60,345 bases of DNA from a bacterium (lineage in GTDB: Bacteria > Blakebacterota > Blakebacteria > Blakebacterales > JAWOFN01): assembly GCA_046497505.1 (NCBI GenBank), contig JAWOFN010000010.1:1-60345 (forward strand), read 5' to 3'. The notes under the pieces are model-generated. The model saw only the letters and a program-made list of their open reading frames with translations, searched no databases and was not told the DNA's origin. Below are positions 1 through 60,345 of the stretch, piece after piece. The position numbers were made by a program, and so were the translations under genes. Numbering within the stretch: the stretch's first letter is position 1; every line of letters begins with the position of its first letter.

Positions 1-101
1 GCACAGAGATCCTCCAAGATCATCTCCTGCTTGTTGCCGAATCCGCCCCCGATGCGCGGCTTGATCACCCGAATGTCCTTCTCCGGCAGACCCACCAGCG
101 C
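1..101 (-). other. Internal fragment of a xanthine dehydrogenase/aldehyde oxidase family molybdopterin-binding subunit
   Basis: Minus-strand translation ALVGLPEKDIRVIKPRIGGGFGNKQEMILEDLC contains the GGGFGxK Moco-binding motif. It is out of frame with the HD gene and runs off the window edge. Confidence 0.75.
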
Positions 102-445
102 TCGATCTCCAGGAGCTTTCCCACGTCGTGGAGGAGTCCTCCGGCGATGAGGCGGTCCCGATCCACCTCGTACGGCATCGTCTCGTAGGAGCGCTGCTGT
201 CCCTCGGCGATGCCCAGGGCCCCCCAGGTCACGGCGAGGGTGTGCTCGATGAAGCCGATCCCGCCGCAGTCGGTGAGGAGGGTGAAGGGCATCCTGCGGA
301 CCTGTGCGAGTTCCTCCCAGCCCCCTTCCTCACACGCCATCAGCCACGCATCCACGGTCTTGTCCCGCATCCCTTCGTCCCGGATCCGCTCCAGCAGCGA
401 TCCGAACAGCTCGACGACCTCTTCGCGCGCGATCATCGCTCTCAT
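65..445 (-). CDS. HD-domain (HDIG-like) metal-dependent phosphohydrolase, 3'-truncated
   Basis: FIEHT...LIAGGLLHDVGKLLE motifs. ATG at 445 overlaps the upstream TGA (alternative ATG at 436). Family-like sequence ends abruptly near nt 100. Confidence 0.75.
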   Translation of the reverse strand: MRAMIAREEVVELFGSLLERIRDEGMRDKTVDAWLMACEEGGWEELAQVRRMPFTLLTDCGGIGFIEHTLAVTWGALGIAEGQQRSYETMPYEVDRDRLIAGGLLHDVGKLLEIERWWVCRRRTFG

Positions 446-1665
446 CCCTCCCTGCCGCCGGCGGATGCCGGTTCGGTGCGTCCCAGGGCTTCGATGACGG
501 CATCGGTCATCTCCCGGGTGGTGGCGGCACCCTGCTCCACCACGCCCGCCCCCCCCGAGATCTTCATCATATCGTAGGTCTGTACCCGACCCTCTGCCAC
601 CACCGCCCCCACGGCGGCCCGGATGTGCTCCGCCTTCGCGGTCTCCTCCAGGTGGTCCAGCATGAGGGCGGCGCTGAGGATCATGGCGATGGGGTTCACG
701 ATACTGGGCTCGAGTTCCGCGTACTTGGGTGCGGACCCATGGGTGGGTTCGAAGACCGCCACCTCGCGGCCCACGTTGGAGGAGGCGGCGAAGCCCAGGC
801 CCCCCACCAGGCCGGCGAAGGCGTCGGAGATGATGTCCCCGAACATGTTCCCCGCCGCGATGACCCCGTAGTCCTCGGGGTTCTTCGTGAGCCACATGGT
901 CTGCGCGTCGATGTTGGTCTCCCAGAGGGCGATGTCCGGGAACTCCTTCGCCACCTCCCGGCCCTCTCGGGTCAGCATGCCGGAGGTCTCCCGGATCACG
1001 TTCGGCTTCTCACAGATGGTCACCGAGCGGTAGCCGAACCGTTCGGCGTACCGGAATGCCTCCTCCATGAGCCGCCGGCATGCGGGCCGGGTGAAGATCC
1101 GGGTCGAGATGGCCAGATCCTCCCCCGGGGTGTTTTTGAAGCGCTCGAATTTGGGATGGGTGGCGAAGGCCTCCCGGACCTGCGGGGGCGGGCCGGTCCA
1201 CTCCACCCCGGAGTAGAGTCCCTCGGTGTTCTGCCGGAAGACGGCCACGTCCACCCGGGGCTCGACCACCGTGCCGTCCCCGCCGCGCCGGATGAAGTTC
1301 AGGGGGTTGCCGGGGAAGGAGACGCAGGGACGGACCGAGATGTCCAGGTCGAAGACCTGTCGGAGTCCCACGATGGGGCTGTAATAGACGAAACCCTGGT
1401 CACGGAGTCCCCGGTCGAGTTCCTCGGCCGCCTCGTCCTTCGGCTTGCTGGTGATGGCACCGAAGAGACCCACCTTGTGCTCGGCCAGCAGATCGATGGT
1501 GCGCTGCGGCAGGGCGTTGCCCTCCCGCTGCCAGAACTCCCATCCGATGTCTGCGTGTACGTAGTCTGCGGTGAATCCGGCTGCCTCCAGCACCCGGAGG
1601 GACTCATCCAGGACGATCTGTCCGATGCCGTCCCCGGGCATGGTGACGATGGTGCGTTCTGCCAT
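442..1665 (-). CDS. Isocitrate/isopropylmalate dehydrogenase family protein
   Basis: MPGDGIG, RQNTEGLY, NMFGDIISD and FEPTHGSAPKYA motifs; AGGAG RBS before ATG 1665. Substrate cannot be determined from sequence. Confidence 0.92.
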   Translation of the reverse strand: MAERTIVTMPGDGIGQIVLDESLRVLEAAGFTADYVHADIGWEFWQREGNALPQRTIDLLAEHKVGLFGAITSKPKDEAAEELDRGLRDQGFVYYSPIVGLRQVFDLDISVRPCVSFPGNPLNFIRRGGDGTVVEPRVDVAVFRQNTEGLYSGVEWTGPPPQVREAFATHPKFERFKNTPGEDLAISTRIFTRPACRRLMEEAFRYAERFGYRSVTICEKPNVIRETSGMLTREGREVAKEFPDIALWETNIDAQTMWLTKNPEDYGVIAAGNMFGDIISDAFAGLVGGLGFAASSNVGREVAVFEPTHGSAPKYAELEPSIVNPIAMILSAALMLDHLEETAKAEHIRAAVGAVVAEGRVQTYDMMKISGGAGVVEQGAATTREMTDAVIEALGRTEPASAGGREG

Positions 1666-1790
1666 GGGATAGGAGCTCCTTGTCCTGCAGGTTCGTGAAG
1701 AGCCCATCGGAGACGACCGGGGTCGGACCGACGGGCTCGTCAGACAGAGCGGAAGCAGCGGAGTCGGGGCGGGCTCCTATTTCAGACGCT

Positions 1791-1819
1791 AAGGTATGAT
1801 TTGGCGCAGCAGGGGTCAA
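1791..1819 (-). promoter_or_regulatory. Putative sigma70 promoter for the dehydrogenase operon
   Basis: Minus strand TTGACC-17 nt-TACCTT. Confidence 0.55.
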
Positions 1820-1858
1820 TGCATCCTGGAGAGGCCCCGCTGCCCCATGCGGGAGGGT

Positions 1859-4012
1859 TCAGAAAGCACCTCCCTCATCCACGGGCACGCGGGCCAGGCC
1901 GGCGGCCTGCAGGTCGCGCAGGTAGGTGACGACCTTCTCGAGGGACCGCAGTCCGAACTGGGCACTCAGCGTGTTCCGGATGTCAAGGGCACTGCGGGTG
2001 CCGTCGATGTAGTTGGTCAGCTCGTATCGGAGCACCGTGTCCCGCCAGAAGGATCTCCCCGGCCCCCGCGTGTAGTACACCCGGCGTTCCTCGGGCAGGT
2101 GCGAGAGGAGCCACTGATCGTTGATGGGACCCCGGGTCGTGCGTTCCAGCACCAGATTGGTGGCCTCCTTCCGTTCGGGGAGAGGGGCGATGGGGAGCAG
2201 CTGGGGGAGGGGGAGCATGCCCCGGTCCCCCGCGATCCGATCCAGTTCCGTCTCCAGCACACGCTGCTTGATCACCGCGCCGTGGGCCTCCAGCTGGGCC
2301 CTGGCCCGGATCACCGAGGCCTGGAAACGGCTGGCTGCCGCGGAGTCATCGCCCGCCGGGGAGAGACGTTCCAGGCTGGAGACTGCCCGCATCTCCCGAT
2401 CCAGCTGGGCCTCCAGCAGGGTCCGGGCGTCCCGGACCAGCAGCGCGGCCTCCACGTCCTCCATCTCCGGGTCGAGCCGCTCCAGCATGTCCAGGATCAT
2501 CTCCTGGTCGGTGTGAAGCCGCTGCAGTCCCAGGGCGACCCGTTCCTGGAGGAGGGCGTCCGTCCGGGCCGGTCCCAGGTCCGCCAGGGACCAGGCGGTC
2601 GCCGCGGCGATCACGCCGGCCCGCTTCAGTGTGGTGGGGTCGACCTTGTCCGGGGTGTCGTCACTGCTGTGGTAGTAGGGATCCGGGGAGGTGTTGAACA
2701 TCACGCTGGGGATGCCGACCGCCCCGTCCATGAGCATGTAGTGGTCGGAGCCGCCGGAGTAGGGATCCACGCGGTAGTTCATGGGACCGCGGGTCCCCCG
2801 CGGCTCGGCGAGTCCCAGGTCCGCGGTCCAGCGGAGAGCCTGGGACGCGACGTCGTCCAGGATGGAGGAGGCACTGGCCGGGGCCTGGAAGAGGTGGAGG
2901 ACACTGGTGCCCGGCGGGGTCCCCACCATGTCCAGGTTGATGGCGAAGGCCACGCGCCTTCCCAGGTCCGGCTGGGCGTCGATCCAGGCCGCCGTCCCGT
3001 ACATCTCCGGGACCCAGAGGAACCGGATGGTCCGCGCCGGGGCCGGCAGGGTACCGTCGGAGACCAGCCGACTCAGTCCCCGGGCCAGGTCGAGGAGCAC
3101 GGCCGAACCGGAGGCGTTGTCGTTGGCGCTCGGCTTCGGATGGTCGAGGTGGGCCAGAAGCAGGATCTCCTGATCGGGATACCGGTTCCCCTCGAGGGCA
3201 GCGGTGACGAGGTCGAGACGGCCGTCCTGGATCTCGCTCTCCACCCGGGCATGCAGACGGACCTCTTCACCCCGGGCCAGCAGTCCCTTCAGGTCGTGGG
3301 CCCGACGCCGGCTGATGTTGAAGCCCCACCGCAGGTGTTCCCGCTCCCCGGCCCGGGGCCACATCCCCGTGTAGCGTACTTGGTCGGGATGGTCCGGGTC
3401 GTCGTTCCAGCAGACCACCCCGAGGGCCCCGTGCTGCAGTACGGCCAGACGATGCACGTCCCCGCCGTAGCCGCTGGCCAGCACGATCCTGCCGGCCACG
3501 TCGGTGGTGTCGTAGAACGCCTCGTCCAGCCCGGTGCCTGCGTCCACCAGGACCCCCTCCTCGTCCGCCGGCGCGGAGAGCGTCACCAGGTGGTTGGCGA
3601 TCTCGCTGTAGCGGGCGATCCGTTCCCGCCGGGGGGCGGTCATCCACAGCTCCGCCTCCTCCACGGTCCACCCCACCGGGGAGAGCCAGGTCTGGTAGGT
3701 GATCCGGCCGTCGCTGGGATAGGAGAGGAGGGAGGCGTCCTCATAACCACAGGCCTGGAGCCGGTCCCTCACGTAGCAGGCCGCCTCAGCCATCATGGGG
3801 GAGGCCTGGATCCGGTGGTGCCGGGTGATCGCGCGCAGGTAGTGCATGGCGATCTCACCCGAGAGTTCGGCGGCCAGGGCCTCACCCACGGAAGGATCGA
3901 GGGGCAGGTTGGGGTGGATGGACCCTCCCTGCCCGCGGGCGTTCCCGGCGGGGCATGTCAGCAGGAGGACCAGGAGGGGGGCGAGGATCGAAGCGGCGCT
4001 GCGGTTGCTCAC
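1859..4012 (-). CDS. Exported M28-family aminopeptidase-like protein with PA domain (DUF4910-like)
   Basis: Signal peptide; AHLDH, SANDNASG, PEMYG, NLDMVG and YYHSSDD zinc-ligand motifs. Confidence 0.85.
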   Translation of the reverse strand: MSNRSAASILAPLLVLLLTCPAGNARGQGGSIHPNLPLDPSVGEALAAELSGEIAMHYLRAITRHHRIQASPMMAEAACYVRDRLQACGYEDASLLSYPSDGRITYQTWLSPVGWTVEEAELWMTAPRRERIARYSEIANHLVTLSAPADEEGVLVDAGTGLDEAFYDTTDVAGRIVLASGYGGDVHRLAVLQHGALGVVCWNDDPDHPDQVRYTGMWPRAGEREHLRWGFNISRRRAHDLKGLLARGEEVRLHARVESEIQDGRLDLVTAALEGNRYPDQEILLLAHLDHPKPSANDNASGSAVLLDLARGLSRLVSDGTLPAPARTIRFLWVPEMYGTAAWIDAQPDLGRRVAFAINLDMVGTPPGTSVLHLFQAPASASSILDDVASQALRWTADLGLAEPRGTRGPMNYRVDPYSGGSDHYMLMDGAVGIPSVMFNTSPDPYYHSSDDTPDKVDPTTLKRAGVIAAATAWSLADLGPARTDALLQERVALGLQRLHTDQEMILDMLERLDPEMEDVEAALLVRDARTLLEAQLDREMRAVSSLERLSPAGDDSAAASRFQASVIRARAQLEAHGAVIKQRVLETELDRIAGDRGMLPLPQLLPIAPLPERKEATNLVLERTTRGPINDQWLLSHLPEERRVYYTRGPGRSFWRDTVLRYELTNYIDGTRSALDIRNTLSAQFGLRSLEKVVTYLRDLQAAGLARVPVDEGGAF

Positions 4013-4235
4013 AGGAGGATTCCTCCCTGGATGCGGTGGTGCCGGTGCGGCAGGCGGTTCCGGATGCCTCTAAAGTCAGGAGACCCCGCAGGGGTGTCAA
4101 TGCCCAAGCCCCCCGAAGGTGCCCTCCGAAACCTCCCCGGCCGGGAGTACGTAGCGGGAGAAGGAGAGAAAAAACATCATCGGACCTCTCGCCGGGGCCC
4201 AGGAGGGTTCCCGGCATCTGCTCACCGGGGAGCGT

Positions 4236-4562
4236 GTGGCCGTCTATGCGGGGGCGGGCGAAGTGGATGCCGCCGGGGTGGACGGTGATCTTCGGCTGGA
4301 CTCCCACAGCGGCAGCGTGACGGCCGTGGACATCCGTGGTAGGCTCACGGCGGATACCGGTTCCGGGAGGGTGCTGGTGTACCTTCCCCAGGCGATCAAC
4401 GCAGAACTCGAGGTGGATACGGGGAGCGGCGGGATCGACATCGAGGTCCCCGTGGACCACCGGAAGAAGAGTCGGAGCCACGTACTTGGCCAGATCGGTG
4501 ATGGCAGCGGCCGCATCTATATCGACACCGGGTCCGGAGAGGTCCGCATCCTTTGCAGGTAG
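4236..4562 (+). pseudogene. DUF4097-type beta-strand repeat protein, C-terminal fragment
   Basis: Repeats DSHSGSV, DTGSGRV, DTGSGGI and DTGSGEV; short and lacking an N-terminal signal region. Confidence 0.55.
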
Positions 4563-5496
4563 GCCGCTTCCGCGTCCGCGGGTCCTCCAGAGGATCCTCA
4601 CAGCATCCGCCCTGGCAGGCCTGGTCTTCGCCGGGGCGGTCTCCTCATCCGCCGCCCAGTTCCCCGCCCCTGCCCTGCAGAGGAGCTTCTCCCTGGAGGC
4701 GGAGGGGACCGTGAGACTGGAGAGTCCCCGCGGTCCGGTGACGGTCCGGACGGGGCCTCCGGGGCAGGTCACGGTCAGGGCGTGGGTGGAGGCCGGATCT
4801 GCAGGGTCCGATCCGCTGGACCTCCGGCGCGGTGAGGAGGGGCTGGAGATCACCGTGTCCTCTCCGGGCCCGGAGGGACCGGGGCCGCGGCCCCGGGTGC
4901 GCTTCGAACTCCTCCTGCCCCCGGCATCGGACCTCGTGCTGCGGGTCGGGGAGGGGGACCTCTCGGTGGAGGGTGTGGGCGGGAGGGTACGCATGGAGAC
5001 CGATTCCGGTGATCTCACGGCCCGCTCATGCGGGGATGTCGCAGCCGGTTCGGTGAACGGCGACATCGCCCTCGACTCCTGCCGCAGCGCCGAGGCCAAC
5101 ACCGTCTCGGGTACGATCCGGATACGCGGTGTGGAGGGCCCGGTGACCGCCACCTGCGTGTCCGGGAGCATCTACATGGAGGAGATGGTCTCCCCCTCGG
5201 TACGCGCCAGCACCACCGGGGGCGACATCCGTTTCATGGGGTCGGTGCTGGAGGGGGGGACCTACCGGCTCTCCAGCCACTCGGGGGACATCGCCTTCAC
5301 CGCCCGGGGAGGCCGGGGTTTCGTCCTGAACCTGAGCACCTTCAGCGGCAGTATCGCCATACCCCTGGATGTGACCCTCACCTCGAGTCCTATCAGCCGC
5401 CGCTCCCTCCGGGGACGCTGGGGGGATGCCGCGGCATCGGTGGAATTGGATGCGTTCTCGGGGAATATCCGGCTGGAAGCCTCCGCCCGCCGTTGA
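4563..5496 (+). CDS. DUF4097-type beta-strand repeat (putative adhesin) protein; start uncertain
   Basis: Signal-peptide-like segment followed by repeats TDSGDL, SVNGDI, TVSGTI, TTGGDI, SHSGDI and TFSGSI; no canonical start codon directly before the signal segment. Confidence 0.75.
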
Positions 5497-5579
5497 CGGA
5501 GCCCCCAGCATGTTCGAGATTGCGGGTGCCGGCGGCCGTCAGGCCGCGGGTCATTGACGGCCTTCCAGGGAGGGGAAGC

Positions 5580-5783
5580 ATGCCGAGCATCATCCTGAAC
5601 GGGGAGCCCCGGGAGATCCAGGAGGGGACCTCCGTCCGCGACCTGCTCGAGGGGCTCGACCTCCTGGACCGACCGGTGGCCGTCGAACGCAACCGCTCCA
5701 TCGTCTCCCGAGACCGTTTCGATACCACGCTCCTGGAAGAGGGAGACCGTATCGAAGTGGTCTCCTTCGTCCCGGGGGGCTGA
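5580..5783 (+). CDS. thiS: Sulfur carrier protein ThiS
   Basis: 67 aa, LNGE...VAVERN...[13 protein letters not shown] with C-terminal GG; upstream of thiG. Confidence 0.93.
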
Positions 5784-5808
5784 TATCCTCGAGTACCGGA
5801 GGAATCCC

Positions 5809-6597
5809 ATGGGTACATCCGCTTCGACCGACCCCTTCGCCCTGGGCGGACGGGAGTTCTCCTCCCGGCTCATTTTGGGGACGGGGAAGTACAGGGACTT
5901 CGACGAGACCCGCCGGGCCGCGGAGGCCTCGGGTGCCGAGATCGTGACGGTGGCGGTACGCCGGACCAACATCACCGACCCGGACCAGGACAATCTCCTG
6001 GACTACCTTCCCCCGGACGAGTTCTTCATCCTCCCCAACACGGCGGGCTGCTACGGTGCCGAGGAGGCGGTGCGATACGCCATGCTGGCCCGGGAAGCCG
6101 GTGTGGGGAACTGGGTGAAGCTGGAGGTGATCGGGGACGAGAAGACCCTTTTCCCCGACACGGTCGAGACCCTGGCGGCCGCGAAGACCCTGGTCGACGA
6201 GGGTTTCGTGGTCCTCCCCTACACCAACGACGATCCGGTCGTCGCGAAGCGTCTGGAGGAGATCGGCTGTGCTGCGGTGATGCCCCTCGCCGCCCCCATC
6301 GGGTCGGGGCTGGGTATCCGCAACCCCTACAACATCCGCCTCATCCAGGAGTCGGTCTCCCTGCCGGTCATCGTGGACGCGGGCGTCGGTACCGCCAGCG
6401 ACGCGGCGCAGGTCATGGAACTCGGTGCCGACGGGGTCCTCATGAACACCGCCGTCGCGGGGGCCGATGACCCCATCGCCATGGCGCATGCCATGCGGCT
6501 GGCCGTGGAGGGGGGACGCCTCGCCTACCGGGCGGGGCGGATCCCCCGCCGGATGTTCGCCACCGCCAGCACCACCATCGAAGGGATGCTGGACTGA
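5809..6597 (+). CDS. thiG: Thiazole synthase
   Basis: [37 protein letters not shown] and DAGVG motifs. Confidence 0.97.
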
Positions 6598-7241
6598 AGG
6601 CGCCCCTGAGGACCCTCCTCATAACCGATGCGGAGCGGTACGGTGTGGAGGAGAGCCTGGAGGTGATCCGCGCCGCGGCCGAGGCCGGTGTGGAGGGGGT
6701 GCAGGTCCGCGAGAAGGGGTGGGATGCCCGTCCTCTGGTGGGATTCACCCGGAGGGTGCTGGAGACGGCCCGGCCCTGGGACATGAGGGTCGTGATCAAC
6801 GGGCGGCTGGACGTCGCCCTGGCGACCGGCGCCCACGGCGTGCATCTGGGAGGGGGTGCACTGCATCCGGAGGCCGCCCGGGAACTGGCGGACAGGCTCG
6901 GACGGGCGGACTTCCTCGTCGGGGTCTCCACCCACAGCCGGGCCGATGTCGCCCGGGCCTCGGCGGGCATCGCCGACTACGTGCTCTTCGGCCCCGTGTT
7001 CGCCACCCCGAGCAAGGCCCCTTACGGCCCCCCCCAGGGGCTCGCGGAACTGGAGGCGGTCTGCGCGGATGGCTGGGTGCCCGTGCTCGCCGTAGGGGGG
7101 GTCGACCCCGCGAACACCGCCGACGTGCTGAGGGCCGGTGCGGCGGGCAGTGCCTGCATCCGGGCCCTCTTCGAGGCCGAAGACCCCCGGGAGGCCGCCC
7201 GGCGCTGGGTCTCGGCTTCATCGTCCGGGGAGGTCCGTTGA
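6594..7241 (+). CDS. thiE: Thiamine phosphate synthase (ThiE/TenI family)
   Basis: [27 protein letters not shown] and AVGG motifs. The LLITD first strand lies upstream of GTG 6645, implying a CTG start at 6594. Confidence 0.85.
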
Positions 7242-7341
7242 ACGCGGACAGGTCCCCGGCGCTGCAGTCGGGGAGGACATCGGGGGCTCAAGCAGGGCCC
7301 GTGAACCGTACATGGGAAGAAGACCACCAGGAGGGAACGGC

Positions 7342-8229
7342 ATGGATGCTATACGCGAGACCGAATTCGACGGGCTGACCCTGGCGAGCCGGGGCAAGGT
7401 CCGGGACATCTACGACCTGGGTGATGAACTGATCATCGTCGCCAGCGACCGGCTGTCGGCCTTCGACGTGGTCCTTCCCGATCCCATCCCCCGGAAGGGC
7501 GAGGTCCTCAACCGTGTCTCCGCCTTCTGGTTCGAGAAGATGGAGCAGATCGTCCCCAACCACATGATCTCCATCGACGTCGGGGATTACCCGGAGGCGG
7601 CACAGCCCTATGCGGAGCAGCTGGAAGGGCGCAGCATGCTCGTGAAGCGGGCCGATCCGGTCATGGTGGAGTGCGTGGTCCGGGGCTATATCGCCGGCTC
7701 CGGCTGGAAGGAGTACCAGGAGGCCTCTTCGGTGAGCGGGGTGCCGCTGTCGCCGGGTCTCAAGAAGGCGGACAAGCTCCCCGAGCCGATCTTCACCCCG
7801 GCCACCAAGGCGGAACGGGGGCTCCACGACGAGAACATCTCCTTCGAGCGGATGCGTTCCCTCGTCGGTGAGGACCTGGCCCGGGCCCTGCGCGAGATCT
7901 CCGTGGAGATCTACCTCAAGGGGTCGGAGTACGCGGCGGAGAAGGGGATCATCATCGCCGACACCAAGTTCGAGTTCGGTCTCATCGACGGCGAGATCAT
8001 CCTCATCGACGAGGTGCTCACCCCCGATTCCAGCCGGTTCTGGCCCCGGGAGACCTACGAGCCGGGTCAGGACCAGGAGAGTCTGGACAAGCAGTACGTG
8101 CGGAACTACCTGGAGACGCTGGAGTGGGACAAGACCCCTCCGGGGCCCCGGCTCCCCGAGGAGGTCGTCGAGGAGACCTCCCGGAAGTACCAGGAGATCT
8201 ACCAGCGTCTCACCGGATCCCCCCTCTAG
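7342..8229 (+). CDS. purC: SAICAR synthetase
   Basis: GKVRDIY, SDRLSAFD, ECVVRGY, DTKFEFG and DEVLTPDSSRFW motifs; GGAGG RBS. Confidence 0.97.
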   Translation: MDAIRETEFDGLTLASRGKVRDIYDLGDELIIVASDRLSAFDVVLPDPIPRKGEVLNRVSAFWFEKMEQIVPNHMISIDVGDYPEAAQPYAEQLEGRSMLVKRADPVMVECVVRGYIAGSGWKEYQEASSVSGVPLSPGLKKADKLPEPIFTPATKAERGLHDENISFERMRSLVGEDLARALREISVEIYLKGSEYAAEKGIIIADTKFEFGLIDGEIILIDEVLTPDSSRFWPRETYEPGQDQESLDKQYVRNYLETLEWDKTPPGPRLPEEVVEETSRKYQEIYQRLTGSPL

Positions 8230-8381
8230 GGGTCCGTCGGGTACCACCGTCCGGCCCGTCCGAGGGGTCCCGGGACGGGCCCCGCGTCGGGCATTCCCTT
8301 GATGAGAGGGGTCCGGGCCCCACAGGTTTCCTGTGGAGGCATCGACCAGACACGCAGCATGATTCGGAGAGTGAGCGTACC

Positions 8382-9104
8382 GTGGAACCGAGGGAAGGCG
8401 AACCGAGGAGAAGACAGCCGGCGGACCCCGAAAGGGAAGCGGAGTCGGCCGAGGACCGTGAGGACCTCAGCCGCTACCTGAGCTATCTCCTGCGGCACCA
8501 TCCGGAGGATGCCGACTTCCGGGTGGACGACCGGGGATGGGCGAGCATCGAGGAAATGGTGGCCGGCGCGCGTGCGGTGGGCCGTAAACTCACGGTGAAC
8601 GACGTGATGCGGGTGGTGGAGACGGATCCGAAAGGGAGGTTCGCCCTGAGCGACGATCGTCTCAGCATCCGTGCCAACTACGGTCACTCCATGCCGGTGG
8701 ACCTGGGCCTGGAGGCTGAGACCCCCCCTGAGATCCTCTACCACGGCACGGCCTACCGCTTCCGGGAGGAGATACTGGAGAAGGGCATCGAGCCCCGGGA
8801 GCGCCAGCACGTGCACCTGAGCGAGCGGCCCGAGGAGGCGACGGACGTGGGGCGGCGGCACGGGCGCCCCGCTCTCATCCAGGTGGAGGCCCTCCGGATG
8901 ACAGAGGAGGGCTTCGCCTTCTACCGGTCGGAATCGGAGGCGGGGATCTGGCTGACCCGGGAGGTCCCTCCCGAGTACCTTTCCCTGCCCGATGAAGAAG
9001 AGGAAGAGACCGTCTCACCCGAACCCGGAGTACCGAGTGAACCCCGACCCCGAACAGACACGTCGTCCCCCGGCCCTGAACCTCCGCGTAGGTCGGATAT
9101 CTGA
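8382..9104 (+). CDS. kptA: RNA 2'-phosphotransferase (KptA/Tpt1)
   Basis: LSYLLRH, KGRF, IRANYGHS, LYHGT, RQHVHLS and VGRRHG motifs; start uncertain. Confidence 0.92.
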   Translation: MEPREGEPRRRQPADPEREAESAEDREDLSRYLSYLLRHHPEDADFRVDDRGWASIEEMVAGARAVGRKLTVNDVMRVVETDPKGRFALSDDRLSIRANYGHSMPVDLGLEAETPPEILYHGTAYRFREEILEKGIEPRERQHVHLSERPEEATDVGRRHGRPALIQVEALRMTEEGFAFYRSESEAGIWLTREVPPEYLSLPDEEEEETVSPEPGVPSEPRPRTDTSSPGPEPPRRSDI

Positions 9105-9525
9105 GGCGGTGGAGCACCCCGACGCCGACCGCCTGCTGGTCCTCACCGTGGACCTGGGGGAGGAGCAGCGCCAGCTCGTGGCCGGACTGGCCCAGGAATA
9201 CGAGCTGGAGGAGCTGGAGGGCAAGCACGTGGTGGTGGTGACCAACCTCAAGCCCGCGGTACTGCGGGGCGAGAAGAGCGAGGGTATGGTCCTGGCCGCC
9301 CACGGTGAGGAGCAGATCGGGCTGCTGCTGGCTCCCGACGCCGAACCGGGTACACGGGTGTGCCTCTCCGACGAGGCGACCGTGACCCCTCCCGACCAGA
9401 TCACCATCGACGACTTCTCCGAGCACGAGATCATCGCCTCCCCCCGGGGGGTGACACTGGATGGTGAACTGCTGGACTGCGTCAGCCTCGAGGTGGACCG
9501 CGAGGCCTACGGACGGGTGAGTTAG
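9037..9525 (+). CDS. Free-standing tRNA-binding OB-fold protein (MetRS C-terminal/Trbp111/CsaA family) with C-terminal extension
   Basis: LRVGRI..HPDADRLLVL.VDLGEEQRQLVAGL, NLKPAVLRGEKSEGMVLA; GGAG RBS before GTG 9037. Confidence 0.85.
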   Translation: MNPDPEQTRRPPALNLRVGRISEAVEHPDADRLLVLTVDLGEEQRQLVAGLAQEYELEELEGKHVVVVTNLKPAVLRGEKSEGMVLAAHGEEQIGLLLAPDAEPGTRVCLSDEATVTPPDQITIDDFSEHEIIASPRGVTLDGELLDCVSLEVDREAYGRVS

Positions 9526-9716
9526 GGACCAGATCGCATCTCCCCGCACCCCGGGGACACCCGCAGGGAATCCGAGTGCTGCACTTTTCCCGCTGGAAAC
9601 GTGTCAGGGGCCTCCAGTAGGCTTCCTAACGCAATCCGGTACATCCCGCCCCGCCTGCGGGCGGTTCACCCGAATCAGAACGGGTCCGGAGACGGACCCC
9701 CAAGGGAGGAAATAGG

Positions 9717-9893
9717 ATGGCTCGAGACTACGTATACGCATCACGCGTGAAGGAAGCCGCCAAGGCACAGGGGCTGCGGATGGCGGGAGACGCCGTCGAC
9801 GCGATCAACAAGGCCGTAGACGACATGCTGCGCAAGGCCGGTTCCCGCGCCAAGGGCAACGGCCGGAAGACCATCCAGGCCCAGGACGTCTAG
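9717..9893 (+). CDS. Bacterial histone-fold protein (58 aa; below the ORF-track cutoff)
   Basis: MARDYVYASRVKEAAKAQGLRMAGDAVDAINKAVDDMLRKAGSRAKGNGRKTIQAQDV; C-terminal RA...GRKTIxxxD histone L2/alpha3 signature; strong AAGGGAGG RBS; downstream terminator. Confidence 0.88.
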   Translation: MARDYVYASRVKEAAKAQGLRMAGDAVDAINKAVDDMLRKAGSRAKGNGRKTIQAQDV

Positions 9894-9920
9894 GGCACTG
9901 GAACAGAGAAGTCCGCGACG

Positions 9921-9942
9921 GGGGGGCTCTGGCCCCCCTTTT
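9921..9942 (+). terminator. Intrinsic terminator after the histone gene (convergent with thiO)
   Basis: GGGGGGC-TCTG-GCCCCCC followed by TTTT. Confidence 0.7.
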
Positions 9943-9967
9943 GCGTCGAGGGTCTTCACGGCGGCCC

Positions 9968-11107
9968 TCAGAAGAGGAAGCGGGCGGGGCTGAAGGGCAA
10001 CGGGTCGACCCCGGGGTCCTCCCCGGCGATCATGCGGGCGACGAGCTGGCCGGTGAGGGGGGCCAGGAGGATGCCGTTCCGGAAGTGACCGGTGTCCACC
10101 CAGACGCGGTCCAGGTCGGGCAGGGGTCCCACGATCGGCAGCCCGTCGGGGGTCCCGGGACGAAGTCCCGCCCACTGCTGCTGCGGGGTGCGGTCCTCCA
10201 GCACCGGGAGCATGCGGACCGCACCCTCCCACACCTTCTCGATCCCGCTGCGGGTAGTGGTACGGTCGAACCCCACGTGCTCGGCCGTGGCCCCGGCGAG
10301 GACCTGGTCCCCGGAGCGGGGGACCAGGTAGCCCATGCCGGAACCCACCAGGCAGGGGGGGAGTCCCTCGCCGGGGGTGAGCGGGGTCACCGCCGCCTGT
10401 CCCCGCACCGGTTCCACCGGAAGGGGAGCACCCAGGGCCCCCGTCAACCGTCCCGTCCAGGCACCCGCGGCCAGGAGTGTGTGCTCCGCCTCGATGTGGA
10501 GGCCGGAGGTGTGGACACCGGCGACCCGCGTACCGGAGGGCCCCTGTTCGATGAGGAAGTCCCGCACCTCCTCCTCCCAGAGGAAACGTACGCCGGCGCT
10601 GCGGCAGGCCCCGGCGTACGCCTCCACCGCCCGGTCGGTGCGGAGATGGTGGTCACCGGGGTAGAAGAGGGCGCCGGTGAGGTCATCGGTCACCATGGGG
10701 AAGCGCCGGGCGGTATCGGCGGGGGAGAGGCTCTCCACAGGGAGCCCCCTCTCCATCTGCCATGCCCTGCGCTGCTGGAAGGTCCTCCACTCATCCTCGT
10801 CCAGGGCCAGGTGCAGGAAGCCGTCGGTCCGGTGCTCCGGGTCCAAGCCGGATGCGGCGGCCAGCTCGGGCGCGACCTCCACCCAGAGGTCGCGGGCCTG
10901 CAGGCAGAGGTCGAGGAAGGGCCCGGGGCCCCCGCTCTCGTGCTGGGGCGCCAGCATGCCGGCGGCCGCGCCGGAGGCCTCCGCACCGGGGGCCGGGGCG
11001 CGGTCCACCACGTGGACCACATGTCCTGCGCGGGCCAGTTCCCGCGCGGCGGCCATACCCACCAGTCCGGCGCCCACGACCACCGTCTGGGTCTCGAGAT
11101 GCTGCAT
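9968..11107 (-). CDS. thiO: Glycine oxidase ThiO
   Basis: GAGLVG FAD motif, ASGAAAGML, PVRGQ, WAGLRP and GHFRNGILLAP; thiSG nearby. Confidence 0.9.
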   Translation of the reverse strand: MQHLETQTVVVGAGLVGMAAARELARAGHVVHVVDRAPAPGAEASGAAAGMLAPQHESGGPGPFLDLCLQARDLWVEVAPELAAASGLDPEHRTDGFLHLALDEDEWRTFQQRRAWQMERGLPVESLSPADTARRFPMVTDDLTGALFYPGDHHLRTDRAVEAYAGACRSAGVRFLWEEEVRDFLIEQGPSGTRVAGVHTSGLHIEAEHTLLAAGAWTGRLTGALGAPLPVEPVRGQAAVTPLTPGEGLPPCLVGSGMGYLVPRSGDQVLAGATAEHVGFDRTTTRSGIEKVWEGAVRMLPVLEDRTPQQQWAGLRPGTPDGLPIVGPLPDLDRVWVDTGHFRNGILLAPLTGQLVARMIAGEDPGVDPLPFSPARFLF

Positions 11108-11225
11108 GGACCCAAGATAGCCGCCCCCGCCCGCCCTCCAAAACCCGTTGACCGTCGGAAGACTCCCTCCCTAGGTTTCCCTGCTGCATGGAGCGCCGTC
11201 CCCGGACCCTGAACCGGAGTTCGAG

Positions 11226-12437
11226 ATGTCCCTGCCCCCCGAGTCCGCCATCATCGGGCTGGCCTGCACACGCTGCGGAGCCGAGCACGACCACACGAAG
11301 CTGCAGGGGCTCTGCAGATCCTGCGGGGGACCTCTATACGCTCACTACGACCTGGACCGGGCAGGCAGGACCCTCACCCCCGAGGCCCTCGCCGCTCGCC
11401 CCTGGGACATCTGGCGGTACGCGGAGGTGCTCCCGGTGGAGGATGAGGCCTTCCGGATCACCCTCGGGGAGGGGGGGACACCGCTGCTGGCCAGCAGGAG
11501 CCTGGGACCGGGATTGGGCATCGAGGGACTCCTGCTCAAGGACGAGGGGCTCAACCCTACCGGTTCCTTCAAGGCACGGGGACTGTGCCTTGCCGTGAGC
11601 AGGGCGGCGGAGCTGGGGGCGGGGGCCCTCAGCATCCCCACGGCGGGGAACGCCGGCGGCGCCCTCTCCGCCTACGCCGCCGCCGCAGGGATGCCTGCCC
11701 ACATCTTCATGCCCTCCGACACCCCCTCGCGTTTCGTGGAGGAGTGCAGGATGTACGGTGCGCACGTCACCATGGTGGACGGGTACATCACCGACGCGGG
11801 GCAGCGGGCGAAGGAGGAGATGGAGGGGACGGACCGCTTCGACGTCTCCACCCTGAAGGAGCCGTACCGGGTGGAGGGGAAGAAGACGATGGGGTATGAA
11901 CTCTTCGAACAGCTCGGGGGGAGGCTGCCCGATGTCATCATCTATCCCACCGGCGGCGGCACCGGCCTGGTGGGCATGTGGAAGGCGTTCGACGAGATGG
12001 AGGAGCTGGGGTGGGTCGGCCGTCGGCGCCCCCGGATGGTGAGCGTCCAGGCCGCGGGATGCGCCCCGGTGGTCAAGGCGTTCCACGGGGGAGAGGAAGA
12101 CTACGAAGCGTGGCCGGACCCCAGCACCATGGCCATGGGTCTCAGGGTACCGGCGGCGGTGGGGGATGTGGAGATCCTCAAGGCCCTGAGAGGATCGGGC
12201 GGTACGGCGGTGGCGGTGGACGAGGAGGAGATCCTGGAGGGGGTCCTGGAACTGGGGAGCAGGGAGGGGATCTATGCCAGCCCGGAGGACGGGGCGGTGG
12301 TCGGGGCGCTCAGACGACTCGAGGAAGAGGGCTTCATCGAGGGGGACGAGACGGTGGTCGCCTTCCTCACCGGACACGGTATGAAGTATGCGGAACTGAT
12401 CCAGCAGGCGCTGGAGGGACGCGGGGAGGGGGCGTGA
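11226..12437 (+). CDS. thrC: Threonine synthase
   Basis: N-terminal CxxC pair; LGEGGTP, NPTGSFKARG PLP-lysine motif, EGKKT and YPTGGG. Confidence 0.9.
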   Translation: MSLPPESAIIGLACTRCGAEHDHTKLQGLCRSCGGPLYAHYDLDRAGRTLTPEALAARPWDIWRYAEVLPVEDEAFRITLGEGGTPLLASRSLGPGLGIEGLLLKDEGLNPTGSFKARGLCLAVSRAAELGAGALSIPTAGNAGGALSAYAAAAGMPAHIFMPSDTPSRFVEECRMYGAHVTMVDGYITDAGQRAKEEMEGTDRFDVSTLKEPYRVEGKKTMGYELFEQLGGRLPDVIIYPTGGGTGLVGMWKAFDEMEELGWVGRRRPRMVSVQAAGCAPVVKAFHGGEEDYEAWPDPSTMAMGLRVPAAVGDVEILKALRGSGGTAVAVDEEEILEGVLELGSREGIYASPEDGAVVGALRRLEEEGFIEGDETVVAFLTGHGMKYAELIQQALEGRGEGA

Positions 12438-13378
12438 GGAGCAGGTCCGCCCGCCCACCCGGCCGCCGGCCGGGGGCGGCCCTGGCCCTCCTCTTCCTCC
12501 TCCTGCCCGCAGCTGCCGGGGGGCAGAGCGAAGAACTCCTCCAGGGATCGCGGGATCCTCACGACTACCGGGTACGGGCACTCCGGGCACAGAGGGCCCC
12601 GGTGCTGGACGGCCGTCTGGACGAGGCCGCCTGGCAGCGGGCCGAACCCGCCACCGGGTTCACCCAGCGCAACCTGGTGGAGGGGGCACCCGCGAGCGAA
12701 CGGACCGAGATACGCACCATAGTTACGGAGGGCGTGTTCTACATCGGTGCCCGCATGTTCGATTCCCGCCCCGAGGAGCTGGTCGTCACGGCCATGCGCC
12801 GGGCCAGCCGCCTGCATGACGACGACTACCTGGGCATCGTGCTGGACACCTTCCACGACCACCGCAACGCGTTCGAGTTCCAGGTCAACCCCGCCGGCGC
12901 CCGCTGGGACGCCTACGTCACCGACGAGGGCCGGGATGTGAACAGCGATTTCAACGTGGTCTGGGACGCGGCCACCCGGGCGGATGACGAGGGGTGGACC
13001 GCCGAGATGGCCATCCCGCTGAGCCAGCTCCGCTTCTCCGGGGCAGGGGGACCCCAGCGGTGGAGGATCAACTTCCGCCGTTCCATCCGAAGGAAGAACG
13101 AGGAGGTCTTCTGGGTGCCGGTGCTCAGGGACTACGGGATGCACGGCTTCAACCGGGTCTCCAACGCCGGCCTCCTCACCGGACTCGACGACCTGCCGGT
13201 GGGGGTGGACGTCAATCTCCAGTTCAGCGACTACAGCAGCTTCCGGGGCCAGTACGCTAACGTATACGACCCGGTTGTGGGGGGCGATCCCTCTCTCCTG
13301 ACCTCCGAGTACCGTTGCGATCCCTCCGCTACCGGTCGGACACTCCTGCTCAAGTTCACGTTTCTCTTCCTCTGGTAG
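12434..13378 (+). CDS. CBM9-like/DUF5916-type outer-membrane protein, apparently internally deleted
   Basis: Signal peptide; LDGRLDEAAW, LDTFHD.RNAFEFQVNP.G and GWTAEMAIP.SQLRF motifs; ends in RTLLLKFTFLFLW beta-signal but is far too short for a barrel. Confidence 0.7.
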   Translation: MRSRSARPPGRRPGAALALLFLLLPAAAGGQSEELLQGSRDPHDYRVRALRAQRAPVLDGRLDEAAWQRAEPATGFTQRNLVEGAPASERTEIRTIVTEGVFYIGARMFDSRPEELVVTAMRRASRLHDDDYLGIVLDTFHDHRNAFEFQVNPAGARWDAYVTDEGRDVNSDFNVVWDAATRADDEGWTAEMAIPLSQLRFSGAGGPQRWRINFRRSIRRKNEEVFWVPVLRDYGMHGFNRVSNAGLLTGLDDLPVGVDVNLQFSDYSSFRGQYANVYDPVVGGDPSLLTSEYRCDPSATGRTLLLKFTFLFLW

Positions 13379-13388
13379 GTTCGAGGCC

Positions 13389-14618
13389 ATGACCGATACG
13401 AACACCGAGACCGCGCGACTCTACTGGGACGACCCCATGCGGGAGACCTTCGAGGCGAAGGTCCGGCGGAGTGTGGAACAGCCCGAAGGGGGCGCCCTCA
13501 TCGTGCTCGACCGCACCCTCTTCTATCCGGAAGGGGGTGGGCAGCCGGCGGATGAGGGGCAGCTCGGCGATGCCGAGGTGCTGGATGTGCGCGAGGAGGA
13601 GGGGGTGGTCCTCCACCTCACGGACCGCTCCCTGGAGGAGGGTTCCACCGTGGAGGGGAGTGTGGACTGGGGGCGGAGATGGGACCACATGCAGCAGCAT
13701 AGCGGGCAGCACCTGCTGAGCCGGGTGCTCCTGGACGAGTACGGTGCGGAGACCCGGGGCTTCCACCTGGGAGCGGACGAGGCCACCATCGACCTGGGCA
13801 TCGAACTCGACGAGGGGCAGGTCGAGTTCGCCCGATCCCGGGCCAACGCCCTCATCGACCGGGACCTCCCGGTCACCGCACGGATCGTTCCCCGGGACCA
13901 CCCCGCCGTGGACGCTGCCCGGCGGGTACCGCCGGAGATCGAGGAGGTGCGCCTGGTGGAGATCGAGGAGGTGGATTCGGTCCCATGCGGCGGGACCCAT
14001 GTCCCTTCCACCGCCCGCATAGGAGGGCTGCACGTGATGGCGGGCAGCGGCACACGGGTCCACGGCGGTCTCTTCCGGATCACCTTCCTCTGCGGCGGGA
14101 GGATGCGCCGCTACCTGGCCCACCTGGACCGGGTGAGTGCCCGTCTCACACGCGAGCTCACCACCGCTCCCGACCAGTTCCTGGAGCGGTTCGAGGACCT
14201 GAAGGACCAGATCAAGGACCTGAACCGGGAGGTCTCCGACCTGCAGGGCGTTCTGGTGCCCCTGCGGGCCGAGGTGCTCCTGGAGCAGGCCGAGACCATC
14301 GGTCCCGCCCGGGTGGTCATGGCCCGGATCGACGACCTGCCGGCGGAGACCCTGCCGGCCCTGGCAGGTGAACTCACCGCCCACGCCGACGTCGCGGCGC
14401 TGCTGGGTGCGGAGGTCTCCGGGACGGGGCGCCTGGCCTTCGCCCGGGGTGAGGGCCTCGACCTGCATATGGGCGAGCTTCTGAGCAGGGCCGCCGCCAT
14501 CCTCGGGGGCGGCGGCGGGGGCAGGCCGGAATACGCCGCCGGGGGCGGCACCCAGGCCGAGGCGCTGGACACCGCCCTCACCTCCGCCCGGGAGGAGATC
14601 CGGGAAGCCCTGGGGTGA
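13389..14618 (+). CDS. Alanyl-tRNA editing protein (AlaX family) with C-terminal DHHA1 domain
   Basis: FYPEGGGQP.DEG, HMQQHSGQH, PCGGTHV and GGGGGGRPEYAAGG motifs. Confidence 0.92.
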   Translation: MTDTNTETARLYWDDPMRETFEAKVRRSVEQPEGGALIVLDRTLFYPEGGGQPADEGQLGDAEVLDVREEEGVVLHLTDRSLEEGSTVEGSVDWGRRWDHMQQHSGQHLLSRVLLDEYGAETRGFHLGADEATIDLGIELDEGQVEFARSRANALIDRDLPVTARIVPRDHPAVDAARRVPPEIEEVRLVEIEEVDSVPCGGTHVPSTARIGGLHVMAGSGTRVHGGLFRITFLCGGRMRRYLAHLDRVSARLTRELTTAPDQFLERFEDLKDQIKDLNREVSDLQGVLVPLRAEVLLEQAETIGPARVVMARIDDLPAETLPALAGELTAHADVAALLGAEVSGTGRLAFARGEGLDLHMGELLSRAAAILGGGGGGRPEYAAGGGTQAEALDTALTSAREEIREALG

Positions 14619-14630
14619 GAGTGTCCCTTG

Positions 14631-14646
14631 TGTCCCATATGGGACA
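14631..14646. promoter_or_regulatory. Perfect 16-bp palindrome, candidate transcription-factor/enhancer site
   Basis: TGTCCCATATGGGACA upstream of a kinase/NtrC-family pair. Confidence 0.5.
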
Positions 14647-14742
14647 GGTCTAGAGTGATGCCCATCTGAGAGTCCCTCCGACGAAGGGCCCTGAGGGGGG
14701 TCCGGGGGGAGCGCACACCGTCCCACGATGGGAGTGCACCAC

Positions 14743-16134
14743 ATGCCCGTACGGGCCCGGGGGAGCCGCTGGCTCCCCGCGCTCTTCATCCTCGCCTTCC
14801 TGGTCCTGCTGGCCGCCACCAACGTGTGGATCCATCAGCGCAACAGGAAGGCCCTGGACGACGACCTCGGGCGCCGGCTCACGGCCATCGCCGGCCTGCT
14901 GGTGGACACCCGGGCGGTCGACGGCGACCTCCTCTTCGGGCCGCAGGGCATGGACCGCTCCTATCTGGCCAGCATCGAGGGGCAGCTGGAGGAGATCCAG
15001 CGTTCCTACGACCTGGATGCCATCCTGCTCCTCGACCCCGACGAGTACACGGTCCGCTACTCGAGCAGCCCCGCCCTCTATACCGAGGGGAGCCTCTACC
15101 CCTACCGGGAGGAACACACGGGGGCCATCCTGGAGGCCGTCACCGGGCGGCATCCCTCCGCTTCCGCCACCCGGCGCGTGGGGGGCAGCCGCGACGTTTA
15201 CCTGAAGAGCGGCTTCGCCCCGGTCCGCACCCTCCTCCAGGACCAGCTCGTGGCGGTCCTCGTGGTGGAGGCGAGTGCAGACTTCTTCGAGGTCCTCGGG
15301 CGTATGCGGGGGGTGATGATCACCGGTACGGCGGCCGCCACCGTCCTGATGCTCCTGCTCATGGCGGGTTACCTGGGTCTGCAGGGTCAGGCTCGGAGGG
15401 CCCGGCAGGCCCTGGAGAGGGAGAACCGCATGGCTGCTCTGGGGCGGATGGCCAGCCAGGTGGCCCACGAGATCCGTAACCCGGCAGGTATCATAAAGTA
15501 CGCCGCGGAGCGGATGGAGAAGTGGCTGGACGCCCAGGATGGGGGGCGGCGGGAACGGGACCCGGAGCTGAAGGAGATGGTGGAGTACATCCGGGAGGAG
15601 ACCCGCAGGCTGCAGGACACCACGGAACGCTACCTCACCTATGCCCGGCAGGGGACCATGCAGCCCCGGGAGGTGGCCCCCCGCGAGCTGCTGGATTCGG
15701 CGGCGGAGGCCCTCCGGCGCCATGGGCTCCCCGATGGGATCACGGTCAGGGTGGAGACCGAGTTGCCCGATGCCCCGCCGGTACTCCGCGCCGACCCGGA
15801 CCTGCTCCGTCAGGCCCTCCTGAACCTGGGGATGAACGCGGTTGAGGCCATGGGGTCGAGCGGGGAGGCGGTCTTCTTCGCCCGCAGCGCGGGGGAGGCG
15901 TACTCCCTCGGCGTGGAGGACGACGGTCCCGGGATCCCTGACCGTCAGAAGGGGAAGGTCTTCGAGCCTTTCTACAGTACCCGCCCCGAGGGGAACGGTC
16001 TGGGACTCTTCATCGTGGAGCAGATCGTCCGCTCCCACGGTGGGGAGGTCACGGTAGAGGACCGCGAAGAGGGCGGGACGCGTGTGATCATGGAGCTGCC
16101 CGCCGGCGGGCAGCCCCCCCGAGAGGAAGGATGA
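14743..16134 (+). CDS. Membrane sensor histidine kinase
   Basis: Two TM segments; VAHEIRNP H-box, ALLNL..NA, DDGPGI and GNGLGL boxes. Confidence 0.95.
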   Translation: MPVRARGSRWLPALFILAFLVLLAATNVWIHQRNRKALDDDLGRRLTAIAGLLVDTRAVDGDLLFGPQGMDRSYLASIEGQLEEIQRSYDLDAILLLDPDEYTVRYSSSPALYTEGSLYPYREEHTGAILEAVTGRHPSASATRRVGGSRDVYLKSGFAPVRTLLQDQLVAVLVVEASADFFEVLGRMRGVMITGTAAATVLMLLLMAGYLGLQGQARRARQALERENRMAALGRMASQVAHEIRNPAGIIKYAAERMEKWLDAQDGGRRERDPELKEMVEYIREETRRLQDTTERYLTYARQGTMQPREVAPRELLDSAAEALRRHGLPDGITVRVETELPDAPPVLRADPDLLRQALLNLGMNAVEAMGSSGEAVFFARSAGEAYSLGVEDDGPGIPDRQKGKVFEPFYSTRPEGNGLGLFIVEQIVRSHGGEVTVEDREEGGTRVIMELPAGGQPPREEG

Positions 16135-16141
16135 AGCGCAG

Positions 16142-17497
16142 ATGCCCCGCATCCTGGTAGTGGACGACGAGGCGAGGATGGCCGCCCTGATCCGGCGGGA
16201 ACTGGAGGACGAGGGGTATGATGTCGTCACCGCTTCCGACGGTGAGGCCGCCCTCGAGCAGGTCGCCGCGGGGGAACTCGACCTGGTGGTCACCGACCTC
16301 AAGATGCCCGGCATGGACGGTATCGAACTGCTCCGGGAGGTCAAGGGTCGGGACGCCGACTGTGAGGTGATCCTCATGACTGCCTATGCCTCGGCGGAGA
16401 CGGCGGTGGAGGCCATGAAAGAGGGTGCCTACGACTACCTGGTGAAGCCGTTCGAGATGGCGGAGCTGGTGATGATGGTCGAACGCATCACCGAGCATCA
16501 GCGGCTGCGGGCCGAGAACCGCCAGCTGAAGGAGGACCTGAGCAGCGGTGCCGGTGAGATCATCGGGACCTCACCGGGGATCACGAAGGTCATGGAACTG
16601 GTCCGCCGTGTGGCCGGTCAGGCCACCACGGTCCTGATCCAGGGGGAATCGGGTACGGGCAAGGAACTGGTGGCCCGTACGATCCACGCCAGCAGCCGCC
16701 GGTCGGAGGAGGCCTTCGTGGCCGTGAACTGCGGCGCCATCCCCGACACCCTCATCGAATCCGAACTCTTCGGTCATGAGAAAGGGGCCTACACGGGGGC
16801 TTCCAGCCGGCGGCTCGGCAAGTTCGAGCTGGCCAACCGGGGGACGGTCTTCCTCGACGAGGTGGGGGAACTGGCTCCCCAGGCCCAGGTCAAGCTCCTC
16901 CGGGTGCTCCAGGAACGGTATGTGGAGCGCCTGGGCGGGACCCGTCCCGTCCCGGTGGACGTCAGGGTGCTGGCGGCCACCAACCGCGACCTCCACGACC
17001 TGGTCTCACGCGAGGAGTTCCGGGAGGACCTCTTCTATCGGCTGAACGTCTTCCCCATCCACATCCCGCCCCTGAGGTCGCGCCGAGAGGACATCCCGCT
17101 GCTGGCCCGTCACTTCCTGGAGGAGCACGGCAGGGAGAACACCTTCACCGACGAGGTCATGCGGATGCTGGTGGCCTACCCGTGGCCGGGGAACGTCCGG
17201 GAACTGGAGAACATCATCGAACGGGCCCTGATCCTGGCCGGTCCGGGGAACGAGGTCCTTCCCGAACACCTCTCGACCTTGGAGGGGAGGGGGATGCGGC
17301 CCATGCCGGGGCAGGAGGAAGAGGGCCCTCCCGTCCATATCCCCGAGGAGGGAGTGGACCTGGAGGAGGTGGAGAAGCGCCACATCCTGGAGGCCCTCCG
17401 GAAAGCGGACGGGAACAAGAGCGAGGCGGCCCGTCTGTTGCACATCACCCGCAGGCGTCTTTACTCTCGGATGAAGCACCACGATATAGACTACTGA
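16142..17497 (+). CDS. Sigma54-dependent (NtrC-family) response regulator
   Basis: REC domain (VDDE, TDLKMP), [34 protein letters not shown]-terminal Fis HTH. Confidence 0.96.
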
Positions 17498-17527
17498 GCA
17501 GTCGTACCGTCCGCCGAGGAGCCGAAC

Positions 17528-18538
17528 ATGGTCGACCGCATCGTCACCATCGACACCCACATCTACGAGCAGCAGCAGCGGATGTTCCCCGAGGCCTCCG
17601 GGGAGTTCTCAGGCCTGCTCTCCGACATCGGGCTGGCGGCCAAGATCATCGCCCGGGAGGTGAACAAGGCGGGGCTGGTGGACATCCTGGGTATGGCGGG
17701 GGGGATGAACGTCCAGGGAGAGCGGGTCCGGAAGCTGGACCTCTTCGGTCAGGACGTGCTGGTGGAGATCCTCACCCGGGGCGGTCACGCCTCCGCCATG
17801 ACCAGTGAGGAGAGCGCGGACATCACCTACATCCCCTCCGACCAGCGGAGGGGGGACTACATCGTGAGTTTCGACCCGCTGGACGGCTCCTCGAACATCG
17901 CGGCCAATGTGAGCATCGGCACCATCTTCAGTATCCACCGCAAGATGAGCGATGGGCCCGAGGCCACAGAGAGCGACGTGCTGCAGGAGGGCCGCTCCCA
18001 GATCGGTGCGGGCTACGTGGTGTACGGTTCCTCGACCATGCTGGTCTATACCGCGGGGGATGGCGTGTACGGCTTCACCCTCGACCCCAGCCTGGGCGAG
18101 TTCCTCCTCAGCCACCCCGGTATCAAGATCCCCGAGCGGGGGAAGATCTACAGCATCAACGAGGGGAACGCCCTCTACTGGAAGGATCACACGACCCGGT
18201 ACATCGAACACGTGAAGTGCGGGGGGGACGGCCGCCCCTATTCGAGCCGGTACATCGGAAGCCTGGTGGCGGACTTCCACCGCAACCTCCTCTACGGCGG
18301 TATCTTCCTCTATCCGGAGGACACGAAGGACCCGAAACGTCCCAGCGGCAAGCTCCGCCTCCTCTACGAGGCGGCGCCCCTGGCGATGATCGCGGAGGCG
18401 GCGGGAGGGAAGGCCACCACCGGGTTCGAAGATATCATGGACATCGACCCGAAGCAGCTCCACCAGCGGGTGCCCCTGATCCTGGGGAGCCCGAAGGACG
18501 TGGAGGATTACGAAGCCTTCTGCAGCGGGGAGAAGTAA
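17528..18538 (+). CDS. fbp: Class 1 fructose-1,6-bisphosphatase
   Basis: NVQGE..KLD, FDPLDGSSNI, RYIGSLVADFHR and GKLRLLYEAAP motifs. Confidence 0.96.
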   Translation: MVDRIVTIDTHIYEQQQRMFPEASGEFSGLLSDIGLAAKIIAREVNKAGLVDILGMAGGMNVQGERVRKLDLFGQDVLVEILTRGGHASAMTSEESADITYIPSDQRRGDYIVSFDPLDGSSNIAANVSIGTIFSIHRKMSDGPEATESDVLQEGRSQIGAGYVVYGSSTMLVYTAGDGVYGFTLDPSLGEFLLSHPGIKIPERGKIYSINEGNALYWKDHTTRYIEHVKCGGDGRPYSSRYIGSLVADFHRNLLYGGIFLYPEDTKDPKRPSGKLRLLYEAAPLAMIAEAAGGKATTGFEDIMDIDPKQLHQRVPLILGSPKDVEDYEAFCSGEK

Positions 18539-18571
18539 CGGAAGCGCGTAACCCCGGAAGGAGACCCGGAC

Positions 18572-19264
18572 ATGATCACCGCGACCTGGCACGGACACGG
18601 ATGCTGGTCCTTCGACTTCGGCGGCACGGAGGTCCTCATCGACCCCTTCCTCTCCGAATCCCCCTCGGCGGATGTGGGCCCCGAGGACGTGGAGGCCGAC
18701 TTCATCCTGCTCACCCACGGGCACGGGGACCACTTCGGTGACACGGTGGCCATCGGGCAGCGCACGGACGCCACGGTGGTGGCGACCTTCGAGCTGGCCA
18801 GCTACTGCGAGTCGAAGGGACTGAAGACCCACCCCATGAACATCGGCGGGGGTCATGACTTCCCCTTCGGGAGGGTGGAGATGACCATCGCCCACCACTC
18901 ATCCGGGCTCATCGACGAGGATGGGCGGCCCATCTACCTGGGGGACCCGGCGGGCTTCCTCGTCCGTGCCCAGGAGAAGACCATCTACTTCGCCGGGGAC
19001 ACCGGCCTCTTCCTGGATATGAAGCTCATCGGGGACCGGAACCGTATCGACCTGGCCTTCCTGCCCACCGGGGACAACTTCACCATGGGGGTGGAGGAGG
19101 CGGTCACCGCCGCCGAGTACCTTAAGCCGAAGACAGTGATCCCCATGCACTACGGTACCTGGGACCTTATCGCCACCGATCCCAGGGCCTTTGCCGAAGG
19201 TGTGGAGAAGCTGGGTATCAACGCCGTCGTCCTGGAGGTGGGGGAAAGCCATACCCTCGAGTAG
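18572..19264 (+). CDS. Metallo-beta-lactamase-fold metal-dependent hydrolase (UPF0173-like)
   Basis: LIDPFL, THGHGDH, YFAGDT, GDNFTMG and IPMHY motifs. Confidence 0.9.
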   Translation: MITATWHGHGCWSFDFGGTEVLIDPFLSESPSADVGPEDVEADFILLTHGHGDHFGDTVAIGQRTDATVVATFELASYCESKGLKTHPMNIGGGHDFPFGRVEMTIAHHSSGLIDEDGRPIYLGDPAGFLVRAQEKTIYFAGDTGLFLDMKLIGDRNRIDLAFLPTGDNFTMGVEEAVTAAEYLKPKTVIPMHYGTWDLIATDPRAFAEGVEKLGINAVVLEVGESHTLE

Positions 19265-19276
19265 GACGGAGCGCAG

Positions 19277-20023
19277 GTGAGCGATATCATCCAGGGAGGG
19301 GAGGGGCCGGCGCTGAAGGGCTGTGTGGCCCTCCTCTGCTTCATGGAGCAGCCGGGACCGGGATCGCTGAAGAGCCCCCTGGCCGCCCGCATCGGTGAGG
19401 AAGCGGCGGTCCGACTCTACCGGGCCTTCCTGGAGAGTACGGTCCGCACGGCGCTGCGGACCCGGCCGGTCCTGACCCCGGTGGGGGTGGGCACCCCCGA
19501 CGATGCACTCACCATCCTCCGCGAGATCGCAGGGCCCCGTCTCCCCCTCTGGCCCCAGGGGGAGGGGGACCTGGGGCAGCGGATGGCCCGAGCCTCCGCC
19601 CGGGCCTTCTCGGGCGGGGCGGAGAAGGTCCTGGTCATCGGTACCGACGCCCCCGACCTTCCCCTGGGACACCTCCTGGGGGCCGCCCGACGCCTGGACC
19701 GGGAGGACGTGGTCCTGGGACCCGGCCGGGACGGCGGGTACTATCTTTTCGGTCTCAGTCGCCCTGTCCCGGGTCTCTTCCGGGGGGTGGAGTGGAGCAG
19801 CGACCGGGTCCTCCAGCAGACGGTCCGCCGGGTCCGAGCGGCCGGGCTTCGTTCCAGTTACCTGCCCGTCCGGTCCGAGGTCGACGGACCGCAGGACCTC
19901 CTGGACCTCCGGGACCGCCTGCATCGGGCGGCAGGCACCTCCGCCGGGCAGACTGTGGGGATGGAAGATCTCCGCAGCGCGGTGGACCGGGCGGCCGCCC
20001 TCATGGAGACACCTCCCCCCTGA
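19277..20023 (+). CDS. DUF2064/TIGR04282-type GT-A-fold transferase
   Basis: QGEGDLGQRM, IGTDAP, VLGPGRDGGYYLFG, VEWSS and EVD motifs. Confidence 0.8.
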   Translation: MSDIIQGGEGPALKGCVALLCFMEQPGPGSLKSPLAARIGEEAAVRLYRAFLESTVRTALRTRPVLTPVGVGTPDDALTILREIAGPRLPLWPQGEGDLGQRMARASARAFSGGAEKVLVIGTDAPDLPLGHLLGAARRLDREDVVLGPGRDGGYYLFGLSRPVPGLFRGVEWSSDRVLQQTVRRVRAAGLRSSYLPVRSEVDGPQDLLDLRDRLHRAAGTSAGQTVGMEDLRSAVDRAAALMETPPP

Positions 20024-20283
20024 TCGCCGGAGCCTCCGCACCCCGACATCCCTCCGCACCCCGCCCAGCGCGCTCTCGCCCCCGGTGAGGAGACCTCCCC
20101 GGGACCCTTCCCGAGAAAAATTCCGACCCAATAGGCCCGGTTCGAGACCGCCCTGGACTTAGGACTCCTAAATGTTGTTGGGGCGGACATCATCCGACAC
20201 CGGCGGCCTTGCGCAGGCCCCCCGCTGCCGGTTCATTGTCCCGCACAGACCTTCCGAGACCATCGACCGAGGAGCCGTGTTCC

Positions 20284-21015
20284 GTGAGTCTGGACGTACT
20301 GGCCATCGCCGCCCACCGTGACGACATCGAACTGCGTGCCGGGGGCACCCTGATCCGCCTGGCCGAGGAGGGCTACGAGGTGGGTGCCTTGGACCTCACG
20401 GCAGGGGAGGCGGGGACCAGCGGGGACGCGCCGACCCGTGAGGAGGAGGCCGCGGAGGCCGCACAGGTCATGGGGCTCGCGCACAGGGAGTGCCTGGGCC
20501 TGTCCGACGGCGCCCTGGACGCTCGGGACCGGGGGGCACTGCGGGCGGTCGTGGAGGTCATCCGGCGCCACAGGCCCATTCTGGTCATCGCTCCCTACTG
20601 GGTCACCCGGCACCCGGACCACCGGGAGGCCAGCGAGCTGGTCACCGATGCCGCCTTCTTCGCCGGCATGAAGAAGTTCGAGGCCGAGGGGGCTCCGTAC
20701 CGTCCCCACGACGTTTGGTACTTCATGATGCGTTACCGCTTCGAACCCTCGGTCATCGTGGACATCTCCGATCACTTCGATCGGAAGCGAGAGGCGGTGA
20801 TGGCCTACCGCAGCCAGTTCTACGATCCGGACGCCCCCAGGGACCCCGAGGACGAGACCTGGATCTCGAAACCGGAGTTCCTGGACGAGATCTGGACCAT
20901 GGACCGTCACTACGGGAGGCTGATCCGTGCCCGATACGGCGAGCCCTTCTTCATGAAGCATCCGCCGGAGGCCATCGATCCGGTGGCCCTTTCCCGGCCG
21001 CGCCGATACTACTAG
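20284..21015 (+). CDS. bshB1: Bacillithiol biosynthesis deacetylase
   Basis: AAHRDDIE, DLTAGEAGT, RHPDH and AYRSQF motifs; adjacent to bshA. Confidence 0.88.
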   Translation: MSLDVLAIAAHRDDIELRAGGTLIRLAEEGYEVGALDLTAGEAGTSGDAPTREEEAAEAAQVMGLAHRECLGLSDGALDARDRGALRAVVEVIRRHRPILVIAPYWVTRHPDHREASELVTDAAFFAGMKKFEAEGAPYRPHDVWYFMMRYRFEPSVIVDISDHFDRKREAVMAYRSQFYDPDAPRDPEDETWISKPEFLDEIWTMDRHYGRLIRARYGEPFFMKHPPEAIDPVALSRPRRYY

Positions 21016-21077
21016 CCTGATATCCTGTAATGGGGGCTTCAGACCCCCGGTCCGACGACCACGCCCGGGAGTTCCGC

Positions 21078-22229
21078 ATGGACGCGCCGAAAGGCCGCAT
21101 CGGCATCACCTGCTATCCCACCTTCGGAGGGAGCGGGATCCTCGCCACCGAACTGGGGCTGGAACTGGCCCGTCGGGGGTGGGAGGTCCACTTCATCTCC
21201 AGCCGGACACCCCGCAGGATCGCCGACTACCGGGAGCGGGTCTTCGTCCACGAGGTGGAACCCATGCGGTACCCCCTCTTCGAGCACACCCCCTTCGCCC
21301 TGGCCCTGGCCGTCAAACAGGCCGAGGTGGCCCGAGGGTTCGATCTCGATCTGCTGCACGTGCACTACGCCATCCCCCACGCGACCAGCGCCTGGCTGGC
21401 ACAGCAGATGCTCGACCGTCGGGGCCTCGTCCGGCACCTGAAGATCCTCACCACCCTCCACGGCACGGACATCACCCTGGTGGGTCAGGACCCCTCCTAC
21501 TACGACATCACGCGGTTCAGTCTGGAGGTCTCGGACGGTATCACCGCGGTCTCTGACTACCTCACCGGCGAGACCCGACGGATCTTCAACCTGGACGCGG
21601 AGATCGAGCGCATCCACAATTTCGTGGACACCGAGGAGTACGTGCCCGACCCCCCTGAGAGTCCCTGCAGGGAGAAGATGGGGTTCGGGGACGAGAAGCT
21701 CATGCTCCACGTCAGCAACTTCCGTGAGGTGAAGCGGATCCCCGATCTCATGGAGATCTTCCTGCGGGTGAGCCGGCGGATGGATAGCCGGCTCCTGCTG
21801 GTGGGTGAGGGCCCCGAACTGGCCCGGGCCCTCCGCTTCGGCCGCACCCACGGTCTGGAGGACCGGGTACACGCCATGGGCCGTGTCGAGAGTCCCGCCT
21901 GTTTCCTCGCCATGTCCGACCTCCTGTTGCTCCCCTCCCGGTCCGAGTCCTTCGGGCTGGTGGCCCTGGAGGCCCTCTCCACCGCCACACCGGTTGTGGC
22001 CAGCAGGGTGGGGGGGCTCCCCGAGGTGGTCTCCCACGGGGAGGACGGCTACCTGGAGGAGGCGGGTGACGTGGATGCCATGGCGGCAAGGGCCCTGGAA
22101 CTCCTCGGTGACGAACGGCTCTTGCGGGCCTTTGGTGCCCGGGGGAGGGAACGGGCGGTGAACAGCTTCAGCCGCGACCGGATCGTGGATCAGTACGAGG
22201 CCTATTATCAGAGGATCCTTTCGGGATGA
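21078..22229 (+). CDS. bshA: N-acetyl-alpha-D-glucosaminyl L-malate synthase
   Basis: IGITCYPTFGGSG, HVHYAIPHA, TTLHGTDIT, SNFREVKR and ESFGLVALEA motifs. Confidence 0.93.
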   Translation: MDAPKGRIGITCYPTFGGSGILATELGLELARRGWEVHFISSRTPRRIADYRERVFVHEVEPMRYPLFEHTPFALALAVKQAEVARGFDLDLLHVHYAIPHATSAWLAQQMLDRRGLVRHLKILTTLHGTDITLVGQDPSYYDITRFSLEVSDGITAVSDYLTGETRRIFNLDAEIERIHNFVDTEEYVPDPPESPCREKMGFGDEKLMLHVSNFREVKRIPDLMEIFLRVSRRMDSRLLLVGEGPELARALRFGRTHGLEDRVHAMGRVESPACFLAMSDLLLLPSRSESFGLVALEALSTATPVVASRVGGLPEVVSHGEDGYLEEAGDVDAMAARALELLGDERLLRAFGARGRERAVNSFSRDRIVDQYEAYYQRILSG

Positions 22230-22861
22230 ACCTCGGGGATGGCGCCCCCTATCGGACCGTCCGGGAACCGGGCCGGGCCGAATGGAAGGAGAAGGGAAGC
22301 CGTTTCCTCGCCTTCATCGAACCCTGTCCGGATCTCCCGAGGGCCGAAGCACGTATCCACGACTGCAGAGACCGTCACACGGACGCTACCCACGTATGCT
22401 GGGCCTGGCGGCTGCGGACGGAACCGGATCCGGGAGAGGCTTCTTCCGATGCCGGCGAACCGGCCGGCACCGCCGGCGTACCCATGCTGGGGACCCTCCG
22501 TTCCGCCCGGGTGTGGGATGTGCTGGGGATCGTGGTGCGCTGGTACGGTGGGACGAACCTGGGCAGGGGCGGACTGATACGCGCCTATCGGGGCGTACTG
22601 GCCGACGCGGTAGAGGCGGCCCAGGTGGTCGAGGCCCTTCCCCGGGTGCGGGTGACCGCGGCCGCCCCGATGGGACGGGTCGGCGATCTCCACCGGGTCC
22701 TCTCGGTCCTGGGAGCCGAATACGGGGAGCAGCGTGTCGGGGGCGGGGAGGTCCTTCAGGATGTGGTGGTGCCGCTGCGAGACCTGGAGCGACTGGACGA
22801 CATGATCACCGAGGCGACACACGGGGAGGGCAGGGTGCTGCGCGGAGAGGGGATGGGATGA
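22226..22861 (+). CDS. YigZ/IMPACT family protein
   Basis: KGSRF, ATHVCWAW, SDAGEPAGTAG.PML and VVRWYGG..LG.GGLIRAY motifs. Confidence 0.92.
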   Translation: MNLGDGAPYRTVREPGRAEWKEKGSRFLAFIEPCPDLPRAEARIHDCRDRHTDATHVCWAWRLRTEPDPGEASSDAGEPAGTAGVPMLGTLRSARVWDVLGIVVRWYGGTNLGRGGLIRAYRGVLADAVEAAQVVEALPRVRVTAAAPMGRVGDLHRVLSVLGAEYGEQRVGGGEVLQDVVVPLRDLERLDDMITEATHGEGRVLRGEGMG

Positions 22862-25500
22862 GGAAGAGCTGTACCGGCCGTCTCCTCCACCTCTTCCTCC
22901 CTTTGCTCCTCCTGGCGGGGACGCTGGCCGGTGCCCATCCGTGCGCCTGGGCAGGAGTCCTCCCCCAGGTCCCGCCTCCCCTCTCCTCGCGGTCCGTCGC
23001 CCCTCCCGACAGTCTCGGCATCCTGGGACCCGCATCCGCTCTCCAGGACACGGGAGCGGTCACGCAGGAACCCCTCCCGGAACGCTCCTCCTCGGTGCGG
23101 GACAGCGTGTGGGGATGGGGAGCGGTCATCACCACCGACGGCAGCGAGGCCACCTTCAGGGGTTCGGTCCAGGAGCCGGCTCGGGTCTCCTACATGAACA
23201 TGGAGCTCACCGCCGGGACCATCGTCTACGATACCGAGAAGGAGATCCTCACCGCCCTCCCCATGGCGGACACCACCGAGGGGGGCGGAGGGGAGGAGAT
23301 CCACCGCCCGGTGTTCAGCCAGGGTGACCAGCGGGTGGTGGGGGACCGGATGAACTACGACCTCCGGGCCGAGAAGGGTGTCGTATTCGGGGCGGACACC
23401 GCGTACGAAGCGGGCTACTACCACGGACGGCGGATCAGTGCCATCACCGGGGAGCCGGACTACCTCCTGGTGCGGGATGCCTCGTATACCACATGCGACA
23501 TCGACGACCCGCACTACCACTTCGCCGCGAAGAAGATGAAGATCATCCCCGAGGACAAGGTGATCGGTCGCCACATCGTCTTCTACCAGCGCATCCCGTT
23601 CATGGACTTCGACATGCCGCTCTTCTACGTCCCCTTCCTGGTCCGTTCGATCCGGACCGGGCGGCAGTCGGGGCTTCTCATGCCCAAGTACTCGAGCAAC
23701 TCGCTCACCGGGATCACCCTCAAGGACCTGGGTTACTACTGGGCCCCCAGCGACTATTTCGACACCCGGCTGGCCCTGGACCTCACCGAGAAGCAGGGTA
23801 TCGTGGTACGCAGCCGCACGCGCTACGCCCTGCGCTACAAGCTTCAGGGGAACGTGGAGGGCACCTACAACCGGGACAGGGCCCGGGGGGTCGAGCGGTG
23901 GTGGACCCGGTTCAACCACTCCCACGAGGTCACCCCCAGTCTTCGGCTCGTGGCCCAGGGCAACTTCGAGTCCTCCCGGAATATCCGGGAGTTCGAGGAC
24001 AACTTCGAGCGACGGCTCCGCAGGGTACTCAGGAGTCACCTCAACGCCAGCAAGCGGTTCGAGAGCGGGGCCAGTCTCTCGGCCACGGTGAGCCAGGAAC
24101 GCTACCTGGACTTTCCCGAGACCGTGGAGACCACGCTGCCCAACCTCACCTTCCGGGTCCCGCGCCAGCCCCTGTTCGGATCCGAGGACAGCGGCCGGGA
24201 GCGGGGAGGGAGCCCCGGAGGACTGGCGGGCTTCGGGTTCGGAGGAGGGGCACAGGAAGAAGAGACTGCGGTCCCGCCCTGGTATGAGAACCTCTATGTG
24301 GACTACAACCTGGCGACGCTCAGCCGGATCCGGTCGACCCTGGAGGTGAGCGGTTCGGACACCTCCCGGGTGACCACCGACCATTCCGGCCTGCAGCAGC
24401 GGGCCAACCTCACCTATTCGGGGAGGGCGGGGGTCCTCAACATACAGCCCAACTTCTCGGCCCGGGAGGCCTGGTACTTCGGGAACGAGGCCGAGGACGG
24501 CTTCCAGCGCCGCCTGCTGTGGGACTCGAGTCTGCGGGCAAGCACGAAGATCTATGGGATGACGGAGCGGCCCCTGGGCATAGACGCTTCCTTCCGGCAC
24601 GTGGTGGAGCCCAGCATCTCCTATGTATACAGTCCCGACTTCACCGACCTCCCCGAGGTGCCCGGCACCTTCGGCGGGGCGGGGGGTCCCCAGCAGGCCA
24701 TCCGCTTCAGCCTGGGACAGGTCTTCCAGATGAAACGGCAGGCGGGAGAGCAGGAACGGAAGACCGACCTGGCCCGGGTGAGCACCAGCGGGAGCTACAA
24801 CAGCAGGTCCCGCGGCGGCAAGAAACTGTCGGAGATAAGTACTTCCGTTAACATGAACCCCGCACGGGCGCTGAGTCTGCAGCTGAACGTGGTGCACGAC
24901 TTCTACACCCCGGGGACCGTGAACCAGCAAGGGGTCGAGCCCAGGTTCCAGTGGACCCCGGTGACCCAGAACGTCACCTACCGAAGTTCGGTGCGGTTCA
25001 GCAGTCAGGACCTCATGAGCTGGCTGGGTCTGCGGGGCGCTGCTTCCGACGCCGCGGACGAGGAGGAGGAACCGGGAGAGACCCCTTCCGCGGAGCAGCA
25101 GGGCGAGCAGGAGGAGGACATCCCCTTCGCTTCGGAGTCGGGCCAGCAGGGGGAGTTCGGTCGGCAGCCCGCCCGTCGCCGTGCGAGGGGGGCGGCGCTC
25201 TGGAACCTGCGGCTGAACCATGATTTCGGCTGGCAGCGGGCGGTGGAGACGAACCGGCACAGTCTGGACGGTTCGCTCTCCTTCAACCTGCCCAAGTGGA
25301 GCCTCTCATGGACCGCCCGGTATGACGTGGCCCGAAACGAGATGGTCCGACAGACCTTCGACATCCACCGGGACCTCCACTGCTGGGAGGCACGTCTGCA
25401 GGTGGTGGCCACCGGACCGGGACGGGGATTCTGGTTCGTGATCAACATCAAGGACATCCCCGAGATCAAGTACGAGCAGCGGCGGACCATCTACCCCTGA
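22858..25500 (+). CDS. lptD: LPS assembly protein LptD-like
   Basis: Signal peptide; YTTCD...PHY, RQSGLLMP, GYYWA.SDY.D and RDLHCWE motifs; beta-barrel-like C-terminus. Confidence 0.85.
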   Translation: MRKSCTGRLLHLFLPLLLLAGTLAGAHPCAWAGVLPQVPPPLSSRSVAPPDSLGILGPASALQDTGAVTQEPLPERSSSVRDSVWGWGAVITTDGSEATFRGSVQEPARVSYMNMELTAGTIVYDTEKEILTALPMADTTEGGGGEEIHRPVFSQGDQRVVGDRMNYDLRAEKGVVFGADTAYEAGYYHGRRISAITGEPDYLLVRDASYTTCDIDDPHYHFAAKKMKIIPEDKVIGRHIVFYQRIPFMDFDMPLFYVPFLVRSIRTGRQSGLLMPKYSSNSLTGITLKDLGYYWAPSDYFDTRLALDLTEKQGIVVRSRTRYALRYKLQGNVEGTYNRDRARGVERWWTRFNHSHEVTPSLRLVAQGNFESSRNIREFEDNFERRLRRVLRSHLNASKRFESGASLSATVSQERYLDFPETVETTLPNLTFRVPRQPLFGSEDSGRERGGSPGGLAGFGFGGGAQEEETAVPPWYENLYVDYNLATLSRIRSTLEVSGSDTSRVTTDHSGLQQRANLTYSGRAGVLNIQPNFSAREAWYFGNEAEDGFQRRLLWDSSLRASTKIYGMTERPLGIDASFRHVVEPSISYVYSPDFTDLPEVPGTFGGAGGPQQAIRFSLGQVFQMKRQAGEQERKTDLARVSTSGSYNSRSRGGKKLSEISTSVNMNPARALSLQLNVVHDFYTPGTVNQQGVEPRFQWTPVTQNVTYRSSVRFSSQDLMSWLGLRGAASDAADEEEEPGETPSAEQQGEQEEDIPFASESGQQGEFGRQPARRRARGAALWNLRLNHDFGWQRAVETNRHSLDGSLSFNLPKWSLSWTARYDVARNEMVRQTFDIHRDLHCWEARLQVVATGPGRGFWFVINIKDIPEIKYEQRRTIYP

Positions 25501-25546
25501 TCGCCGCGAAGCCAGCACCAGCAAGGGCTCACGGCCAGCCCGTCTC

Positions 25547-25576
25547 TTGACATCGATTCCGGCGTGCTCCTATGAT
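25547..25576 (+). promoter_or_regulatory. Sigma70 promoter of hup
   Basis: TTGACA-18 nt-TATGAT. Confidence 0.75.
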
Positions 25577-25631
25577 GGGCCCGCCTTTCAGGAACGCACC
25601 CGAACCTCAACCGATCCTCAGGAGGTCCAGC

Positions 25632-25904
25632 ATGACCAAGAAGGAGATCGTGGCAAAGGCAGCCGACTCGGCCGGTGTCTCCAAGACCAAGGCCGAATCG
25701 GTCATCAACGCCACGCTGGAAGAGATCACCAAAGCGCTGAAGAAGGGCAAGAAGGTCACCTTCGTGGGATTCGGCACCTTCTCGACCAGCGAGCGGAAGG
25801 CCCGGACCGGGCGCAACCCCCGCACCGGCGAGGAGATCCAGATCCCGGCCAGCACGGTGCCGAAGTTCAAGGCCGGCAAGACGCTGAAGGACTCGGTCAA
25901 CTAG
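25632..25904 (+). CDS. hup: DNA-binding protein HU
   Basis: MTKKEIV...VGFGTFS..ERKARTGRNPRTGEEIQI...PKFKAGK; AGGAGG RBS. Confidence 0.97.
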   Translation: MTKKEIVAKAADSAGVSKTKAESVINATLEEITKALKKGKKVTFVGFGTFSTSERKARTGRNPRTGEEIQIPASTVPKFKAGKTLKDSVN

Positions 25905-26013
25905 CTCCCGTCCGAGAGCGGGTCTTCCGGACGTCCTCATCCTGAGGACGCACCAGATGTCGTGCCCTCAGGGGACGGCTTGGTGTCCCCCATCGAGGCA
26001 GTGATCCACGGGG

Positions 26014-26045
26014 AAGGAGCAGGCACATCGGGTCTGCTCCTTTTT
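26014..26045 (+). terminator. Intrinsic terminator downstream of hup
   Basis: AAGGAGCAGGC...GTCTGCTCC followed by TTTTT. Confidence 0.65.
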
Positions 26046-26102
26046 CCTTCCCGGATCCGGGTGTCCCTTTCCTCCGCCGCTCTCAGCCGCTACATATAGG
26101 CC

Positions 26103-27356
26103 ATGCGCACCATCCTCTTCGAAGACGCCCAATGGCGCCGGCTGCTCCCCCTCACCGCGCTGAAGAGCACCCTGGCCCTTCGCTGCGGCATCCTCCCCCT
26201 GTGGGAACGGGCAGACCGGGCCCTGGAGGGGGGCCTGGACGGGCTGGCCTGCCGTCATGAGGCCGCAGCGGCCTGGCTCATCGACCTCCCCTCCAGGCCC
26301 CTCAACCCCGGCGGCACCGAACCGACCCTCTGGCTGAACGCCCGGGTCATCTGGACCTCCGAACGTCTGGACCAGGCCCGGCACCTTGAGCCAGGACGGT
26401 CCCTCACGGGTCCCCGGGGTGAACCGCTGGCCGCGGTGGCTGAGCTCGAGGCCGATACACCGGACCTCGGGCGGCGCATCGAAGAGGCGACCGAGACCAT
26501 GGGCGAAGCGGACTGGCCCGTACTGGGCACCTGGTACGACCTGCTGGCCCACAACCCGGCCGCCATCATCGACGATGCGGTCCTGCTGGGTCTCAAGACG
26601 GTCCCTGAGGTACCGGCGGGTGTACATCGGGTCGGGGAGTACGGTCTCTGGATGGGGGAGGGTGCGGTCATCATGCCTGGGAGTGTCCTGGATACCCGGG
26701 AGGGCCCCATCTTCCTGGACGAGGGAGCCGAAGTGATGGCGAACGCCTTCCTCCAGGGTCCCTGTTATGTGGGAAGGGATTCCCTGGTCCGGGTGGGATC
26801 GGTCCTCTACGAGGGGTGCAGTCTGGGACGGCGGTGCAAGGTGGGCGGAGAGCTGGAAGCGGTCCTCATGCAGGGCTTCGCCAACAAGCAGCACGGCGGA
26901 TATCTGGGGAACGCCGTGGTCGGGGAGTGGGTGAACCTGGGCGCCGGCACCAGCAACAGCGACTTGAAGAACACCTACGGTCCCGTGAGTACCACCGTGG
27001 ATGGTCGGGGCGAGGATACGGGCATGATCCACCTGGGCTGCTGCCTGGGAGATCATACCAAGACGGGCATAAACAGCATGCTCAACACCGGTACCGTCAC
27101 GGGTATCGCATGCAACCTCTACGGATCCGGCTTCCCCCCCGCCTGGGTCCCCGACTTCATCTGGGGACAGCCGGGCCGCTACACACTCCACCTCCTGGAC
27201 CGGGCGGTGGAGACCGCCGGCATCGTCATGGCCCGTCGAGACGTGGAGATGAACGGTGCCTACGAGGCCCTCATGCGGGGCTGGTACGAGGCCACCGCAT
27301 CCGACCGTGAGTCCTTCCTGGCCCGGCCCGGGAACCGCCCCGACCCGAAGAGATAG
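26103..27356 (+). CDS. GlmU-related putative sugar nucleotidyltransferase/acyltransferase (Bacteroidota type)
   Basis: LLPLT...LRCGIL N-terminus; hexapeptide repeats CKVGGE, NKQHGGYLG, GEWVNLGAGT..SDLKNTY and GDHTKTGIN. Confidence 0.85.
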   Translation: MRTILFEDAQWRRLLPLTALKSTLALRCGILPLWERADRALEGGLDGLACRHEAAAAWLIDLPSRPLNPGGTEPTLWLNARVIWTSERLDQARHLEPGRSLTGPRGEPLAAVAELEADTPDLGRRIEEATETMGEADWPVLGTWYDLLAHNPAAIIDDAVLLGLKTVPEVPAGVHRVGEYGLWMGEGAVIMPGSVLDTREGPIFLDEGAEVMANAFLQGPCYVGRDSLVRVGSVLYEGCSLGRRCKVGGELEAVLMQGFANKQHGGYLGNAVVGEWVNLGAGTSNSDLKNTYGPVSTTVDGRGEDTGMIHLGCCLGDHTKTGINSMLNTGTVTGIACNLYGSGFPPAWVPDFIWGQPGRYTLHLLDRAVETAGIVMARRDVEMNGAYEALMRGWYEATASDRESFLARPGNRPDPKR

Positions 27357-27367
27357 GAAGCCAGCGG

Positions 27368-28258
27368 GTGAAGAAGAGTACCAAGGCGGACCTCGTCCTG
27401 GTCCTCGTCGTAAGCCTCTGGGGGACTTCCTTCGCCCTGGTGAAGGGGGCGCTTGATTACGTCACTCCTGCACTCTTCGTCCTCCTCCGATTCCTGATCG
27501 CGGGAGGGGTCTGGGGGGTCCTGTATCACCGCCGGCTGCGGGAGGTCCGGCCCGGGACCTGGTGGCGGGGCCTGGTGCTGGGAGCGGTCCTGGGGGGCGG
27601 GTTCATCATGCAGACCGCGGGGCTGGAACTGACCACCGCCAGCATGTCCGGTTTCATCACCGGTCTGAACGTGATCATCGTCCCCCTGCTGGTGGTCCTC
27701 CTCGAGCGGCGCCTGCCCCGGTGGACCGCCATGCTGGGGGTGGCTCTCTGCACCGTGGGTCTATGGGTGATGACGGCCCCGGAGGGGGCGGGGCTGAACA
27801 CGGGTGATGTGCTGACCATCGGGTGTGCCTTCCTCTTCGCCCTCTATATCGTGCTGGTCGAGATATTCACCGGCGAAGAAGGCTACGACAGCAGGGCCCT
27901 CGCCCTCATCCAGGTCTTCGGTGTCTTCCTCGTCACGCTCCCCGCGCTCCCCCTCCTCGAGGTACCCCGAGTCCACTTCACCTGGGCCTTCACCTGGCGC
28001 TGGATCGTACTGGGGACCATGGCGGCGGTGACCCTGGCCCTGCAGCTCCACTGGCAGCGTTTCATCACCGCCACCCGGGCCGCCATCATCTTCACGCTGG
28101 AGCCTCCACTCGCAGCGCTGTTCGCCTTCATGCTGCTCGGTGAGATCCTTGTCCCGGCCGCCTACGCCGGCGGCGCACTCATCTTCCTGGGCATGCTGGT
28201 GGCGGAGGGTGGGGCGCGACTGTTCCCTGCCGGGCGCGCCGGGGGCGACTTGGCTTGA
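27368..28258 (+). CDS. DMT/EamA family transporter
   Basis: About 10 TM segments; WGTSF, LRF, QTAGL..TTAS and LEP motifs. Confidence 0.92.
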   Translation: MKKSTKADLVLVLVVSLWGTSFALVKGALDYVTPALFVLLRFLIAGGVWGVLYHRRLREVRPGTWWRGLVLGAVLGGGFIMQTAGLELTTASMSGFITGLNVIIVPLLVVLLERRLPRWTAMLGVALCTVGLWVMTAPEGAGLNTGDVLTIGCAFLFALYIVLVEIFTGEEGYDSRALALIQVFGVFLVTLPALPLLEVPRVHFTWAFTWRWIVLGTMAAVTLALQLHWQRFITATRAAIIFTLEPPLAALFAFMLLGEILVPAAYAGGALIFLGMLVAEGGARLFPAGRAGGDLA

Positions 28259-28363
28259 CCGGGCGGAGGTGAGTTCATAGAGTGGGAAACGATGCGACAC
28301 CGAGGCCCGACATAAGGCCGCGACACCGACCTCCCGCCCACCGTGGCGCGGAGGTCCTTTTTT
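28255..28363 (+). promoter_or_regulatory. pyr operon promoter and attenuator leader
   Basis: TTGACC-17 nt-TAGAGT promoter; terminator GACCTCC...GGAGGTC-CTTTTTT (28328-28363) upstream of pyrR. Confidence 0.7.
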
Positions 28364-28413
28364 ATCTGGACCGGCCCCCGCCCGAGGCTGCCGACCCGAG
28401 CCGACGAGCAGCG

Positions 28414-28974
28414 ATGACCGCGAAACGCAGTTCCCGCAAGCGCTCCACCATCATGGATTCAGGGCAGCTGGAGCGGGCCCTTGCCCGCATGGCCCACCAG
28501 ATCATCGAGGCCACCGAGGGCGCGAAGGACCTCGCCCTGGTAGGGATGCAGACCCGGGGTGTGGACCTGGCCCTTCGCCTGGCCCGCCTCATCAAGGCGA
28601 GCGCCGACCGTGAGATCCCGGTGGGCGTGCTGGACGTGACCCTCTACCGGGACGACTTCCGCAACCGGGGGAAGACCCCCGAGGTGCGGCCCTCCGATAT
28701 CCCCTACGAAGTGGACGGGAAGATCCTCATCCTGGTAGACGATGTCCTCTTCACCGGCCGCACGGTCCGCGCGGCTCTGGACTGCCTGATGGATTACGGA
28801 CGCCCGAGGGCGATCCGCCTGGCCGTACTCATCGACCGCGGACATCGCGAACTGCCCATCCGTCCCGACTTCACGGGGCAGGAGGTCAAGACCGCCGAGG
28901 GCGAGGAGATCCTGGTCCGGGTCCTCGAGCACGACGATGAGGACGCCGTCTACCTCGTGGAAGCGCCCGAATAG
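28414..28974 (+). CDS. pyrR: Bifunctional pyr operon attenuation protein/UPRTase
   Basis: RMAHQIIE, GVLDVTLYRDD, LVDDVLFTGRTVRAA and DRGHRELPI motifs. Confidence 0.96.
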   Translation: MTAKRSSRKRSTIMDSGQLERALARMAHQIIEATEGAKDLALVGMQTRGVDLALRLARLIKASADREIPVGVLDVTLYRDDFRNRGKTPEVRPSDIPYEVDGKILILVDDVLFTGRTVRAALDCLMDYGRPRAIRLAVLIDRGHRELPIRPDFTGQEVKTAEGEEILVRVLEHDDEDAVYLVEAPE

Positions 28975-29050
28975 CCATACAGCGCGGCGGGTCCGGGCCG
29001 CCCCCCGCGGCGTCCCCGACCGCCGGCACGCCATCCGACGGAGAGATCAC

Positions 29051-30001
29051 GTGAGTGCGAAGCAGCTTACCATCGAGCACCTCGCAGGGCTTGAAGGGGT
29101 CCCGGCAGCCGACATCGAGCTGCTGCTGGACACTGCCGAGTCCTTCCGCGAGGTACTCGAACGCCCGGTCAAGAAGGTCCCGACCCTCACCGGCGTGACG
29201 GTCCTCAACTTCTTCTACGAACCCTCCACCCGGACGAAGATGTCCTTCGAGCTGGCCGAGAAGCGGCTGTCGGCCGAGGTCGTCAGCTTCGCCACTTCCA
29301 CCTCCAGCGTATCGAAGGGGGAGACCCTCAAGGACACGATCCGGAACATCGAAGCCATGAAGATCGACATGGTCGTGGTCCGGCACAAGCACACCGGGGT
29401 GCCGGACTACCTGGCCCGGGTCACCGACGCGGTGATCCTCAACGCCGGGGACGGGGCCCACGAGCACCCCACCCAGGGACTGCTCGACATGCTCACCATC
29501 CGCCAGGCCGCGAAGAAGCCCTTCAAGGACCTGCGCGTCCTGCTGGTCGGCGATGTCCGCCACAGCCGGGTGATCCGGAGCAACATCTGGGGCCTGAAGA
29601 CCCTGGGGGCCTCGGTGGCCCTCTGCGGTCCGCCGACCCTGCTCCCCCACGGTGTGGATGCCTTCGACGTGGACGTCTATCACGACTTCGATGAGGCCCT
29701 GGAAGGGGCGGACGTGGTGAACGTCATGCGGATCCAGCTCGAGCGGCAGGAGGGAGGGCTCTTCCCCTCCCTCAGGGAGTACAACCGTCTCTTCGGCCTC
29801 ACGAAGGAGCGGCTGCGCCGGGCGAAGAAGGACCTGGTGGTCATGCATCCCGGTCCCATGAACCGGGGCGTGGAGATCGATACCGAGGTGGCCGACGGCG
29901 AACAGTCGGTCATCCTCAGGCAGGTCACCAACGGCGTGGCGGTCCGGATGGCCGCCCTGGTGCTCCTGGCTCCCCAGAAGACCCCTAAGCAGGACGGATA
30001 G
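29051..30001 (+). CDS. pyrB: Aspartate carbamoyltransferase catalytic subunit
   Basis: FYEPSTRT, NAGDG.HEHPTQ, RIQLER and HPGPMNRG motifs. Confidence 0.97.
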   Translation: MSAKQLTIEHLAGLEGVPAADIELLLDTAESFREVLERPVKKVPTLTGVTVLNFFYEPSTRTKMSFELAEKRLSAEVVSFATSTSSVSKGETLKDTIRNIEAMKIDMVVVRHKHTGVPDYLARVTDAVILNAGDGAHEHPTQGLLDMLTIRQAAKKPFKDLRVLLVGDVRHSRVIRSNIWGLKTLGASVALCGPPTLLPHGVDAFDVDVYHDFDEALEGADVVNVMRIQLERQEGGLFPSLREYNRLFGLTKERLRRAKKDLVVMHPGPMNRGVEIDTEVADGEQSVILRQVTNGVAVRMAALVLLAPQKTPKQDG

Positions 30002-30005
30002 AACC

Positions 30006-31292
30006 GTGGCAGGGATCCTCATCAAGGGCGGACGGGTCATCGATCCGTCCCAGGACATCGACAAGGTCACCGACGTGGTGGTGGAGGGCGGCCGCATCGA
30101 GGACCTCTCGAAGGTGGGCAAGGATGCCCAGGCGAACTACAAGACCGTCATCGATGCCTCGGGCCAGGTGGTCTGCCCCGGACTCATCGACCTCCACGTG
30201 CACTTCCGGGAGCCGGGCGAGGAGCACAAGGAGGACATCACCAGCGGGGTGGCGTCCGCCGCCGCCGGCGGGTTCACCGCCGTGGCGTGCATGCCGAACA
30301 CCAGGCCCCCCCTGGACGATCCCGGCCGTGTCCGCCGGCTGGTGGAGCGGGGCGAGGAGGAGCGCTTCAACGTCTGGCCCATCCCCGCCGTGAGCATGGA
30401 GCGGGAGGGGAAGGCCCTCACCGAGATGGCCGAGCTGGTAGACCTGGGCGCGGTGGGCTTCAGCGACGACGGCTCGCCGGTCTGGGACGCCCACCTCATG
30501 CGCACCGCCCTGGAGTACTCGAAGATGCTGGGCGTGCCGATCATCGAGCACGCCGAGGACACCCACCTCACCGTGCTGGGCAACATGCACGAGGGGAAGG
30601 CCTCGGCCATCCTGGGCGTGCGGGGCATGCCGGGCATCGCCGAGGACGTGGTGGTTGCCAGGGACATCATCCTGGCCGAGTACACCGGCGGGCACGTGCA
30701 CATCGCCCACCTCTCCACCGCGGCCAGCCTCGAGCTGGTCCGGGCCGCCAAGAAGCGAGGTGTGCGGGTGAGCTGCGAGGTCACCCCCCACCACCTCACC
30801 CTCACAGACGATGACGTTCGGGAGTCCGGCCTGGACACCCACTTCAAGATGTCGCCACCGCTGCGGTCGGCCGAGGACGTGAAGGCCCTCCGGAAGGGGC
30901 TGACGGATGGCACGGTGGACTTCATCGCCACCGACCACGCCCCCCATCACCTGGACGACAAGGACACCACCTTCGAAGATGCCGCCTTCGGCATCGTGGG
31001 CCTGGAGACCGCGCTCTCGGTGGTCCTCACCGACCTGGTGGAACCGGGGGTCATCGACCTGCCCACGGCCATCGACCTGATGAGCACCCGGGCGGCCGAG
31101 ACCTTCGGCATCGACGCCGGCACGCTCCACCCGGGCTCGGAGGCGAACATCACGATCTTCGACCCGAAGGCGGAGTGGACCGTGGACCCGGAGGCCTTTC
31201 GCTCCAAGAGCCGCAACACCCCCTGGAAGGGGCGGGGGCTGAAGGGCCGGGTCACCGGCCTGTTCGTGAAGGGGCGGCGGTTCAAGATCTAG
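30006..31292 (+). CDS. pyrC: Dihydroorotase
   Basis: DLHVHFREPG, MPNT, EVTPHH, KMSPPLR, TDHAPH and SKSRNTP motifs. Confidence 0.96.
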   Translation: MAGILIKGGRVIDPSQDIDKVTDVVVEGGRIEDLSKVGKDAQANYKTVIDASGQVVCPGLIDLHVHFREPGEEHKEDITSGVASAAAGGFTAVACMPNTRPPLDDPGRVRRLVERGEEERFNVWPIPAVSMEREGKALTEMAELVDLGAVGFSDDGSPVWDAHLMRTALEYSKMLGVPIIEHAEDTHLTVLGNMHEGKASAILGVRGMPGIAEDVVVARDIILAEYTGGHVHIAHLSTAASLELVRAAKKRGVRVSCEVTPHHLTLTDDDVRESGLDTHFKMSPPLRSAEDVKALRKGLTDGTVDFIATDHAPHHLDDKDTTFEDAAFGIVGLETALSVVLTDLVEPGVIDLPTAIDLMSTRAAETFGIDAGTLHPGSEANITIFDPKAEWTVDPEAFRSKSRNTPWKGRGLKGRVTGLFVKGRRFKI

Positions 31293-31893
31293 GAGCGGGC
31301 CCTTCCCCCGCTCCATCGGCGCGTCCGAGGGTGGTGAAGGTGTAGACCAGGCCGACACCTCGGTTGCGGGCTCCGTTCCGTCCCGCCTGCCCCATCGGAC
31401 CGCCCTGGCCGCCGTGGCCGCCATGCATCCCGGAGCCAGGTCCCTGACCTGCCATGGTACCGTTCCACTGGCCGCCGCTGTGCTGCTGGGCGGGGGTCAT
31501 GTCCACCGGACGGCCGGAGCCGTCCCGCAGCCCGCCCCCGACATTGAGCGTGTAGGTGGTGGCGGACCTCAGTGCTTCCACCGGTGTCACGGTGAGCACC
31601 GTGCCGTCCTCGCTCCAGGCGTAGGTCATCTCGACCACCGGGCCCTCCAGGTCCCCCTCGTGGAGGGTCACCTGGGGCTCACAGCTCGCCGGGTCCATGC
31701 GCCGGTCGAAGGTCAGCACGATCGGATCGGTCGGGCTGACGGCTTCGATACCGTCCTGGGGACTCACGGAGAGCAGGGCAGCGGTATCCTCCATCCCGGT
31801 CGGGGATCGGTCGCTGGAACACGCACCCAGGAGGATCGCGGGAACGAGCACGATGAGCATCGTGCGGAGGGTCCTGTTCGTTCGGACAGACAT
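31282..31893 (-). CDS. Lipoprotein with bacterial Ig-like (Big_5-type) domain and Gly/His/Met-rich tail
   Basis: Lipobox LLGAC; SVSPQDG..V....I.LTFDRRMD, TLTVTP..L...TTYTL and ..FTT Ig-like pattern. Confidence 0.75.
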   Translation of the reverse strand: MSVRTNRTLRTMLIVLVPAILLGACSSDRSPTGMEDTAALLSVSPQDGIEAVSPTDPIVLTFDRRMDPASCEPQVTLHEGDLEGPVVEMTYAWSEDGTVLTVTPVEALRSATTYTLNVGGGLRDGSGRPVDMTPAQQHSGGQWNGTMAGQGPGSGMHGGHGGQGGPMGQAGRNGARNRGVGLVYTFTTLGRADGAGEGPAPRS

Positions 31894-32016
31894 CTCGTTC
31901 TCCCTTCAGAGGTTGGTTTCGTACCCCTGTCTGCCTCTGCGACCCCGCCGGGAGGCGAGCCCCTTTGACCTAATTCCAAAATTCAGAGAGTTATGGAACA
32001 AAGGACGGTCTCGGTC

Positions 32017-32061
32017 TTGACCTGCTGCGAGCGTCGAAGATAGACTAGTCGCAGACTAGTA
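32017..32061 (+). promoter_or_regulatory. TA operon promoter with tandem operator palindromes
   Basis: TTGACC-18 nt-TAGACT; GACTAGTC (32043-50) and GACTAGTA (32054-61) overlap the -10/+1 region. Confidence 0.65.
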
Positions 32062-32074
32062 CGAAAGGAGGGGC

Positions 32075-32332
32075 ATGGTGGCGAGGGAAGGCAGGACGGT
32101 CGGCTCGTATGAGGCCAGGACCCACTTCTCGGAACTGATCGAAGAGGTCGAGGCGGGCGGGGAGATCACCATCACGCGGCACGGCACCCCTGTCGCCCGA
32201 TTGGTGCCCGTGGATACGGAGCCGACCCGGGAAGTCCGGGAGCGGGCCATCGAAGCATGGAGGAACGTCTCGGAGGATATCTCGCTCGGGAACCTCGACC
32301 TGAAGGAACTCATCCAGAAGGGCCGGTCGTGA
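32075..32332 (+). CDS. Phd/YefM family antitoxin
   Basis: EARTHFSELIEEVEAGGEITITRHGTPVARLVP. Confidence 0.92.
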   Translation: MVAREGRTVGSYEARTHFSELIEEVEAGGEITITRHGTPVARLVPVDTEPTREVRERAIEAWRNVSEDISLGNLDLKELIQKGRS

Positions 32333-32745
32333 GCGTCTCCTTCGTCCTGGATGCCTCCGTGACCCTATCCTGGTGCTTTCAGGATGAGGCTACCGAGGAG
32401 ACCCGCCGTATCCTCGATCGAATGGTGGTCGAGGCGGCCGTCGTTCCCGGGCTCTGGTCCCTGGAAGTCGTCAACGTACTGGCACTGGCAGAGCGTGCCG
32501 ACCGGATCGAACCGGCTCAGACCGCAACGTTCATCGAACTGCTCAGGACACTGCGGATCGAGGTGGAGGAGATATTCCCCGGTTCCGCATTCGACCGGCT
32601 CCTTGAGCTCTGCAGAAAGCACGCCCTGACGAGCTATGACGCGGCGTATCTGGACTTGGCACTGCGACGGAATCTGCCGCTGGCCTCGCTCGACGAGAGG
32701 CTGCGACGGGTGGCTGGCTCCCTCGGCATCGAGGTGCTGGGCTAA
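32329..32745 (+). CDS. VapC family PIN-domain toxin
   Basis: VLDAS, W.LEV.NVL, LTSYDAAYLDLA and LASLD..L motifs; GTGA overlap with the antitoxin. Confidence 0.92.
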   Translation: MSVSFVLDASVTLSWCFQDEATEETRRILDRMVVEAAVVPGLWSLEVVNVLALAERADRIEPAQTATFIELLRTLRIEVEEIFPGSAFDRLLELCRKHALTSYDAAYLDLALRRNLPLASLDERLRRVAGSLGIEVLG

Positions 32746-32820
32746 CGCGGCTGTCCCCCGCACCGTGGTTCTGGCAGCGTGTGGCGAGATGACCCGGCGC
32801 CGCGGATCCTTACTCCCCAT

Positions 32821-32852
32821 GGTCGCAGGTTCGAATCCTGCCCCCGCTACCA
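32821..32852 (+). pseudogene. 3' remnant of an initiator-type tRNA-Met (att-like scar)
   Basis: GGTCGCAGGTTCGAATCCTGCCCCCGCTACCA is an intact T-arm plus acceptor 3' strand and CCA; the 5' half and anticodon arm are degenerate. Confidence 0.75.
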
Positions 32853-32904
32853 ATCTTCAGAGTGACCCTCCCTGCTGCCTGTCAGGTCAGCCTGGCACGC
32901 CCAA

Positions 32905-32932
32905 CATACATCAATGTATGATGTATACATCA
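32905..32932 (+). promoter_or_regulatory. Operator palindromes of the second TA operon
   Basis: CATACAT-CA-ATGTATG and TGATGTATACATCA overlapping TATGAT (-10). Confidence 0.65.
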
Positions 32933-32959
32933 ACACGTTGACTCTTCGGGAGGCAGCCT

Positions 32960-33220
32960 GTGCGCAGAACGCAGATATATCTCACAGAGGAGGAGCGAGA
33001 AGCCTTGCGGCTGCTTTCGGAGCGGGAAGGCCGTCCCATGAGTGAACTCATCAGGGAGGCGGTGGATCGATACATCGCTCGCAGGTCCGCGTCCACCCGG
33101 GAGGAGGCTCTCCGCAATGCTCGGGGGATCTGGCGCGACCGGGACGACTTGCCCGACTTCGAACGGCTGCGTGCGGAGTTCGACCGGCTCCCGCTTGATC
33201 ACAGGGAGGGTGAAGGATGA
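32960..33220 (+). CDS. CopG/ribbon-helix-helix antitoxin
   Basis: RRTQIYLT...SELIREAVDRY...GIWRDR. Confidence 0.9.
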   Translation: MRRTQIYLTEEEREALRLLSEREGRPMSELIREAVDRYIARRSASTREEALRNARGIWRDRDDLPDFERLRAEFDRLPLDHREGEG

Positions 33221-33609
33221 AGGAGCGACTACTCCTGGACACCGATGTACTGATCGACTACCTCCGGGGTCGAGAGGCTGCTGTGGAGTGGCTGGAAGCG
33301 CGGACAGAGGACCTTCTGGTTTCAGTCATCACCGTCTCGGAGCTCGCCGTGGGTATCCGTGGAGAGGAAGAAGACCAGGCTCTGGAGGAGTTCCTGGACC
33401 TCTTCGAGGTCGTGCCTCTGGACCGGTCCATCGCCTCCCGGTCCGGACGGATCCGGCAGGCCCATGGCGCTGCCTCGAGTATGAGCCTGGCCGATGCGGT
33501 CATCGCAGCCTCCGCGATATCCAGGGAGGCCGTACTGCAGACGTTCAACTGGCGGCACTACCCGACGGTGGAGCGCATCCAGGAGCCCTATGATCGCGGC
33601 AGTGCCTGA
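33217..33609 (+). CDS. VapC family PIN-domain toxin
   Basis: LLDTDVLIDYLRG, SVITVSEL, DAVIAASA and TFN.RHY motifs. Confidence 0.92.
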   Translation: MKERLLLDTDVLIDYLRGREAAVEWLEARTEDLLVSVITVSELAVGIRGEEEDQALEEFLDLFEVVPLDRSIASRSGRIRQAHGAASSMSLADAVIAASAISREAVLQTFNWRHYPTVERIQEPYDRGSA

Positions 33610-33652
33610 GAGGGTCTGTGATGAGTACGATGACGCGAAGGAGTGATCGAAC

Positions 33653-34117
33653 ATGAGATGGCTGGCACTGGTAGCGTTCCTGGCCGCCTGCTTCCTGGTG
33701 GCAGGGCTCGGCGGGTGGTTCACCTCCATGGGCATGCCGGAATGGTATGCTTCCCTCCAGAAGCCCTCCTGGAACCCACCCTCCTGGGTCTTCGCTCCGG
33801 TCTGGACGACCCTCTACGTGATGATGGCCCTGGCAGCCTGGCTGGTCTGGAAGGAGGCGGGATTCAGCGGAGCGGCGGCAGCCCTGAGCCTGTTCTTCGT
33901 CCAGCTGCTGCTGAACCTCGCCTGGTCGGGACTCTTCTTCGGGCTGCAGAGTCCAGGATGGGCGATGATCGAACTCGTGGTACTGTGGGCGGCGATCCTG
34001 GTCGCCACCGTGCTCTTCTTCCGGCACAGTGCGGCGGCAGGGGCCCTGCTGGTCCCCTACCTGCTGTGGGTCACCTTCGCGGGCTTCCTCAACGCGGCGA
34101 TCGTCCGGCTGAACTGA
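33653..34117 (+). CDS. tspO: TspO/MBR tryptophan-rich sensory protein
   Basis: WY..L.KPSWNPP.WVF.PVWT.LY and LLVPYLLWVTFA..LN motifs. Confidence 0.94.
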   Translation: MRWLALVAFLAACFLVAGLGGWFTSMGMPEWYASLQKPSWNPPSWVFAPVWTTLYVMMALAAWLVWKEAGFSGAAAALSLFFVQLLLNLAWSGLFFGLQSPGWAMIELVVLWAAILVATVLFFRHSAAAGALLVPYLLWVTFAGFLNAAIVRLN

Positions 34118-34138
34118 CCGCACCGTCCCGGGCAGCGG

Positions 34139-34984
34139 TCAGTCCATCTGCCAGAAGGAGAACAGGTCGCGACCCACCAGATCGCTCAGCGCCACCACAT
34201 CCTCCCGATATCTCGCGACCAGCTCTCTTCGCAGATCGGACGTGATCTCGGGGGGTTCGGGGTCCCGTCCCATGGTTTTCAGCCCCTTCAGGATGCGTCC
34301 CGGCAGCAGTCGTCTGCCCAGTCCCTTCAGGAACGGGATCTTTGCGACCCTCCGAGCCCAGTGCGGCGGGATCTCCTTGTCAGCCGTCACGTTGCGGGGC
34401 GAGCGATCGGGGGGGACGAAGGAGGGGTCGACTCCCAGGAACGCGAAGACCTCGGGCACGACCGACTCAGGGTCCCGGACGAAGTCCTCGAAGAGGACGA
34501 TATGCCAGCGTTCAGGTGAACTGAAAGGCAGGTACTGTTCGATCTGCAGATAGTATCGGCCGTAGTCGATCAGATCAGGCCTCCGCTCGATCATCTCTTC
34601 CAGGGGCCGCCGCGGGGTGCCCCGGTACCACAGGTGCATACAGTGGGAGACCAGCCGGTCCAGGGGGTTGCGCACGACGTACACATACCGGACATCTCCC
34701 AGTGTCCTGTGGATACGATCCGCAGCTTGGTCGACGACCGGATACATGGTGTAGGTGGTGGAGGCCTCGCCTACCGCCTCGGCTTCCTCCGCACCCCTGA
34801 AGAACTCCTGATACCAACCCACCCCCTTCACCCACTTCTCATCGGAGGAGAAGAAGTGCAGTTCCTTGAGTCCCGGCATGAAGACATCCGGGTGGCTCGC
34901 CAGTTGGTTCGCAAGGGAGGTCGTACCGCACTTCATGGCACCGGGCAGCAGGAAGTTCGGCAGCGTGGTGAGTTCTGTGGTCAT
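34139..34984 (-). CDS. Sulfotransferase family protein
   Basis: PNF..GAMKCGTTSL PAPS loop, KELHFF, GEASTTY and RNPLDRLVS motifs. Confidence 0.9.
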   Translation of the reverse strand: MTTELTTLPNFLLPGAMKCGTTSLANQLASHPDVFMPGLKELHFFSSDEKWVKGVGWYQEFFRGAEEAEAVGEASTTYTMYPVVDQAADRIHRTLGDVRYVYVVRNPLDRLVSHCMHLWYRGTPRRPLEEMIERRPDLIDYGRYYLQIEQYLPFSSPERWHIVLFEDFVRDPESVVPEVFAFLGVDPSFVPPDRSPRNVTADKEIPPHWARRVAKIPFLKGLGRRLLPGRILKGLKTMGRDPEPPEITSDLRRELVARYREDVVALSDLVGRDLFSFWQMD

Positions 34985-36555
34985 CAATAGACGTAGATCG
35001 TCTGCTGGTCCCGCCTGTAAGCCTCCAGATTCGCCCGCATGTGCGTCAGGTAGATCCGAAGGGGGTAGGCCTTCATGAAGCGGGCGATACTCCCCAGTTC
35101 CGGATCGGGAAGATGCCCCTCAGCGTATTCCAGTTCCTTCTCCAGCAACCCGACCATCGTCTCTTGATACTCAGCAGCCAGGTCGTAGTCACCCAGGTTC
35201 GCCACACTGCGAGCCAGGTAGTGCAGGATATCGGTGTTCGTCACCTCGAACCAGGTCTCGGGGAGCGCCTCCCGGAACAGTTTTGCGGCCTTTTTATAAT
35301 CTCGTCCCCGTTCTGCTTTGAACGCCTTCTGGAGGGTCTTTCTGAGGCGGTCGTTACCCGAGGCATCGTAGGTAGGATGTGCCTCCCTCGAGTCCGGCCA
35401 CCGATCGCGGAGGAATCGATCGGGGTCTTCCCGCTCACCATCCACGTAGAGTTCCACATGCAGATAGGGATCGACACCCTTGAGCGAGCGGTCCACCTTC
35501 CTGACCTGTCCGAGGATCTCTCCTTCTCCTACCTTGGCTCCCACCGGGACCGTGGGCATCAGACCCAGCAGACGTACGACCCGATTCGAATCTGCACCGG
35601 TACCTTCTACGACGATGCCGGTCCACTCCGAATCGAGATGGACAGGCACTACGTGGGATAGGACCTGCCCCTGGATCGGTGACAGCACGTCCTCTCCCAT
35701 ATCTGCGAGGACATCCCGTCCTGCGTGCTCGGTGGAAGGTGCCCCCTCAAGCCACTGGAATCCCTTGAGGAGTGTCGTCGCATAGGATCGCTCGACAGGG
35801 TTGTCTGCCGCTTCGTAAGAAAGACCGGTGATGTACAGGATGTCCCTCAGCTTGGTCTCCCAGGGTGAGGGCGGGCCGAAGAGGCGTTCCAGACGTTCCC
35901 TTCCCTTCTTGTCTGGTTCGTAGATGATGTCGCTGCGCAGATCGTATTCCTTCTCTTCGAGTATCTGTTGGAAGGTCTCTCTGAGAGCCCCCCCCGTGAA
36001 GTTGTCAAGAAGGTCTCGGGAGAGGACGTAGGCCGCCATCTCCACGAAAGTGTTGTTCACACGGTTGATCACTTCGGTCTCGGGAGACATCAACCGATCG
36101 TAGGCATGCTGGAGTTCGTGGGCGAAGATGGCACCGGCGAAATGAGGGTCGATGGGGATCTTCGGGATGAAGATCGTCTTCAGATCATCGCGGAAGTAAT
36201 ACTCCAGACCACTGGTTGAGGGAGGGTGGATGGTGACCCAGAAGGCGTTCCCTCTGGAACGGGCGTTGGTGGACTCGATCTGCTCTATCGGGGCCAGGCT
36301 GGCGTTCATGCTGAGAAAGTCGCGGAGCCGCTCACCCCAGGCGTGACCCTCCACCACCTCGGCGAAACCCCGGAATATATAGGCCCAGTAGGCAGCATCT
36401 CCCATGGTCTCTACCTCGCTGAACGAGAGGACGCGGGAGGTGGGTCCGTCGTCAGATTGAGCCGGCGCCGAAGGTGAGATCACCAGGGAGAGGAGCACCA
36501 TGGTCGCCGACATCACGAGGGTACGGATGATGGTTCGGGGAACAGGAGGGTGCAT
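34984..36555 (-). CDS. Secreted hypothetical protein with HExxH motif, degenerate M23-like segment and C-terminal TPR-like helices
   Basis: Signal peptide; FAHELQHA; SPIQGQV..KVGEGEILG...YLHVELY.DG..EDP; DYKKAAKLFREAL and GDYDLAAEY. Confidence 0.65.
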   Translation of the reverse strand: MHPPVPRTIIRTLVMSATMVLLSLVISPSAPAQSDDGPTSRVLSFSEVETMGDAAYWAYIFRGFAEVVEGHAWGERLRDFLSMNASLAPIEQIESTNARSRGNAFWVTIHPPSTSGLEYYFRDDLKTIFIPKIPIDPHFAGAIFAHELQHAYDRLMSPETEVINRVNNTFVEMAAYVLSRDLLDNFTGGALRETFQQILEEKEYDLRSDIIYEPDKKGRERLERLFGPPSPWETKLRDILYITGLSYEAADNPVERSYATTLLKGFQWLEGAPSTEHAGRDVLADMGEDVLSPIQGQVLSHVVPVHLDSEWTGIVVEGTGADSNRVVRLLGLMPTVPVGAKVGEGEILGQVRKVDRSLKGVDPYLHVELYVDGEREDPDRFLRDRWPDSREAHPTYDASGNDRLRKTLQKAFKAERGRDYKKAAKLFREALPETWFEVTNTDILHYLARSVANLGDYDLAAEYQETMVGLLEKELEYAEGHLPDPELGSIARFMKAYPLRIYLTHMRANLEAYRRDQQTIYVY

Positions 36556-36734
36556 GACGATCTCCTGAATGATGTATGCGGGGGCAGCTTTCGAACATGA
36601 GAACGACCGAGCTCGACTTCGAGTTTATACGATCAGGATAAACAGTCTCCAGTCGCCGGTCGTTCCTCCGACCGGAAAGTCGAGGATCACCCGGCCTGAA
36701 CGGCCGCTTCACACCATCAGCAGGAGGTCATGCC

Positions 36735-37469
36735 GTGCGTTCTCACCCCGTCACCGACGTCGCACTCCTGGTACTGATCGGCTTGGCGGGCTGTGCCGGC
36801 CCGAATGCAGCCACGCTGGCACCCTACCGGGAGATGGTGAAACAGAACCCCGAGAGTGCGGAGGCACACTATGAACTCGGATCGGCTGCGTTGGCCGTAG
36901 AGGAATACAAGCTCGCCAAGAAGGAATTCCGGCGAGTCCTCGAACTCGAGCCGGACCACGAACAGGCGAGGTTGAAGAAAGCAAGGTCCCATGAGGGGCT
37001 CTCCGAATATATGGAAGCATGCGAGATCTACAGAGTGATCCTCGAGCAGGACCCCGAACACCGGGAAGCCAACATCGGCCTCGGGAACGTCGACATGGTG
37101 CTCATCATGGACTTCGAGATGCTGGGCAGTATGTGGTTCTTCGGTTCCGACTCCCGGCTCACGAGGATCCAGTATGCCCTGCTCGATGAACTGGGGCTCA
37201 CTTACGAAGAGATGATGGGGATCTACCAGGAAGCCATGGACACATGGCGAAAGATGGTAAGACTGGAAGAACGAAATGCTGAGTTCTGGTGCAACCTGGG
37301 TGTGATCGCGAACCTCACCAATAATTTCGATGGGGCGCGGATATCGTTCGAACAGGCTCTGAAGCACAAGCCTGATGCATTGAAGGACAGAGAGTTCCTC
37401 ACCGAGGTCTACAGTGCCTCGATGGGCAACAAACGGTGGGTGCCGGATGTACCATGGTCCAAGCCTTGA
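36735..37469 (+). CDS. TPR-repeat lipoprotein
   Basis: Lipobox LAGC; NPESAEAHYELG, LELEPDH and WCNLGVI TPR motifs. Confidence 0.85.
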   Translation: MRSHPVTDVALLVLIGLAGCAGPNAATLAPYREMVKQNPESAEAHYELGSAALAVEEYKLAKKEFRRVLELEPDHEQARLKKARSHEGLSEYMEACEIYRVILEQDPEHREANIGLGNVDMVLIMDFEMLGSMWFFGSDSRLTRIQYALLDELGLTYEEMMGIYQEAMDTWRKMVRLEERNAEFWCNLGVIANLTNNFDGARISFEQALKHKPDALKDREFLTEVYSASMGNKRWVPDVPWSKP

Positions 37470-37559
37470 GTGACGGTTTCGGATCCACCTTCTTGCGGGT
37501 GTGTGCCCTGGCCGTTCTCCTCGAGGGAGAATGCGTACCTCTGACCGATCCCTCTCCGC

Positions 37560-37588
37560 TTGACACCCCCCGGGGGCCTCCATACCTT
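37560..37588 (+). promoter_or_regulatory. Sigma70 promoter of the rplM operon
   Basis: TTGACA-17 nt-TACCTT, followed by a leader hairpin (ATGTGTGT...GCACACAC). Confidence 0.7.
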
Positions 37589-37680
37589 TCCCAGTCTGGA
37601 AAATCAGGGGGAATGTGTGTCTGGACCCTGCTGCACACACACTTCTGTATCCCTCCCGAAGCGAAACGGAATATGGGAAG

Positions 37681-38115
37681 ATGAAGACGTTCAGCACGAC
37701 GCCGAAGGACATCGATCGCGAATGGCACCTCGTGGACGCCGAGGGTCAGATCCTGGGGCGCCTGGCCAGCCGGGTAGTCTCTGTCCTGCGGGGGAAGCAC
37801 AAGCCGTACTACGCTCCCCACCTGGACACGGGTGACCACGTGGTCATTATCAACGCTGAGAAGATCGCCGTGACCGGGAACAAGATGGACGACAAGGTCT
37901 ATCAGCGGTACACGGGCTGGCCCGGCGGTGTGCGTACTGCGACCCTCAGGGAGCGTCTCGCCAAGGAGCCCGAGAAGGTCCTTCGCGGTGCCATCAAGGG
38001 GATGCTCCCCCGCGGCCCTCTCGGACGCCAGGTGCTCCGCAAGCTGAACGTATATGCCGGTCCGGACCACCCGCACCAGGCCCAGCAGCCCAAGCCGATG
38101 GAAATCGAGGAGTAA
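37681..38115 (+). CDS. rplM: 50S ribosomal protein L13
   Basis: WHLVDA...LGRLAS...LRGKHKP...DTGDHV...GMLP...HPHQAQQP. Confidence 0.98.
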   Translation: MKTFSTTPKDIDREWHLVDAEGQILGRLASRVVSVLRGKHKPYYAPHLDTGDHVVIINAEKIAVTGNKMDDKVYQRYTGWPGGVRTATLRERLAKEPEKVLRGAIKGMLPRGPLGRQVLRKLNVYAGPDHPHQAQQPKPMEIEE

Positions 38116-38122
38116 GAGCAGC

Positions 38123-38518
38123 ATGCCGGAAGACTTCTACCACGCGATCGGACGCCGCAAGGAGGCCAGTGCCCGGGTGTATCTGCATCCGAACGGCTCG
38201 GGCAAGGTCACCATCAACGGCAGGTCCTTCGAAGATTACCTGCCTCGTCCCACCCACCGGATGTCCGTGGTCAAGCCGCTGGAACTGGTGGACCACCGCG
38301 ACACGTTCGATATCGAGTGCAACGTGGGCGGAGGCGGTCTGACAGGTCAGTCGGATGCCATCAAGCTTGGGATCGCCCGGGCCCTTTTGATCTACAACGA
38401 GGGCCTTCGGGATGTACTCAAGGAGAACGACATGCTCACCCGGGATCCCCGGGAGAAAGAGCGCAAGAAGTACGGGCTCGCCGGCGCCCGGAAGCGCTTC
38501 CAGTTCAGCAAGCGCTAG
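38123..38518 (+). CDS. rpsI: 30S ribosomal protein S9
   Basis: GRRKEASARV, GGGLTGQ and ERKKYGLAGARKRFQFSKR. Confidence 0.98.
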   Translation: MPEDFYHAIGRRKEASARVYLHPNGSGKVTINGRSFEDYLPRPTHRMSVVKPLELVDHRDTFDIECNVGGGGLTGQSDAIKLGIARALLIYNEGLRDVLKENDMLTRDPREKERKKYGLAGARKRFQFSKR

Positions 38519-38564
38519 ATCCAGTCGGACCGTCGGCCGGGTCTTCTGCCCGGTCGCACGAGCT

Positions 38565-38684
38565 CACACGGTTTCCTGATCCCACCGCGGGGTCCCCGGC
38601 GCAGACGCGACTTCGCCGCCCGGGGCCGCAGGGAGACGACGGGACCGGACGGAAAAACCAGCATACCTCGTTGGAGGCACTTTC
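38565..38684 (+). promoter_or_regulatory. Probable rpsB (S2) autoregulatory leader
   Basis: CACAC start, GGGGT-containing GC-rich stems (CCCCGG...CCGGGG) and GGAGG RBS, resembling S2 leaders. Confidence 0.5.
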
Positions 38685-39566
38685 ATGGCAGAGGTAACGA
38701 TCAAGGACCTGCTCAAGGCAGGGGTCCATTTCGGTCACCAGACCCACCGATGGAACCCGAAGATGAAGAAATTCATCTTCACCGAGCGGAACGGCATCTA
38801 CATCCTCGATCTCAAGAAGACCAAAAAGAACCTGGACGAGGCCGTGGCGCTGGTCAAGCGCACGGTCGAGAACAACAAGAAGATCCTTTTCGTCGGCACG
38901 AAGAAGCAGGCCAAGGGGATCATCGAGGAAGAGGCTAAGCGCTGTCGGATGCCCTATGTCACCGAGCGCTGGTTGGGCGGGATGCTCACGAACTACCAGA
39001 CCATCCGTCGTTCCCTGCGCAAGCTCAACGAGTTGGATGAGCTGCTGGAAGGTCTCGATCCCGATTCCTCCATGGAGGATGCCGAGCACGGGTTCACGAA
39101 GAAGGAGATCCTGAACCGATTCCGTGAGCGGGAGAAGCTCAACCGGGCCCTCGGCGGTATCCGCGAGATGGGCGGACTGCCCGGGGTGGTCTTCATCGTC
39201 GACACCAATGCCGAGTACATCGCGGTCAACGAGGCCAACAAGCTGGATATCCCGGTGATCGCCATCGTGGACACGAATGTGGATCCCGACCCCATCGATT
39301 ACCCCATCCCGGGGAACGATGATGCGCTGCGGTCGATCCGTGTCATCACGAAGGCCCTGGCCGATGCGGCCATCGAGGGGCTGATGAAGGTCAAGCCGGA
39401 GGCGCTCCAGGAACTCGAAGAAGAAGAGATGGACATGGACATCCCGGCCAAGATCCGGGTCGAGGAGATCGTGGACGAGGAGGATGAGGGCACCAAGTCG
39501 AAGTCCAAGGGTAAGGCGAAGAGCACGAAGCGCTCTTCGAAGAAGACAGCGAAGAAAGAGTCGTGA
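38685..39566 (+). CDS. rpsB: 30S ribosomal protein S2
   Basis: [27 protein letters not shown] and IPGNDDA. Confidence 0.98.
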
Positions 39567-39625
39567 TCGGGACCGGCGCTCCAGGCCGGTGAGTGATTCG
39601 AAGGACAAGACCGCAAGGTAGGAAC

Positions 39626-40240
39626 ATGGCAGACGTACAGATTTCGGCATCACAGGTCAAAGAACTCCGGGACAAGACCGGTGCGGGTATGATGGACTGC
39701 AAGAAGGCCCTTCAGGAGACGGGCGGGGACCTTCAGGCCGCTGAGGAGTTCCTGCGTAAACAGGGGATCTCAAAGGCCGCCAAGAAGGTCGGGCGTTCCG
39801 CCAACGAAGGGCTCGTGTACTCCTACATCCACGGAGGGGGCCGGCTCGGCGTCCTGGTTGAAGTGAACTGCGAGACCGACTTCGTGGCCCGTACCGACGA
39901 TTTCCAGGAGTTCTGCAACGAGATCGCCATGCAGGTGGCTGCCGCGAATCCCCTCTTCGTCGGTCGTGACGAAGTCGACGACGAACTCGTCGAGAAAGAG
40001 CGGGAGATCTACGCTGAGGCGGCGAAGAACGAGGGCAAACCGGACAACGTCATCGAGCGGATTGTGGAAGGCAAGATCGACAAGTACTATGAACAGGTCT
40101 GTCTGCTGGAACAGCCGTACATCCGCGACACAGACAAGACGGTAGAAGAACTCCTCAAGGAAACCATCGCGAACCTGGGCGAGAACATACAGATTGCGCG
40201 ATTCACCCGCTACGAACTCGGAGAATCCCCGAACGAGTGA
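39626..40240 (+). CDS. tsf: Elongation factor Ts (short form)
   Basis: VKELRDKTGAGMMDCKKAL and EVNCETDFVA. Confidence 0.98.
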   Translation: MADVQISASQVKELRDKTGAGMMDCKKALQETGGDLQAAEEFLRKQGISKAAKKVGRSANEGLVYSYIHGGGRLGVLVEVNCETDFVARTDDFQEFCNEIAMQVAAANPLFVGRDEVDDELVEKEREIYAEAAKNEGKPDNVIERIVEGKIDKYYEQVCLLEQPYIRDTDKTVEELLKETIANLGENIQIARFTRYELGESPNE

Positions 40241-40248
40241 GCATCTGA

Positions 40249-41524
<1,276 letters not shown>

Positions 41525-41604
41525 GCCGGTCGGCCCCTCCGCCGCGGCCCCCCCGATGTCACGGGTCACGGTCAGCCGGCTCCGATAAACTCCGCACCCT
41601 TCGC

Positions 41605-41647
41605 CGCCGTTCCTCATCAGCAGGGGCAGCGGCGTTTTTTTTTTTTT
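41605..41647 (+). terminator. Intrinsic terminator after frr
   Basis: GC-rich hairpin CGCCG...CGGCG followed by a 13-T run. Confidence 0.8.
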
Positions 41648-41729
41648 GCATCCTCCGGAGCCTTTCGCTGGCCTGCTGCCGTCAGGTGGGGTTAAATGGG
41701 ATGAATGGTGTGAGACCTGTAAATCTCAA

Positions 41730-41758
41730 TTGACACTTTTCATCTTCAGGAGTAATGT
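41730..41758 (+). promoter_or_regulatory. Sigma70 promoter of the signalling cluster
   Basis: TTGACA-17 nt-TAATGT; TGAGA-N8-TCTCA inverted repeat (41711-41728) abuts the -35. Confidence 0.6.
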
Positions 41759-41813
41759 CACCGGGCCGCTTCGAGCCCAGCTACGACCATATGGGTGCAT
41801 TGAGGGGCAAAAG

Positions 41814-42482
41814 ATGCGAAATGTAGTTGCAGAGATCGAGTCTGACATCTGCACCCTCAGCGGTGTCAGATCAGCCCATGTGGTGCTCAGCCCTGACGGC
41901 ATGGAGATTGACGAGATCCACGTCGTTGCATCACACGACAAATCGCCGAAGCATCTTGTTCGAGACGTAGAATCCATCCTGCTCAACAACCATAACCTGC
42001 GCGTCGATCATAAGAAGGTCAGTATCGCGCAACTGAAGGACGTGGAGGGTAAGGAGTCAGCCGTTGAGCCGGGTCCGAGCAGGCGGGCGGTCGAGCGGAT
42101 CCGATTCGTTTCGGCTAAGTCCAATACCTACGGTCTGAGATGGGAAGTGTCGGTCGAGCTGGAACGGGCTGGGATCCCGGCTGCAGCCACAGCCAACGGA
42201 GCAGGAAGCCGCCAGAACAAGGCTCGTCTGGTGGCGGAGGCCACAGCAGAAGCCTTGAACAACTTCCTCGACGATAACCAGGCAGTAGCCGTCGAGGAGG
42301 TCATCCAGACCGACGTAGGGAATCGTCACAAGGCCGTCGTCTGTGTACTTTCCCTGCTGACGAACCGGAATGAGAAGGTGCTGGTCGGAAGCAGCCTGCT
42401 TCAGGACGACTTACCTAAAGCGGTGGTTCAGGCTACACTCGATGCAGTGAATCGGGCGATCAAGCCCTCATCGAAAGAGTGA
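41814..42482 (+). CDS. Conserved hypothetical protein; C-terminal domain resembles the LeuA allosteric (dimerisation) fold
   Basis: GAGGGG RBS; EIHVVA...PKHLVRDVES...DHKKVSIAQ N-domain; RLVAEATAEAL...LVGSSL..DL..AVVQATLDAVNR C-domain. Confidence 0.75.
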   Translation: MRNVVAEIESDICTLSGVRSAHVVLSPDGMEIDEIHVVASHDKSPKHLVRDVESILLNNHNLRVDHKKVSIAQLKDVEGKESAVEPGPSRRAVERIRFVSAKSNTYGLRWEVSVELERAGIPAAATANGAGSRQNKARLVAEATAEALNNFLDDNQAVAVEEVIQTDVGNRHKAVVCVLSLLTNRNEKVLVGSSLLQDDLPKAVVQATLDAVNRAIKPSSKE

Positions 42483-42665
42483 GTCGGGGACCACACAAAG
42501 CCCTCGAACCGGAGGAGCGCTGCATAGGATAGGAAGACTTTGACAACGAGCTAAAGACCGACATCGACTCGGCCAAACAGCGAGCGGAGCGGATACCCCA
42601 GAGGAGCGGTGACTCTGTCCACCAGCGGACGGGCAGAGATCCCAACTCAGAAAGGGGGGTCTCGC

Positions 42666-42725
42666 ATGTTTTTCAAGCTCATGCTAGCTTTGCTGGTTGC
42701 GCTTCAAACCAAGACCAATTGGTAA
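42666..42725 (+). CDS. 19-aa small peptide MFFKLMLALLVALQTKTNW
   Basis: Strong AGAAAGGGGGGT RBS 5 nt before ATG; basic residue, hydrophobic core and terminal Trp; directly upstream of a membrane HD-GYP gene. Confidence 0.65.
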   Translation: MFFKLMLALLVALQTKTNW

Positions 42726-42776
42726 GAGTTTGGTGTCGGTCTTTGTTTTTCCCCACGTTAGCCTGGGGCACCATCG

Positions 42777-44192
42777 ATGCCGGATGAGGCAACAGTCCAA
42801 ATTCCTTCTCAAAAACTCAAGTCAATTGGCCTTGATATATATGTAGGTCTTGTAGTACTGGCTGCTGTCGCGGGTATCTTCCTTAGTTGGAACCAAAGCT
42901 ATCTCACTCAGATAAGTATAGCAGCATTTATCGTTTGGGTTTCACTGGTAGTAATTGCAGACTTAACCCCGATTGTATTGCCTCGTGGTGAAGCCGTTTT
43001 AAGTGTCGGTGGCGCAATTGATTTCGGAATCATCCTACTTTTCCCGACATTTGTAGCAGCACTAACAGGCATTGCATCTGGTTTCATAAGTTCCGTTGTC
43101 CGACGAGTAGAATCCCGGAGAGTCATATTCAATATGGGCATGAATGCCCTAACGATAATGGCTGCTTCGGAAGTTGTTCGAGTTCTTGGCGGAAAGATTG
43201 GGGTTTTGAACCCAGCCCAGCTCGTGGACTGGCCCCTTTCAAGAATGTTTTTGAGTTATTTCTTTGCAGCTATCGTGTATTTCTTGGTTAATACTGGGTT
43301 AACGAGCATTGCCATTTCGCTCAGTACAGGCTCCGATGTCCTGAGTGTGTGGCGGACAAACTATATGTGGACAATTGTGAGTACTCTTGCGATTGCTCCT
43401 ATCGGCTTTATTCTGGCAGCAGTATATCACGTTCTTTCTGATAGTCCTGTGATTGCCATTCTCGGGTTGATGATTTTCATTCTCCCGGTTATCGTGATAA
43501 AAAATAGCTATAAATGGTTTACTAGCGTCAATGAAACGTATTTCAGTGCAATTAGAGCGCTAATCAGTGCCTTAGATGCAAGTCATCATTATACACAAGG
43601 TCACTCCCGCCGGGTGTCGACAAATGCCGTTCGAGTTGCCCGTTCAATACGATTATCGGAAGATGAAATCGAAAACATTGAGAGGGGTGCGATACTTCAC
43701 GACATCGGCAAGATTGGATTAGATAAGAGCATCCTTGATAAAGAGGGTCCATTGAACAGTCTGGAGTGGGCTCAGATGAAACAACACCCGGTACTCGGCT
43801 CCAGAATCATCAAAGATCTTGCATTCTTGCAGGATGCCAGAGAGATAATCCTACACCACCACGAACGAATGGATGGCCGGGGTTACCCAGCCGGACTGCC
43901 TGGGGATGCAATCCCGATTGGAGCAAGGATTGTAAATGTTGTCGATGCCCTCGACGCACTCACCTCTAATCGTTCCTACCGTCCAGCAATGTCTGCTGAG
44001 GAGGCCATTGAGATTCTTCGCACAAATTCAGGAAAGCAGTTTGACCCGGAAGTTGTGGATGCTGTGGACAGGCTTGCTAAACGTGGTGAGTTGATCTTCC
44101 AGAGAGCAGTTTCGTACACTGATGATGACGGAGAGATTCTCTTCACCGGCCACGAACTTCTGGATGCACTTCAATCTTCAAGAGGAAAGTAG
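42777..44192 (+). CDS. Membrane-bound HD-GYP c-di-GMP phosphodiesterase with multi-TM sensor domain
   Basis: About 7-8 hydrophobic segments, then YTQGHSRRV, LHDIGKIG, HHERMDGRGYP, DALTSNRSYR and GKQFDP. Confidence 0.93.
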   Translation: MPDEATVQIPSQKLKSIGLDIYVGLVVLAAVAGIFLSWNQSYLTQISIAAFIVWVSLVVIADLTPIVLPRGEAVLSVGGAIDFGIILLFPTFVAALTGIASGFISSVVRRVESRRVIFNMGMNALTIMAASEVVRVLGGKIGVLNPAQLVDWPLSRMFLSYFFAAIVYFLVNTGLTSIAISLSTGSDVLSVWRTNYMWTIVSTLAIAPIGFILAAVYHVLSDSPVIAILGLMIFILPVIVIKNSYKWFTSVNETYFSAIRALISALDASHHYTQGHSRRVSTNAVRVARSIRLSEDEIENIERGAILHDIGKIGLDKSILDKEGPLNSLEWAQMKQHPVLGSRIIKDLAFLQDAREIILHHHERMDGRGYPAGLPGDAIPIGARIVNVVDALDALTSNRSYRPAMSAEEAIEILRTNSGKQFDPEVVDAVDRLAKRGELIFQRAVSYTDDDGEILFTGHELLDALQSSRGK

Positions 44193-44202
44193 CGGGACCA
44201 AC

Positions 44203-45237
44203 GTGTCACAGTACGCAAAGGCAGGGGTCGACTTAGAGGCCTCTGGTTCTCTGAAGAAGCGAATCGGCGACTTAGTTGCATCAACCTACAGCAAGAATGT
44301 TGTCTCAAAAGGCGGCGAGTTTGGAGGCCTCTATCGGTTGCCAAACTCTGGTCAGACCGTGGTTGCAAGTGTTGATGGTGTCGGTACGAAGTTAAAAGTA
44401 GCGATGATGGCCGGGCGTCACGATACGGTGGGCCAAGACTTGGTGAATCATTGTGTAAATGACATAGCCGTTATGGGTGCCACTCCACTTTTCTTTCTAG
44501 ATTACTTTGCCTCCGGACGTCTTCCAGAGTCTGTCACACTCGATGTTGTTTCCGGCATAACAAAAGCCTGTCGGAATCATGACATAGCTGTTCTCGGAGG
44601 AGAGACTGCTCAAATGCCAGAATTCTATGAGGACGGAGAATACGATCTTGCCGGAGCGATCTTCGGAATTGTGAATGAAGAAGATACTCTTCCAAAATTA
44701 GACCAAATATCTTCGGGTGACGTACTGGTTGCATTTAAGTCAAATGGGCTACACACAAACGGGTACACTCTTGCCAGGGATATCCTCTTTTCTCGGGCTG
44801 ACTTAGATGTAAATGATTACTCAGAAGAATTGGGCGCCAACTGGGCAGATGAATTGCTCAGGATTCACCGTTCCTACTTCGAAATAATCCAGGCGCTTAT
44901 AAGCCAAGATTTAGTTAATGCTTTTGCGCACATTACCGGAGGAGGGATTCCGGGGAATCTTGGCCGAGTTTTACCGGAAGGACTCAAGGCCCTAGTGGAT
45001 GTTTCAAGTATCCAGACTCAACCAGTGTTTCAGGTTCTTATGGATTATGGGCAAGTAAGCTTGGAAGAGATGTTCGATGTGTTCAACATGGGTGTTGGAC
45101 TCATTGCAGTTTGCCCAGAATTGGGAGCGGGTTCAATCCTTACCCAATATGCGAACGACGCCTTTAGGATTGGGACTCTGGTCACTACATCTGAAAAAGC
45201 CAAAGAAGGGCCAGTTGTTCTGGAGGGACTCGCTTAG
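44203..45237 (+). CDS. purM: Phosphoribosylformylglycinamidine cyclo-ligase (AIR synthetase)
   Basis: Y..AGVD, DGVGTKL, GGETAQMP, SNGLHTNGY, AHITGGG and VFNMGVG. Confidence 0.96.
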   Translation: MSQYAKAGVDLEASGSLKKRIGDLVASTYSKNVVSKGGEFGGLYRLPNSGQTVVASVDGVGTKLKVAMMAGRHDTVGQDLVNHCVNDIAVMGATPLFFLDYFASGRLPESVTLDVVSGITKACRNHDIAVLGGETAQMPEFYEDGEYDLAGAIFGIVNEEDTLPKLDQISSGDVLVAFKSNGLHTNGYTLARDILFSRADLDVNDYSEELGANWADELLRIHRSYFEIIQALISQDLVNAFAHITGGGIPGNLGRVLPEGLKALVDVSSIQTQPVFQVLMDYGQVSLEEMFDVFNMGVGLIAVCPELGAGSILTQYANDAFRIGTLVTTSEKAKEGPVVLEGLA

Positions 45238-45257
45238 TTCACTATGCAAGCGTCCTA

Positions 45258-46643
45258 ATGCCCTTTGTTCAACCGCCCAGACGTAACAGCGTTCAATTCT
45301 TCACGATTGGTGTGAGCGTTGTTGCAACGCTGTTTCTTGGGGTCGTTCTAACGCAGGGCTTTGTGAACTGGCCAGGGATTGGCCCCTTCACCTTCTGGGC
45401 TCTCCTTTCAATTATTGCCAGTTTGTTGCTCGTTCGCCTTCCAGAAGGCGGGGCAACCACCAGTATGGGAGAGATTGTAGATCTTGCTGCATTGGCAACT
45501 GCAGGGTTGTTGCCGGTACTGGTTGCAAATGTTGCGGGTGTTCTCGGACGAAACGCTATTAACCGCCCGACATCTCTCCTTAGAAACATCTTTAATCTCA
45601 GCCAGTGGAATGCTGCAACAATCACTGGGTACTTCGTTCTCAAATGGCTGATTCCAGAAGGACATCTGGATTTTTCTCCCATCACTCTGGGGGCCTTTTT
45701 TGCGGCTTGGTTGGCGTTTTCCACCGTCAGCACGATTTTAGTTTCCTCAGCAATCTCTTTGGATGAGAAACGACCCATAGCCCCAATTTGGATCCACAAT
45801 TACGGTAGGGAAACGCTGGTCTCACTTTTCTCTGTTCCCCTGGCGCTAATCATGGCGCTTTTGTATTCGACCTACGGGGCACTTCCCGTGGTGCTTCTCC
45901 TACTCCCTATCCTTGTTACTAGCTTCTTGACTGGTCTCTGGGTTGACCGTGACCGAATTCGTCAACAAGCTGAGCGGGACAAAAAGCTTACTGAAATGGG
46001 CAAAGCATCCGCTGCTGTACTCCATGAGCTGTCGAAACCGATCAGTCGGATCGTGATGACGTCTGATTATGCGTTAACGGGGGGGTATCCGGAGTCCGAA
46101 GCATTGGAGAAGATATTGGGGGAGGCGAAGGAGGCAGCATCGCTGTCGGACAAGTTGTTCGAGGCCTTGAAGATGGGGCCCTCACCTTCCCCGGTTCGGA
46201 TCGAGTGCCTCCTGGAGAAGTTGCGGAAGGGGCTGGATGAGGAGACGATCCCCGTGGAACTCGAGGCGGATGCCCATGGCCTTGCTGCCGAGGGACATTG
46301 GGATGCCGACCTGGTCGTCACGGCGCTGCTCAACCTGCTGAGGAACGGTTGGGAGAGCCAGAAGAAGAGGGGGAAGGGCTTGAGTCTCGGTATCAACGTG
46401 AGCAGGGACCGTGAGCAGGGGGATGTCTGCCGTTTCACTGTCCGCGATCGGGGTCACGGTTTCTCCGCGCCGATGGGACCGGACCTCTTCGACGCACTCT
46501 ATTCCACCAAGCAGTCGGGGTCCGGGATAGGTCTCTTCATCGTGAACCAGGTGGCTCTGGCCCATGGGGGGAGACTCTCTGCCAGGAACCACCCGGATGG
46601 CGGGGCGGAATTCGCACTCGACATGCCATTGAAGACAGAATGA
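45258..46643 (+). CDS. Orphan membrane histidine kinase with multi-TM sensor domain homologous to that of the HD-GYP protein
   Basis: LHELSKP H-box, LLNLLRNG, RDRGHG, LYSTK and GSGIGL; ATGA overlap with chorismate mutase. Confidence 0.88.
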   Translation: MPFVQPPRRNSVQFFTIGVSVVATLFLGVVLTQGFVNWPGIGPFTFWALLSIIASLLLVRLPEGGATTSMGEIVDLAALATAGLLPVLVANVAGVLGRNAINRPTSLLRNIFNLSQWNAATITGYFVLKWLIPEGHLDFSPITLGAFFAAWLAFSTVSTILVSSAISLDEKRPIAPIWIHNYGRETLVSLFSVPLALIMALLYSTYGALPVVLLLLPILVTSFLTGLWVDRDRIRQQAERDKKLTEMGKASAAVLHELSKPISRIVMTSDYALTGGYPESEALEKILGEAKEAASLSDKLFEALKMGPSPSPVRIECLLEKLRKGLDEETIPVELEADAHGLAAEGHWDADLVVTALLNLLRNGWESQKKRGKGLSLGINVSRDREQGDVCRFTVRDRGHGFSAPMGPDLFDALYSTKQSGSGIGLFIVNQVALAHGGRLSARNHPDGGAEFALDMPLKTE

Positions 46644-46993
46644 CGGCAGGTTCGATGGAGCGCCTCGATCCCATACGTGAGGAGATCGACAGGATCGACG
46701 AGGAGATCCTGCACCTGCTCAACGAGCGGGCGAGGAAGGTCCTGAAGATCGTTGAGATCAAGGGGGAGCTGGGACTGCCTGTTTACTTCCCCCAGCGGGA
46801 AGATGAGATCCTCAGGCTGGTGCAGGATGCCAACGGGGGCCCGCTATCGGATACCGCAGTAAAAAGGGTGTTCGAGCGCATCATCGATGAATCCCGGAGA
46901 CTGGAGCGGACGTTGGGGGACGAGGAGGACGCAGGGGGCGGGGAGCCGGAGCCACACCAGGAACAGGAACAGGATCCGGAGCAGGAGGATTGA
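46640..46993 (+). CDS. Chorismate mutase (type II)
   Basis: IREEIDRIDEEIL.LLNERA...K...PVYFPQRE; precedes the shikimate operon. Confidence 0.9.
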   Translation: MTAGSMERLDPIREEIDRIDEEILHLLNERARKVLKIVEIKGELGLPVYFPQREDEILRLVQDANGGPLSDTAVKRVFERIIDESRRLERTLGDEEDAGGGEPEPHQEQEQDPEQED

Positions 46994-47232
46994 TGGTCGG
47001 GGAGGGATGAAGAAAGGGCGGGACAAAGCGAGGATGATCGATTAACCTGTCAAGCCTATGATGCACTGCATCTTCGCATATCGCGGTTCCCACCGATATA
47101 TCCCGCGGGTCGGGCGTCGATGGCGTCTGTCTGCATACGGCTGCTAGCCCGAAACCCGCGCTGACACGCTGAACCCTGCCGCCCGGAGCGGCGATCAAGC
47201 ACCAACACATATCGGAAGTACGAGGTCTTACC

Positions 47233-48246
47233 ATGGTCATCGTGATGTCCCCGCACGCGTCCGAAGAACAGATCCAATCTGTCATCGAGAAACTCAGCGA
47301 GCAGGACCTGGACGTCCACCGCTCCACCGGCAAGAGCCGGACCATTTTAGGGGTCATAGGGACCCGCATCGACATAGATCCCCGGAACCTGGAACTCCAA
47401 GAGGGGGTCTCGGAGGTCATCCGCGTCACCGAGCCCTACAAGCTGGCCAGCCGTACCTGGCAGCCCGAACCGACGGCCCTGGACATCAAGGGGGTGAAGA
47501 TAGGCGGCGGGCATTTCGCTGTGATGGCAGGGCCCTGCTCGATAGAGGGCGAAGATCAGATCCACGCCATTGCCGGGATCGTCTCCGAATCGGGTGCCCG
47601 TGTCCTTCGGGGTGGAGCGTTCAAGCCCCGTACCAGCCCCTATTCCTTCCAGGGCCTGGGGGAGGACGGTCTCCGGATGCTCCGGGAGGCAGCAGACTCC
47701 CACGGACTGATCACCATCACCGAGGTGATGGACGCCAGCCAGATCGAACGGGTCAGCAGGTATGCCGACATCCTCCAGGTCGGTGCCCGGAACATGCACA
47801 ACTTCGCGTTCCTGAAAGAGCTGGGGAGATCGGACCAACCGGTGTTCCTCAAGCGGGGGATGTCGGCGACGATCCGCGAGTGGCTGCAGGCAGCAGAGTA
47901 CATCCTAGCAGGAGGGAACCGGAGGGTCATGCTCTGCGAGCGGGGGATCCGGACCTTCGAAGACTACACCCGCAACACCATGGACATCAGTGCCATCCCC
48001 GTGGTGCACAAGCTGAGCCACCTGCCGATCATCGCCGATCCCAGCCATGGGACCGGTCGAAGGGACAAGGTGGCGCCCATGGCCCGGGCCGCACTGGCGG
48101 CTGGGGCGGACGGTCTGATGATCGAAGTGCACAACGAGCCGGACCAGGCTAAGTCGGACGGGGCCCAGTCCCTCTTCCCGGCCCAGTTCGAGACCCTCAT
48201 GAAGGAGATCGCCCAGATCGCGCCTCTCGTGGATCGGGAACTCTGA
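47233..48246 (+). CDS. aroF: DAHP synthase type I-beta with N-terminal regulatory domain
   Basis: AGPCSIE, RGGAFKPRTSPYSFQG, LQVGARNM, CERGIRTFE and DPSH. Confidence 0.96.
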   Translation: MVIVMSPHASEEQIQSVIEKLSEQDLDVHRSTGKSRTILGVIGTRIDIDPRNLELQEGVSEVIRVTEPYKLASRTWQPEPTALDIKGVKIGGGHFAVMAGPCSIEGEDQIHAIAGIVSESGARVLRGGAFKPRTSPYSFQGLGEDGLRMLREAADSHGLITITEVMDASQIERVSRYADILQVGARNMHNFAFLKELGRSDQPVFLKRGMSATIREWLQAAEYILAGGNRRVMLCERGIRTFEDYTRNTMDISAIPVVHKLSHLPIIADPSHGTGRRDKVAPMARAALAAGADGLMIEVHNEPDQAKSDGAQSLFPAQFETLMKEIAQIAPLVDREL

Positions 48247-48247
48247 G

Positions 48248-49357
48248 ATGCCGTTCCAGCGAATCGCCATCTGGGGACTGGGTCTGATGGGAGGATCGCT
48301 CGCCGCGGCCCTTCGGTCCCGGGATTTCGAGGGGGTTGTGGTGGGGATCTCCAGCCAGGATTCGGTGTCCCGGGCTGTGAGGGCGGATCTGATCGACGAA
48401 GGATACCCGCACGCCGAGTTCACCCGCGGGGTAGAGGGTGCGGACCTGGTGGTCCTCGCCTCGCCCATCGATTCCATCATACAGAACCTGAACGCTCTGG
48501 CGCCGGTACTCCCGCGGGGTACGGTGGTCACCGATGTGGGTTCCACGAAGAGTGCGATATGCAGCCACGCCCGAGGGACGCTGCCCGAAGGGGTCCTCTT
48601 CGTCGGGAGCCATCCGATGGCGGGATCGGAATCGAAGGGGATCGGCGCGGCCGACGCCCTGCTTTACGAGAACGCGGTGTGGGTCCTGACACCTGAGAAG
48701 GGGCAGGAGGAGTCGGAGGCCGTCGAGAGTCTGTCCGCCCTGGCCGAGCGGGTCGGGGCCAAGGTGGTCGTGACCGACCCGGTCTCCCATGACCGGATCG
48801 CCTCCCGGATCAGTCATCTCCCCCAGACCCTGGCGGTGGTCCTGATGAATAGCGCGGGCGATTGGAACGAGGAAGATGATCTCACGCTGCGTCTCGCGGC
48901 GGGAGGTTTCAGGGACCTGACCCGCATCGCGTCGAGTCCGTGGGGGATGTGGGCGGATGTCTATTCCACCAACCGCTCAGCCATCCTGGACGCGCTGGAC
49001 GCCTTCATGGGAGGATTAACGAGGATTCGGGAGGCCGTCGCGTCCGAGGGTGATGAGATGCTCGAAGAGGAGTTCCAACGAGCGAACGCGCTGAGGCTGT
49101 CGGTGCCGAGAGATACGAAGGGGTTTGTCCGACCGCTCTGCGATATCATGGTAGTGGTACGGGACGAGCCGGGGGTCTTATCGCGTATCGCCGGTTCACT
49201 CGTTCCGCACGACATCAACATCCGCGATATCGAGGTGCTCAAGGTCAGAGAGGGCGAGGGCGGGACCATGCGCCTGGCCTTCGATGGCGAGCAGACCGCG
49301 AGAGACGCGGTGCGTCACCTGAAGGAAGAAGGGTTCAGAGCTTGGGTGAGGGAGTAG
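48248..49357 (+). CDS. tyrA: Prephenate/arogenate dehydrogenase with ACT domain
   Basis: GLGLMGGS, DVGSTK, HPMAG, SHLP and GFRDLTRIA; C-terminal DEPGVL ACT domain. Confidence 0.93.
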   Translation: MPFQRIAIWGLGLMGGSLAAALRSRDFEGVVVGISSQDSVSRAVRADLIDEGYPHAEFTRGVEGADLVVLASPIDSIIQNLNALAPVLPRGTVVTDVGSTKSAICSHARGTLPEGVLFVGSHPMAGSESKGIGAADALLYENAVWVLTPEKGQEESEAVESLSALAERVGAKVVVTDPVSHDRIASRISHLPQTLAVVLMNSAGDWNEEDDLTLRLAAGGFRDLTRIASSPWGMWADVYSTNRSAILDALDAFMGGLTRIREAVASEGDEMLEEEFQRANALRLSVPRDTKGFVRPLCDIMVVVRDEPGVLSRIAGSLVPHDINIRDIEVLKVREGEGGTMRLAFDGEQTARDAVRHLKEEGFRAWVRE

Positions 49358-50688
49358 TGGAGACCGGGACGGCCCGGGTGGTCCGTCGAGCCAAGGGGAT
49401 CAAGGGGGTCGTGGAGGTGCCCGGGGACAAGTCCATCAGTCACAGGGCTGCCATCCTCGGAGCGTTGGCTGAAGGGACGACCCGTATCGAGAGACTCGCC
49501 CCCGGCAGAGATGTGGGGAAGACCCTTTCATGCCTCCATGCCCTCGGGGTGGGGATCGAGTACGGTCCCGCCCCCGTTGAGGTCACGATCGAAGGAGTGG
49601 GAGCACCCTCGGGAGGAGCCGGGTGGAAGGTCCCGGATGGTCCTCTGGACTGCGGGAACTCCGGCACTACAGCCCGGATGCTCGCCGGTGTGCTGGCCGG
49701 ACAGGGTGTCGATGCTGTCCTCGCCGGGGACGAGAGCCTGAGCACCCGTCCCATGGAGCGTATCGCCATCCCCCTGAGGAGGATGGGGGCGGAGGTGGAG
49801 CTCTCGGCAGAGGGGACGCTCCCTATGGAGGTCAGGGGGGGCGGGCTCACAGGGATCACCTACAGCAGTCCGGTAGCCAGCGCACAGGTGAAGTCGGCCG
49901 TGCTCTTCGCCGGCCTGGGGGCGTCCGGTGTGACCGAGCACATCGAGCCTGTCCGGTCCAGGGACCATACCGAACGGCTCCTCAAACAGTTCGGTGCCGA
50001 TATCGACACCCATGCCTCTGGGGGAGGCAGAGGGGAGTATCGGGTCCGTCTTGATCCGGGCAGCCCTCTCAAGGGGCAGGAGATCGCGGTCCCCGGGGAC
50101 ATCTCCAGTGCCATCTTCCTGGCCGTGGCGGCCCTGCTTGTGCCGCGGTCGGAGCTGATCATGAAGGGCGTGGGATTGAACCCGGGGCGGCGTGAGGCGC
50201 TCCGGGTCCTGGACCGCATGGGAGCGGACATCGAGATAAAGGACCGGAGGACCTCCGGGGGAGAATCCCGGGGCGATCTCCATGTGAGCTACAGCAAGCT
50301 CACCGGCACGGGCATAAGCGGCAGCAGTGTGCCCTGGCTCATCGACGAGATCCCCGCTCTGGCCGTGGCAGCGGCTTTCGCAGAAGGAGAGAGCTATGTG
50401 AAGGGCGCCGAGGAACTGCGCAACAAGGAGAGCGACAGGATCCACGCCCTGGTGCACAACTTGAGGCTGCTGGACCTGGAGGTCGGGGAGTTCCCCGACG
50501 GGTTCGTGCTCCGAGGCAAGCAGAGCCACGACGCGGCCGAGTTCGAGAGCTTCGGGGACCACCGCATCGCGATGGCCTTCCACGTGGCGGCGCTGGCGTG
50601 CCACGGTGAGAGCATCATCAGGGGATACGAGGCCGTGGAAGTGAGCTGGCCCGACTTCCCCGATGTGCTCGAGGCCCTGGCCGTCTGA
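49357..50688 (+). CDS. aroA: EPSP synthase
   Basis: PGDKSISHRA, DCGNSGT, SAQVKSA, RDHTE, KESDR and DHRIAM. Confidence 0.97.
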   Translation: METGTARVVRRAKGIKGVVEVPGDKSISHRAAILGALAEGTTRIERLAPGRDVGKTLSCLHALGVGIEYGPAPVEVTIEGVGAPSGGAGWKVPDGPLDCGNSGTTARMLAGVLAGQGVDAVLAGDESLSTRPMERIAIPLRRMGAEVELSAEGTLPMEVRGGGLTGITYSSPVASAQVKSAVLFAGLGASGVTEHIEPVRSRDHTERLLKQFGADIDTHASGGGRGEYRVRLDPGSPLKGQEIAVPGDISSAIFLAVAALLVPRSELIMKGVGLNPGRREALRVLDRMGADIEIKDRRTSGGESRGDLHVSYSKLTGTGISGSSVPWLIDEIPALAVAAAFAEGESYVKGAEELRNKESDRIHALVHNLRLLDLEVGEFPDGFVLRGKQSHDAAEFESFGDHRIAMAFHVAALACHGESIIRGYEAVEVSWPDFPDVLEALAV

Positions 50689-50700
50689 GGCGGGCCGACC

Positions 50701-51627
50701 ATGTTGTTCGGACGATCCAGGACTGTCTCGACCCCGCCGTCTGTGGCGGCGCCGAACCTGGTGTTCCTGCTGGGAGACCCGGTGGGGCACTCCCTCTCCC
50801 CCGCTTTTCAGAATGCCGCTTTCCAGGCTGCGGGGATACCCTGGTCGTACCGGGCCCAGCGGGTGGATGGCGAGCGCCTCGATGACGTGCTGGACGCCCT
50901 GGCCCTGCTGGGTCTGGGGGGTGCGAACATCACGGTACCCCACAAGGAGGGGGCGCTCGGCTCCATGGATTCCCTGGATCGGGAGGCCAGCATCGTGGGG
51001 GCGGTCAACACGGTCTGTATCACAAAGGACGGACTGAGGGGCAGCAACACCGACGTGGACGGTTTCTTGGCGGCTCTGGGGGAGGAAGTCCCCGGCGGGC
51101 TGAAGCGCCCGGCGGTCGTGATACTGGGAGCGGGTGGTGCAGCTCGTGCCGCGGCCTGGGCCCTGGTCCGGGACGGATGGACCGAGCACATCGCAGTGGT
51201 GAACCGGACCCTCGAGAAGGGACAGGTGCTCATCAACACGCTGAGGGAGGGAGAGGCGAGGAAAGGAGGGGGGCGGACGCGTTTCGACCTCTTCCGGGAG
51301 TCCTCCGAGCTCACAGCGGACCTCAAGGCGGGAACGGGGCTGGTCGTGAACGCCACGCCGCTGGGTCAGGGGGCCCTCGCGGACCAGACCCCCCTGGAGG
51401 GTGTGGAGGGTTTCCCGGAGGAGACATTCGTGTTCGACCTGGTATACGGGGTGCGGCCCACACCGCTGGTCCGGTTGGCCCGGGCCGCGGGTCTGTCCGC
51501 GGCGGACGGGAAGAAGATGCTCCTCCACCAGGGTGCCAGGTCGTTCGAACTGTGGACCGGACAAAGCGCTCCGCTCGAGGTGATGCGGGATGCGCTGGAA
51601 TCCGCCGCACGATCCCAGGGGAGATAG
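50701..51627 (+). CDS. aroE: Shikimate dehydrogenase
   Basis: GDPVGHSLSP, NITVPHK, GAVNT, NTDVDG, GAGGAARA and NATPLG. Confidence 0.96.
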   Translation: MLFGRSRTVSTPPSVAAPNLVFLLGDPVGHSLSPAFQNAAFQAAGIPWSYRAQRVDGERLDDVLDALALLGLGGANITVPHKEGALGSMDSLDREASIVGAVNTVCITKDGLRGSNTDVDGFLAALGEEVPGGLKRPAVVILGAGGAARAAAWALVRDGWTEHIAVVNRTLEKGQVLINTLREGEARKGGGRTRFDLFRESSELTADLKAGTGLVVNATPLGQGALADQTPLEGVEGFPEETFVFDLVYGVRPTPLVRLARAAGLSAADGKKMLLHQGARSFELWTGQSAPLEVMRDALESAARSQGR

Positions 51628-51633
51628 CCAGAG

Positions 51634-52830
51634 ATGCTGCGATTCATGACCGCGGGCGAGAGCCATGGACCGGCCCTCACGGGCATCCTCGAAGGCATGC
51701 CCGCCGGCCTCCACATCGAGCCCGACTATGTGAACACCCACCTGGCCCGGCGTCAGATGGGGTACGGTCGGGGCGGCCGGATGAAGATCGAACGGGACGA
51801 GGTCCAGTTCGTCTCCGGCATGAGGTTCGGGTTCACACTCGGGGGCCCGCTGGCTGTGCGGATCCCGAATCTCGATTGGTCGAACTGGGAGCGGAAGATG
51901 GCTCTGGGGGGTCCTCCGGACGACAGCCACCGGGTCACACTCCCCCGTCCGGGGCATGCCGATTATGCCGGGGCCGTCAAGTACGGCCACCTCGATGACA
52001 TGCGGAACGTGCTGGAGCGGGCCAGTGCCCGGGAGACGGCGATGCGGGTGGCGCTCGGGTCCATCGTGCGTCGGCTCCTGGAAGAGTTCGGTGTGACCAT
52101 CGGGAGTACGGTGGAGCAGATAGGAGAAGTGAAGGCGCCCTCCGCTTTCGGTTCCGAAACCAGGGAAGCCCCGGACCTGGCGGCCGTGGACCGCTCGCCC
52201 GTGCGCTGTCATGACATGGAGGCGGGGCGCTGCATGGTGGATGTCATCGACAGCGCGAACCATCGGGGGGATACCCTGGGTGGGGTCATCGCGGTCTGGG
52301 CCGAAGGAGTTCCCATCGGTCTGGGCTCCCACGTCCACTGGGACCGCAGGCTGGACGGGAAACTGGCCCAGGCGGTCATGAGCATCCCGGCGATAAAGGG
52401 TGTGGAGGTCGGTCCCGGATTCGAAACGGCCGGTCTCCCGGGCAGTGAGGTACACGATGAGTTCGTGCTGGGGAACGGGGACGCTGAGGGACAGAGGATC
52501 GAGAGACGCACCAACCGTGCCGGCGGACTCGAAGGGGGCGTGAGCAACGGCGAACTGCTCATCATCCGGGCAGCCATGAAGCCCCTCTCCACGCTGAGAC
52601 GGGCCATGGGTTCGGTGGACGTGGAGTCTGCGGAGGAACAGTCGGCCCACGTGGAGCGGAGTGATGTCTGTGCGGTACCCGCCGCGGGGGTCGTGGCCGA
52701 AGCGGTGACGGCGCTCACTCTCGCGGACGCGTTCCTGGAGAAGTTCGGAGGGGACTCCCTGGAGGAGGTACGGGCATCCTATGAACGGTATCGCGCCCGG
52801 TCCGTCCCACGGTACCGTGTGGATCGATGA
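51634..52830 (+). CDS. aroC: Chorismate synthase
   Basis: TAGESHG, RPGHAD, LERASARETA and NRAGGLEGG.SNG. Confidence 0.97.
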   Translation: MLRFMTAGESHGPALTGILEGMPAGLHIEPDYVNTHLARRQMGYGRGGRMKIERDEVQFVSGMRFGFTLGGPLAVRIPNLDWSNWERKMALGGPPDDSHRVTLPRPGHADYAGAVKYGHLDDMRNVLERASARETAMRVALGSIVRRLLEEFGVTIGSTVEQIGEVKAPSAFGSETREAPDLAAVDRSPVRCHDMEAGRCMVDVIDSANHRGDTLGGVIAVWAEGVPIGLGSHVHWDRRLDGKLAQAVMSIPAIKGVEVGPGFETAGLPGSEVHDEFVLGNGDAEGQRIERRTNRAGGLEGGVSNGELLIIRAAMKPLSTLRRAMGSVDVESAEEQSAHVERSDVCAVPAAGVVAEAVTALTLADAFLEKFGGDSLEEVRASYERYRARSVPRYRVDR

Positions 52831-53405
52831 GCCCGACACTCCGAGACGGGGCCCCGGTGCCCCGGCGTGTCTGGCTGGCGGGGTTCATGGCGGCGGGGAA
52901 GAGCACGGTGGGCCGGCTCCTGGCCGATTCCCTCGGATGGGAGTTCGTGGACACCGACGACCTGGTCGAGGCGAAGGCGGGGAGGAGCATCCCGGAGCTG
53001 TTCGAGCAGGGGGAGGAGGCCTTCCGCGGTCTGGAGCGGGAAGCGGTACGGGAGGCCGCCGCGGAAGAAGAACGTGTCATCGCCCTGGGAGGCGGGGCCC
53101 TGCAGGATGAGGGAACCCGGCGGTTCATCCGGGAGAGCGGGATTCTTGTCTACCTGCGGGTGGGGACCGAGGAGTTGGCACGGAGGCTCAGCACAGGAAG
53201 TTCGGGCCGGCCGCTGGTCCGGGGCCGGCAGGAGGAAGGACTGAGAGAACGGATCGACGAACTGCTGGAGAAGCGGATCGTCCATTATGAGTCGGCAGAC
53301 CTGGTCGTGGAGTCCGGTTCGGGCAGGACACCTGAATCCATCATGAAGGACCTCAGATATGCGATCGACAGCAGATTATCTGCAGATCCCTGTGGACCTG
53401 GGTGA
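52827..53405 (+). CDS. aroK: Shikimate kinase
   Basis: GFMAAGKSTVG, DTD, GEEAFR.LE, ALGGG and RPL. Confidence 0.95.
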   Translation: MSPTLRDGAPVPRRVWLAGFMAAGKSTVGRLLADSLGWEFVDTDDLVEAKAGRSIPELFEQGEEAFRGLEREAVREAAAEEERVIALGGGALQDEGTRRFIRESGILVYLRVGTEELARRLSTGSSGRPLVRGRQEEGLRERIDELLEKRIVHYESADLVVESGSGRTPESIMKDLRYAIDSRLSADPCGPG

Positions 53406-54471
53406 TCGGGGCTATCCCGTGCTCATCGGGAGCAGGATCCTCACCGAACTGGGGACCCTGCTCCGGAGGCGCCATGTACTCGGCAAGATCGCGGTGGTGA
53501 GCACGCCGCCGGTACTGGACCTCTACGGGGCGCAGATCGAGGAAGCCCTCGAGGACTGGGAGTCGGATGTCCACATCCTCTCCATCGCCGATGGGGAGGA
53601 GGCCAAGACCCTCGAGACCGTGGCCCTCCTCTACGACCAGTTCCTGAAGCGCGAGTTCGAGCGGTCCAGCACCATCGTGGCTCTGGGGGGAGGCATGGTG
53701 GGAGACACGGCGGGTTTCGCCGCTGCCACCCTCTTCCGCGGGATCAACTTCGTCCAGGTGCCGACGACCATCCTGGCACAGGTGGATGCGGCCATCGGGG
53801 GGAAGGTCGGTGTGAACCACCCCCTGGGGAAGAACCTGGTGGGTGCCATCTACCAGCCCCGCTTCGTCCTTGCCGACATCAGCACCCTCCAGACCCTCCC
53901 GGAGCGGGAGGTCCGCTCGGGGCTGGCCGAGGTCATCAAGTACGGGATCATCCGGGACCGGGACCTCTTCGCGTTCATCGAGGAACACCTGGACGAGCTG
54001 ATTGCGGGTGATGAGGACGCACTCACCCGTGCCGTAGCAGACTGCTGCCGGATCAAGGCGGAGATCGTCCAGGAAGACGAGCGGGAGATCACAGGACTCC
54101 GGGCCATCCTCAACTACGGCCATACCCTCGGACACGCCGTGGAGTCGCTGAGCGGGTATGGGAGGTTTCGGCACGGGGAAGCGGTGGCCATCGGGATGCT
54201 CGCGGCGGGGGAACTGGCACGGGAACACACCGGGTTCCCGGAAGAGGAGCGGGACCGGTTCACCCGCCTGATCCTGCAGGCGGGCTTCTCCACCGACTTG
54301 AGCGGTCTGGAGGACGACGCCATCATCGCCCGTACCCGGACCGACAAGAAGGTTCGGAACGGCAAGGTCCGCTACGTGCTGCCGGAACGGATCGGTGAGG
54401 TGCGCCTGGTGTCCGGCATCTCCGACGACTCGGTCCGCCGGGCCCTCGACTATGTGCGCGCACTCTCCTGA
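53359..54471 (+). CDS. aroB: 3-dehydroquinate synthase
   Basis: GEEAK, LGGGMVGD, VPTT.LAQVD..GGK, LNYGHT.GHA and HGEAV. Confidence 0.96.
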   Translation: MRSTADYLQIPVDLGDRGYPVLIGSRILTELGTLLRRRHVLGKIAVVSTPPVLDLYGAQIEEALEDWESDVHILSIADGEEAKTLETVALLYDQFLKREFERSSTIVALGGGMVGDTAGFAAATLFRGINFVQVPTTILAQVDAAIGGKVGVNHPLGKNLVGAIYQPRFVLADISTLQTLPEREVRSGLAEVIKYGIIRDRDLFAFIEEHLDELIAGDEDALTRAVADCCRIKAEIVQEDEREITGLRAILNYGHTLGHAVESLSGYGRFRHGEAVAIGMLAAGELAREHTGFPEEERDRFTRLILQAGFSTDLSGLEDDAIIARTRTDKKVRNGKVRYVLPERIGEVRLVSGISDDSVRRALDYVRALS

Positions 54472-54482
54472 GGAGAAGAGAG

Positions 54483-54926
54483 ATGCACCGTATCCTCATC
54501 CTGAACGGACCGAACCTGAACCTGCTGGGTGTACGGGACCCGGAGCATTACGGAGAGGTCACGCTGTCTGAGATCGTGGGCGAGCTGAAGCGTCTGGCCT
54601 CCGACCGGGGGTGTCAGGTGGACCACCTGCAGACCAACCACGAGGGGGACCTCATCGAGGCGATCCACGACGCCCGCTCCTGGGCCAGCGGGATCATCAT
54701 CAACCCTGCCGCCTGGACCCACTACGCGTATGCGGTCCGGGACGCCCTGGAGGCCGTGGACCTGCCTGCGGTGGAGGTCCACATCTCGGATATCAGCGAG
54801 AGGGAGCCGTGGCGGAAGGTCTCGGTGGTCGAGGACGTCTGCATCGGCCAGGTGGCGGGGCAGGGCCCCGGCGGTTACGGTATGGCCCTCGACCTGCTGC
54901 TGCGGTACCTGGAGGGACTCGACTGA
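54483..54926 (+). CDS. aroQ: Type II 3-dehydroquinate dehydratase
   Basis: LNGPNLNLLG.R.PE.YG, QTNHEG, INPAA.TH and EVHIS. Confidence 0.96.
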   Translation: MHRILILNGPNLNLLGVRDPEHYGEVTLSEIVGELKRLASDRGCQVDHLQTNHEGDLIEAIHDARSWASGIIINPAAWTHYAYAVRDALEAVDLPAVEVHISDISEREPWRKVSVVEDVCIGQVAGQGPGGYGMALDLLLRYLEGLD

Positions 54927-54960
54927 GTCGACCGGTCCGCCCGCTCTCCCTCCGCAAGGG

Positions 54961-56025
54961 TCAGAGCCACCTCTTCCGGCGGAAGAAGGCCACCATCACC
55001 AGGCCCAGCACAGCCATGATCCCCAACAGTACGAAGTAGGCCGGTCTCCAGCCCAGTTCGGGCATGTACTCGAAGTTCATCCCGTAGATCCCCGCCAGGA
55101 AAGTCAGGGGGATGAAGATGGTGGCGATGATGGTGAGGACCTTCATCACCTCGTTCATCCTGTTGCTCACACTGGAAAGGTAGAGGTCCAGCATCCCGCC
55201 CAGCATGTCCCGGAAGGTCTCCACGGTGTCGATGACCTGGATCGTGTGGTCGTAGACATCCCGCAGGAAGGTGCGGGTGGTGTCCGCGATCAGATCGGTC
55301 TCGCTTCGCTCCAGCCCGGCCATGACCTCCCGGAGGGGCCAGACGGCCCGGCGGAGCCCGAGTATCTCTCGTTTCAGACGATGGATCTCCCGGACCGTCT
55401 CCTGGTCGGGGTCGCTCATCAGTTCATCCTCGAGCTGCTCGAGGTGTTCCCCGATGTCCTCGAGGAGGGTGAAGTAATGGTCCACCACAGCGTCCAGCAG
55501 GGCATAGCAGAGGTAGCCGGGCCCCGACCTCCGGATCCGTCCCTTTCCGGCCCGGAGCCGATCCCGAACCGGTTCGAACGAGTCCCCGTGACGCTCCTGG
55601 AAGGTGATGAGGAAGTCCTCCCCGAGGATGAAACTGACCTGCTCGGACACGATGGGATCGGAGATCTCGGCCAGGGACAGCATGCGGGCCACGAGGAACA
55701 GGTAGCCGTCGTACTCCTCCATCTTGGGCCGCTGTTCGGTGTGGACGATGTCTTCCTGCACCAGAGGATGGATCTGGAGATGTTCTCCGAGCTGCTGGAT
55801 GGTTTCCACCTCATGCAGGCCGTCGATGTTGATCCAGGTAACGGAATCGCGTCCGAAGTACTGCTCGCACTCCTCCACCGAGTCGAGGAGCCGCTCTTCC
55901 CAGTGGTCGGGACCGAAGTCGATGAGTTCGATCCGGACCTCATCGGCTTTCCGCTCGCCCACATGGACCAGGGTGCCCGGGGGCAGTCCGACCTTCTTTG
56001 TCCGCCTGCGGTAGAGACTGACCAT
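54961..56025 (-). CDS. corA: Magnesium/cobalt transporter CorA
   Basis: GLPPG, HPLVQED, QRPK, MNEVMKVLT, YGMNF and MPEL. Confidence 0.97.
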   Translation of the reverse strand: MVSLYRRRTKKVGLPPGTLVHVGERKADEVRIELIDFGPDHWEERLLDSVEECEQYFGRDSVTWINIDGLHEVETIQQLGEHLQIHPLVQEDIVHTEQRPKMEEYDGYLFLVARMLSLAEISDPIVSEQVSFILGEDFLITFQERHGDSFEPVRDRLRAGKGRIRRSGPGYLCYALLDAVVDHYFTLLEDIGEHLEQLEDELMSDPDQETVREIHRLKREILGLRRAVWPLREVMAGLERSETDLIADTTRTFLRDVYDHTIQVIDTVETFRDMLGGMLDLYLSSVSNRMNEVMKVLTIIATIFIPLTFLAGIYGMNFEYMPELGWRPAYFVLLGIMAVLGLVMVAFFRRKRWL

Positions 56026-56115
56026 GCTGTACCCCCCATGAACGGTGTGAGGGTGATCGCGGGCAAGCCGCGGCGGTCCCTGCCCGCATGAGCGGGGAAA
56101 GGGGGACCAGCGGGT

Positions 56116-57918
56116 CTAGCGAAGAACCTTGGAGCGGTTGTCGACGATATCGGCCCGGTCCCGAAGTTCCATGAGCCACTGGTTGAAGGCGTTCTGGCGT
56201 CGACTCTGGAGGAGGCGCTGCTTCTCGCTCTCGATCACACTCCTGAGCTGGTCGCTGGCCGGTTCGGTGTGGTCGATCACCTTGAGGATATACCAGGCGT
56301 CGTCGCTCTCGATGGGACCGGCTACACCGCTCACGGGGGTGTCGAACGCGGCGGCGATATAGCGGGGGTCCCGTCCGATACCGTTCACGAAATCGTTGCG
56401 GGTGAAGGTCCCGGTCTCCTGGACCTCCAGACCCTCTTCCTCGGCGATCTGCCGGAAGCGGTCCGGACGCTGCTTCATGCGGTCGGCCAGCTGCCGGGCC
56501 CGTTCCCCCAGACGTTGCATGGCCTCACGTGTCTTGAGTTCTGTGACGATCTGCTCGCGGACCTCCTCGAGGGAAGGGACCCCGGCCTCGATCTTGTCCC
56601 GTACCTGGACGACGAAGTAGGCGCTGGTGTGTTCGAGGACCTCACTGACGTCTCCGACCTCGTTCTCGAAACCCCAGGTGGTGACATCGGGTTCGTAGCC
56701 GATGCCCGGGAGGAATCCATCCCGGGCCACGGGGCCGGTCTGGTCCACCGTGAGACCCAGGCGGGTGGCGGCGGTGGTGAAGTCCTCCATAGCAGCCTGC
56801 CGGCGGAGGTCGTCCAGCGTCTGGCCCAGGCTGTCGAGGGTCGCGGAGGAGGGGGCGTCCTCCAGGAGGATGTGACGAACCTTCCGCTGCTCGGAACCCT
56901 CCCGGGCCCGGACCGAGTCCACTTTCACGAGGTGTGTGCCGAACTGGGTGGTCACCGGTTCACTGACCCGCCCAGCTGGCAGGCTGAAGGCTGCCTCCTC
57001 GAAGGGTGCGACCATGTCCCCCCGGTTAATCCACCCGAGGCTCCCGCCTTCCTGGGCGGTGGTGTCATCGGAATACTGACGGGCAAGGCGGGCGAAATCC
57101 TCACCCTCCTGCAGCCGTTCCCGCAGCTCCTGGATGGTCTCCCGCCGTTCGGTGCGGTCCCGGGGACTGGGGTCCTTGTAGAGGAGCACGTAGTTGAAGT
57201 CGACCTTCTCCGGTTCCTCGAACTCACTCCGGTGGTCATCGTAGTACGACCGGACCTCCTCGTCGGAGACGGTGAGGGTCGAATCGGGGACGAGTTCCGG
57301 GCGGAGGACGGTGTACCGGGTGTCCACCCGCTCGTTGCGGTAGCGGTACGATTCCCGCGCTTCGTCGTCGGTGACGGTGACCGTTCCCAGGATCATGTGC
57401 TCGAGCTTCTTCTCGGGTATCGCCTGGGCGGCGATCTGTTCCAGTTCTACCCACATACCCGCGAAGTTCTGGTTGCGGGTGGCAGCCAGGTACTTCTGTC
57501 GGTCGAAGCTGCCGTCGGTCTGGAAATCCGGGATATCCCGGACGATGGCCGGCGGATTGGTGAGAAGCGTCTCGCGGACCTCCTCTTCGGTGGCGTGGAG
57601 TCCCAGACGTTCGATCTCCTGCCTGATGAGGGTCTGGTTGACGATCTGCTGCCACGTCTGTTCCTCCAGGTATTCCATCATGGAGGAATCGATCTCACGC
57701 CCGCCCATCTGCTGCTGCTGGTACTGATAGTTGCTCTGGAGCGCCCGCTGGTACTCCTGGACCATGATCTTCTCCCCGTTCACCTTGCCCAGGACCTGGG
57801 TCACCCCGCCCCCGGAGAAGTCCATCCCCCATGCGAAGACGATGGTGAGGAGAAAGGCCCCACCCACGATCCACATCCAGAACTTGGTCTGCTCTCTCAG
57901 CTTGCTCAGCATCGGCAT
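56116..57918 (-). CDS. PpiD/SurA-like membrane-anchored parvulin peptidyl-prolyl isomerase
   Basis: N-terminal TM; SurA_N region; F..LARQYSDD...GGSLGW...[10 protein letters not shown]...TQFG.H parvulin motif. Confidence 0.9.
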
Positions 57919-58106
57919 GTTCGGTAACTCCGGCGTCTCCGCTTTTCGGGGGACCTCGATACGAGGCGGCAGGTGTCGTTCCCGGTCCGGTGCACGGCCG
58001 CCGACAGCGGCGCGGTCCAGACGCGGCAAGATGTCCCGGGAAAGGTCCTCGGAGCAAGTCCTTTCTGCTCGGGCCTGCGCTCCATAAGGCCTTGATTACA
58101 AAGGGC

Positions 58107-58136
58107 TTGACCCTCATTCCGGCCCGTCCCTATCAT
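58107..58136 (+). promoter_or_regulatory. Sigma70 promoter of the M23 gene
   Basis: TTGACC-18 nt-TATCAT. Confidence 0.6.
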
Positions 58137-58191
58137 GCCGCGAGACTGGAAGCGAACGTCCCCCTCCCGCAGTGCATCGAAAGCTCTTACG

Positions 58192-60345
58192 TTGAACAGA
58201 CTCTTACGCGCGCGAGCAGATGCCCGTACCGCACGCGCGGGCACAATCCTGGCCCTGGCCAGCATCGCCTCCCTCGGTCTCCTGACATCGGCGGCCGTCT
58301 CCGATGATCGCCCGATGCCGGGGGGTGGACCCGGGGGTTCCCCCCGACCATCGCCGATCCACCAGGCCCCCCCGACCCTGCATTGGCCCGCCCGGGCGGA
58401 ACCGGCCATGACCTCTTCCTTCGGCGAGTTCCGGCCGGGACACATCCACGCCGGCCTCGACGTGAAGACGTGGGGACGCATCGGTGTGCCCATGCTGGCG
58501 GTGAGCGACGGGTGGATCCGGAGGGTCCGGACCTCACCCTGGGGGTACGGGAAGGCCCTCTACCTGCAGCTGCTGGATGGCCGGACGGCGGTGTACGCCC
58601 ATCTCGACCGCTTCACCGATGGGCTGGAGGAGCGGGTATGGGCGCAGCAGGTCAGAGCGGGACGCTACAGCGTCGACGTATGGTTCGAAGAGGGGGTCTT
58701 CCCCGTCTCATCCGGCGACGTCGTGGCCTTCAGCGGACAGACCGGGACCTCCGCGCCCCACTTGCATTTCGAGCTGCGCGATGACAGGAACGCCCCCCTG
58801 AACCCGCTCCGGAACGGCCTTCGTGTGGAGGACACGCTGCCGCCGGTCATCACCTACCTCGTTGTCCGCCCCGTAGGGGCCGGCAGCCGGGTGGAGGGTG
58901 ATATCCGGGTACGCCGGTTCGGCCGCCGGGTCCGGGGAGATGCCTACCTCCTCCAGGGGCGTCCCGAGATCGAAGGGGAGGCGGCCCTGGCCCTCGCTGC
59001 CTATGACCGTATGGATGGGGTGTGGAACCGCTTCAGCCCCTACCGACTCACTCTCCTGGTGGACGGGGAGCAGCGTTTCGAGGTCCGCTACGACCGGTTC
59101 AGTTACGAGGGGAGCGGGCTCATCGACCTGGACCGGGACTACCGCTACCGGGTCCGGGAAGGGGTGCAGGCACATACTCTCTACCGGCAGGAGGGGAACG
59201 ACCTGCCCTTCTACGGGGATGTGCCCGAAGGTGCAGGCTACCTGAAGGACCTCTCACCGGGCATCCACCGGATCACGGTGGTGGCCGCCGACGCCTCCGG
59301 GAACGAGAGCCGCCTGGAAGGAGAGGTGCTGGTCAACCGGGCCCCGGTGCTGACGGAGGTGAACACTGCGGGGACCGATCCGAGGCCGGACCAGCTCAGA
59401 TTCCGGGTCACCGATCCCGACGGAGACGCGATGGAGGTCGCCGCCCAGGTCCTTCGTGCCGCGGCCGACGGTGTGGAGGGGGGCGGTCCGGCCGGGCCGA
59501 GGAACCCGATCGGACTCCGGGAGACGATCTGGACGGACGCCCCCGGGGGGTGGCTCCAGGAAGAGGAAGACGGTCTCTACAGGGTGGGACCGGGGGAGTC
59601 CGATCAGGCGGCTGGGAGCGCCCTGGCAGTGAGGATCACCGCCCGGGACCGGTGGGGACGCACCACCGTGGGGGAGCCCTGTCCCCTCCCGGGTGTCTCG
59701 GGGAGGGGAGGGTATCTGCCCCCGGACGTCCACCTGGAGGTGGAACGATACGAGGGCTTCCTCCGCCTCTTCGCACGGACCGCACCCGACCTCCCCGGTC
59801 GCCTGCGCTTCTTCGTGCGCCAGGAGGGCCTGTTGGAGACCGTCACCCCCGGGAGGAAGGGGCAGGGAGGGTTCGAGGGGGTATATGCCCTGCGGCAGGC
59901 TCCGGGTGTCGAGGTGCGGGTGCAGGCCCGGTTCGAGCCGCTGGCCGGCCCTTCGGGGACGGCCGAGAAGCACCTGAGGATCCGCGCGATCGGGCATGAT
60001 TCTGGGGCGCGCTTCATCTCCGCCGACGGGGGATTGACCCTCTCGGTCCCGGAGGGTGCGCTCTACAGCCGGGCCTTCATCCAGGAGATGGCGCCCCCCA
60101 CCGCCGCCGGAGGAGGAGGTGATCAGGGTCTGGTCCCGCTCAGCCCGGTCTACGCCATGGGTCCCGAGGACCTTCCTTTCCGTGGCCGATCGATACTGAC
60201 CCTGCGGACCCGGCCCCTCCCCGAGGGGGTGGAGGCGGAGCAGACGGCGCTCTACACCCGGAGCGGACCGGGGGGGCGATGGGTCCACCTGGGGGGTGCT
60301 CTGAGGGGCGACCGCCTGGAGGCGCGGGTCGGCGGTCTGGGGCCC
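58192..60345 (+). CDS. M23 family metallopeptidase (partial; runs off the window)
   Basis: Frame absent from the ORF track, apparently because it has no stop in the window. Signal-like N-terminus, TSSFGEFRPGHIHAGLD (HxxxD), GYGKALY, YAHL and APHLHFELR (HxH). TTG start is tentative. Confidence 0.9.
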   Translation, partial: MNRLLRARADARTARAGTILALASIASLGLLTSAAVSDDRPMPGGGPGGSPRPSPIHQAPPTLHWPARAEPAMTSSFGEFRPGHIHAGLDVKTWGRIGVPMLAVSDGWIRRVRTSPWGYGKALYLQLLDGRTAVYAHLDRFTDGLEERVWAQQVRAGRYSVDVWFEEGVFPVSSGDVVAFSGQTGTSAPHLHFELRDDRNAPLNPLRNGLRVEDTLPPVITYLVVRPVGAGSRVEGDIRVRRFGRRVRGDAYLLQGRPEIEGEAALALAAYDRMDGVWNRFSPYRLTLLVDGEQRFEVRYDRFSYEGSGLIDLDRDYRYRVREGVQAHTLYRQEGNDLPFYGDVPEGAGYLKDLSPGIHRITVVAADASGNESRLEGEVLVNRAPVLTEVNTAGTDPRPDQLRFRVTDPDGDAMEVAAQVLRAAADGVEGGGPAGPRNPIGLRETIWTDAPGGWLQEEEDGLYRVGPGESDQAAGSALAVRITARDRWGRTTVGEPCPLPGVSGRGGYLPPDVHLEVERYEGFLRLFARTAPDLPGRLRFFVRQEGLLETVTPGRKGQGGFEGVYALRQAPGVEVRVQARFEPLAGPSGTAEKHLRIRAIGHDSGARFISADGGLTLSVPEGALYSRAFIQEMAPPTAAGGGGDQGLVPLSPVYAMGPEDLPFRGRSILTLRTRPLPEGVEAEQTALYTRSGPGGRWVHLGGALRGDRLEARVGGLGP

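Follow-up and report, generated by a model that had tools for sequence, protein, structure and literature searches.

What does a 19-codon open reading frame do directly upstream of a gene for a membrane-bound HD-GYP protein? The question is raised by the window analysed here, the whole stretch of 60,345 nucleotides from a Blakebacterota contig (the source phylum), in which an earlier note had recognised a candidate peptide signalling system. The micro-ORF (42666..42725) encodes MFFKLMLALLVALQTKTNW, and GAAAGGGGGG lies 6 nt ahead of its ATG; like all features mapped below, it is on the + strand. It is preceded by the gene of a 222-aa two-domain protein, here called hyp (41814..42482), and followed by the HD-GYP gene (42777..44192), by purM, encoding AIR synthetase (44122..45237; TIGR00878, E 1e-97), and by the gene of a histidine kinase with a polytopic N-domain (45258..46643; HATPase_c, E 2e-16). 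The earlier note had placed two signal-output enzymes in a promoter-led cluster. Both are indeed found on the strand of hyp and the micro-ORF, but purM, which it did not mention, separates them. The possible promoter (41730..41758, read by eye) has a perfect TTGACA (41730-41735) and a 17-nt spacer, but its TAATGT is weak and a consensus scan of 41300-47100 returned 0 promoter-like sites. A T13 run is found at 41635-41647, 3′ of frr, and aromatic amino-acid genes lie downstream of the cluster within the window. The locus is also present, at low depth, in metatranscriptome contigs from RNA libraries. We found no description of the cluster as a module.

The micro-ORF was intact in all 11 complete copies from the source phylum. 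Changes among them were mostly at third positions (variable columns by codon position, 10/5/16), with one in-frame 6-nt insertion and a pN/pS of 0.27. The micro-ORF is a conserved coding gene under purifying selection. The locus was single-copy in five of ten source-phylum genomes, flanked in every case by hyp and the HD-GYP gene. In the window the frame is shorter than 30 codons, and the micro-protein family is absent from the annotation; no family was matched when the 20-32-aa micro-ORF products were scanned against Pfam and NCBIfam.

The HD-GYP protein combines a membrane domain (about aa 1-250) with an HD-GYP domain (aa 262-426). It matched MASE9 (PF20972) with 27.0 bits over residues 92-242 (cut-off 24.3) and HD_5 (PF13487) with an E-value of 1.2e-37, the HD and HHExxDGxGYP motifs being present. 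By family criteria it is a MASE9 member and a predicted HD-GYP c-di-GMP phosphodiesterase, and it has the founding MASE9-HD-GYP architecture. The N-domain of the histidine kinase scored 16.3 bits against PF20972 (gathering 24.3) and aligned with the N-domain of the HD-GYP protein at 29% identity over 197 aa (BLASTP, E 1e-8). The kinship of the two membrane domains noted earlier was borne out by this alignment, from which the kinase domain is judged to be paralogous to the MASE9 domain of the HD-GYP protein. In the part of the MASE9 preprint by Galperin and Chou drawn on here (10.1101/2021.11.05.467447), the ligand is argued to be bound within the membrane, neither a ligand nor a partner is named, and there is no mention of the micro-ORF, its RNA or hyp.

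As a check, the earlier note had proposed a search for small ORFs beside homologous HD-GYP genes. Among 18 MASE9 loci outside the source phylum, drawn from 301 genomes, 12 have such an ORF upstream, preceded by a Shine-Dalgarno (SD) sequence, 13-32 aa long and carrying Trp as its final or penultimate residue; at a 13th locus the sequence is truncated by the start of the contig. The remaining five lack it, including one in genome G164, which encodes a close 473-aa HD-GYP orthologue and has hyp elsewhere in the genome. A hyp homologue lies just upstream as well at eight of the 18 loci (hmmsearch E-values from 6e-18 to 6e-45). In a separate phylum of 12 genomes, hyp is followed by a 22-26-aa ORF in all 12, ending in an invariant GGRNDW. 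Every ORF-bearing locus has the ORF co-directional with the MASE9 gene and 40-110 nt upstream of it. The recurrent order is the 222-aa protein, the RNA with the micro-ORF, the MASE9 HD-GYP gene and often then purM. Only in the source phylum is the histidine kinase part of the cluster; elsewhere purM follows the HD-GYP gene.

All nine loci tested carried an SD-preceded ORF of 14-30 codons whose last two codons include Trp, a result that dinucleotide shuffles of each intergenic region yielded in 2-33 of 1000 cases per locus (0.2-3.3%), the ORF and C-terminal criteria having been fixed post hoc, after inspection of the data. Related proteins in the carrier lineages are labelled Gemmatimonadota, Atribacterota and Coriobacteriia in their source names, and the module is also found in the genome with the strongest MASE9 match; its presence in several labelled lineages means that it is not a curiosity of one uncultured group. 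In distant lineages too, the micro-ORF is associated with the polytopic MASE9 sensor domain, which bears out the link between small ORF and polytopic receptor that had been suggested for this locus.

We surveyed 25 peptides, counterparts from 25 genomes. Trp is the last residue in 20 and the second-last in five, and the pattern [KR]x0-3Wx0-1-end is present in 23. In 24 of them the body has a hydrophobic or amphipathic character (mean hydropathy over the 25 peptides: body +1.48, tail -1.54). A variable hydrophobic N-part is followed by a small or Gly-rich linker and a conserved, lineage-specific C-terminal tetra- to hexapeptide. One or two Trp are found in 22 of the 25 and more in three, with adjacent Trp only in G043 and G063; all three types of stop codon are used. 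Two lineages have a 16-aa peptide with three acidic residues and one a basic 13-mer, and the uncharged stretch of the source-phylum peptides is just 9-11 residues, so that these peptides lack the length or the apolar character of a classical transmembrane helix.

The micro-ORF is enclosed in a conserved RNA of about 195 nt (42552..42745), defined by alignment and RNAalifold. Its 5′ and 3′ ends are joined by the closing helix P1 (42552-42567 paired with 42730-42745), which is followed by a T-rich run. The SD of the micro-ORF, GGGGGG at 42654..42659, is predicted to pair with an anti-SD at 42595-42599. Thus the ribosome-binding site that had been taken as backing for the 19-aa ORF is present before a conserved coding frame, but it is predicted to be base-paired and not free. 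The anti-SD is flanked by AGCGNAGCG repeats of the AGCG-N-AGCG type (42583..42629), namely AGCGGAGCG at 42583-42591, GAGCGG at 42604-42609 and AGCGGA at 42624-42629. The last motif stands in the loop of hairpin P4 (42607..42643), which shows a compensatory UA<->CG change. The fold has an MFE of -82.7 kcal/mol (z -4.18), and 96.2% of cells are paired in the consensus, against 39-56% with slid partners. Within-phylum covariation is thin, with both-side changes in 4 of 48 pairs; 72 of 120 leader columns are invariant, more than pairing alone needs.

The RNA architecture is conserved. A P1 of 10-17 contiguous bp, with lineage-specific sequences, was found in eight of ten lineages, and in seven of those eight its score was matched by at most 3 of 300 shuffles. 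Its 3′ strand starts 5-15 nt past the stop codon in six of the ten lineages and 33-51 nt past it in three. In a second phylum, both a P4-equivalent hairpin with compensatory changes and an anti-SD:SD helix (CUCCC:GGGAG) were predicted independently. The AGCGNAGCG motif was found 45-117 nt upstream of the micro-ORF at all 11 loci with hyp in the genome and at none of the three without it. Rfam cmscan (E<=1) gave 0 matches in 41000-47500 of the window and 0 in 11 distant loci.

The 222-aa protein had been called an unknown two-domain protein, and both parts of that description stand. It matches no Pfam or NCBIfam family, and AlphaFold2 (129 sequences) predicts two domains with a pLDDT of 92.3. 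In the model, the N-domain is ferredoxin-like (alpha-beta-beta-alpha-beta) and the C-domain, (beta-beta-beta-alpha)x2, resembles the allosteric domain of LeuA and citramalate synthase, with VIA Z 9.6 (rmsd 3.0, 109 aligned) for the LiCMS regulatory domain 3f6g_B and Z 8.1 for M. tuberculosis LeuA 3fig_A; the structure gave a Foldseek match with E 1.8e-6. The fold is that of the allosteric (dimerisation) domain PF08502, but hyp is stand-alone, without a catalytic domain, carries the ferredoxin-like N-domain and falls below the Pfam threshold (gathering score 24.9 bits; no match for the window protein, weak scores of 14-21.5 bits for relatives). The family is large and unnamed (2622 clusters at E<=1e-10). 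In five genomes it lies directly upstream of purM without a micro-ORF, so that hyp has a role beyond the RNA.

With moderate confidence, we propose that the micro-ORF encodes a partner of MASE9 that acts in trans and probably resides in the membrane, and that the RNA controls its translation. The product would be a hydrophobic or amphipathic peptide of 16-32 aa with a C-terminal Trp and, 0-3 positions ahead of it, a basic residue. Most likely it would remain in the membrane and there associate with the MASE9 domain of the HD-GYP protein, or serve as its intramembrane ligand; in the source phylum the paralogous kinase domain would probably be a second target. In this way c-di-GMP turnover would be set by the peptide level. 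Its own mRNA would gate its synthesis: the long-range helix would join the 5′ and 3′ flanks of leader and ORF, and the anti-SD between the AGCGNAGCG repeats would mask the ribosome-binding site. As the factor that would read the repeats and open or close the switch, hyp, which carries the LeuA-type allosteric-like domain, is the strongest candidate. We infer all three of the membrane location of the peptide, its binding to MASE9 and the RNA binding of the 222-aa protein. A default state in which the SD is hidden is easier to reconcile with a regulated product acting in trans than with a leader ORF that senses, and the three tandem mini-ORF copies upstream of MASE9 in one genome fit the dosage of a product.

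Small membrane proteins that modulate sensor proteins are known from pairs of the MgrB-PhoQ kind. The likeness is that of a hydrophobic peptide of fewer than 50 aa acting, as proposed here, on a membrane sensor, its gene here immediately preceding that of the sensor. The sequences are unrelated, however, and in the present case the presumed target is the polytopic MASE9 domain of a predicted c-di-GMP phosphodiesterase. In addition, the present peptide is 16-32 aa long and has a conserved C-terminal Trp, a dedicated RNA switch and a LeuA-allosteric-like protein.

An unlikely reading is that the micro-ORF is a cis-acting leader. A ribosome paused at the [KR]xxW-stop end, through nascent-peptide arrest or Trp-codon sensing, would block pairing of the P1 3′ strand and so control read-through or translation of the MASE9 HD-GYP gene, and the released peptide would have no function. 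The constant orientation and short distance to the MASE9 gene agree with this, as does the concentration of conservation in the last 4-6 residues before the stop, up to the GGRNDW shared by all 12 genomes. A terminating ribosome could reach the P1 3′ strand in the six lineages where it starts 5-15 nt past the stop, but not so readily accommodated are the three where it starts at 33-51 nt. Also in its favour, T-rich runs follow P1 in the source phylum and in G073, a canonical terminator lies between ORF and MASE9 in G087, and the window has aromatic amino-acid genes downstream. On the other hand, the SD is sequestered in the conserved fold and, to our knowledge, the known leader-peptide sensors need constitutive translation. 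A hydrophobic or amphipathic body, kept in 24 of 25 peptides, is needless for a tunnel-resident arrest peptide of 16-28 aa; most peptides have a single Trp codon, and stop usage is unrestricted. Moreover, G073 has a second leader copy after hyp (the leader alone is readable), and what follows it is a convergent gene. Attenuators of the trpL/tnaC kind have a translated leader with a run of regulatory codons and an accessible SD, which is not the pattern here: 22 of 25 peptides have just one or two Trp, and the SD is paired in both consensus folds.

The earlier note itself had proposed the peptide, or its processed C-terminus, as the ligand of the two receptors. In such a model the hydrophobic N-part would be an export leader and the conserved C-terminal piece a released, diffusible signal sensed by the MASE9 domains, much as in quorum sensing. 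We consider this quite improbable. The three-part peptide architecture, the tandem triplication and the two paralogous sensors in one operon of the source phylum speak for it. But a cleaved tail would have only 4-6 residues, some of the carriers are uncultured lineages with small genomes, and the locus occurs as a single copy surrounded by housekeeping genes. The neighbours conserved in the cluster are hyp and purM; genes for a protease, a transporter or a peptide modification are not among them. When all neighbours were scanned with Pfam and NCBIfam, only hyp (no family), HD-GYP, purM, the histidine kinase and chorismate mutase turned up; no AgrB/ComQ-like, peptidase or transporter gene was seen in the conserved cluster, and the neighbours were the same in other phyla. 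The absence of an AgrB/ComQ-like processing gene, already remarked on, is confirmed by this, and there is no indication of peptide export or processing. Agr and ComQXPA are peptide quorum systems with polytopic receptor kinases, and they share with this locus a tiny precursor gene adjoining a multi-pass membrane receptor. Here, however, there is no gene for a processing or modifying enzyme, the precursor is much shorter, and the main output is HD-GYP and not a kinase, which is found only in the source phylum.

It is very unlikely that the locus encodes a small hydrophobic membrane toxin of the type I toxin-antitoxin kind, its mRNA kept inert by 5′-3′ fold-back and SD sequestration. The hydrophobic 19-aa peptide and the mRNA with a long-range 5′-3′ helix and masked SD do recall hok-type and AapA-type mRNAs, in which a similar fold-back and masked SD surround a very small hydrophobic ORF. 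However, the patchy, often multi-copy and mobile distribution of such loci is not seen: in five of ten source-phylum genomes there is one copy, always at the same housekeeping locus, and the order with hyp, MASE9 and purM is kept across distant lineages, among signalling and housekeeping neighbours. The peptides include acidic 16-mers and a basic 13-mer, and an unsystematic look revealed no antisense promoter or terminator and no evident antitoxin RNA. Finally, that the RNA alone is functional, as a riboswitch or small RNA with an incidental ORF, would suit the surplus of invariant leader columns, the repeated AGCGNAGCG motifs and the stable fold, but is extremely unlikely given the third-position bias, the low pN/pS, the in-frame indel and the retention of an SD-preceded ORF with C-terminal Trp where the nucleotide sequences of the lineages are unalignable.

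The proposed RNA-gated, trans-acting peptide can be extended to a four-part device, which we think improbable as a whole. In it, hyp would sense a metabolite, bind the AGCGNAGCG repeats and unlock the peptide, whose Trp-ended tail would switch the MASE9 HD-GYP protein and, here, also the kinase. Binding of repeats that flank the anti-SD would be similar to the action of repeat-reading attenuation proteins. The metabolite might be an amino acid or a purine-pathway intermediate, given that purM recurs as a neighbour of hyp. Such a device would wire metabolic status to c-di-GMP via a translated peptide as second signal, and would provide the first ligand for a MASE-type intramembrane sensor.

Standard annotation has missed a micro-protein family, an RNA motif absent from Rfam and a large hyp family tied to this RNA and to purM. 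Sensor domains of the MASE type are a common membrane module of c-di-GMP enzymes and of kinases, and a conserved, genetically linked peptide of 16-32 aa is a concrete candidate ligand for MASE9, one that can be synthesised and tested on the purified enzyme.

All four genes that the earlier note had assembled into a small-peptide signalling system are real. On the forward strand, 3′ of rpsB, tsf, pyrH and frr, we found the gene for the 222-aa two-domain protein hyp (41814-42482), a 294-nt spacer containing the 19-codon micro-ORF (42666-42725; MFFKLMLALLVALQTKTNW), the gene for a HD-GYP protein with a MASE9 membrane sensor domain (PF20972; 42777-44192) and a histidine kinase gene (45258-46643). 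The two sensor genes are not contiguous, however, as purM (same strand, ending at 45237) intervenes. Their N-terminal membrane domains are homologues, with 29% of residues identical over 197 aa (E 1e-8), and the HD-GYP domain retains the HD and HHExxDGxGYP motifs. Across the loci of the phylum, the genes from pyrH to the kinase keep one order as far as the contigs extend. A consensus promoter scan found no site at the cluster, and a terminator scan gave 6 sites against 5.6 in shuffles, that is, no excess. A T13 run at 41635-41647, after frr and preceded by a GC-rich inverted repeat, was not called by this simple scan; it is likely a terminator dividing frr from the hyp cluster. Behind the kinase, the same strand carries the genes for chorismate mutase, DAHP synthase, prephenate dehydrogenase (tyrA) and EPSP synthase (aroA) (46640-50688), so that an aromatic amino-acid operon lies directly downstream of the cluster with the Trp-ended micro-ORF. 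The three longest metagenome loci likewise have an EPSP-synthase-like ORF 3′ of the kinase.

The small ORF is a gene, as the earlier note had supposed. A 29-nt spacer pattern occurred once in each of 5 out of 10 species genomes of the phylum, the five negative ones including four of only 63-85% completeness. A pattern scan of metagenomes returned 25 stretches, nine with the element and 16 unrelated chance matches; related contigs are labelled "uncultured Gemmatimonadota" at NCBI. The ORF is intact in all 11 distinct complete copies from the phylum, two further copies cut at contig ends being left aside. Ten copies have 19 codons; the eleventh has 21 because of an in-frame 6-nt insertion. Variable columns are distributed 10/5/16 over the three codon positions, and pN/pS is 0.27.

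Matches to PF20972 at E≤1e-5 were present in 21/301 sampled genomes and led to 18 loci outside the phylum. Thermotoga maritima and Thermus thermophilus, two named controls, matched PF20972 in this search. The small ORF that had been expected beside homologous HD-GYP genes was found at 12 of these 18 distant loci. At eight, a hyp homologue lies directly 5′ of the MASE9 gene (family profile, E 6e-18 to 6e-45). All eight have an ORF of 16-26 codons preceded by a Shine-Dalgarno sequence (SD) in between, with Trp as the last residue in six and the second-last in two, and six have purM 3′ of the HD-GYP gene, as in the window. Comparable ORFs without an adjacent hyp were detected at four more loci, and at a fifth (L064) the contig starts within the end of such an ORF. 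None was found upstream of MASE9 at 5/18 loci (L060, L062, L065, L066 and L072). When the intergenic regions were shuffled, 0.2-3.3% of trials per locus yielded such an ORF, compared with 9/9 observed, with the ORF criteria set after data inspection and some of the lineages related. In the separate phylum of genome G087, hyp was present in 12/12 species genomes, and an ORF of 22-26 aa with an invariant GGRNDW end at 12/12 loci examined. In genome G073, one readable copy precedes a gene with weak likeness to MASE9, and a second copy of the leader lies behind hyp and faces a convergent gene. At the G087 locus itself (L068), a canonical GC-rich hairpin followed by T7 forms a terminator that separates the micro-ORF from the MASE9 gene; because of its position, hyp and the micro-ORF may be a transcription unit of their own in this lineage, or the hairpin may be an attenuator.

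Across 25 genomes, the peptides are 13-32 aa long. Trp is the last residue in 20/25 and the second-last in 5/25, with a basic residue 0-3 positions ahead of it in 23/25. A hydrophobic or amphipathic body (mean hydropathy +1.48) is joined to a polar tail (-1.54). This tail is the part that varies least within a lineage: TKT[NTSH]W in the phylum of the window, [KR]AGW in G230 and G067, and GGRNDW in the G087 phylum. TAA, TAG and TGA all serve as stop codons. Many versions have an uncharged stretch of 16-21 residues, which is transmembrane length; this stretch is only 9-11 residues in the phylum of the window, while acidic amphipathic 16-mers occur in two lineages and a basic 13-mer in one. At locus L071 (G097; 887-1120 as oriented), the MASE9 HD-GYP gene is preceded by three tandem 96-nt repeats; every one contains the same 13-codon ORF, MNKWGRTKCERWA, behind a strong SD. 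The related genome G257 (L069) has a 5-codon MNKWG ORF and a 32-codon ORF that starts with MNKWG and ends with GKWG, the 32-aa peptide being a doubtful counterpart of the others. Pfam and NCBIfam scans of eight peptides of 20-32 aa gave nothing meaningful (best E 0.08-0.55).

The region around the micro-ORF is also predicted to be a structured RNA. Of the 120 columns before the ATG, 72 are invariant across the 11 copies. RNAalifold predicts a 15-bp closing helix on the forward strand, P1 (42552-42567 with 42730-42745), whose 3′ strand starts 5 nt past the stop codon and is followed by a T-rich run. It also predicts a small hairpin (P2), a helix in which an anti-SD, ACCCC at 42595-42599, pairs with the SD, and a hairpin with AGCGGA in its loop (P4). 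The window RNA folds at -82.7 kcal/mol (z -4.18), and none of 200 shuffles was equally stable. The predicted pairs can form in 96.2% of alignment cells, against 39-56% when the partners are slid, and changes on both sides are seen in only 4/48 pairs because the sequences are very similar. In the G087 phylum, an independent RNAalifold analysis of 10 sequences again gave P1 and an anti-SD:SD helix (CUCCC:GGGAG), together with a P4-like hairpin that has AGCGG in its loop and compensatory changes in three pairs. Wide-window duplex folding did not separate self from cross-lineage pairs of 5′ and 3′ flanks, and an ungapped-helix score was used instead. By this score, 8/10 lineages have a contiguous P1 of 10-17 bp with its 3′ side 5-51 nt past the stop; the helix sequences are lineage-specific, and in 7 of the 8 at most 3/300 shuffles matched the observed score. 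L068 and L055 have interrupted P1 helices only. The P1 5′ strand lies within the last hyp codons in the G087 phylum and several others, and ribosomes completing hyp would therefore melt P1 there. Repeats of the AGCGNAGCG type were found 45-117 nt 5′ of the ORF at 11/11 loci of hyp-containing genomes but 0/3 of hyp-less ones, against a background of 12 regex matches in 43 kb. Of the four loci with an ORF and without a neighbouring hyp, L054 carries a P1 of its own as well as the AGCG motif; at L057, L069 and L071 the motif is absent, and so is hyp from the whole genome.

Parts of the stretch were detected in eight metatranscriptome runs from two salt-lake studies. Contigs from four runs of the two studies give partial, low-depth coverage of the HD-GYP gene, the RNA and hyp; they span the hyp-RNA junction (42365-42743 and 42340-42583) and the one between the RNA and the beginning of the HD-GYP gene (42578-42797). 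They mean presence in RNA libraries only, DNA carry-over being possible. One contig of run X1 matches 42365-42743 with 7 differences, but its next 220 letters do not resemble the window. The break falls where the P1 3′ strand ends, and the contig could be from a strain with other downstream sequence or an assembly chimera.

For hyp, 1.84 billion representatives were searched with a profile, which matched 3957 proteins at E≤1e-3; 2622 of them reached E≤1e-10 and 741 reached E≤1e-30. The names seen were all "hypothetical protein", except for one match among the longer forms called "Daple" by its source, and the source labels include Atribacterota and Coriobacteriia. An AlphaFold2 model from 129 sequences (pLDDT 92.3) superseded a first one from 26 close sequences (pLDDT 66). 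The modelled C-domain resembles allosteric domains (citramalate synthase, Z 9.6; LeuA, Z 8.1; Foldseek E 1.8e-6), and relatives of hyp give PF08502 matches below threshold. The N-domain is predicted to have an alpha-beta-beta-alpha-beta fold of the common ferredoxin-like type, with a Z of about 8 to ring-building motifs and to the C-terminal domains of CDF transporters; we consider this uninformative. Each beta-beta-beta-alpha half also resembles the dsRBD-like units of uS5 (Z 6.4-6.9), which may be a weak hint of RNA binding. The family profile had no matches among PDB sequences. The search for longer fused forms gave one irrelevant 498-aa protein, the range of about 390-496 aa lying outside both searches, and Pfam found no additional domain in 12 longer members. 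In the ESM Atlas, a 443-aa cluster is structurally like hyp residues 44-215, and 19% of its members have an Hfq domain, possibly a fusion hinting at an RNA-related role. Weak Cas_NE0113 matches occur in 6/26 family members (best E 8e-6, residues 31-106), with none in the window hyp.

Hyp is present in 24/301 genomes. Five have it directly 5′ of purM, with neither micro-ORF nor MASE9 between (L087 in G161, L088 in G123, L089 in G237, L091 in G211 and L094 in G169); this pairing may be the older one and hints at some connection with purine metabolism. Distant hyps (A3 columns 301-325; L073, L074, L056, L063, L059, L068 and L055) share a conserved C-terminal tail, E-Y/F-x-[IVL]-G/R-P, which is missing from those of the window phylum. 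Because the tail codons overlap the P1 5′ strand in L074, L063, L059 and L068, protein and RNA constraints may be entangled there.

Pfam and NCBIfam gave no description of hyp or of the eight micro-peptides scanned, and Rfam 15 gave no family at E≤1 for the window RNA and none for 11 distant loci. Nor did a search of open full-text papers on MASE9, HD-GYP and small proteins find a description of the module.

We hold with middling confidence that the micro-ORF product is a candidate regulated, trans-acting micro-peptide working with the MASE9 domain. This reading is based on protein-level selection on the peptide, a body that stays hydrophobic, a tail that is lineage-specific yet Trp-ended (last or second-last), an SD masked by default in the predicted fold, and a linkage to MASE9 HD-GYP genes that is strict even between distant lineages. 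The main rival is a leader ORF acting purely in cis, consistent with the constant position of the ORF upstream of MASE9, with conserved residues adjoining the stop codon and with a P1 close to the ORF end; the predicted masking of the SD and the conservation of a hydrophobic body argue against it, and we consider it unlikely. A type I toxin locus fits the synteny and the coding signal poorly and is very improbable, and a functional unit of RNA only, an equally poor fit to both, is barely credible. That hyp reads the AGCG repeats is an idea whose sole basis is co-occurrence and predicted fold hints. As to where the trans-acting micro-peptide would work, the accessible part of the paper defining MASE9 argues for a ligand bound within the membrane and names none (10.1101/2021.11.05.467447). 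Since no export or processing gene accompanies the cluster, a peptide acting while resident in the membrane would be more likely than the exported signal of the earlier note.
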